DNA of 63,825 bases, the filler included, from Octopus bimaculoides (lineage: Eukaryota), in the NCBI RefSeq assembly GCF_001194135.2. It is 7 parts of 5 records of this genome, joined end to end, with 100 filler letters (N's around TTAATTAATTAA, not from the genome) between each part and the next. Parts side by side here need not be neighbours in the genome. Positions count along the whole stretch, not along the records: positions 52,544 to 60,753 come from NC_069006.1; 6 more parts are not named here. One strand, 5' to 3'. Positions 1 through 63,825 of the stretch are shown one piece after another. The position numbers and the translations under genes are program-made. The notes below the pieces were generated by a model. It saw nothing but the letters and a program-made list of their open reading frames with translations. It had not been told where the DNA came from and searched no databases. The first letter of the stretch is position 1. Every line of letters starts with the position of its first letter.

Positions 1-617
1 AGATGTCTATATATACACGCATACACGCATACACGCATATGCCGAATGGCGGTTCAAGTTGACCTGCTAGTCCTTCTATAGCAGCGGTTTAGCGGTTGAA
101 CTGAACCTCTAAAACATTTGACACCAATTCATATTAGCTTGTAGATAGAGACCTATTGTAACTGTCGTCTGCATGTTCTTCAATTGCTGCAGCCGTGACA
201 TACATAGGCAGCAGTCGAAAACAAAAGCCTTGTTATCTAATGTCGTTATTTCGGTTGGGGGGGGGGATATTGATAGTGGCGGTGGTGACAGTGACAATGC
301 TGGTAGTGTCGGCATTGTTGGTGTTGTTATGTTAGTGTTCTTGTCGGTGGTACGACAGTTGCATATGGTGGAAGTCATGTTGTTTAATGGCGACGACGTC
401 GTGAGTGATAGCGTCGGTGGCGGCGGTGGTGGTGGTGATGATGATGATGATGTTGATTATAGTGATGTTGGTGGTTGGTGTTGTTGGGAGACATGGTGAC
501 AGGGGTGGTTTTTGTTGTTGCTATTGCTTGCGGTATTGGTGTTGGTTTTGGCGGTGGATATGGCGGTACATATAGGTAGAGGTGCTGGTGATGAGAATAG
601 AAACGACGGCGGCAGTA

Positions 618-1380
618 TTAGAGCTGGCATAATCGTTACCGCGCCGGACAAAATGCTTTGCGGCATTTCTTCTGGTTTTACGTTCAGTGTTCAAATTCCA
701 CCGAGGTCGACTTTGCATTTCATTCTTTCTGGGTCGATAAAATAAGTACCAGTTGAAACACTCAGTTTACTCCCAACCCCGAAATTGCTGGCCTTGTGCC
801 AAAATTTGAAACTATTATTATCATTAAGGTGGCTAGCTGGTAGAATCGTTACTGTGTCGGACAAAATTCTTGGCAACATTTCTTCCGAGTTTACGTTCCG
901 AGTTCAAAATTCACTGAAGTCGATTTCGCCTTTCATTCTTTCGGGGTAGATAAAATAAGTAGCAGTCAACTACTGGGATCGATTTAATGGACTATAGCTC
1001 CCCCTCCACAATTTCTAGCCTTGTGCGCCTATTGTAGAGAGGATAAGTGTTAGTTTGGTTCCTATCTTTGTTGTTATCGTTTAGCCCAAGGTTGATCCAG
1101 ATTGAGCAGAATTATGATCATAAATATTCCAGTAAAAGCCATCTCTCCCTTTCGTTTCGTAATATATTGGTTTCAGATTTTGGCACAAGGCCAATAGTTT
1201 TGGGGGAGAGGGCCAAGTTTATTAAATCGACCCCGGTGTTCAACTGGTACTTATTTTATCGATCCCGAAAGGATGAAAAGAAAAGGCAACCTCGGCGGCA
1301 TTTGAACTTAGAACGTAGAGACGAACGAAATGCCGCTAAGCATCTTGCTCGGCGTACTAACGCTTCTGCCAGTTCCCCGC
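618..1380. mobile_element. Cluster of family-A SINE copies (~618-780 +, ~826-1040 +, ~1180-1378 -)
   Basis: Repeated gagctggc..aatcgtt..aaatgctt..gttcaaattcc..gaggtcgactttgcatttcat..tcgataaaataagtaccag and its reverse complement. Confidence 0.85.
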
Positions 1381-1793
1381 CCTATGTATCGTAATATTAC
1401 GATAATTTTTTAAAACAATTTTTAAAACAGTCTGGTATGATTTTATATGAAGGCACGTGATCCAGTGGCTAGGCTGTTAGGTCCTCGATTGTAAGGTTGT
1501 GGATTCGATCCCGGGTCAGGTGGCACGTTGTATCATTGGGCAAGTGCTTCAGTTCTCGTGGCTTTAGTCCACTCAGCTATGAGGATCCACTACTCTGCAG
1601 ACTCAGCACAGTAGTATTTCGCATAATGTTAGCACAAGATCTTGCTGGGTGGTTACAAAACACTGGGGATGAGGGCATAAGTAAAACGAAATTTGACTGT
1701 TACTCCAGCTACGTGCGTGTGTGTGTGTTTGTGTGTATGTATGTCTGTATGTGTATGTTTGTGTGCATGTGTGTATGTACATACAGACACACA

Positions 1794-1878
<85 letters not shown>

Positions 1879-2317
1879 CATATATATATTTGTAAGTATA
1901 TATGTGTGTGTGTATGTGTGTTTGTTTATTTGTTTGTGTGTGTGTGTGTTCATACATATGCGTATGTTTGTCTATGTGCATTGACTGTTTTGTTGTGAAA
2001 GAGAGCTGCTGAAGTCTATTGTTGTTATGGAGTGGGAAGTTGTTGATTACTGCTAGTATAAGTAGTTTCATATATAGGTGATGTAAGTCCAAAGACAACA
2101 CCCATATCCAAATGTTTGTCGTACATGTTGTGATTTGTAACATGCAACCTAAAAATCTCAGTACGATGTATAATAATAGAGTTACCTGAAAACTATAATG
2201 TATGTATTTATATATTACAAAGCCACGATGCGAGTTAAAAATGTAAATACATTCTTTTCTATGCTGTTGACATGTAAAACCGGAAGGAAGTATCTTGAAG
2301 GACACGCCCTTTGTTTG

Positions 2318-2527
2318 CTGGCCGCGCTGAAAAGTTCCTGGCTTTAAGGGTGTCGCGAAAGGCCTGGTTGGAGGTCCAAGTTTTTTTTACAGGGCTTATA
2401 AAAACTGAAGGACTACTGCAATAAGTGTATGAATCTGAGAGAGGAATATGTTGAATATAATCATAATTAACTGATCCTCCTATATTTCCTTTATTTCAAA
2501 ATTAATAACTTTTCAGCTCACCCTCGC
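2318..2527. mobile_element. Mariner-derived MITE (related pieces at ~29805-29940, ~30855-31070, ~32010-32135)
   Basis: Ends gctgaaaagttcc / acttttcagctcaccctcg form an inverted pair; internal aaaactgaaggac..tgcaataagtgt also at ~29900. Confidence 0.55.
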
Positions 2528-3313
2528 ATTTTCAATTTCCTAACTTATAGCGCATATCATCTACTCTATAAAGTGGTTATAAATTTGGCTATTTATATTA
2601 CTAGGCACCTTAATTTGCATGTATCTGCTTTTGGTAACTCGTTATTAATGAAACAATATCAATTTTATGCACAACAGAGAGTAAATGAAAAGAAATGAGA
2701 TAAATTTTAAAATAGTAAGGGAAAGGGTGGCTATTTAAAGAGAAGTGAAAAGTAGGAGGAAAAGGAGGAGATGAACTGAAGTAAGTAAATAAGAAAAATA
2801 GAGAGAAAGACAGAATGGATTAAACGGAACAGGAGACACGTAGGATGGAGAGTCGCTGAAGAAGTCACAGGTGTGTGATGAAATATTTCCAGACAATGAC
2901 CATAAAATAAGAACAATAATAAACAAGTGAAGAACGAATATATAGTGCGTGTGTTTATTTGGCAAGAAAGAATGACTGTCCCGAAATATAACAATAAGTA
3001 AATAAGTAAATAGAACAGTAAACAGACAAAAAACTGGAATGGCAGAAAATAAACAGGAAAAATAACGAAAAAGAAGAAAGAAAGAGAAGAAGGAGGAGAA
3101 AGAAGAAATGAAAGGCGAAAAATAATAAAGGAACAAAGACTGATAAAAACTTTTAATTTTTTAGATTTTAATTAGTTCTGTGGGAGGTTTTAGAATGTAA
3201 CACCTACGATAGTCGAGGGATTACTCTGTGTGTGTGTGTGTGTGTGTGCGTATATATATATATATATATATATATATANNNNNNNNNNTCCATCACAAAG
3301 ACACACACACACA

Positions 3314-3351
<38 letters not shown>

Positions 3352-3616
3352 ATCACAAACACACACACACACACACGTGTGTGTGTGTGTGTGTGTGCGT
3401 ACATGCGCGCGCGCGTGTCTTTGTATTTGTGTTTGTCCCCCACTTCACAACCAGTGTTAGTGTTTTTATGTCCCCGTAACTTAGCGCTTCGGCAAAAGAT
3501 TCGATAGAATAAGTACCAGTCTTTAAAAATGTGTTGGAACCGATTTATTTAACTGAAAATCCTTCAAGGTGATGCCCTAGCATGGCCGCAGTCTAATGAC
3601 AGAAACAAGTGAAAGG

Positions 3617-3652
<36 letters not shown>

Positions 3653-4164
3653 GAGTTATTTAGTTCCAAGATGCATTACATGGATCCTGTGAGATGTATC
3701 ATCAGTGATATTTCGAGGGTCTCAGGAGCTTTCGGGTTGTTCATCATAAGAGCCGCCTCCCACTTCGCTCTGCGGGGGTTCTGATGTTGAGAGACCCGGA
3801 AGCCTCTTAAAGCATGTTATCAGTAGAGTAACAAGCCATGTGAATAGATAATGCAAAAGAGATAATAGATAATGAGAAATACAAGAAAGAGGGTTTTAAA
3901 TGAAATAAAATATAAATAAAATAAAATAAATGCGGATGGAGATGAGACGAGGCGAAGTTTTTAGGTAAAATAAAGAAAGAAGCAATATTCTTCAGAATGA
4001 TGTAAAGTAGGATTTGAAAATATGAATTAGAAAAAAAAATTTAATTACAATGTAATATATTACATATACAACACTGATTTCCTGGAACCTTTGGTTCCAA
4101 AGCCTTTCTAGTTTACTGCGTTTTCCAAACCAAGGTCAACACACTTTCAATTAAACAAATGTTA

Positions 4165-5682
4165 ACTTCAAATTTTAGCACAAGAACAGCAATTTCGAGG
4201 AAATAGGAAGGGGTTGAGTCGATTACATCGGCTCCAGTGATCAACTGGTACTTATTTTATCGGCTCCTACAGGCTGGATGGTAAAGTCGATCGCAGCGGA
4301 GTTTGAACTCGGAACACAAAGATGGACGAAATGCCGCAAAGCGTTTTGCCTGGCAAGCTAACGATTCAGCCAGCTTATGCCTTGAAAATCAAATGAAATA
4401 CAGTTACCTTCACATTAGTATAAATGATACAAGTTTATTAATACTGTACTGTGTAAATGTGCTAATAAACTAGTCTGGCTGTCGCCGCAATTTTAAATTC
4501 CTGCTCGTAAATTAGTGCAGATTGTAAGAGCTTTCTGTCGGTTTTATACGTGGGTGGGTTGGGGGAACATATTAATGCATAAAATAGGTATTCGGAAGTT
4601 AGCTGTTCAATACATGCATTTCAGTAAATGTTTGTGGAAAAATTATTACATAAATTAGAAGTATTTAGTGCGAGAGAAGTAAGGGCAAACTCACTGTACT
4701 TAGTGGAGGTATTATCAATAAGTCGAAATGTTATCAGATAATCGGAAACTGAGTGGATCTTGTTAATGTGTCAGAGGAGAATCTGATGGATTAAATCATT
4801 ATCATGTAGACCAGTGGTTCTCAGCCGGGGTCCATATGACCCTTGGGGTTCTATATAAGATTTTGTTGTTAAAATTCATCTGCAATGAATATGTTATACT
4901 TCTACAATACATAAAATATTTTAACAATTTTTTTATACACTTCCTAATAGTATTTAGTTATAAAAATATAATATGATTTTCTGAACATCGAATGACTATT
5001 AGGGAATCAAAAGTGTCCATAAGTAAAAAAAGGTTGAGAAGGTATTGTGAAAGGAGTAGAACCGCCAAGGAGGTTTCCAAATGTTCAAATATGAATGTAA
5101 AGAAGATGTGAATAATAACACTGTATTAAGTATGAAATATTAGGTTATGAAACTCTTGGAGAATTTATTTACTGGTGTTTGAGACCTATTTCAGACTTGG
5201 GTTGTTTTCAAGGATATATAAAATAATGAAAGCACAATAATATTGTAGTAATAGTCCTTACTACGACGGGTACAAGGCCTGAAATTTTGTTGGAGGGGGC
5301 TAGTCGATAATATCGACCCCAATGCTCAACTGGTACTTATATCATCGACCCCGAAAGAATGAAAGGCAAAATTGACCTTGGTGGAATTTGAACTCAGACG
5401 GACGAAATACCACTAAGCATTTTTGCCTGGCGTGTTAATGATTCTTCCAGCTCAACGAATTATAGTAATAATCTTTTCTATTTTAGGTATAAGGCTCGAA
5501 AGTTTGGGGGATGGGGCTAGTCGATTAGATCGACCCAGTACGCAACTGGTACTTAATTTATCGACCCCGAAAGGATGAAACGTAAAATCGACCCCGGCGG
5601 AATTTGAACTTAGAACGTAAAGACGGACGAAATACCGCCAAGCATTTCGTCCGGCGTGCCAGCGTTTTTGCCAGCTCGCCGC
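4165..5682 (-). mobile_element. Family-A SINE copies (~4165-4385, ~5268-5455, ~5485-5682)
   Basis: Reverse complement of the family-A consensus (actggtacttatttatcgaccccgaaag.atgaaaggcaaa.tcgacc..ggaatttgaactc). Confidence 0.85.
4812..5040. mobile_element. hAT-type MITE
   Basis: Starts cagtggttctcagcc, ends aaaaggttgagaa; the same terminus recurs at ~33901 and ~39908. Confidence 0.5.
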
Positions 5683-5699
5683 TGATGTCGATACATATA

Positions 5700-6420
5700 T
5701 GACCTATTAATGGTTGGCTGCATCTGGACTTAGATCGGAAACAAAAGGCTTCGTTTTAGCAGCTCAGGATCAGTGTTTGTCTACCAGAAACTACCGAGTC
5801 AGCATTCTTAAAAAAGCTGCTGAGCCTGTCTGTCGCTTTTGTGGTGCAACTAAGGAAACAATTGATCACCTCACCTCTGGATGTTCTGTCGGTGTTCTGT
5901 CTTAGCCTTAAATGAATTTATTAATCGTCATGATAGACTTGACCAGTATTTGCACTGGATCATTTGTAATTAAGTTTAGACTTTCAAATGAGAATTGACA
6001 GGAGCATAAGCTAATAGAAAAATAAAGATATCACCATTCTCTGGGATTTTAGTATTCAGACTCATCGAGATATTCAGGCCAATAGACCAAATATTGTGGT
6101 GGGAATCACATTGACAAAACATGTCTATTAATAGGTATTCCAATCCCAGCAGACTGCAACACTTCCGTAAAAAACATTTGAAAAGTTAAGTGAATATAAG
6201 GACCTTGAAATAGGGGTCTCATAAAATGTGGCACCTAAGAACAAGAACTGTACCTATGGTCATTGGAGCTTTGGGGGATAATACCAAATGGCGCTCTTCA
6301 ATTCATAGCCAAATGCCAGGAAACCTATTTATATTAGAATTTTTTTTAAATGCTCATGTGTACAACCTACATCTTTAGGAAAACATTGTCAAATTGAAAA
6401 TACATGATTCTCTTAAAACT
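5700..6420 (+). mobile_element. R4/Dong-clade LINE, decayed 3' end (CCHC finger + RLE endonuclease)
   Basis: SGLRSETKGFVLAAQDQ...CRFCGATKETIDHLTSGC; with frameshifts: HDRL.QYLHWIIC, ITILWDFSIQTHRDIQANRPNIVV, FEKLSEYKDLEI, KMWHLRTRTVPMVIGALG. Confidence 0.82.
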
Positions 6421-6554
6421 CTTTCAAAATTGGAATATTACAAATCTAACAGAAACTTAGTTCAAAGATTGATTTCCTTTCAATATATCATCCATGATAA
6501 AGGCGGCGAGCTTGGCAGTATCGTTAGCACGCGTGGCGAAATGCTTAGAGGTGT

Positions 6555-6588
<34 letters not shown>

Positions 6589-7282
6589 CGATGTAAAAAG
6601 CTTCACATCCACACACTGAAATACGCTAAAAGCACCAAGTCACAAATTCGGGACAACACCTAATAAAAATATAAAAAAATATAAAAAAATATTAAAAATT
6701 AAAAACAAACGATAAAGCTCCAAAAATACTAGCACGTATACAAAAGTGGGGCTGTAATAAAATATATATAGATTTGGGGTCCATTCAATGTTAATCATAT
6801 TTGGATCTGTTCAGTTTGGTTCACAGCATTTTTTAATTAATATTTTAAAACGAAACTGTTTGAAACTTCGTATTCTTCTCACGCAGAACACAGTTTACTT
6901 TGAAAATTTTTGATAAAATTTGGTATTTTAGAAGTTATTTCCTGTTAAAGTTGTCGTATTTGGGTAATTTCAACCAATCAACGACGTGCATTCCGTTGAA
7001 GAAAGTTACTGCTGTTTGCGATAATAATCGAAGAGGAACAACTTCCGGGTCATCTCTACTAAATGTCACTACTCGTATGTCGAGCGGCCACCTTTATCCT
7101 TTCTTCCTTTTTAGTCAGCATTGTGAATTCCTTACTCTTTCCCTCCTTCTACACTATCAATTAGCAACCAGCGAGCGAACTTGTCACTGCCATTACAATT
7201 ACCGTATTTTTCGGTGTATAAGCCGCTATTTGTTTTGTTTTACCTTCATGTTTTGATAATGTTATTTTTAATCTAATAAAGA

Positions 7283-7338
<56 letters not shown>

Positions 7339-7599
7339 CATGCATACACATATACATATATATATATTTTGGAACATGTGATTAGGAAGCAATAATGTTC
7401 CCCAACTATATAGGTTATAAATATATACAACAGTAATATGGTGGTGTAATAATATTCAATTCCTTTTCATTTTATATAATGTACGGAAATTAAGATTGCA
7501 AAACATACATAATTATATAGACATATAGATACATAGTTACATAATTCTATAATTATATAAATTTAGAAAAAATGTATTTATGTTCATGCAAACATTGGT

Positions 7600-8571
7600 A
7601 AACTTTTTTTCTGATTTATCATTTAAGAGATTGTGCTTAAAGAATACGTTTCATTTAGGCAGAGAGAACATGTCTTAGCTGGTGGTTTATAAGGTCGAGC
7701 ATTATTTAAAACTTTCCATCTAATTTTATCTATATGTTTCCAAATAAATTTACTAAGTCCTGTGCTATTACGTTTATTAATATTTCTAAATGAGGCTTCA
7801 TGGTTCGCTATACGATATTTCACGTAACATGCTCCAAGATAATAGAAATATCTACCTTTTAAGACGGCAAGCTGGCAGAAACGTTAGCACGCCGGGCGAA
7901 ATGCTTAACGGTAGTTCGTCTGCCACTACGTTCTGAGTTCAAATTCCGCCGAGGTCGACTTTGCCTTTCATCCTTTCGGGGTCGATTAAATAAGTACCAG
8001 TTACGCACTGGGGTCGATATAATCGACTTAATCCCTTTGTCTGTCATTGTTTGTCCCCTCTATGTTTAGCCTCTTCAGAACAATAAAGAAATAAGAAATA
8101 TCTACCTTCGGATTCAACTGTGACTTGGTATACTAGATTTTCGTGTTTGCAGTAATTATCAAATTTACAATTTGCCTTAACTCTACAGTCACATAAAGCA
8201 TTTAGATTATTATTACCTGTATCGGTAATATCTTTACGATTTCCTCTAGGTATAATATTAGAGACAGTTTGAGCAGAATGTGTATTCCTAGCTGATGTGG
8301 GAATACTTCTATTCATATGATATTCATCAAGTTTATTGTTATTTAAAGATGATATTTGTCGAAATATGTTTTTAGCAATAGAAAATCCCATCCTTATTGA
8401 ATTATTATTCATTATGATACTGTGTTTACTAGAAATAAAATGCGTATCTATTATTGAACGAGTTACTTTGATAAGGTTTGTCTTTATTTTCTTCTATAAG
8501 GTAAGATAAGCCAAATTATATTATTATTATGATTATTATTATTATTATTATCATTATTGGTGTTGTTGTTG

Positions 8572-8611
<40 letters not shown>

Positions 8612-8728
8612 GTTTTTGTGGCGTTTATGGTTGTTGTCAGGTATATATTTTATATATGGTTTAAGTTATGCTTAAAGCATTTATTAGTTTTGTAGTTTGA
8701 TTCAGTATGATAGAGATTCTTGTTGTTG

Positions 8729-8772
<44 letters not shown>

Positions 8773-9400
8773 ATTATAACTACTTGATAGTTTTTATTAG
8801 TATTGTTATGCTTCTTAATCTTAAGTGTGGGTTCAATTATATCTGTAGACAATTTGTCATTTATCTTGTTGATTGTCTGGTGGTTATCATTATTTTCAAA
8901 TTTAATTTTTTTTATGTATACCTTGCCTTATCCAATGCAGAGTTATAAAAGTCCTTAAACATATTAAAGATTTCTTTGTTAGATGAGAGGTAATTAATTC
9001 TAAGTTGTATATTATTAACTAAACATTTGGTAATTATTTTGGGATGATTACTATTATAATTAATATATTTTAGTTTAGAATTAGGTTTGTCATACGGTGC
9101 ATGGTTTCCTGTGTGTAGGTTAAGGTTGATATCTAAAAAAAATTACGGAACTATGCTCGTTTTCTAGACATTTTCAGGCCAAATGTACTAAAGAATCTAT
9201 GAAATTATTTTGCATAATTTTCTGATTTTCTATTGCTTGCAGATTTAATTATATATAATGCATCGTCCCTATATAAACCTCCGGCTACTTCTGGAAATTA
9301 TATATATATATATTAATTATATATATAAATATAATAATAATAATAATAATATTTTATAGTCATTACACGGTGATCGCTTATAAGCTTTAAGCTTATAACA

Positions 9401-9448
<48 letters not shown>

Positions 9449-9500
9449 CATTTACAGAATTGTAAAAATCGACACTGCTTACCAAAAACCATACATATAT
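7600..9500 (-). mobile_element. Penelope-like retroelement remnant (RT + GIY-YIG), interrupted by a SINE and microsatellites
   Basis: Minus-strand motifs: VDFYNSV (~9460), GGLYRDDALY (~9260-9285), FLDINLNL..PYDKPNSKLKYINYNSNHP (~9050-9140), CDCRVKANC..LVYQVTVESEGRYF|YYLGAC..IANHEASFRN..TGLSKFIW..CSLCLNE. Confidence 0.87.
7859..8093 (+). mobile_element. tRNA-derived SINE (family A), full-length, with 15-bp TSD
   Basis: A-box-like TGGCAGAAACGTTAG, B-box-like GAGTTCAAATTCC. AGAAATATCTACCTT duplicated at 7844-7858 and 8094-8108 (partly overlapping the A-rich tail). Confidence 0.9.
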
Positions 9501-9536
9501 ACATATATATAAATATATGCATGCACACACACATAA

Positions 9537-9587
<51 letters not shown>

Positions 9588-10923
9588 CCTATGTATATAC
9601 ATATACACACATATATATATCTTAGACTTATACACGTATATAGATAGATAAACACAAGTATGTATGTATGTATAGATATATGTATGTGTGCGTATGTGTG
9701 CATGTATGTGTGTATATGTGTGCGTGCGTGTGTATACATGTGTGTGTGCGTGTGTATATATGTGTGCATGCGTGTATTATTTAAATGTCAATAATTCCAA
9801 AGTCTTTTTACACACACACACACACACACACAAACAAACAAACACATTTATATATACATATGCATCTTTCTCTCTTCATCTCTCTGTTTGTGTACTTCTG
9901 TCCGTCGGTCTCTCTCCTTTTTTCTCGCTATTTTCCTCTATCTGCATACACACACACACACATACACACACACACACACGCACGCACGCACACGCACACA
10001 CACACACACACAGCACACACACACACACACACACATACANNNNNNNNNNNNNNNNNNNNNNNNNNNNNNNNNNNNNNNNNNNNNNNNNNNNNNNNNNNNN
10101 NNNNNNNNNNNNNNNNNNNNNNNNNNNNNNNNNNNNNNNNNNNNNNNNNNNNNNNNNNNNNNNNNNNNNNNNNNNNNNNNNNNNNNNNNNNNNNNNNNNN
10201 NNNNNNNNNNNNNNNNNNNNNNNNNNNNNNNNNNNNNNNNNNNNNNNNNNNNNNNNNNNNNNNNNNNNNNNNNNNNNNNNNNNNNNNNNNNNNNNNNNNN
10301 NNNNNNNNNNNNNNNNNNNNNNNNNNNNNNNNNNNNNNNNNNNNNNNNNNNNNNNNNNNNNNNNNNNNNNNNNNNNNNNNNNNNNNNNNNNNNNNNNNNN
10401 NNNNNNNNNNNNNNNNNNNNNNNNNNNNNNNNNNNNNNNNNNNNNNNNNNNNNNNNNNNNNNNNNNNNNNNNNNNNNNNNNNNNNNNNNNNNNNNNNNNN
10501 NNNNNNNNNNNNNNNNNNNNNNNNNNNNNNNNNNNNNNNNNNNNNNNNNNNNNNNNNNNNNNNNNNNNNNNNNNNNNNNNNNNNNNNNNNNNNNNNNNNN
10601 NNNNNNNNNNNNNNNNNNNNNNNNNNNNNNNNNNNNNNNNNNNNNNNNNNNNNNNNNNNNNNNNNNNNNNNNNNNNNNNNNNNNNNNNNNNNNNNNNNNN
10701 NNNNNNNNNNNNNNNNNNNNNNNNNNNNNNNNNNNNNNNNNNNNNNNNNNNNNNNNNNNNNNNNNNNNNNNNNNNNNNNNNNNNNNNNNNNNNNNNNNNN
10801 NNNNNNNNNNNNNNNNNNNNNNNNNNNNNNNNNNNNNNNNNNNNNNNNNNNNNNNNNNNNNNNNNNNNNNNNNNNNNNNNNNNNNNNNNNNNNNNNNNNN
10901 NNNNNNNNNNNNNNNNNNNNNNN

Positions 10924-10992
<69 letters not shown>

Positions 10993-11569
10993 TGCACAAA
11001 CACACATACATACACGACTGGCTTCCACAGAATTTTCGTCTACCAAATCCACTCACAAGGCTTTGGTCAGATCGGGGCGATAGCAGAAGACACTTGCTCA
11101 AAGTATCGCACTTCGGGAACGAAATTGAAACCACGAGGTAGCAAAGCGAACTTCTTAACTACACAGCCATTACCTGCGCCTAATAAAACGAAATTAAATT
11201 GTACCAACCGAGAATTGAAATCACGTCGTGGTTTCCACTCCAGAAGAGTGCAATCTTTGTTCATTGACATTGGCCATATAAATGACATATTGAGGTCTAA
11301 GAGATCTGATATATTGTAATGTTATTACCTTTTTATAAGTCCTGAGTATGACTTTAAACTGCATCTAGTAGAGGGTTCCTAGGTCTTCTTTGACCTGGTG
11401 TATGTCAGGATTCCAGCTATGGGTTCACTAGTGTATGAACGATGGGACGTAGAAATACTTAGGTTGATGTCCAAGGGTGCAGTAAGCCCACTAGTTTTGA
11501 GGGAACCCTGGTCTTTATTAAGGTATCCTTCTAGGAGAAGGCTAACCTGTATATAACATGTACTTTTAA

Positions 11570-11657
11570 GGAGTGTGTAACCACCTTTTAGTCACTATTG
11601 CTCCTAGGTTTACTCTGACCTAGGAGCAATAGTGACTAAAAGGTGGTTACACACTCC
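11570..11657. repeat. Perfect 40-bp inverted repeat, 8-nt loop
   Basis: 11570-11609 is the exact reverse complement of 11618-11657; loop TTACTCTG. Confidence 0.97.
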
Positions 11658-12682
11658 AGCAATGTGTTAAATAGCATGTAATCGTCCGAATCAGGGTACG
11701 TTGAAATCATGGGGTTCAGCAGGCTGGGTGTAAACTATTGAGTTAATGGCGAATGTCACGAGACGCTGAGCGGATGAACGAGCAACAGCCAGGATCAACC
11801 AGTTCACTTAGCGAACTACATCTATCATCTGAAGTCATGGCGTGTGAAGATGAAATATTTAATTGGTGCAAGATAAAAATGTCTGACGCTCAGGCCAGAA
11901 ACCCATGCTTCACCATTGCGCGAGCGGGGACATCTTGTGTGGAAGAGTTGCATTGTTCCAGGCAGTCAACTGACTAGAAGACGACGACGACAACAATGAT
12001 GATGATGATGATGAGGTAGTAGTAGTAATAGTAGATAAAGATATAAAGCAAACTTAGATATCGGCAGATGTCTCTAAATGTTGCCAGACGTCGGGAATCG
12101 CCATCGGGTTCCACAACAGCTTCTAAGAAAAGTAAAGAAAAGGAAAGAGACTTGGAAGCAGCTTGCTAGTACAAGTGCAATCAATCGAAGACTCCGCATA
12201 CCGGATGCGGGGTTTTAGCGGGTTGGGGGTAGAGGTATAAGGATAGAATGTGCAGCGTTTCGGGGGTAAGGTTGGGGCTTTGACGGGCATTCTCTCCCGA
12301 CGACCCTTCGCTTCGTTGTTACCAGATGTCACGCAGCAACATTATCAGTTAAGTTAGAGGTCACTAATATTGTCAGCTTACTAAGATGTCACTAGATGTC
12401 ACCAGCAACATTATCAGATCAACATCAGATGTGACCATTAAAACTGCTAGCAATTTTCCTGTCACATGACCTTGCAGTAATCTGATAATATATCTCAGTG
12501 CATTAAATGTAATAAAAAAAAAGTTATAAAAAAAAGTCTACTCGCAGGCAGTGGCCTGATTCTGCAGCACATTCCGCCGCTACCCCTGCCTTAATGAATA
12601 AAGATAGTTATGTTGATATAAATGTCCTCTTACATTAAAAAAGAATGTATACGCAAACGTAAGTACATATACATGTATATCA

Positions 12683-12715
<33 letters not shown>

Positions 12716-12771
12716 CTTCAAAATATAGATACATGTGTGTTTCTGTGTGTGAGCATTTATATATATATATA

Positions 12772-12871
12772 NNNNNNNNNNNNNNNNNNNNNNNNNNNNN
12801 NNNNNNNNNNNNNNNTTAATTAATTAANNNNNNNNNNNNNNNNNNNNNNNNNNNNNNNNNNNNNNNNNNNN
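12772..12871. other. Artificial scaffold spacer N44-TTAATTAATTAA-N44 (12-mers at 12816, 25692, 32628, 52488, 60798, 62648)
   Basis: Identical 12-mer with stops in all six frames, centred in identical 100-bp N blocks six times. Confidence 0.95.
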
Positions 12872-13315
12872 CCAACAGTATGTTTATCCAACATTTCACA
12901 AAACTTTATTAAAACTTCCATCGTTGAATGTTTTAACATCGTAACGTTGTCACCTTGTATAAAATGCCAGCTTCCACATCGTGTTCTCTGATGGAGGGAA
13001 AATGATCAAACTTTAAACCTCTGTTACAGTTTTCTAAAGTTTTTCTGGAATAAGTGAATAGCATCAGATTCAACGGGATAAATTACACCAATATATCAAA
13101 TTTGAAAATTTTCGCTTAATTTTAAAATTTCAGAAGGTGAAATCAAGCAGAAAAGATCCTAATATTTAAAAATGAACTTCATTTGGTCACATTCTATGAG
13201 AATAAATTGGTCAGCTTGTTAACTTTCCAGTCGATCCTCATAATAATAAAAGTTATTATTATTGAACATTTGTTTGTTTTGATACCCAAATTAGAAAACT
13301 TCACCTTGTTTGTAA

Positions 13316-26331: not shown

Positions 26332-29300
26332 CGGCATATTGTTTCATAACCATTATATCATTCTACTGAGCGAAATATGTAATTCCACAAGGAGAAATAT
26401 ATAAATATATTCTAACAAGGAAATATATGTTCTCTATTTACCTTAATTTATATAAACCGAATTTATCTCCTAAATCTGTTTATATTGATAAATCTGCGGT
26501 ATGATTGCCGCTGCGTTTCTTCACGACTACATTGAAAGTTACATCGAAACCATTATGTTCATAGTACTGGTAACATATTTCGAAATATGATTAAGTTGTC
26601 GAGCATCTATTTGCAGATGTATTGTTTTCAATTATCATGTCAAGGAAAAAGCCCCAAACACTTTGTAGTACCGTGTACCATGATAAACACTACAGACCAT
26701 CGAACACGTCTTCAATTCACCAAATGAATCTCATTTGCCTAAAAGGTTTCGAGATAGAGATTTACAATTAAAGTTATGAATATTCTACAAAATGGAGCAG
26801 GTATGGGAACGGCATGTAGTCATCCTCAAAGTGTTGTAGCGTTAGTTCGAAAGGTGGATGTCAGGAGTTCAATATATAACAGATTCTTAATTTGCTCGTA
26901 AGAACTATGATATATGTTTGTTATTATAAGTATATACGTTTAGCAGACGAATGTTGCAATATAAAAAAAGGCAGAACAGACACCGTATGGCAATATTGAC
27001 GACGTTCTTAATATGTTTTGCCAAACCACTGCCTATTTAATAATTCAATTTGTCAAAGAACAGGTTGAACGACATTATTGGTGCGCAAAATGTAATTGTA
27101 ACTCTAGTAGCTATTTTCGTTTTTTTAACACATACACAAACACACGTCTTCACATTTCTTTTCTTGTTATAAAATATTAAATAAACACATTTTCCGAACA
27201 AAATACACTTATATCTACATTTACAAACGCGTAAATGCGTATGCATCTGCACGCACACGCATGCGTATATATCGCATATTATTGTAACGGGATATGGTGA
27301 GGTCCCTTTTGTGTGGAAAGACGCATTTTATTAAATCGCCTTCTTTCCGTTCCACCTATTTGAAACAGGAATTCCGATGTTACTGTTAAATATGTTTACA
27401 GTTAGACGCATCGAGTGTCATCTCTAATGTATTTTTCACATCTCGAATTTCAGGTTAAATTTTAGCGACTAGTCTAAGTATTTCACACTTTATCCTCTTC
27501 ACATTGTCGCATTTTATAATCTTCATGAACATTAAATTGTTCTCCATTTCTTCTTTCTTGTTTGAGAGCTGACCTATCAGTTCCTTCGCTAACCTGAAAT
27601 CAGGTAATTCAATGCAAATCAAGTACTGAAATTTTGGTTGGTTATTCTGTTTAGCTACCTACATATTCTAAAATTCTTTTTACCATTGTAGAAACATTGT
27701 GTGTTTTCTCACTTCTTAGCTTCTAGAAAGATAAGGTGGTACTTTTAAAAGTGAGTACATGTAGGTTTTAATGTGTGAATGCTGACGAGCTGCATTTCTC
27801 GATGATCTCAATTGTTATCAATTACTGGCACTGGTCAGGCTGTAACAAGTCGGACTATGGTCGTTTTCGCAAAAGTTGGTGCCCACGAAAAATTACGAGG
27901 GTCGGCTCTTGATAACATTCTATTGCATTTCCCCATCGCCAAACATTGCGTTGTCTTCTCCGCAGAGTTTAGGAAATCGTACTTTGCTCAGCAATCTTTC
28001 GATCTTCTGCAACGAATCGGCATTCTAAGTGCCGTACATCTCAGTTGTACTCTCTGTTCACAGGACGATAACGGCATCAACAGCAACAATACTCATGAAA
28101 ATGATGATAATGATGGTAACGACGACGACGACGACGACGACGATGATGATGATGATGACAACGACGACGACGACGACGATGACGATAACAACAACTGCAA
28201 GAACAATAACAACAGCAACAATAATAATAATATTTTCAAGACTACGAATAAACATTCTCACTGAATCGTTATACTTGAAGAGTAGCGAAAAAAAAAATCA
28301 ATACAAGGCCTGACTGTTTTTCAGATACTAATTCTTTAAAAACGAAAACATTTTTTCTACTCAAATAATTTAGCTAATATGTTTTGCTGAGTGAACTGAT
28401 GAATGACGATAAAATATTGAGATATTTGCCGCAAAACATAGCTAGAACCATGGCTGGAAATATATTTGTTTTCATCCCTGTCAAACTTGTAGGTTTTGTT
28501 TTGACGTAGCATTTCAGAACTAAATCTCAAAACACATCATTTGTTTTGAAATGTGTTATATATGTGAATAAATACCTTATTTAAAAAAAAATAGCAGCAA
28601 GCACAAAATGGTTGTAGAATTAGACATGCTTTTCCTGATATATTTTCCTTCCAACACTTTGATCATTTTTTTTCAAACATATTGCAGTTTCTCATATGCT
28701 ACTCCTCAATACATAATGTATATCCTTCACTTGTAGCCATGATGAAGTTCTATATTTGTACTTTTGTTATGATGGCGTTTGTTGATTTTTACGTTCGTAT
28801 CGAGCAGTTTACTTTTTTTTGTTTCAGGTTGATTGTCTGCCACATATTTAGAGTAACATACTTTTCACTGCATGGATATTAATACAGAACAAAGAAAGGA
28901 AATGTAAAAGAAATTTACCTGCTGTCAAATGGAAGTAGTATACTTCTAATTTATTGAATCCTCCATAAGTACTCTTGGAATAACAGGAATTCAAACGAAA
29001 TTACGGGAAGAACATACAATTACTATTTTATTTTTAACACTATCCAAGTAATCGCTATAATGCTCAATGCAATACGTTTTTCATAGTCAAGTCATTGTAT
29101 ATTCTGTAGTATTGATTGCTAATGCTTCATAGACTATACTCCTACACATATTTTTAGTACTTTTAAAGGCTATATAATCTACTCTTGTTTTATAGTTTAG
29201 ATTTCACGCTTATTTGGGGTATTCATATTTATCTCCAAGAGTATTAAATCACAAACATCAGGAAGTTAACATTTAGTAATTATAAAATTTTGCGATACTA

Positions 29301-30529
29301 AATGTAATTACAATTCAATACTATTCTATCCTATCGAGAACAGACTACTGAAGTAGATGAAAATGGAGGCAAGGATTAAAAAGAAACTTCCAACAAATCT
29401 TTTCAACGTGAAAGGACACATAATTTATTAGTAAAGCTGCAAAGACACCACTAAATACTACGAACGGGAACGTGATATTTTGAGGGACAGTTTTTGTGAT
29501 GTCTTTGGAGCTTTATTAATGAAGCATATTACTCTACCTCCGTTACTATCTTTTCCACCTTGTTTCACATTTATGTACTTAGTCTGGTGAAAGGAAACAT
29601 ATGAATATTGGCTTCAAATATTGATATAAGTCTAGTAATTTTGGAAAGGTGTCAGTCGGTTAACATCTATCCCGATGTTCAAATGGTACTAATTTTTTGA
29701 CCTAGAGTAAAAAAATTACAAGCAAATCGACCTCAGAGATTTAATCTTGGTTTTTTTTTTGTCCCTTGTCTATATATCCTTATATAAATATACTTGTCTA
29801 TAAGAGGGGTTCTAGATAGTTCCTGATTTTAAATGCAACGCGAAAGCCCTGGTTGGAGGCCCAATTTGGCAAGTTCTTTTACTGGGTTTAGAAAACCTGA
29901 AGGACGTCTGCAATAAGTGTCTGAATCGGAGACACGGATATGTTTTATAAATTTTTTGTTTGTATTTTTCTACAAAGAATCTCACATTTTATATGTTACT
30001 GTAGCACACACACACACACACACACACGCACACACACACACAAATATATATATATATATATTTTTCTCTCGTACTATCATGCCAGACTACAAATCTTTCG
30101 TCATCATTCTTCCCAACCGCCTAAAACAACCCCTCCGCACACTTCCTTCTGAATGCTTTCAACCTTCCATTAAACATTCATTACTTATTTTCCCAAAACG
30201 TCGTTTGTCTAGCCACATTTCTTTCCTCAGTCGCTGTTTACATCACCACNNNNNNNNNNNNNNNNNNNNNNNNNNNNNNNNNNNNNNNNNNNNNNNNNNN
30301 NNNNNNNNNNNNNNNNNNNNNNNNNNNNNNNNNNNNNNNNNNNNNNNNNNNNNNNNNNNNNNNNNNNNNNNNNNNNNNNNNNNNNNNNNNNNNNNNNNNN
30401 NNNNNNNNNNNNNNNNNNNNNNNNNNNNNNATTCACGAGTGTTATACTAATACATCTATTTGTTTTCTACATCACAAGTATTGGTCTCTTTTTTCTGTGA
30501 ATTCTCCCTATATATATATATATAATGAC

Positions 30530-32135
30530 TATGAAGCAGCATGTGACTTAAATACATACAAAGAAAGAGAATTTTCACTTTGCTTAAACTATTTTACTGC
30601 AGTAATTAGGTAAACATTTCTACAAGCTAATGCCAGCGAGCTGTTTGGAGTAATGATACGAAAAGTCGCCGAAGTCGGATTGAACGGCTGCGTTTTCGTG
30701 TCATTGAGCAGAGGGATGTTTAAACGGAGCGTCCGTTCCAGAGAATCAAGAGAACTTACACTTAAATACTCTTTAATACACCATAGAAGTTTTTCTCAAT
30801 GTTCGAATATTCTCGAATCGATATGATAAATAATTATATTCGGTTATTTAATCAAAGTGTGCCTCCACTAATTTTCTAGCCTTGTGCCCATCTTATAAGG
30901 AATAATAGTATTTAGCTGATTCAGTCTTTATTTTGAAAGTTCTCATATCTTTCATTCCAGTTTTTTTTTTATCATTTAGCTTATTCCAGTATTTTCGTTT
31001 ACACAAAGCCAGGAACTTTTCAGCACTACCTCGTATGTATATTTTAAATATCAAGCGTAAGCATATTTCTTTAATCATTTATTTGCACCATTATCTCCCT
31101 CTATACATATACATATGTGCGCGTAAAAGGACACTAGACTGTCTCCTTTTGCAAATTTTACTCACAAGCTGGTTTGGTGTTATAAGAGAATTAACATAAC
31201 TCATATTGCCACATAGTAGGAGTGCAAACAACACGAAACGATTATGAAGTGAACTGTTTTACCACAAATCAGTTTCATATTATATGTATTAAAATGCCTA
31301 ATTGAGAAAAAAATTCATCCCACATCGCTATATTTGCTGATAGAACAGACACATAACATATAATATTACTTAAGTAAATAAGTATTGATGGGATTTTATT
31401 TTGAGTACCAATATTTGATCATAGCTAAAAAAAAGATATGTAAAATTTGGTGTTTGCATTCGGCATTCAAGCAAAACATTTAATATATAATTGCTTGTAG
31501 TTTCTGATAAATTTCATATTTATGTTTATCACAAAAGCATTTTAAATTAGGCATATACTAACAGAGTGGATTGTATAACATTCAGACATATTCAATCTGC
31601 CTTGTTTACTTTCGGCACAAAATACGAATTTTTTTCATCCGACCGAATTGCTTTTTGTTTTGTTTTTTTTTGTACAAAGAATCTCGCATTTCAAATGTTA
31701 GTGTAACATATATATAACATGTCTACACAGCAGCTTGTGACTTGACTATATAAAGAGAACTTTCACTTGCTTAAACTATTTTACAGCAGCAAATCGGTAA
31801 ATGTTTTTACATAGCTAATAACAGCGGGCAGTTAGGAGTAATGATACGAAAAGTCGCCGGAGTTGAACAGATCGGCTCTGTTTTCATGTCATTCAGCAGA
31901 GAGACTTTTAAATAGAGAGTTAGTTCCTGAGAATCAAGAAAACTTAGACTTAAATACTCTTTAATACACCACAGATATTTTTCTCAAAGTTCGGTCATTT
32001 AATCAAAATGTGCCTCCTCTAATTTTCTTGCCTTGTGCCCATATTACAAGCAATAATAGCATTTATCTGATTCAGCCTTTATTTTGATAGTTCTCATATC
32101 TTTCATGTCAGTTTTTTTATCATTTAGCTTATTCT
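30530..32135. repeat. Diverged local duplication (~30530-31040 vs ~31710-32135; 5' part also ~29955 vs ~31655)
   Basis: Shared ttcact.tgcttaaactatttta..ggagtaatgatacgaaaagtcgcc..gagaatcaag..cttaaatactctttaatacacc..aatcaaa.tgtgcctcc.ctaattttct.gccttgtgcccat. Confidence 0.85.
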
Positions 32136-32503
32136 AGTTCGGAAGACTGGACATGAATAGACATATGTTTTATTGTAATAACTCTTATGGATGTTCAATT
32201 CTAGAATGAGCCATCTATTTCAACGTAATTGATTAGAACTGCCGACGTTTGTATCAAAACGTATACAGTAAATGGAGAGTATCTGCAAACATCGTTCAGT
32301 CAATTGTGTATATATGCATATGTGTGTGTGCGTGTGCATACATAGATACATACATACATACACACACACATACACATATATATCTGGGCATAGGCACATA
32401 TAAACTCATAATGTTCATGTATACGTCTATATGTCTGTCTATCTGTCTAATCTATCTATCTACCTATCAATCAGTCCATTTATGTCTCTCTCTCTCTCTC
32501 TCT

Positions 32504-32583
<80 letters not shown>

Positions 32584-32683
32584 NNNNNNNNNNNNNNNNN
32601 NNNNNNNNNNNNNNNNNNNNNNNNNNNTTAATTAATTAANNNNNNNNNNNNNNNNNNNNNNNNNNNNNNNNNNNNNNNNNNNN

Positions 32684-32720
<37 letters not shown>

Positions 32721-35700
32721 AATAGTAAATGAGTATATGCATATATACGTACAGGTATGTGCATACCGACATCCACCTGTATGTATAAGTGCATATCTGG
32801 GTACAGGACGTTGCAAACAAAATAGAGACGAGAAAACATACAAGCCACATAGAGAACATTCTACTTCATCAGCTACCTCCGTTTTAACACTGGCGTTTCG
32901 AAGAGCTAGGCAGGACGCATCGTTAAAACAGCTCTTCCCATGGACTGCAAATTAAATTTGTATACNNNNNNNNNNNNNNNNNNNNNNNNNNNNNNNNNNN
33001 NNNNNNNNNNNNNNNNNNNNNNNNNNNNNNNNNNNNNNNNNNNNNNNNNNNNNNNNNNNNNNNNNNNNNNNNNNNNNNNNNNNNNNNNNNNNNNNNNNNN
33101 NNNNNNNNNNNNNNNNNNNNNNNNNNNNNNNNNNNNNNNNNNNNNNNNNNNNNNNNNNNNNNNNNNNNNNNNNNNNNNNNNNNNNNNNNNNNNNNNNNNN
33201 NNNNNNNNNNNNNNNNNNNNNNNNNNNNNNNNNNNNNNNNNNNNNNNNNNNNNNNNNNNNNNNNNNNNNNNNNNNNNNNNNAGTAGTAACAGAGGAAGAA
33301 CGAGAGGGGTAAAGCGAGATACGTAGTAGTAAAGAGGAAGAACGAGGGGAAGAGAGAGAGTGGTAGAGGGAGAAACTGCTGAATGCCCTTCTTAACACCT
33401 ACCTCTTTATAACATGTTCTAAGTGCTTTTTTGTGTGCCACCAATGCAAGTTAGATTGGCATGCAGTTTGCAAGACTATGTGCTGTTAGGGTGGGAGGGG
33501 GAAGCTTTATACTAGACGATGGGTTAAAGTATGAAAGAAAGAGAGGCTACAGAGAAAGGGGGAATAGTCAGGTGGAGCTGGAAAGAGATAAAATGCTAGT
33601 AATGAGGTGTCAAGGTGGCCCCTCAGAGTACAAGAGGAGAAGTGGGTGGGGATTGAGAAACTTGGAGTTTGAGTGGGTGAGTTTGCAAGAGTCTATGGGA
33701 AGTGAGAGAGTGGGGAATGGTTGAGAGGGAAGGGAAGCAGGTAGCAACTGTAAAGCTTGGGTAGGGTTGAAGGTTAGATGTAGTGAATGGTAGATAAGGA
33801 GTAAGAGGTGACAATGATGTATGAGTACGGGGAGGTAGGGGGATGCAGAAGAAATCATGGGAGGGGAGAGTGGCAGGGTAGTAATGATGATACAGCTGAT
33901 CAGTGGTTCTCAACCATGGTCCATAGGAATATAGTAGAGAGGGAGGTGGTTTTATGCTAGGTGTTGGGAGGTTAAAGTATGATAGAAGGAACAGGAACAG
34001 ACTTCCTGTAGAAGAGGGGATTCATGGCAATTCCACATCATATAAGGATGGGTGGAAGTAATTGGAGTAGAGCTGGAAAGAGAGATTAAAGATGGTGAAA
34101 ACAAGTTGTCAGGGTGTACCCTCAAGGTACAAGAAAATGAATAGAAGTAAGTGTGGGGGAAGAAAATCAGGAAGGGTAGATGTGTAAATGTAAAGGCTGC
34201 AAGAGTATTGGAGGGGAGAGTGAAAGTGAATAGGAACAAGGGTGAAGCTGTGGTTGGTGGAGCCATGAGTGAGGGTATTATGATAAGATTGAGGAATGAA
34301 CATCAATAGAAGTGGTTCATGGGAGAGGAAAGTGACAACTGACAACTTAAAGAATGAAGAGTAGCAGAATAATATAGTAGACTAGCAGAGATACCAGGCG
34401 TTGCCTGTGTTACATGCAATTGAAGAATTAGACTTTTCTGTTACATTTTCTCTAATGAGCTGGAATATCTATGATTTGAATTTCATCAAAATTGCAGATG
34501 AGGGTTCTTTTCCTCTTTACACACCTTAAAAAAATTCTAATCATGACACATGTATCCCATACTACTGATTTTTATGCGCAGAATCCAAAATTCCAGTCTT
34601 ATGGAACCTGTTAAAAGGATTTTGCTCCTGAAAAATGGATGTCATGGAGCTCTAAAATGTGGGAATTAAGGCCCCTATTGGGGGTGGGTGTCTTAATGTC
34701 AACCAGAGAAGTTGAATTGTTGAGAATCTTTTTGACTTGGGTGTTATATCTATTGTTCAAATTTCTTTGAAATAGGAAATATATGTATGTTCACTGGGTT
34801 TGTAAAAGAGAGCAAAGCTACAAGAAACCAAAAGACGAATGATCACAATAAGCAGTCAGCTACCCTACCCTAGTCGTTACTACTCCCCAATGTAGGATTC
34901 CTCACCATACAGGTGACAGGCACAGCCGTAAGATGCATTACGGATGTATAGCAATTGGAAGGGTGTGACCCAACTCAAACATTAAGAACTGTGTGACATG
35001 AGGGCTAAGGGGAAATGAAAGTGTCACCTCTGGAGTTTGCAAATGACCACTATACCGATAGGTAACTGCACAGAATAAATTTACAATCTATAAATGTCTT
35101 TCAATAACCAGTCACTCATCTGGGAAGGCCTTGAAATCAATGTTACCATTGGGGAACAATGTGTGACCCAGTGATAATAAAAGACTCAAAAGAGGTCTGC
35201 AACCAAATAACTTTACTGAACACTTTGCAACTGAATCAGTGGAGGCAAAGATGCCTCTCATTTACTTGACAATTTATGCACCACATGTCTATGAGTTTAA
35301 TCCAGTGAAGGGGGTAGTCTTTTTGTGGGGAGTGGTTTAGGACATCTGCACTTGCAACAGCAGCAGTAGCAATACTCTATTGTAGGTCTCACCTAAGTTT
35401 TGTAGTGTCACTGATTGTTGGGAGAAGATGAAATATCTTCTAGCTCTAGAAGGAAGGGTTAGCCATTGAGATGTAGTCCTAACTATGTTAGGAATGTGCT
35501 TTCAGCCAGAATGTTCTTCAGAGATTGTGAGATCCAATATTTGGAGTGATTGTGAAGCCTCTGGTTGCAAGTTTTCAAGATTAAGAAGAGTGTGATGCAA
35601 TGTTTTCTTGTTTTATATATGCAAAGAAGAGTAGCATGTTAAAATCAATTAAAGCTGTAATCATTTGTTGGTTTTTCCAAGTACAGATTGAATTTTAAAA

Positions 35701-36544
35701 AATCCAATACAATAATAAAACGGTGGATAAAGAGAGAACAAAATGTGTATATGTGTGTGTGTACATATGTGCAAAGTTGTTTAAGCAAATATGAAAAAGG
35801 CCACTTTATATGTACAACTGTTCAAAGTTTGCTTCTAAGATAGGCTGGAGGTGGGGTATGAAATACTTCAGATACTTTTGTTCTTTATTTGATATTCAGG
35901 TGTCTCACTTACACTTTACTCTAGAATTTCTGTTAGAAGTTACATTAAGTAAAACTTTTTGTATTTGTAAAATGGTTTCTACTTCTATTAGCATAGAAGA
36001 AATCATTTGTACATGGCAAAAATTTTGTCTTTGTTGTATTTTTTTATGTGCAGTTTTGAATTTTTTTCATAATTCTCCTATTTCCTAATACTAAAGGAAA
36101 CATTTTGCTTAAGGACTATAAATTATTTCACTTTTTTTTTTGTATTCAATTCCGCCAAAATTTGAGCTTGGAAGCTTAAATCAAATCACTAAGTATATCA
36201 ACAAAATATTATTGTTATAGATCTGTGAAAAGAAGAAAAAAATTTTAATCCTTTCTTTATTTTGAAAGATTGTTCAGAAAGAGAACCTACTATCTATTCA
36301 AAACCAAACTTATTTATTTTTAAAGAATATTTTCAAAGGACATATGAAACTTATTGATTCAGAAATTTTTGACATAAACTTTTACAAATATGAAGATTAC
36401 AAACAGAGAGCTTCATGATAATTTTCGTATAAACAAAATTTCTTAATCATGTATTTTATATGATGACTATTTTTAAATAATTAAAACAGCACATTTTAAG
36501 TGTGTGAAGTCAACTTAAATAAATATCAGATGAAATATCTGAAT

Positions 36545-36662
36545 GACTAATTCAAGATGGCGGCTAAAAATGATACTCATTTGATGATTCAATCAAACTG
36601 AAACGTAGATATGATAACAAGTGTTTAAAGTAAAATTCGGCTCCCCATATTTATAGTTTTTC
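36545..36662 (+). promoter_or_regulatory. Probable STAMBP TSS region / non-coding first exon with YY1-type motif
   Basis: CAAGATGGCGGC (YY1-type motif) at 36553-36564; donor ttttc|gtaag at 36663; CpG retained locally (36.5-39.9 kb). First coding exon begins with an acceptor 12 nt before ATG, so an upstream non-coding exon is required. Confidence 0.45.
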
Positions 36663-39600
36663 GTAAGAAAAATTTTTAAATATATTTCTTAGTGTATTGT
36701 AGAATTTAAAATTTGAAATAAACATTTTACGAAACGATGTAAAGTAATGAACTTTACACGAAGATTGTAAGTATTATGGCAACTCTGAAATATTTATGCG
36801 TATTTATGTTTATATTTATATTTAATATGACAATTGAAAAAGGAGAAAACACTCATGAAATAAATTAGCATTTCAATTGATTATTTTATTTTATTTTATG
36901 TCATTTCCTAAATAAAACTTTCCATGTTCAGAACCAAGTTTTTGAATTCAACCAACGATTCTTTCTCCATGATTCGTCCGGGAACCTACTAATTACTCGG
37001 CGACCAACAGACTAAGGAACGAGTCGACCGTTCTTGGAATTAGTCTATTAGAATTGGAATATTATTTTGAAAGAAAAAAATATATTGTGGGGAACAAGTT
37101 GTCAACATTAAACCGAACCGATGTAAGTGTTTAGGAACATTATTTACCTTTTATATTTCGATAAATGTTTAATGTAAAATTCTTAAGTTTCCAAACTTTA
37201 AATATATATTTAGGGGGGAAAAAACCCAAAAAAACTACAGCCTCCCCCCTCCGTTAACTAGAATGACAGAAATCTCCATATCCAATGTTGCAAAAAGGTT
37301 CCAAGTTCTGGAGAAATACATTGTAACATAAAAAAGAAGCCAATTATTTTCTTAGAAAGTTTGAATTTTATAAACACTTGGGATATTTCGGGGCAAACTT
37401 ATAATTTTTTTATACTTGTTTTTACTCAATAAAATTGCTACTTTTATTTATTGCTTTAGTCCTTTTTTAAAAAAAAGATAAGTTTTATGTTCTGTCATCA
37501 CTCTGATAGTGATATATTTTATTTAGAAAAAAGAAAAAAACAAAGCGAAACATCATTTTCCCCTTGAGATGTCCAATATTTTATTTAGACCGTGTAATTT
37601 GGAAAAGTTTTCATTCAATGTCTTGGATAATTGGGTCTCAGATATACATTCATGAATTACAGTCTTTACTTCTGACTGGTTTAAGCAAATCTAGAATTAA
37701 TTCTTTCGTTGTTTATCTAGTTTATTGTTAGTATTTTTGATATCTATTCTGGACGAATGACAACCAAGTAAACTCTTGTGTTGGGATAGAACAGATAGGA
37801 ATGGAATTTGATATTGTGTCAACTATTTAGTCTGACTGTCATTACTATCTTTAGCAGCAATAACTTTAGAATGGGATGCATATTCAGGGCTCCGTCAATG
37901 TTTATATGTTTCATCCTAACTCCCAATTCTAAAAGAGTCAGCAACGTTGGTCGAATATTTACATATATCGAGGTGGAATCACTAGATTAATGAAGAATAA
38001 GAAAAAAACAAATATCGCAAGATCATATTTCTACAAAACTTTATCCAGTTGTTCACAGAAGCCAAGTGACTGGTAAGGTTTATTTAAAGACTAAACTGTT
38101 CGATATAGTGTGAATGGGTAAATATCTGCCACACCCACTTTATATTGTTTTTTTCTACTGGAAACTTCTTACGGTAGTTACAATTGTAAATTTTATAAAT
38201 ATCTTATGCTCGCTAGATTCCTTTGATAAATTTAGAGATTTGGCTATTATATGTACCTCAATAGTTTTAGATTGTATTTAATATCCAAACCTGTACTTAT
38301 TCCAGTTGTGGTTTTCCTCTTGAATCATTATATCGTGTGACTTCAGATATGAATCATTGAGAGGACTCGTATGAATGAATAGATATTATTAACTTTGGGG
38401 AAATTACGTGTCATTGTTTCCGCTTATAAGTGAGAATAGATAATCAACATACTTTAACGTAGAAGTTACTTTCCTGTTGGGACAATTATATCATTCACAA
38501 CCAATTGTTTGAAAGCGAGAATAAGAATTATTCATTACAGAATGGTTACGGTATGTTTACGTCTTGTAATTATTTATTTTCCTAGAAAAGGCCATAGAGT
38601 AGCAGAAGTGTGAATAAATCAAAGATGTGCAGTTGAAACCGTAACTGCGTTTTTAAAATTAATACTGATAACATGAACATAAGAAAAAAAGACTGGTGTT
38701 TACGTTTAAAAAACACATACAGCTGTAAAATAGATATTCTGAAAGCAAGATTTCACGAAATTTTTATTATAAATATTCTTAAATAAATATTTTTCATTAT
38801 CACAAATTAGCGTAAGCTTTTCTAGTCTTCTAGTTATATGTTTGTATGTATGTATGTATGTAAATTTTGGCATGAAACTTATTTTATATCGTGAAAGTGA
38901 TTTTACCCCTTATAAATGATTACATTTCCATATAGTTCTTAATAGTATTGTCTATTATGAAGTGTTAAATTTCGTCGCTTTTTCTGTAACTTGATAACCA
39001 ACACACTTCTATACGTACAATTTACCAATATTTTTTTGTATTATCATTTCCGGATCAAGATGTAAACATTAACCCAATTTTCTTCGTTAATTGTACCTTT
39101 TTGCATACTCAGAGGTATGCAAAATTTTAAACCATTTTAAACCTTTCAGACTTATACTGTGATTTAATGTCAAACCTGAAATGTCATTACTGTATCCACT
39201 GTGGACAAAAGTTGTTTTAATAATGTCTTCCTTACAACTTAGAAATAAATAACCCAAACTGACCATTATTGCAAATTATTTATAAACATTTTGTCTAAGT
39301 GAATATTGTCACCTCCGATTATTTAATGCTCTGGTTCTTTTTTATTTTCTCCTTTCACATTTTTAGTTACCTCTTTGTTCACATTGCTCTACAAACTTCT
39401 AATTGCTCCGCACCGTGTCTGTAACGTCATTTCAATTTCTTCCCATTTTTTGTTTTTATATTAACAGCCCAAACGACAACACGACTTTCTCTCTTTAACC
39501 CCGTCACAGACGCTGGACCAAGCCTCGAACGTTAGATTGTATATTCTTCACAGGACTTCAACTTATTGAATTATCCTATAAATACCACCGAACTTATTAG

Positions 39601-39984
39601 GTTGTCTATAGATTGTTGACGCAGACCATGACCATTAACCTCGAATTTCAAGTTTCACCCTATGGAAGAATAGTGTAAATAAACTTCCAAGGGAAATAAC
39701 TCTATATTGTTTCGTATCATGCCGTCCCTGATCAAGTAAACCTCTGAACAAAAACCTATTAACTGCAACTAACCCGTACTCTCTCTCTTCTCCACAAACA
39801 GTGTATTTAGGATCATATTATCCAGTGTGCCATCTGTTTGTAAGACCCTCAAGTATGATGGAGATTTAACTCGTATTCCTCCCAGAACGCACGATCAATA
39901 TATAAATCAGTGTTTCTCAACCATTTTTTGCTTATGGACCCTTTTGATTCCTATTTTCATTACTGGACCTTCATACCAATTCGT

Positions 39985-40044
<60 letters not shown>

Positions 40045-40107
40045 ATACTATGGTATTATAATTAAATATTATTAGGAATTGTAAAAAAAATTAAAATATT
40101 TTGTATA

Positions 40108-40720
40108 TATCACCATCGTTTAACGCCCGTTTTCCATGCTGGCATGGGTTGGATGGTATTGACATGGAGCTGGCTAGCAGGGTCCAAGCTCCAACTGTCT
40201 GTTGTGGCATGGCTTCTGCGGCTGGATGCCCTTCCTAACGCCAACCAGTTAACAGAATGTGCAGTGTACTTTTTACCTACCACTGGTACGGATGTGTTAA
40301 TGCAGCACTAACACAAGTGCTTTTTAAGTGGCACCAGCACCTGAAAGGACAAGCCTGTACATGTGGAAGACAGCGATTTTGCTTAGCTTGATGTGTCTTA
40401 TCAAGTACAGCAAATCGCCACCTCTCCCAGTCCCTTGTCATTACTTCAGTGAGGCCCACATCCAAAGATCCTTTCTCACCACTTTGTCCCACGTCTTCCT
40501 GGTTCTACTCCCTTCCATAGGTACCCTCCACAATTAGAGCTCAGCACTTCTTTATGCAGCTGTTCTCTTCCATTCGCTTCACATGACCAAACCAGTGCAG
40601 TCTTCTCTCTTGCACACAACATCTGATGCCTCCAGTACCCAGTTTTCCTCTTAAGTCATTTACACTCTGTCATGCATGCACACTGACATTACCAATCCAG
40701 TGGAGCATGCTAGCTTCAAT
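40108..40720 (-). mobile_element. RTE-type LINE 3' end
   Basis: Minus strand RRLHWFGHVKRMEE..GRSRTRKTWDKVV..DWERWRFAV; tail ggaaacgggcgttaaacgatg. Confidence 0.75.
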
Positions 40721-43486
40721 TAATCAATTTATTACATGAACTTCAACAACAAAATCATATATGGACCCAGGTTGAAAGCCACTGATATAGAGGCTCTCTT
40801 CCATTGGGTTTGAATGGCTTGGTGCAGTGCTAGACCCAGTGTCCTAGATATGCCTCTAAATATAGACCACACTGCATTGTAAAATACAGTGATTTATTGT
40901 ATAGGATATACTGTAGCAGTGTTGGCATATTTCATTTTCTCACTGCCCTGTTGGTTTTGATTGAATGGGAATGGTGAGCTTGGTGAAAGTGAGATGTTTT
41001 TCCATTGTACTTTGATGTTGTGCATCCCTGTTTGGTATTGGTAAAGAGGGCTGCAATCTTAAAAAGGGGCAACCATACAGCGTCATGAATTGAAAGTAAA
41101 GGTAAGCATAGGTCATTAGGTTTGGCCTCACTGATGGGACATAGAAAGAAACTAATACAAATATGTAAAACTATATATATATACATATATATATCGTCAT
41201 TATATTCACTGTGGTGGTATTTTTTACCATATCGCACGAGGAGTTTTAGGCAGGCAATTTAAATTGGTTGTGTGCATACGTGCATATATATTTGTGTATA
41301 TGTAAGTATTCATATATTGTAGATATATATATATATACACATACATATTTGTATTTATGTGGTGCTATCTGAGTATATTCCACCAATGAAGGCAGAGCAT
41401 TTCTTATGCAGAGCCAGAAATCTGGGATCTGGAATTATCCAGTAATTTTTTGCTAGTTTATTTTGTCTCTTTGTCTTCTCTCCTGGTGCTGTATGAACAT
41501 TTAATGTGGTTTTAGAGTCAAGGTTTGGTTGCTATTTCAAGCATGGTGGTATCTCTTAGATACCCTAAATTATAATTTATATATATACATTAATATATAT
41601 ATATATATATAAATCAAGTCATTTTAATAATCTATAGGAAGACTTAGCTTTTAAATATCTGTGACATATCTGTGTGTGTCTACCCTATTTATATCAAAGA
41701 ATCAAATTATACAGTTAAAAGGTGTAAGTTTAAATTATTAGTCTCAACTAGAACACCAGATAAGTGTTTTGTGAAAAGACTGTTGATGCATAATTGGTAT
41801 TTATTTTTGATGTATTCTCACATTTTATTAAAACTGTTTCACTAAATTGAAAAGTAATTTTGAGAAGATATGAGGTGGAAATGTGTTAAATTCAAGTTGT
41901 TTAAAGAATATACTGGTTATTATATATATATACTGCACTTATTTTATGTTGACAGCTTACCATGTTTCTGTTGAAATACACAGTCTTTGTTTGAATTTAG
42001 GAAATAACATAGAATTCATTGAAATACTTCGCTGTTATTATGCAGCTGTTTGGAACATAAATCAGCATGAATTCCTTTAAAACAGGGAGTTTGTATCATA
42101 GAATTAAAAGCAGTCTTGGGGAGGTTGGTATCAAAAAGCTAAAATTTATCTAAATTTGTCTAATTAAGCTTTGTTATTGATTCTGATATTAGGTTAGCTT
42201 TTTTTGGTATTAAAATTGAAATTATTGATCAGATTTAGGTCTTTTTCTTTTTTTAATCTGTTCAGAATGTTGCAAATTTTGATTAAGTTTATTATTTAGA
42301 TTTTCATTAAATATTTTATTTAAAGAGCCATATATGATTGTAAAGTTGAATTGTTGACTGTCATGAGTTCCTGTCTTACTACAGTCATCAAGAATGAATA
42401 TTGTATTCATGACATGACAGTGATAATAGTATGCACTTGAGGATTTAATTTAAAGGTCTTGAATAAATCTGTGAGTATACCTATTTGATGACAACTACAG
42501 AAGCAGCTCTACATTTTTAATGATCAATCAGTGTTTAGTGCCAGGTTATATTAAGAGGCATAACTAGTCACTAAACGTTGTATTAGTAGCAGCACAGACA
42601 ACAGACCAACTATGCAGTACTAGTGCTGCAGTGATAGGCAGGCTTTTACTAACATCTCAGCTATACTGACTTTATCAAACAACCAAGTTATTGGCTTTTA
42701 CTAGCAGCTCAGATAAGTGGTGGGAGCAGCAGCAGCTTGATAGTGACACCACTTCAGTTATTACTATCTAATGAACTATTGCAGCAACTAGCTCTATGGT
42801 GACATGACTACAATTCCAGTTATGCATTGGAACAACTAAAGCAATGAATGGTCTTTTATAGCTGCAGTTTTCACATAGAAAACTTTCTGTAATAAATGAT
42901 AGTAACTTACCTCCCAGTTTAGCTGTCATAAAAAAGCATATAATATCAGGAATAAAATAATGTATGCATGCACATATCATACAAATTCGCTTGCATGAAA
43001 GCATATAATATACAGAGTCACTTGTATGAGCATATATATCATACAGACTTATTTGTATAAATGCACATATTTCAGATACACTTATATGAGTATAGAATCA
43101 CTTGTCTAAGTGTCCACATCATATAGGCTCCTTTGTGTGGATGCACATCAAACAAATTCAGTTCCATGAATGCATTCACTGTACAACTTCAATAAAAACC
43201 TTTCTGTCAATCCAATGCTAACATAGAAAATGGATGTAAAACAGCAAAGTAAAGATTTACAATACATTTTCTTTACTTTTATTATTCTCTTACTGCATAA
43301 GATATTTAAGTGTTATTGTTGGATTTCCTATTATATATTCACCAACCATTTCACTTTGAGGAAGAGTGAAAGTTGACTGAATTAAATAAAAGTGAACTCA
43401 AACCAAATGGTTTGAAATTGTAATCTTTAGTCCATAACTACTCAGCTGTCGTATCCATTTTTAATATGTATTATATTGGACTGCTA

Positions 43487-43850
43487 TCATCATCATCATC
43501 GTCGTTTAACGTCCGCTTTCCATGCTAGCATGGGTTGGACGATTTGACTGAGGACTGGTGAAACCAGATGGCTACACCAGGCTCCAATCTGATTTGGCAG
43601 AGTTTCTGCGGCTGGATGCCCTTCCTAACGCCAACCACTCAGAGAGTGTAGCGGGTGATTTTACGTGCCACCGGCATGAAGGCCAGTCAGGCAGTACTGG
43701 CAACAGCCACACTCAAAATGGTGTATTTTATGTGCCACCCGCACAAGAGCCAGTCCAGGGGCACTGGCAACGATCTCGCTCGAAAGTCCTTACACATGCT
43801 GCGGGCACAAGTGCCAGAAAGGCAATGCTGGGCACAGGTGCCATCACAAT
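43487..43850 (-). mobile_element. RTE-tail repeat with (GAT)n tail; near-identical copies at ~51423-51752 and ~52195-52443
   Basis: catcatcgtttaacgtccgctttccatgctagcatgggttggacg..ctggatgcccttcctaacgccaaccactcagagagtgtag shared with few differences by all three copies. Confidence 0.85.
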
Positions 43851-44084
43851 TTCTTTTTATATATTGAAAACCAGAAACAACCACTTTTGTTAAATCTTGA
43901 CAAGTGGAGAATAAGTTTTAACTTCTACATTTCATAAAATAGCCCATTACTGAAATGTCTTAATATATAAAACATTATAACAGCTACATGAGGTTGTGAA
44001 ATGTTATGATAAAAATAGAAATTAGAGTTATGCAATTAATATTGTTTTAATAAATAAGCTATTCAGGTTTTTATGTTATTATGC

Positions 44085-44240
44085 TTAGTGACATTTCTTC
44101 TGGTTCTTTACTTTCTGAGGTCAAATCCAGCTTATGTCATTTGTGTCTTTCATTCTTTTTTGGGGTTAAAAAATTAAGTATCAGTCAGACACTGAGGTTG
44201 ATATAATCAACTTTCCTCGACCCACTTAAATTGCTTAAAA
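44085..44240 (+). mobile_element. Family-A SINE, CpG-decayed, just upstream of the first STAMBP coding exon
   Basis: atgcttagtgacatttc...tttcattctttttggggtt..aattaagtatcag..ggttgatataatcaac. Confidence 0.65.
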
Positions 44241-44299
44241 CTATTATTATTATTGCTTATACATTTTTTTTCTTTTCTGTTTACTAGCTCACATATTAC

Positions 44300-44496
44300 A
44301 TGATGTTTGAAAACATCCATGATCCGCATGCTCGTACACGAGCTCTGTGTGAGTTTGGATCTCAAGTTACAATTGATAAATCAGTTGCACCAAAGCAGTA
44401 TTTCCGATCTGGTTTGGAAATGTTACGAATGGCTGCTGTTTATCACGAAGAAGGGAATTTAGAACCAGCCTTTATACTTTATTCAAAGTTTATAAC
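44300..44496 (+). CDS. STAMBP: STAMBP/AMSH-like deubiquitinase, first coding exon (MIT/USP8-dimerisation domain)
   Basis: [66 protein letters not shown] matches the AMSH N-terminus (YFRSG.E..RMA..Y.EEGN.E.AFILY.K.IT). Acceptor ...ttctgtttactag at 44287; donor ac|gtaagt at 44497 (phase 2). Confidence 0.93.
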
Positions 44497-44710
44497 GTAA
44501 GTTTACATATTTCTAAATTTTCTCTTTGCTTCTATTATTTTGAAATATTTGTCAAATTTTAACATGTCACTTTCAAAATAATATTTTTCTTTTCATTTTT
44601 CTTTTAAAACTTTTTTCTTATTTAACCTTGGGCAAGTGTCTTCTATAGCCTTGGGCTGACCAAAGCTTTGTGAGTGGATTTGGTAGACAGAAACTGAAAG
44701 AAGCCTGTCG

Positions 44711-44747
<37 letters not shown>

Positions 44748-44969
44748 ATCTGTCTTTATCACTCCACCATCGCTTGACGACCGATGTTGGTGTATTTATG
44801 TCCCGTAACTTAGTGGTCCGGCAGAAGAAATTGATAGAATAATTACTAGGCTTACAAAGAATAAATCCTGGGGTGATTTCTTTGACTAAAATCCTTTAAG
44901 GCAGTACTCCAGCATTGCTGCAGTCAAATGATTGAAACAAGTAACAGGATAAAACCTCTTGGATAGTAC

Positions 44970-45300
44970 TATTGCTGCATACAGATGTCCTAGATCTCAT
45001 CCAGAAAGAAGCCACCCAACTGATTAGCATAAAGTCACTCATAGATATGCACCAGCCCCTGGTCCACTGGCATGCTGTCTCCTCTCCCTCCCTTTTCTAC
45101 CCCTACTATAATGACTTTTTGCTTCTTGAAGCTGGCTGGGTTTATGCCATCTCCACTCTGGCATTCCTGTCCCACTCATATCTCCTCTGCCATCATCCTC
45201 GCATCTAACTCTACTCACCAGGCCTTACACTAATCACCATGACAAACCCTTTTCTAGAACATCATCCTGTTCATATCTTTCTCACTAGTGTTGACTTAAA
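44970..45300 (+). mobile_element. CR1/L2-type LINE 3' fragment
   Basis: LDLIQKEATQLI..QPLVHWHAVSSPSLFYPYY resembles the LD.IQ..A..LI...L.HRR.V..L.LFY.YY tail. Confidence 0.55.
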
Positions 45301-45399
45301 AGATTCAAGAGGAACATTTATGGTATAGGAGGGCTTGAAAAGGCCAGGGGTGCAGCCCCCTACCTCCAGACTCAGTATTTGAAAAAAAAAAAAAGAAAT

Positions 45400-46250
45400 G
45401 AATGTATTGTGTCATCCTATAAATAATGCGCTTTTTTTTTTAACTTTTATTTTTCAAAATTATGATAAAGTTCTTTTTTAATCTAAAATATACTCTTCTT
45501 CATTTTCTACAATGCTCTTCCATCTATCTGGTAGACTTGCAAGTCCCCTCTTCCAAAATTCAGTTGTCTATGATGAAAAATACTCCTTCAGTACTGTTCT
45601 GATCTCATCTACAGATTTCATATTTTTTCCGTCCAAATGATTTTGAAGGCTACGGAATAAATGATAATCAGATGAAGGAAAAATCTGGCAAATATGGTGG
45701 GCATATTCCAGCCTTGGGAATGTTATCTATGCTGTATGTGACTGAACATTATCCTGATGGAAGAACACTTTTTGTCTTGAAACCAAAGATGGTTGTTTTT
45801 CTTCTAGTGCTGACTTGAATGACTAAATCTAAGCTTCTCTGCTAGTTTTCCATCAGTTATGATGGGATTTTGTTCCACCAGGTTTTGCAGGATGTCCTTG
45901 TTGAGCTCTACAGATCTTCCAGGACGAGGCTCACCTTCTAGGCTATATTTTCCGGCTTGGAATTTCTGGCACCACCGTTGACATTGGCTTATGCTTATTG
46001 TCCGATCCCCATACACTGCATTAATATTTCTTGCACTTTCCCTTGCGTTGTTGCCTATATTGAACTCATAAAGCATGATATGCCAAATATGCATTTTTGT
46101 CACTTCCATTATAGCTTTGAGAAAATAACTGTTAAAATGAAACTGCACTCTTCAAAACTTGCACTAAAAATAAAGACAAGGTAAAATTGCTACCTGCTTT
46201 TATAGAAAGTTGATGCAGGTAGTTATCCTGCCCACCTCTGACTTTTAGTT
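45400..46250 (-). mobile_element. Mariner transposon, internally deleted
   Basis: N-terminal HTH (IMLYEFNIGNNARESARNIN..WCQKFQAG..EPRPGR) joined to C-terminal FHQDN..PPY.PD..SDYHLFRSLQNHL..RW..IVEN.EEYILD. Confidence 0.85.
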
Positions 46251-47778
46251 CATGTAATTGAAAAACCACATTATTTATGGGATGACCCAATATTATTGCA
46301 AAGGTTTTTGTGTAGCATGGTAATATTTTATCCAGGAGCTCTAAGAGGCTTAATAGCACTATTGCTTAATTTTGGTTAGATGATGATAAGCAGATGTGTA
46401 ATGCATCTCACTTGGATGTAATGTTTGTTTTTCATAAGTAATGGTGTTAGAATATTTTCAACAACAAATATGTGTGCTGGTCAAATAGACAAAGTAGGTT
46501 TGTAGAAAAAGTCCTAAATTCAACAAAAGGTAATTATATTGATAAGGTATTAAATTTTCCTTTTGCTAAAGTTAGCATATCTTCTAAGTGTTTGTATACT
46601 CTGGTTATATAATGCAAAATCACTTGGTTTCATAGTATTTAGTAGCATTTATTTGAGTTACTTAAAATAACAACATATTTTAAGAACCTGATCAGAAATG
46701 CACATTACTAAACTTTAATGAGATTGTCCCTCTAGTTTCTGTCATTTAACAATGAGATTAGCATTTCATTCATCAGCATCATTGTTACATCTGCTTTTCC
46801 ATGCTTGCATGTGTTTGATGGGTTCTTTCCAATGCAGTGTCTTGCCATTTGTTTGCATTCTTTTGTTATCTGCTTTGAGAGGTTTAGTATCCCAAGCTCA
46901 GATTTTACCACTTTTTCTATGTTCCCCTTGGTCTTCATGTTCTGCAGTTTTCTTCCATTTGGATCTCAAGGCACTTTTTTTCCCCTTATCCTTCATATGT
47001 ATCATATGTCCATATTAGTGGGCATGTAATGTGTGTGGAAAAGATCAGATTTTTCTAACAATTGGGTAAATGTCTACAGTTCTGGGCTGACCGAAGCCCT
47101 GTAAGTGTATTTGGTAGATAGAAACTGAAAAGAATCATAGTGTGTGTTTTTGTCTACTTGCCTTGACATTGCATAATAGATGTAAATGAGTGTCACTCAT
47201 TCATTTCCTATAGTCTCCAAAAATATTTCTGGCCATTGGGGGAAATATTATCCTGCTTTGAAACAATTGAGGGTTGGTGATAAGAAGGGTGCCTGGCTAT
47301 TGAAAATCTGCCTCAATAAACTCTGTCTGAGCCATGTGAACATGGAAAAGTAGACATTAAAATGAGAATGAATACATTTTGAACAAGGGCAAAATCAATT
47401 AAACCATCTCCAGTATTTGAGTGATGCATTTATATATTATTTTCAACTTTACTTTTCACTAGGAAAGATGAAAGGTAAAATTTGAATTGAGAACATAAAG
47501 AGTTGTGAACTAACTACAAGTCACTTTTGCCTTTCACTGTACCAATTCCACCACTTAATTTTAATACTAATTGCTATTTAAAAAATTATTTGAAGTAAGA
47601 TAAATTTTAGCCAATAACTTGTTGAGTGAAGTCTTCTGAGACTGACTCCAAACAGATGAGCAGATAAGATAACCCTAGAATAACTGACATTCTCCTTCAT
47701 TTCTTCAGCATTTTCTCCTAACGATTATAAGTTAGTATTGCCACAGTATTTTAATTTGTTTTCTACTTTTAACTTCAG

Positions 47779-47854
47779 GTTATTTGTGGAGAAGCTGCCA
47801 GCACATCCTTTATATAAAAGTTCAGAAGCTGCTGTTGTTGCTGATAATAAGAAG
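47779..47854 (+). CDS. STAMBP: STAMBP/AMSH-like, second coding exon
   Basis: Acceptor ttttaacttcag|g, donor aag|gtatgt. 76 nt; completes the phase-2 Thr codon, then LFVEKLPAHPLYKSSEAAVVADNKK (cf. AMSH LFIEKLPKHRDYK). Confidence 0.9.
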
Positions 47855-48159
47855 GTATGTAGATAAAAAATTTGATGTTTTCTTTTTCTCATTACATTGA
47901 GGACTGTCACCAGATAATGGAGGAGCTCCAGTGGTTGCATGAGTTGCTAGAAATAGCAACCAAATCACACGTTCTATATATCAGAAAATGTATTCTTAGG
48001 TATATGAGAAGGTGACAAGGTCATAAGTTTGTTCAGTCAAGACTAACTTAGGAACAGTTACTTTCTTCCCCATGGTGTTTTTCAAATCCTAATCTCTAAA
48101 CCTGCAAGCTATAATTAATCTGTACAAATCTTGTTTTTTTGTTTCTGATCCAAGTTTGA

Positions 48160-48900
48160 GTATTAATAATCCGATGGCTGTTTCTGGGGATCCAGTTGTC
48201 CAGTCAAATAAAAGATATTTATATTTGTTATTGGACACCACCTCCTTCTTCAGGGAAAAGGCAAGAACTAGAGAGATTCACATTTACTGCATTTTCATAA
48301 ATGGAGATGCATGAGGACAGGAAAGAGAAGTGTTTGTTTTAGGAAGATTAGTGGGAAGAGGAGATACAATGTGGTGTAAAACAAAGTTACTGATGGTTCT
48401 ATAGGTAGAAGGTAAGAGGAGGGGAGTATGGTTTAAGTATTTAGAATGTTTCAATGGGTGTGGAAGCTGGTTCTCAACTCTATCCAGAATCATCAAAATA
48501 CATAAAAGTTGAGTAAAATCTATGCTTACAAGAGTAGATAGCATCAGAATATTTAATATTGAGGAATTGGGAAGACAGAATAATTAGTGATCCTTTTATG
48601 CATAGTTTGCATTTACCTACCTTGTAGGTATTGCAAAGGGGAGCTTCTCTTATTATGGACCAAGTTAGTGTATGTTGTATATTTTGTAACTTAAGATTAT
48701 GTATTGCTAATGAGGTCGAAAATTTTGATTTTGTCTTAGTGAAGTAATTTAAATGAGCTCCATAACAACACTTAAAATCTGTAGTACTGCCAATATGGAC
48801 CATTACTTGGTGTGTGCCTGGTGTTTCTACATGACATTTATAAATCATGTTTTTGCACAGACAAATCTTGGAAGCAGGCATGAGTTAGGAATGCAGCAAT
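48160..48900 (-). mobile_element. Penelope-like GIY-YIG endonuclease remnant plus pseudo-LTR
   Basis: ORF 48480-48881: CLCKNMIYKCHV..HIGSTTDFK..H..FT..STSLA..LK...TWSII..CKLCIKG. Confidence 0.75.
48170..48256 (-). ncRNA. Type-I hammerhead-like motif (decayed) downstream of the Penelope endonuclease
   Basis: Minus strand TCC|CTGAAGA|AGGAGGTGGTGTCCA..TGGACAACTGGATCCCC|AGAA|ACAGCCAT|C|GGA. Confidence 0.45.
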
Positions 48901-49088
48901 TAAATGTTTTCCTTCTTATTCCACTGTTATTATTGGTTGTGTTGTTGTTATTGACTGGACTAATATTGGTTGCGGTATAAGAATTTAGGTGTGTAGCAGT
49001 CTGAAGTTGGAGCTTCCGTCTATTAAGAGAGGCTATTATGTATACTTAGTTTGGTGTGGTGGACTAAGATAATTTCACTGATGATTTG

Positions 49089-50653
49089 TGTTATATCGCA
49101 CATTCAGATGACCTCTACTCAACTACCTCAACATCTAGACTTCTCTCTCTATATCTACGTATTGGGCTAGCTTACTTCATCGTCTGGGGGTGTCAACACA
49201 ACACTTCCCCTTTTGAGTTTTTTAAACCCGAATTTATCAATTTTATTTCCTCGGTGAGAAACTGGCATATCTTTTTCTCTTAACATTAATTTCCATCATT
49301 TCTGTAGGTTTTCTTTTCTTGTTCAACCTACATGTTGGTTCTGCTTTTGCTTGTGGTTCTGGGACCTTGAACAATCATACCATAAATCCATTGGTTCTTC
49401 TCGCCTCTCTTGGTTTTTGGTATATCTTTTTTTAAATTGGTTTAAATGCCTTCTGTGTTCATATTTTGGTCCTTTTACCATGTACATCACGTTACCCAGA
49501 TGTCCAGTTATACTTCCTAGTTTCCAGTCTGGTTTTCCGTTACTCTATATTTTAAAATACACTTTGTCACCTGTGTTAAAAAATTTCGTTTTTCTTCCCA
49601 AATTTTCTATTTTCTGTTTCCTGCTCGGCAACCATTTGTCAAAAATAGAACGAATTTTTCTGGAAAACATCAAATCTGCGGGTGACCTATCTGACTCTGC
49701 ATTTGGATTTGGTGTTATTCTATACACCTGCAAAAACTTTGTCATATTTGTATCTTCAAGGATTTCCCGTCTGGTCTTCCTTAAGGCTCTCTTAATGTGT
49801 TGACGAATCTTTCCGCTAACCCATTTGACCTTGGATGGTATGGCGGAGTTAACACATGCTTCATCTGAACCGACTTACAGGATCTTTCAAACTCCTTTGC
49901 TGTGAATTGTGTACCATTATCTGACACAATCATATCTGGCACTTCATAACGAGCGAACAGCTCTTCCAAGAAGTCAGTAGTCACACTTGTGGTTGGCCTT
50001 CGACATTTACACTCTTCAGGCCATTTGGAATAGCTATCCACCACAATGATATAATGAGAGCCATTTATTGGTCCTGCGAAATGCACATGTAGTCTAGACC
50101 ATGCCGAATCCGTTTTTGGCCATGGCTGAATCTGCACTGGGGGCGCCCTTGCTGCCAAAGTGCATCCCCTACACTGTTTTACCAATCTCTCAATTTGCTT
50201 GTCCATATTCAGCCAATAAACGTAACTTCTCATAAAGCTCTTTATCCGGACAATCCTCGGATGTCCTACATGAAAATCTTTTAATACTCTGTTTTGCAGT
50301 ACTTCAGGTATTACCACTCTTTGCGCGTATAATAATACCTCATCACATAATGAATAGTGCTTTGAACCTCTGTCCCGCTCATATTTTTCGTGTTACACAA
50401 CATTTAAAAAATCTTCTTTATAATTTATCATTTCCCGATTTCAATTTAATTTCTTCCTGTATTACTGGCAAATCACTTACTACATTGCACAAAATGTTCT
50501 TCAGTTCCATTTCTAGTTTTAATGATGCAATCACTATGTCTTCAAAAGTTCCTCATATTTTGGAATTAGCCTAGTCTGCATGTCCCATTTTCATTGATGG
50601 CAAAAACTCCATCTGGAAATTGTAGTTCAACAGAGTAGTCCCCCAGCGCTGTA
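49089..50653 (-). mobile_element. Ty3/Gypsy LTR retrotransposon, 5'-truncated (RNase H end, integrase, PPT, short 3' LTR)
   Basis: LQRWGTTLLNYNF..GHAD; HHCC zinc finger (FHVGHP..CRGC); core VVDSYSKWPE, IVSDNGTQF, PPYHPRSNGLAERFV. PPT AAAAGGGGAAG (49204-49214 rc) abuts TGTT at 49203; probable ...AACA end at ~49089. Confidence 0.9.
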
Positions 50654-50659
50654 TTTTCT

Positions 50660-50810
50660 CTCTCTGCTTATTTCTGTGTTCCTTTCTGTTGAAGAGCGTA
50701 GGCTCGAAATGTTAAAAACTTCCTCACTTCCCAAGCGTTAAACTAATACATTTGTTTGTTGTTTACACACCCGTCTTCGTCTTTTGATTTTTTAAAAATT
50801 CCAACCATAT
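50660..50810 (+). mobile_element. Short Penelope-pLTR-like repeat carrying a minimal hammerhead-like motif
   Basis: Caps the truncated Gypsy; contains CTGTTGA-A-GAGC-GTAG-GCTC-GAAA followed by a T-rich tail. Confidence 0.45.
50682..50717 (+). ncRNA. Minimal hammerhead-like motif with A6-to-U core variant
   Basis: CTTT|CTGTTGA|A|GAGC-GTAG-GCTC|GAA|ATGT|T|AAAA. Confidence 0.4.
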
Positions 50811-51042
50811 ATGTACACACACACCTTTATATATGAAGGTTCATTATAAGATGACTGTCAGCACTAACTTTATCATTTGATTTTCATGCAGAGTGTGTCC
50901 CTGGGTATATTCTGCAGTCCTCTTTTTTGTCAGATAACAATAATTAGTTTAACTGTTAAACCTTTTGTAATCTATAACTTGCCATGAAGCTAATGCGTGA
51001 CATTTTGTTAATATTTGGTTTACAACTTTATATGTTTTATAG

Positions 51043-51135
51043 AAATTAAAACTAGTATTTCCAATTGCTGAGAAGTTGAAGAAAAACCTAACAGAACAAT
51101 ATGTTGTTGAAGAAAACAAACGAGTAACAGCTGAG
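51043..51135 (+). CDS. STAMBP: STAMBP/AMSH-like, third coding exon
   Basis: Acceptor tgttttatag|, donor gag|gttagt. 93 nt, phase 0/0, KLKLVFPIAEKLKKNLTEQYVVEENKRVTAE (cf. AMSH KLKEIAFPKAEELK). Confidence 0.88.
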
Positions 51136-52739
51136 GTTAGTATTAAATTGTATCATTTCACTTAGTCATACACATCATCATTTAACATCCACTTTACTAT
51201 GCTTGCATGGGTTAGACAAAATTCTTTGAAGCAAGTTTTCTATGGCCACATGTCCTTTCCTTCACCAACCCTCACTTGTTTCCAAGCAAGGTAGTATTAA
51301 CCTATGACTGGACATATTTTCATGAAAGATTAAAATTGAATGGCACTGCATTTTATTCTATGCTCTAATGACTTATCTTTTGTGTGTGTGTGTATGAATA
51401 TATATAAATGTGTGTGTGTGTGTCATCATCATCAGCATCGTCGTTTAACATCCGCTTTCCATGCTAGCATGGGTTGGACGATTTGACTGAGGACTGGTGA
51501 AACCAGATGGCTACACCAGGCTCCAATCTGATCTGGCAGAGTTTCTACAGCTGGATGCCCTTCCTAATGCCAACCACTCAGAGAGTGTAGTGGGTGCTTT
51601 TACGTGCCACCTGCACGANNNNNNNNNNTAGTGGGTGCTTTTACGTGCCACCTGCACGAAGGCCAGTCAGGCGGTACTGGCAACGGCCACGCTCAAAATG
51701 GTGTATTTTATGTGCCACCCGCACAAGAGCCAGTCCAGGGGCACTGGCAACAATGTGTGTATATATATATATATATATAACCAGTCATTACCTGCAAACA
51801 AGTCTGGCTTGGTAACCTGTACCATGCTTTGGTTAATTGTTTTATGTAGTCACAAACAGACAAAGACACCCTCTTGATTCTCCCACCCCTTGACCCAGTG
51901 GCATTTCCAGTGTATGATATCTAGGGTGAGAGATAGAGATAGAGAGAGAGCTGTACCAGCACTCAGCTGGTGCTTATTTTCATTGAGTAGACTGGAGTAA
52001 CATGAAATTAAGTGCCTTGCTCAAGGATACATGTTGCCCAGTCCAGGAATTGAACCCATTGCATTATGATCGCAAACTGATTATCCAAACAACTAATGTA
52101 TATATGTATGTATATATCTGTCTATCTTTATGTGACTGTCTGTCTATATCCATCCATCTATATATATATATATATATATATAAATATATAGATATCATCA
52201 TCATCATCATTTAACGTCCGCTTTCCATGCTAGCATGGGTTGGACGACTTGACTGAGGACTGGTGAAACCAGATGGCAACACCAGGCTCCAATCTAAATT
52301 TGGCAGAGTTTCTACAGCTGGATGCCCTTCCTAACGCCAACCACTCAGAGAGTGTAGTAGGTGCTTTTACGTGTCACCTGCACGAAGGCCAGTCAGGCGA
52401 TACTGGCAACGGCCACGCTCGAAATGGTGTCTTTTATGTGCCANNNNNNNNNNNNNNNNNNNNNNNNNNNNNNNNNNNNNNNNNNNNTTAATTAATTAAN
52501 NNNNNNNNNNNNNNNNNNNNNNNNNNNNNNNNNNNNNNNNNNNAAAAGCCGGATGGAGACGGGATAAACTACCTGCGTCAACTTGCTATAAAAGCAGGTA
52601 GTAATTTTACCTTGTATTTATTCTTAGTGCAAGTTTTGAAGAGTGCGGTTCCATCTGTGTGCATAATATTACACAATTCATGAATCTTATTTGATACATG
52701 GTTAAGCTTTTTCATCGAATTCGCGATTAAAAGTTTTCA

Positions 52740-52935
52740 TAAGTCATCTCCCTGGGTCCAGCAGACCAAATGGTCAAGCCATTGCCCCGAAGGATGGCGA
52801 GGGGGGTGCGCTGAAACAGCCACTCTGACTTACAGGGTTCGTGCTTGCGGACAGCCATCGCCGACCCGATAGCGCTGAGATGAGAAATATTCCGGGGGCC
52901 AAGAACGCCGGAGAGCTCCACTACCACTCTTTTTT
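52740..52935 (-). mobile_element. CRE-like (RLE) LINE C-terminal fragment
   Basis: LGPRNISHLSAIG..EWLFQRTPLAILRGN resembles the (W/F)L.QRLS.AIQRGN terminus of CRE-type elements. Confidence 0.5.
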
Positions 52936-52974
52936 CTTTCTTTCTCTCTCTATCCCCCCCCCCTCTCTCTCTCT

Positions 52975-53270
52975 TAGGCCGCTTGAATCCTCGGGGAACA
53001 TAGGGTCGCAACAACATTTTTCCAAATGACGCGGTTCTGAGGGATACTCTTCATCCCGGCCCCTGTCATTCCAGCTGCCCTCACCTTTGCGTCAACGCTC
53101 TTGTGTCAAGACTATTTGGGTCGGCCCACTTTTCGCTTCCCCAATGGGTTCCAGTCAAGGTCCTTGGTGACATTTGGTGCAGGCCTTCGTAGCGTGTGGT
53201 GGCCTATCCATCTCCAGAACAACTGTGCGACAGGACAAGACAAGCTCCACTGCCACTGGCTCGATCATAT
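52975..53270 (-). mobile_element. RTE-clade LINE 3' end
   Basis: WRWIGHTLRRP..DWNPLGKRKVGRPK..QNRVIWKNVVATLCS. Confidence 0.75.
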
Positions 53271-53318
53271 TAGTATTATGAAGAGAAACGCATCTAATTA
53301 CGCAATAAAGATATTTTA

Positions 53319-53326
53319 TGACGTCA
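53319..53326. promoter_or_regulatory. CRE palindrome (TGACGTCA) upstream of the nested gene
   Basis: Exact TGACGTCA about 155 bp upstream of ATG 53481; function not shown. Confidence 0.25.
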
Positions 53327-53480
53327 CAACTCATAAATGTAGAAAACGAAAAAAATAATCCTGAAAAATAAAGAACAAAACAAAAATTAAAAGGAATTTT
53401 CGACTTTAACTTTCATTTGCAACTACGTTTTCAAAAAGAAAGCAGTATGAGGAGGAAATACCTGAAACATTTTTCGGGAA

Positions 53481-53729
53481 ATGTTCGTTTCAGTGCTACA
53501 TTGCCAAAATGAAATAATTTACTTGAACGGAAATTGCCGAGCAAAGACTATAAAAGAGTACTTGCGACGAAAATGTCCACTCATAATATCAAAAGTGGTC
53601 GATCTTATCGACACCGTGGGTAAACTTCTTCACCTCAGTTGGATATCGGACATTACAAACGCCAAGATGCTTTTCCAGGATCAGACTCTGTACATACTCG
53701 TTATATTGAAGACAAGGCCAGATTTAAAA
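53481..53729 (+). CDS. CXorf65/C22orf15-like protein (Il2rg/PF15874-type domain), exon 1
   Basis: Open 83 codons MFVSVLHCQNEIIYLNGNCRAKTIKEYLRRKCPLIISKVVDLIDTVGKLLHLSWISDITNAKMLFQDQTLYILVILKTRPDLK end exactly at donor aaa|gtgagt (53730, phase 0). Pattern MF...H..N.....N.NC......Y+R.K..L....+DL....GK resembles the CXorf65/C22orf15 N-terminus (recognised by eye). Confidence 0.7.
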
Positions 53730-53774
53730 GTGAGTGTAATCGATGTTGGGGTTTGGTCGTTGTCTTTCTTTATT

Positions 53775-54140
53775 TGGCTTTTGGAAGGGCTTTAGTCAAG
53801 GGTTTTAGGAAGAACATTAGGCAGGGCTTCAGGAAGGGATTTGGGCAAGGATTTTACGAAAGTCTTTAGGCAGGGTTTTTGGAAAGGCTTTAGGCAAGGG
53901 CCATAAGTATGGACCTTAGGCACGGGATTTTGAGAGGTCATTAGATAGGACTTTATGAAGGGCCTTAGGGAGGTCTGTAGGCAGCGCTTTAGGAAGGGCC
54001 GTAGCAATGGCTTTAGGGAGGTCTTTAGGCAGGGCTTTAGGAAGAAATTTAAGCAAGGGCCATAGGTAAGGGTTTTAGGACGGTGTTTAGGTAGGGCTTT
54101 AGGAAGGGTGTTAAGCAATAGCTTTAGAAAGGTCTTCTGG
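53775..54140. repeat. Degenerate 12-bp-unit minisatellite (AGGGCTTTAGG[C/A])
   Basis: Repeated gggctttaggca / gggctttaggaa; reads as ALPK-type tetrapeptides on the minus strand, with frame shifts. Confidence 0.8.
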
Positions 54141-54339
54141 CATGAACCTCACAATGCCCTATCTTCCATGCTCAGATGGAATTTGTTGAGGCAAATTTTC
54201 CACGACCAGATACCCTTTCTGTCACCAACCCTCATCTGTATCCAAACTTGGTAACATTTTCCCATGGCCAGATCTGGGATCGTAAGTATTCAAGCACTAC
54301 AGGCTTTTTCTCTTTTTGGTTTATTTTGGAACGGAGAAG

Positions 54340-54700
54340 GTTTGTAGCCTAGTTGTTAAGGTCTTGTACTCATGTTTGCAAGATTATGGTTTCAGTTCCT
54401 GTTCTTGAGCAAAGCACTTCATTTCATGTTGCTCTAGTCCACTCAGCTAATGGTTAGGATGTTGCACTCATGACTTCTAGATTGTGGTTTCAATTCCTGG
54501 ACTCAGCGACGCATTGGGTTCTTGAGCAAAACACTTCATTTCATGTTACTCCAGTTCACTCAGCTGTAAGCGAGTTAACCCACGATAGACTGGCGTACTG
54601 TCCAGGAAGAGTGTTGTGATCTCAGATCACTGATACACCATAGAAACCGGGTCACCAACCAGCCCTATTAGCCCTAGGACCTGAGGTAGTAATATCTAGC
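54340..54700 (+). mobile_element. SINE family C, tandem partial copies (another copy at ~1445-1600)
   Basis: tagtggttagg.tgttgcactca..gtggtttc.attcctgg..ttcttgagcaaaacacttcatttcatgtt.ctccagtccactcagct repeated; tRNA-like head. Confidence 0.7.
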
Positions 54701-55491
54701 GGGATTTAGAAAAAGAGGTTGTACTTATGGCCTTTCCCATGCCACTCTGAGACAGGTTAGATCAATACCAAAGTGGTTAACCATTGTCGTTTGTCTCGAA
54801 CAGTTATAAAGTAACTCCTGCAGGACACATCTGAGCAGAGAGGAAGCATTCCAGGGGGGGGGGCTAGAAAAGAAGGGCTGGGCATGTTGGTTTGCGTGGG
54901 ACCTGGAGATGAGAGTAGAAATAATACAGGAGCTGAAATGAGGAGAGACAAGAGTATCAATAGTGCTTGAATGGAGGACGTGGGACCTGCAATCTCTAAG
55001 GAATGGACATGATTGTAATAAGAGTAAAGGTAGAGAGAGGAGACACCATGTCAGAGGGCTGGAATTTGAAATGTGTTATCCCAATCACTTAGTGCCCCTT
55101 TATTATGCACTCCGGGTTGTAGTATACAGCCTTTTCAAAAAGGGTTAAAACATAAGCGAGCAAAGTATTCTCAGGTACGTGACTTGCTGGAGAAGTTTAA
55201 CTAATTATGTTAATTTATTAATTTATGCTGGTAACGCTGATGTTGTTGTGAAAATGTTTTCAGTCATCACCTAATTTGGTGTCAACAATGAACTGATTTT
55301 GTTACAGTAGAATATCCTCAGAGCTGATTCACTGTAGTATGGCATGGGTGGTAAGAAGCTTGCTTTCCAACTTCATGGTTTCAGGTTCAGTCCCACTGTA
55401 TAGCACCTTGGGCAAGTGTCTTCTACTATAGCCTCGGCTCGACCAAAGCCTTCTGAGTGGATTTCGTAGATGGAAACTGAAAGAAACTTGT

Positions 55492-55523
<32 letters not shown>

Positions 55524-56740
55524 TATTTACATATGGTGGAGGTGGTGGTGGTAAGGGTGAGACGCTAATGGTGATGATGATGATGGTCATGATGATGATG
55601 ATAACGACAATAATGATTATAGTGATGGTGGTGGTGATGGTAATTTCGTATACTTTAATTATATCTTCATCATCTTCATCATCTTCATGACAAAAAAAGA
55701 GAACATGTGAGCTGCACTTAACAGAGATGTTTATAACAGTCCAGATTGCTAAACCTTTTACTTAAATTGAAGGCAATGGTCGTTTACGAATTGACACTGA
55801 AAGCGATGTCAAATGACGAAAACATTTTGCAACAATCACACACACATTTCTAGCGACTTACGGAAAGTTTATCCTGGCATATGAAAGGAACCTTGAACGG
55901 CTTTCTGGACATGCCGTCTTGTCTCCCAACAATGACATTACGAAGAACATTAGTGACGCCTTCACTTGACCTGTATCATTTAACGTGTACCAGACACGCC
56001 ATTTCATACAGCCAACTATCCCACGGAGTGTTGATAACATCAATTCAGTTTTTTAAATCTTAAATAGTTCCTTCTATTATTTTTTCAATAAATATGGCAC
56101 TCTAGACCTCGTTTTACACACACACATACATACATACATACATACATACATACATTCATACATACATTATATATATATATATATANNNNNNNNNNNNNNN
56201 NNNNNNNNNNNNNNNNNNNNNNNNNNNNNNNNNNNNNNNNNNNNNNNNNNNNNNNNNNNNNNNNNNNNNNNNNNNNNNNNNNNNNNNNNNNNNNNNNNNN
56301 NNNNNNNNNNNNNNNNNNNNNNNNNNNNNNNNNNNNNNNNNNNNNNNNNNNNNNNNNNNNNNNNNNNNNNNNNNNNNNNNNNNNNNNNNNNNNNNNNNNN
56401 NNNNNNNNNNNNNNNNNNNNNNNNNNNNNNNNNNNNNNNNNNNNNNNNNNNNNNNNNNNNNNNNNNNNNNNNNNNNNNNNNNNNNNNNNNNNNNNNNNNN
56501 NNNNNNNNNNNNNNNNNNNNNNNNNNNNNNNNNNNNNNNNNNNNNNNNNNNNNNNNNNNNNNNNNNNNNNNNNNNNNNNNNNNNNNNNNNNNNNNNNNNN
56601 NNNNNNNNNNNNNNNNNNNNNNNNNNNNNNNNNNNNNNNNNNNNNNNNNNNNNNNNNNNNNNNNNNNNNNNNNNNNNNNNNNNNNNNNNNNNNNNNNNNN
56701 NNNNNNNNNNNNNNNNNNNNNNNNNNNNNNNNNNNNNNNN

Positions 56741-57561
56741 NAAATTTTAGAATCTATTTTTTTTTTCTAGTTAGTTTGTGTTTATTTTCAGATCATTAAA
56801 ATGGAATGTCAAGTTAAGAAAAACGAGCATTTTCGACACCTCCTTCTTTTTGCTTTTAATCAAGGTTCTAAGGCCGCAAAAGCTGCTCGCGACATTTGTG
56901 CTGTGTATGGAGAGGGTGCCATAGCTGAAAGAACTGCTCGTGATTGGTATGCCAAGTTCAAAAATGGAAATTTTGACCTCAGAGACTCACCTCGTTCTGG
57001 CCGTCCAGTTGAGTTCGATGAAGAGCGATTAAACCAACTTTTGCACGAAAATTCTCATCAAACGACAAGAAAATGGAATGCTCCCACACTGCTATAGAGA
57101 AGCATCTGAACTCGATGGGAAAGGTTCAGATGTGTGGAGCATGGGTTCCGCATGCTTTAAGGGACAAGAACAAAAATCAACGAGCCACAATCTCCGCTGG
57201 TTTGCTTGCTCGTCACCGCTTAACTCATGGACACAAGCAACGATTTCTTTACCGAATCGTTACTGGCGACGAAAAATGGTGCTTGTACATCAATATGAAG
57301 CAGCGTAAGGAATGGCTTAGCCCCGGTAAACAAGCGACACCGCGCATGAAACAAGATCTTCATCCGCGTAAAACGATGTTGTGCATATGGTGGGACTGGG
57401 AAGGGATTATCCATTACGAATTGCTTGAACGGAACCAAACGGTCAACGTGAAGCTCTATATTCAACAGATGGAACGACTCAACACGGCTATTCAGGAGAA
57501 AAGACCTAATCGGCAGCATGGAGTTCTGCTGCTGCACGACAACTCCCGCTCTCATATCGCC
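56741..57561 (+). mobile_element. Mariner transposase gene, frameshifted and 3'-truncated
   Basis: ORF 56801-57097 (HTH, RSGRP) and 57073-57615 (WVPHAL, IVTGDEKW, LLLHDN). Small deletion at ~57070; homology stops before the YSPDL / third-Asp motif. Confidence 0.93.
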
Positions 57562-58068
57562 TTTGCCTGTCCAGAGCATTTTCCTAAGTCCTTCCATTCT
57601 TATCTTCAGACTTAGTTAGCCCTTTTTTCATACGTTCTGAGAAATATAAAGCTTTCCTTCTATAAGTCCAAAGTTACACTGGTTTCTGAAGATAAAGACT
57701 GGAAGCGTATATCGTATATGACGCATGGACATCCAGGGAAATATGTCCAGTGTATCAAGTGTGATGCACAGGACAGGCAAATGATTAAACCATTTCTGAA
57801 GGAACAGATAATCTTATTTAGCAGCTATTACCTCTTTAATTGAAACGGAACCGTAATCCGCTACAATTTGAGCTATTATCAAAGAAAATTGCTTGGGTAA
57901 AGAAAAAAATGTTCTCAAAAATGGGGAACCAACGCATGGAAACAATTTCTAAGCCTTATAACTTTTTATTTATTAATTTACTAGCTTCAAAGCCGTATTC
58001 CATGCGGACTCTTTCGTCTAGGTCCTGTGGAGGGCTGTTCTGTAATTTTAATTATTATTTCTTTTCAG

Positions 58069-58242
58069 GATGCCTTCCATATAGTTCCTGTATTGGACAA
58101 TTGGCAAACTCTATACCCAGAATTAGTGAAAAGCATTAAAGCCCCCATTATGATTGGACCTCAACGAGAAATCCTGAAAAGCAAGTTACAGGGAAAGAAA
58201 GCTAAACATGCAGCAGCACGTAGAGACAAGCTGCTTTTTTGA
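58069..58242 (+). CDS. CXorf65/C22orf15-like protein, terminal exon 2
   Basis: Strong acceptor attattatttcttttcag|g, phase 0. DAFHIVPVLDNWQTLYPELVKSIKAPIMIGPQREILKSKLQGKKAKHAAARRDKLLF* (VPVL.N..YPEL plus basic tail, as in this family). AATAAA follows. Confidence 0.7.
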   Translation, partial: DAFHIVPVLDNWQTLYPELVKSIKAPIMIGPQREILKSKLQGKKAKHAAARRDKLLF

Positions 58243-58277
58243 AGTACATACGGCCATTTTGTTTTTAAACGATCATC

Positions 58278-58283
58278 AATAAA
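58278..58283 (+). terminator. Polyadenylation signal of the nested gene
   Basis: AATAAA 35 nt after the TGA stop at 58240-58242. Confidence 0.5.
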
Positions 58284-58639
58284 AGACTATATTAAATGTG
58301 AAAAATAGATGGCCTGTTGTTAGAAGACGATTTGTCCATTCACAATATACACTGTATACACACTCACTCCGTCTCTCTTTCTTTCCCTCTCTCTTATTCT
58401 TCAGTCCTTTCATTATGTCTGTCTCTATCTCTGTCTCTGTCTCTNNNNNNNNNNNNNNNNNNNNNNNNNNNNNNNNNNNNNNNNNNNNNNNNNNNNNNNN
58501 NNNNNNNNNNNNNNNNNNNNNNNNNNNNNNNNNNNNNNNNNNNNGTGATCATCTTTCTTTTTTTTTTCCAGAACTGTCCTAAGGACTGGACATATCCTAT
58601 CTCTCTCCTCTATCTTTTCTCTTGTCAAAGAAAACATTT

Positions 58640-59385
58640 CTCCAGCGTTCGCTATTTTACCTTCGTTCTGGTCTAACGACCGTCCATACAAGCGAGAGGC
58701 TTACCAGAAAGTTAAAGGAAGGCATAATATGTCATATCCGACAAGTAAATAGTAGAACGGATAGGCCTGTCACTGTAATGTCATATGTCAGCAAAGTCAT
58801 GAAATACATTGCATGGTGGAAGCTGATCACGTTTCTTAAGATAATGAGCTTGCTCTCCGACACCCAGCAGGAAGAAGCTGCCTTACCCAGCTTCTGAAGC
58901 ATTATAAATGGGTGTTGAAACAATTAATGAAGCGTTCAAACCTGGATGCGATATATATATCTATCTTGCCTTTCATAAGGTCGATCATGGGATGATATGT
59001 CACAAGCCACGAAGACTCGGCATAGTCAAAAAAACTGCTCAGAAGATCCCACCCATCCTATCTAATGTTGGGTCCATGTACTGAAATAGCTTGAGATTCA
59101 AAAGCCCGCAGCTATTTAGTATCAAGCCAAAAGCATCTGAGAGGTTTACATGGAGTAGTGCTAGATATTTTCAAGAGATAAATTGACCTCCTACTGTCCA
59201 AGGTCCCAGATAAACCTATATCGAGGCAAGAAGCTCAAAAGATGGGGAGCAGTCTTGAACTCCCTCCTTCACCAAAACCCAATCACAAAACAACGGCCAT
59301 TAGAAAGTTGATATAACACTGGCGGTGGTGCCCCAGCTTGGCCACAGCCTTTGGGCTGAAACACATAAAAGAATAAAAGAATATA
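58640..59385 (+). mobile_element. CR1-clade LINE fragment with internal deletion and (AAAAGAAT)n tail
   Basis: KLKEGIIC..RPVTVMSYVSKVM..; RSCLTQLLKHY.WVLKQL..LDAIY..AFHKVDHGMICHK; 3' end aaaagaataaaagaata. Confidence 0.8.
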
Positions 59386-60169
59386 TGNNNNNNNNNNNNN
59401 NNNNNNNNNNNNNNNNNNNNNNNNNNNNNNNNNNNNNNNNNNNNNNNNNNNNNNNNNNNNNNNNNNNNNNNNNNNNNNNNNNNNNNNNNNNNNNNNNNNN
59501 NNNNNNNNNNNNNNNNNNNNNNNNNNNNNNNNNNNNNNNNNNNNNNNNNNNNNNNNNNNNNNNNNNNNNNNNNNNNNNNNNNNNNNNNNNNNNNNNNNNN
59601 NNNNNNNNNNNNNNNNNNNNNNNNNNNNNNNNNNNNNNNNNNNNNNNNNNNNNNNNNNNNNNNNNNNNNNNNNNNNNNNNNNNNNNNNNNNNNNNNNNNN
59701 NNNNNNNNNNNNNNNNNNNNNNNNNNNNNNNNNNNNNNNNNNNNNNNNNNNNNNNNNNNNNNNNNNNNNNNNNNNNNNNNNNNNNNNNNNNNNNNNNNNN
59801 NNNNNNNNNNNNNNNNNNNNNNNNNNNNNNNNNNNNNNNNNNNNNNNNNNNNNNNNNNNNNNNNNNNNNNNNNNNNNNNNNNNNNNNNNNNNNNNNNNNN
59901 NNNNNNNNNNNNNNNNNNNNNNNNNNNNNNNNNNNNNNNNNNNNNNNNNNNNNNNNNNNNNNNNNNNNNNNNNNNNNNNNNNNNNNNNNNNNNNNNNNNN
60001 NNNNNNNNNNNNNNNNNNNNNNNNNNNNNNNNNNNNNNNNNNNNNNNNNNNNNNNNNNNNNTATATATATCATATATATATGATGCATTTATATATAAAT
60101 ATATATCTATCTATCATATATATAATACATACATATTTGTGTGTGTGTGTGTGTATTTCTCTATATGTA

Positions 60170-60360
60170 GATGATGAAATCTGGAAAGTTTTACAGATTT
60201 TTACAGTTCCAGTGATGGCTTGGATCTGTTGTCTTCGAATCAGCTTTCTCCTTTCTGGTTTTGAGAAGCCTAATTTCTCAAGATTGGTACTAAGGCTGTG
60301 TGTTACTTATTCCAGTACCGCAATAATTACAGGTATAAACCTGAACTTGTAATCTGGAGA
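60170..60360 (-). mobile_element. RLE-type (R4/Dong-like) LINE C-terminal fragment
   Basis: PDYKFRFIPVII..TNLEKLGFSK..LIRRQQIQAITGTVKICKTF. Confidence 0.5.
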
Positions 60361-61139
60361 GAATAGAATAGAATAACTGCAGATTTCTCAATAGTTTAGC
60401 GTATGTATGCATGTATGTATGTATGTATGGATGGATGGATGTATGGATGGATGTGTGTGTGTGTGTGTATGTGTGTATGTGTGTGTGTGCCCGCACGCAC
60501 GTGTGTGTGTACGAGCGTATACGTGTGATGAAAGAGCCTTTCCGTGTGCTAGAAATCTCAGCCAAAAAGTCTGTCAGACCACATTCTATCGACTTAAATT
60601 AAATTTCTAGGCCTTGAACACCTGAGATTCCGAATCTGAATAAGTAAAATAAACAAATAATTAAATAAATAGATAAAAATCCTTAAAAGTAAAATCAAAA
60701 TAAAAAAATAAAACCAAAATATTTTTTTCCAAATATTTTCTTTTATGAAATCANNNNNNNNNNNNNNNNNNNNNNNNNNNNNNNNNNNNNNNNNNNNTTA
60801 ATTAATTAANNNNNNNNNNNNNNNNNNNNNNNNNNNNNNNNNNNNNNNNNNNNAAAAATGTGCTTGTAAGATGGTGTACAAGTGGTAGAAGGGAAACTCT
60901 AGATGAAGAAGGGTAGAAAAATAAAATGAAAGCAGATATAGAAAGGAGGGAGAGAAGAACAGGAAGTAGAAAACAAAAAGCAGAAAGACAAATGGAATAG
61001 AGAGGGTAGGTAACACCCTATTTTGGGTCCACCAAAATAGACTTGTTTTATCTTAGCTGCCATCCATTTTTTATATACTGGACTTCATTTTACCCCAGTG
61101 TCACTTTGATGGTATGCACTGCACTCTCACTCAGTTAGA

Positions 61140-61332
61140 CACAAGGCTGGAAATTTTGTGGGAGGAGACCAGTCGATTATATTGACCCTAATGCGTAACT
61201 GGTAGTTAATTAATGAAAGGCACAAAGTCAACCCCACCGGCATTTGAACTCAGAACGTGAAGACGGCCAAAATACCACTAAGCATTTCACCTGCCACCGG
61301 CGTGCTAACAATTCTACCAACTTGCTGCCTCA
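61140..61332 (-). mobile_element. Family-A SINE
   Basis: cacaaggctggaaatttt...gcgtaactggtagttaatt..catttgaactcagaacgt..gcgtgctaacaattctaccaacttgctgcct. Confidence 0.75.
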
Positions 61333-62349
61333 ATAATAATAATAAAAAATTCAAACAAACAAATAAAAAAAAAAAAGCTTCGGTGAATGATTTAATTGCA
61401 GAGAACAAGTTGAAGGTCAGAGTTCACCTGTTGTCATCATCTCTGTTTACTTTTTGACCTTTCATTTTGCAACAAAAGAGAGAGTGAGACAGCATTATTA
61501 TTATTATTATTATTACTGGGACAAGAGTCCCATTGAGATTCAGCAGAATGCCAGACAAACTGCCAGGTCAAATCCTGATGCCAATATAATTGGCTATACA
61601 CCTTCCTTCCAAATGTGTGGGTCTTGTGGCTAGAAATCATTCGAAACAGGCAGGAAAAAAATCATTAAGAGATTTGGAAAAAATGCTTTACAGTATTTCC
61701 CCCCCCCCCCCNNNNNNNNNNNNCACAGCTGTCTCTCCAATATAGGGTGTTAAATAGGATCCAAGCCTGGACAGCTTGGTGAAGGGGACAGGTTGCTGTT
61801 CATGCAGAGTGTCTCCCTCTTTATGTCACTGATAGATCCAAAGGAACAACATGGCCATTACAATTTGGTTTCAGCATCTTCACAGAAGTTGCCAGATCAA
61901 AGTTGTGGACAAGATCAAACTGCCTCAGGAGCCCCAACACTTGATTTTCCACAGGGAGGTTCTAGCCATGAGTTGATTAGCAAGTCAGCTGAGCAAATGG
62001 AGCTCACCTGCTCGGAAAATCCTAATTCCAAACTTTGACTGCCTTGTGGCTCTTATCCAGCTACGAGAAAAGGTTCTTGGAGCCAAAATAATGTTTGTGT
62101 TGTCTTTCCCTATTACAGTTTAGTTCCAAAACACATGATCAAAGGCTTTCCAGCCTTGACCATCTGGTCCTTTTATTTTTCCAAGCATGGTGTACGCCAC
62201 ACTACATTATACATATAATGAAAGACAAGCTTCCTTTTTGGAAAAAAATAATTTTGAAAAGTAGAGTTTGATGAGGGAAATTATTAGATTACTAACATTA
62301 GCAGATCAAGCTATCACATAGAGGTTAGAAAGAGAGAGAGAGAAAGAGA

Positions 62350-62395
<46 letters not shown>

Positions 62396-62782
62396 GTGTG
62401 TGTTGCATTTAAACAAAAATACTTTGGCGTTAGAGTGAGCAGAGTTTTGTTTTTTTACCACTGACAGAGAGAGATATAATCTGTTTTCTTAACCAATCTA
62501 GTTATTCCCAGGATATTGCTAGAGAGATTTTAGTCACATTGCATGCTCCCACCAAAGTCACCCATCTCCACCATCACCCCTACACACACACACACACACA
62601 CACNNNNNNNNNNNNNNNNNNNNNNNNNNNNNNNNNNNNNNNNNNNNTTAATTAATTAANNNNNNNNNNNNNNNNNNNNNNNNNNNNNNNNNNNNNNNNN
62701 NNNCTGTGTGAGTTAGAGGTTGAGTAACCAACTAAGGGATAGTACCTATCCAATATACTGCTAGTATTGTACCCAGTTATTC

Positions 62783-63793
62783 ATACCCAAGTGCTAGTTA
62801 TTGTGTGGCAATCTCGCAATTGAGTATTATATATGGGTGGGGATAAAAAGTGGTTTACCCTTGATTTATACGGCAAATAAGAAAGTGGAGAGGATATGAA
62901 ATCAACAGACATCAGCCAGTAATCATTCCAGTATGTCTGTTTATTCCAATATATTGGATTGATACACACACATGTATTAGTTGTACAGATTATCAAATGG
63001 AAAGAATTAGTAATTGGTAAATACAGAAACAAGGGTATGGAAGCATATAAGCATATACCCAAGTGGTAGTTATTGCATGGCAATCTTGCAATTGTGTGTT
63101 ATATGTGGGCGGGGGTAAAAAGTGGTTTACCCTTGATTTATACGGCAAATAAGGAAGTGGAGAAGATACAAAATTGACAGACATCAGCCGGTAAACATTC
63201 CAGTATGTCTATTTATTCCAATGTATTAGAATGTATTAGATGAATACATAGACATTTATTAGTAGTACAGAATATCAAATATAAAGAGTTGGTAATTGCA
63301 AGAACAAAGGTGTGGATGCATATAATCATATAGGAACAGGTGACTAATTGAGTACATGAGCAAATGAGCAGCTTGTCTTTTTAAGAAGACAAACACACTG
63401 TAGCTATTATTATCTGTTAACCCTCCCAACCACTTAGAGCCTCTGAAGGAGCCTAGAGGCACATTCACTATCCAAGTTTTACCTACTCATCCTTACATAA
63501 CACTAATGAAATGGAGACAACCTGGAAGATTTTGTTGCCTCTTGGCAGAAACGGCTGTAAGGAACTAGCAGCTACTGACAATCTGCTCATTTGCTCATAT
63601 ATTCATTTAATCACCTGTTCCTATATGATTATATGCTTCCACACCTTTGTTCTTGCAATTACCAACTCGTTAGATTTGATATACTGTATGTATTCATCTA
63701 ATACATTCTAATACATTGGAATAAATAGACATACTGGAATGTTTACTGGCTGATGTCTGTCCATTTTGTATCCTCTCCACTTTCTTATTTGCC

Positions 63794-63798
<5 letters not shown>
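62783..63798. repeat. Tandem (272-bp period) plus inverted repeat array, Penelope-pLTR-like
   Basis: 62783-63054 resembles 63055-63330; 63139-63377 is the degenerate reverse complement of 63577-63798; the spacer holds a hammerhead-like motif. Confidence 0.85.
63440..63562 (+). ncRNA. Type-I hammerhead-ribozyme-like motif (non-canonical)
   Basis: CCT|CTGAAGGA|GCC-T-AGAGGCA..74 nt..TGCCTCT-T-GGC|AGAA|ACGGCTGT|A|AGG: stem I CCT/AGG, long stem II, self-complementary stem III. Confidence 0.5.

Positions 63799-63825
<27 letters not shown>

What the first reader, a model, noticed from the sequence alone, without database searches (positions are those of the whole stretch)
53481..58283. Intact CXorf65/C22orf15-like gene nested on the same strand inside a STAMBP intron
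Seen: 83 open codons ending at a phase-0 GTGAGT donor, and a phase-0 terminal exon with a strong acceptor, stop and AATAAA; spliced product 140 aa with no disablements. The ORF track misses it because it is split. Known: the MF..H..N...N.NC..Y.R.K..DL...GK pattern typifies the poorly characterised CXorf65/C22orf15 (Il2rg, PF15874) family. Inference: STAMBP has no JAMM exons yet, so its intron spans this gene. Same-strand nesting with a poly(A) site is uncommon and could truncate STAMBP transcripts. The upstream CRE hints at testis or ciliated-cell expression.
Basis: partly seen in the sequence, partly recalled or inferred. Interest (0 to 1): 0.72.

Follow-up and report, generated by a model that had tools for sequence, protein, structure and literature searches.

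The report
Annotated octopus CXorf65-homolog gene, not nested

Summary
Observation confirmed. Exon 1 (53481-53729, 83 codons, GTGAGT donor) and exon 2 (58069-58242, strong acceptor, TGA, AATAAA at 58278) splice in phase 0 to a 140-aa product. That product is 100% identical to the NCBI protein 'uncharacterized protein CXorf65 homolog [Octopus bimaculoides]'. It passes Pfam PF15874 (38.9 bits, cut-off 27). The assembly gap (56186-56741) lies inside the intron. Family alignments and the Pfam match run without a break across the junction, so no coding exon is missing. Exon 1 is under purifying selection (dN/dS about 0.14).

The STAMBP nesting is not supported. No JAB or USP8_dimer exon lies in the piece or within 10 kb either side on the chromosome-scale assembly. 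No spanning gene is listed there, and four lophotrochozoan orthologues have other neighbours. I could not locate the octopus STAMBP gene itself.

New details:
- The predicted fold is ubiquitin-like (beta-grasp) with no di-glycine end.
- The perfect CRE at 53319 sits in a block as conserved as the exon.
- Octopus lacks all the conserved phase-1 introns of the family and has one intron at a different place.
- A paralogous first exon lies 6.5 kb upstream.

Function is still unknown. Low interest; already known.

The parts
53280..53355 (+). Conserved promoter-proximal block holding a perfect palindromic CRE (TGACGTCA, 53319-53326), 155 nt upstream of the ATG
   Evidence: The CRE is the only copy in the window, against 0.03 expected. 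The block is 89% identical to an Octopus-like Logan contig (L004), against 66-70% for neighbouring non-coding DNA and 87% for the exon.
53481..53729 (+). Coding exon 1 (83 codons): most of the PF15874 domain, ending at the AAA|GTGAGT donor
   Evidence: dN/dS is 0.14 against L004 and 0.15 against the paralogous exon E1a.
53730..58068 (+). Single intron (phase 0, about 4.3 kb including an estimated gap), filled with repeats
   Evidence: Holds a 12-nt-based tandem array at 53776-54118, interspersed repeat copies near 54340-54600 and 55330-55485, and microsatellites.
56186..56741 (.). Assembly gap (556 N) inside the intron
   Evidence: The same gap is present in GCA_001194135.2. The family alignment shows no missing residues at the junction.
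56801..57615 (+). Mariner/Mos1-like transposase pseudogene in the intron, frameshifted and truncated; not part of the gene product
   Evidence: HTH_48 at 1.1e-20 in one frame and Transposase_1 at 3.2e-24 in another. Two overlapping ORFs, 56801-57097 and 57073-57615.
58069..58242 (+). Coding exon 2 (57 codons plus TGA): last beta strand of the domain, the conserved PLL..WEK.YP.L motif, a helix and a basic tail
   Evidence: P90, L92 and P100 are nearly invariant in the family.
58278..58283 (+). AATAAA poly(A) signal 36 nt after the stop

Best explanation
This is the Octopus bimaculoides orthologue of the uncharacterised metazoan CXorf65 gene (Pfam PF15874, misleadingly named 'Il2rg'). It lies on chromosome CM046626.1 at about 20,264,793-20,269,554 and is already annotated with exactly this product.

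Shown:
- Two coding exons joined across a repeat-filled intron of about 4.3 kb.
- The protein sequence is conserved and under purifying selection.
- A conserved upstream block carries a perfect CRE.

Predicted: residues 1-90 form a ubiquitin-like beta-grasp domain whose last strand is encoded by exon 2. Short helices follow, carrying the family motif (VPVLDNWQTLYPEL), then a disordered Lys/Arg-rich tail. There is no C-terminal Gly-Gly.

Inferred mechanism (low confidence): a small ubiquitin-like adaptor that is not conjugated. It would bind a partner through its beta-grasp surface and use the basic tail for a second, electrostatic contact. It would be transcribed from a CREB/CREM-type promoter, most plausibly in male germ cells.

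The gene stands on its own as far as can be seen; it is not shown to be nested in STAMBP.

The confidence given (0.85) is for the identity and structure of the gene and for the absence of support for nesting. The adaptor mechanism and the tissue I put at about 0.3.
For: Identity:
- 100% match to the NCBI 'CXorf65 homolog [Octopus bimaculoides]'.
- The piece is 100% identical to GCA_001194135.2 CM046626.1.
- PF15874 at 38.9 bits against a cut-off of 27.
- 22 relatives found by exhaustive phmmer and 54 by profile search, named CXorf65 homolog in molluscs, a nemertean, Lepidoptera and a shark.

Junction:
- Continuous alignment across residues 83/84, with the conserved motif encoded by exon 2.
- In the AlphaFold model, strand 85-90 completes the sheet at pLDDT 86-89.

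Selection: dN/dS 0.14-0.15 with dS 0.48-0.92.

Fold: model pLDDT 82.7, pTM 0.74. All 50 listed Foldseek PDB matches are ubiquitin-fold proteins or domains, almost all ubiquitin, SUMO or NEDD8 (the exceptions are FAT10, the parkin Ubl and a FERM domain). Probability 0.99-1.00, TM about 0.6 when normalised to the target.

Promoter: unique CRE in a block conserved like coding sequence.

Tissue hint: human CXorf65 sits among spermatid-type genes lost in non-obstructive azoospermia (PMC8875138).
Against: - No expression or junction reads could be examined here.
- The fold is a prediction from a 21-sequence alignment. Foldseek E-values are only about 3e-3, and no family member has a solved structure.
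- No functional study of the family was found, so the adaptor mechanism and the tissue are inference.
- The gene structure is atypical for the family: none of the conserved introns is present.
- Scaffolding across the N gap could not be verified.
Confidence: 0.85

Rival explanations
1. One reading: the gene sits on the same strand inside an intron of STAMBP, and its poly(A) site could truncate STAMBP transcripts.
For: Cephalopod introns can be very long, and the flanks are full of N gaps. I viewed only 10 kb each side and could not fetch the octopus STAMBP gene.
Against: - The window was joined from unrelated pieces (the scan's note).
- No JAB or USP8_dimer in any frame of the piece.
- No AMSH-family tblastn hit in 24.7 kb.
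- No spanning gene is listed for the locus.
- Orthologues in four other lophotrochozoans have unrelated neighbours: URB1-like, TMEM138, TULP/WDR35-like, catalase, WD40, calponin.
Confidence: 0.06
2. The model is incomplete or mis-joined because of gaps. Either a coding exon hides in the 556-N gap, or the upstream paralogous exon (E1a) belongs to a separate tandem gene whose own last exon hides in the 2517-N gap just before the piece. In the second case RefSeq isoform X1 would be an artefact.
For: Several gaps surround the locus. Similarity between E1a and exon 1 is limited to the exon and about 35 nt beyond it, so nothing shows whether the duplication unit was an exon or a gene. Isoform X1 is not on record in the newer annotation.
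Against: Against a hidden exon in the intron gap: the family alignment and the Pfam profile show no missing residues at the junction, and the model's sheet is complete. For the tandem-gene variant there is no direct evidence against it.
Confidence: 0.15
3. A decaying pseudogene or retro-copy that only looks intact.
For: All ancestral introns are absent, as in processed copies. The protein is only 22-34% identical to other lophotrochozoan orthologues.
Against: - dN/dS is 0.14 over dS 0.48 against a related species, and 0.15 against the paralogous exon.
- The ORF is intact, the nearly invariant family residues are kept, and the promoter block is conserved.
- No other cephalopod copy was found that could serve as the working gene.
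Confidence: 0.03

Closest known systems
Human CXorf65 and C22orf15 (Pfam PF15874 'Il2rg'; uncharacterised)
   Same: N-terminal domain starting at Met1 with the family's near-invariant residues (N16, C19, C32, D41-L42, D44, G47, Y71, P90, L92, P100). Small size and a basic tail. HMM score above the curated cut-off. NCBI names the octopus protein a CXorf65 homolog.
   Different: Only about 24% identical to a vertebrate (shark) CXorf65 homolog. The gene has 2 coding exons rather than 4-8, and none of the conserved phase-1 introns. I did not test whether it is closer to CXorf65 or to C22orf15. From my own knowledge, the Pfam name reflects the human gene's position next to IL2RG, not any receptor function.
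Ubiquitin, SUMO, NEDD8 and ubiquitin-like (beta-grasp) domains
   Same: Predicted beta-beta-alpha-beta-(alpha)-beta-beta topology. The best structural matches are ubiquitin, SUMO and NEDD8.
   Different: No detectable sequence similarity (8-22% identity in the structural alignments). No C-terminal Gly-Gly, so it is not a conjugatable modifier. It has an extra helical extension and a basic tail.
Orthologues in Haliotis rufescens, Pomacea canaliculata, Mactra antiquata and Lineus longissimus
   Same: Same family, length and motifs. A single copy was found per genome.
   Different: Those genes keep phase-1 introns after codons 8, 37 and 77/78 (plus about 103 and about 120 in molluscs). Octopus has one phase-0 intron after codon 83. 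The tail-to-tail URB1-like neighbour of the gastropod genes was not seen within 10 kb in octopus.
CRE-driven (CREB/CREM) promoters, such as those of post-meiotic spermatid genes
   Same: A perfect TGACGTCA close to the start of the gene, in a conserved block.
   Different: No binding, transcription start or expression data. The parallel is drawn from general knowledge only.

Membership tests
PF15874 (CXorf65/C22orf15, 'Il2rg') | Profile-HMM score at or above Pfam's gathering cut-off | tested here: met
   38.9 bits against 27, E=1.1e-9, residues 7-94 to profile 1-90 of 92.
PF15874 (CXorf65/C22orf15, 'Il2rg') | Domain at the extreme N-terminus with the family's near-invariant residues, followed by the PLL..WEK.YP.L motif | tested here: met
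   N16, C19, C32, D41, L42, D44, G47, Y71, P90, L92 and P100 are all present in the octopus protein.
PF15874 (CXorf65/C22orf15, 'Il2rg') | Nearest named relatives are CXorf65 homologues; small protein (about 120-200 aa) with a basic tail | tested here: met
   The tail reads KSKLQGKKAKHAAARRDKLLF.
PF15874 (CXorf65/C22orf15, 'Il2rg') | Conserved gene structure: phase-1 introns after codons 8, 37 and 77/78 | tested here: not met
   Present in Haliotis, Pomacea, Lineus and Mactra; in the shark the tblastn exon boundaries fall at the matching places, with the third near codon 79. Octopus has only a phase-0 intron after codon 83. This concerns gene structure and does not affect protein-family membership.
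PF15874 (CXorf65/C22orf15, 'Il2rg') | Assignment to the CXorf65 rather than the C22orf15 branch | not tested
   No vertebrate C22orf15 sequence was retrieved. Only a shark CXorf65 homolog was compared.
Ubiquitin-like beta-grasp fold | Beta-grasp topology with structural matches to ubiquitin-like proteins | tested here: met
   At prediction level only: pLDDT 82.7; all 50 listed matches have the ubiquitin fold, almost all ubiquitin/SUMO/NEDD8, probability 0.99-1.00, target-normalised TM about 0.6, E about 3e-3.
Conjugatable ubiquitin-like modifiers | C-terminal (or processed) Gly-Gly | tested here: not met
   The protein ends ...RRDKLLF and has no GG anywhere after the domain.
Gene nested in a STAMBP intron | STAMBP (USP8_dimer / JAB-MPN) exons on both sides on the same strand | tested here: not met
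   None in the piece or within 10 kb each side. No spanning gene is listed. Beyond 10 kb this is not testable with these tools.
CRE-regulated promoter | Full palindromic CRE near the start, conserved in a relative | tested here: met
   Factor binding and expression are not testable here.

The most novel reading that the evidence does not exclude
The octopus CXorf65 locus may not be the ancestral gene in place. It could descend from a processed (retro-transposed) copy that lost all four or five ancient phase-1 introns at once. It would then have acquired a new phase-0 intron six codons downstream of the old third one, later swollen by transposons. Finally it would have duplicated its first exon, so that two diverged ubiquitin-like domains (75% identical) can be spliced to one shared C-terminal exon from different promoters, only one of which carries the CRE.
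Probability: 0.25. Interest if true: 0.4.

Novelty: already known. Interest (0 to 1): 0.17.

Why it matters
As reported, the finding matters little. The gene is an already annotated member of a known, though uncharacterised, family.

The side results are modestly useful:
- PF15874 appears to be a ubiquitin-like fold with a misleading name.
- A conserved CRE gives a testable handle on its regulation.
- The octopus gene is a clear case of wholesale loss of ancient introns, with one intron at a new position and a duplicated first exon.

Tried and rejected
- The bacterial promoter/terminator scan is irrelevant to a eukaryote and was ignored.
I redid it with six-frame translations, X at each stop.
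It is still valid as a family probe for tblastn. The homologue list showed only 120 vertebrate rows, so the octopus STAMBP was not retrieved and its position could not be looked up.
- Isoform X1 (P0002) is not on record for a contig look-up.
- tblastx of the octopus flanks against the gastropod loci gave only low-complexity matches and no URB1 exon within 10 kb.
- PDB sequence searches, with the single protein and with the profile, gave no relative.
- Rfam and tRNA scans of the piece found nothing.
- No RFX X-box lies upstream, so the ciliated-cell idea has no motif support.
- Self-comparison of the locus showed no duplication beyond the exon.
- The open frame at the very start of the piece (52546-52598, ending at a GTAGTA) is too short to test and matched nothing.
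Full report
**1. What the piece is.**
The usable piece (window 52544-60753) is 100% identical to Octopus bimaculoides assembly GCA_001194135.2, chromosome CM046626.1. In the fetched locus L001 it corresponds to positions 9064-17273. It is bounded by N gaps: 2517 N upstream and 1472 N downstream. It contains three internal gaps, at 56186-56741, 58445-58544 and 59388-60061.

**2.
- The ATG is at 53481, with an in-frame TGA 18 nt upstream.
- There are 83 open codons, then AAA|GTGAGT at 53730.
- The acceptor ...tttcttttcag|G gives an exon start at 58069.
- Then come 57 codons and TGA at 58240-58242.
- AATAAA lies at 58278-58283.
- The only other in-frame acceptors nearby (57985, 58033) lack a polypyrimidine tract.

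The spliced 140-aa product is identical, residue for residue, to the NCBI protein 'uncharacterized protein CXorf65 homolog [Octopus bimaculoides]' (P0001). It matches Pfam PF15874 'Il2rg' at 38.9 bits (cut-off 27, E=1.1e-9).

**3. The gap, tested first.**
The 556-N gap lies inside the intron, so no reading frame crosses it. The real question is whether a coding exon is hidden there, or whether the two exons belong together. Five results bear on this:
- The Pfam match runs without a gap from residue 7 to 94 (profile 1-90 of 92). It scores higher with exon 2 than without (38.9 against 37.0 bits).
- An exhaustive phmmer search of 1.84 billion representatives found 22 relatives. Nearly all align from about residue 1 to residues 103-132, so the alignments run across 83/84.
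- In the alignment of 21 sequences, the exon-2 segment VPVLDNWQTLYPEL fits the family consensus PLL..WEK.YP.L. P90, L92 and P100 are nearly invariant, and octopus has no deletion at the junction.
- In the AlphaFold2 model, strand 85-90, encoded by exon 2, completes the sheet at pLDDT 86-89.
- The left flank of the gap is a (TACA)13/(TA)n microsatellite, an ordinary cause of an assembly break.

A missing coding exon is therefore very unlikely. Order and orientation across the gap rest on scaffolding that I could not verify.

**4. The gene is constrained.**
A 965-nt Logan contig from an Octopus-like sample (L004) carries the orthologous exon 1 with the same GTGAGT donor. Against it, dN/dS is 0.14 with dS 0.48. 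This argues against a pseudogene.

**5. Surroundings.**
Six-frame Pfam scans of every non-N stretch of the piece found only three things:
- Il2rg (exon 1).
- HTH_48 (1.1e-20).
- Transposase_1 (3.2e-24).

The last two lie in different frames at 56801-57615. Together they are a frameshifted, truncated mariner/Mos1-like transposase inside the intron.

The intron also holds a tandem array based on a 12-nt unit (53776-54118), interspersed repeat copies, and microsatellites. There is no Rfam family and no tRNA in the piece.

**6. STAMBP nesting.**
The tests I could run all came out negative:
- No JAB or USP8_dimer domain in any frame of the piece.
- No tblastn hit better than E=2.6 for an AMSH-family probe in the 24.7-kb locus.
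- The gene table for L001 lists only the CXorf65 homolog. The same tool does list genes that run over locus ends.
- Orthologue loci in four other lophotrochozoans have unrelated neighbours:

| Species | Neighbours |
|---|---|
| Haliotis | URB1-like (Npa1/NopRA1) tail-to-tail; TMEM138 upstream |
| Pomacea | URB1-like tail-to-tail |
| Lineus | TULP/WDR35-like and catalase |
| Mactra | WD40 and calponin genes |

I could not fetch the octopus STAMBP gene to place it: the homologue list was filled by 120 vertebrate rows. A host intron longer than the 25 kb viewed therefore remains formally possible but is unsupported.

**7. What the protein looks like.**
The model built from the 21-sequence alignment has mean pLDDT 82.7 and pTM 0.74. 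Its elements are:
- strands 2-7 and 11-16;
- helix 21-31;
- strand 39-44;
- short helix 61-64;
- strands 70-78 and 85-90;
- helices 95-98, 100-106 and 113-124;
- a disordered tail, 126-140.

All 50 listed Foldseek PDB matches are ubiquitin-fold proteins or domains. Almost all are ubiquitin, SUMO or NEDD8; the exceptions are FAT10, the parkin Ubl and a FERM domain. Probabilities are 0.99-1.00, target-normalised TM is about 0.6, RMSD is mostly 3.2-4.3 A over about 80 columns, and E-values are about 3e-3.

No family member has a solved structure detectable by sequence. The protein ends ...RRDKLLF with no Gly-Gly, so it is not a conjugatable modifier.

My working mechanism is inference, at roughly 30% confidence. 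I propose a small ubiquitin-like adaptor that docks on a partner through the beta-grasp face and the conserved helical motif. The Lys/Arg tail would add an electrostatic contact.

**8. Regulation.**
TGACGTCA at 53319-53326 is the only copy in the window, against 0.03 expected. It lies 155 nt upstream of the ATG. The block 53280-53355 is 89% identical to L004, as conserved as the exon (87%). Neighbouring non-coding DNA is 66-70% identical. This supports a functional promoter element.

Tissue is not established:
- Human CXorf65 is listed among spermatid-type genes depleted in non-obstructive azoospermia (PMC8875138).
- C22orf15 appears in a gene set higher in bronchial epithelium than in carcinoma in situ (PMC2820080).
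- No RFX X-box lies upstream.
- No functional study of the family was found.

**9.
Exact exon reconstruction gives the following:

| Species | Introns |
|---|---|
| Haliotis, Pomacea, Lineus, Mactra | Phase 1 after codons 8, 37 and 77/78 |
| Molluscs, in addition | About 103 and about 120 |
| Octopus | A single phase-0 intron after codon 83 |

The shark CXorf65 homolog shares the first two introns and has others near codons 79 and 101, so these introns are ancient. Octopus has none of them. Residue numbering is the same up to the invariant Y71. Possible explanations are loss of all old introns through a processed copy followed by gain of a new intron, or loss plus a large slide. I cannot decide between them.

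**10. A second first exon.**
A paralogous exon, E1a, lies 6.5 kb upstream, outside the piece at L001 3481-3735.
- It is 75% identical to exon 1 in protein and 79% in DNA.
- It has its own ATG and GTGAGT donor.
- The similarity is confined to the exon and about 35 nt beyond it.
- dN/dS between the two exons is 0.15.

RefSeq isoform X1 (XP_014769096.1, P0002) joins E1a to the same terminal exon. A 2517-N gap lies between E1a and the piece. So I cannot tell 'alternative first exons' from 'a tandem gene whose last exon is hidden in the gap'. E1a has no full CRE upstream.

**11. Verdict.**
The gene is already annotated, so it is not new. The nesting claim that gave the finding its score is unsupported and probably an artefact of the joined window. 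Interest is low. The intron turnover, the duplicated first exon, the conserved CRE and the predicted ubiquitin-like fold are minor points worth recording.

Noticed in passing
L001 3481-3735 (6.5 kb upstream of window 53481, outside the piece): A paralogous copy of coding exon 1 (75% aa and 79% nt identity, own ATG and GTGAGT donor, dN/dS 0.15). RefSeq isoform X1 splices it to the same last exon. A 2517-N gap in between leaves open whether it is an alternative first exon or part of a separate tandem gene.
   Followed up: partly
window 53729/58069; L002, L003, L006, L007, L008: The octopus gene lacks all the ancient phase-1 introns of the family (after codons 8, 37, 77/78 and about 103), which are shared by gastropods, a bivalve, a nemertean and a shark. 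It has one phase-0 intron after codon 83 instead.
   Followed up: partly
window 56801-57615 (+): A mariner/Mos1-like transposase pseudogene in the intron: HTH_48 and Transposase_1 in different frames, truncated within the DDE domain.
   Followed up: yes
window 53280-53355: The non-coding block around the CRE is as conserved against an Octopus-like Logan contig (89%) as the coding exon (87%). Flanking non-coding DNA is 66-70% identical.
   Followed up: yes
L002 17722-25619 and L003 16234-26871 (minus strand): In both gastropods the CXorf65 homolog lies tail-to-tail with a URB1-like (Npa1/NopRA1) gene; in Pomacea the two overlap. Haliotis has the cilium gene TMEM138 upstream. No URB1 exon was seen within 10 kb downstream in octopus.
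   Followed up: partly
window 53776-54118: An intronic tandem array built on a 12-nt unit (GGCTTTAGGAAG, about 27 copies, 62% matches). It is also present, with length differences, in the related Logan contig.
   Followed up: no
window 54340-54600 and 55330-55485; L001 961-1115: Copies of short interspersed repeats in the intron: two adjacent copies sharing a 48-nt core at 92% identity, and another family with an 81% copy 9 kb upstream. ARAGORN finds no tRNA-like head.
   Followed up: partly
window 52546-52598 (+): Directly after the upstream N gap, an open frame (KPDGDGINYLRQLAIKAG) runs into a GTAGTA. It could be the cut-off end of an exon or chance. It is too short to test and had no Pfam or AMSH-family match.
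   Followed up: partly
Pfam PF15874: The family name 'Putative Interleukin 2 receptor, gamma chain' looks like a misnomer. Members are small cytosolic-type proteins predicted to have a ubiquitin-like fold. From my own knowledge, human CXorf65 merely lies next to IL2RG.
   Followed up: partly
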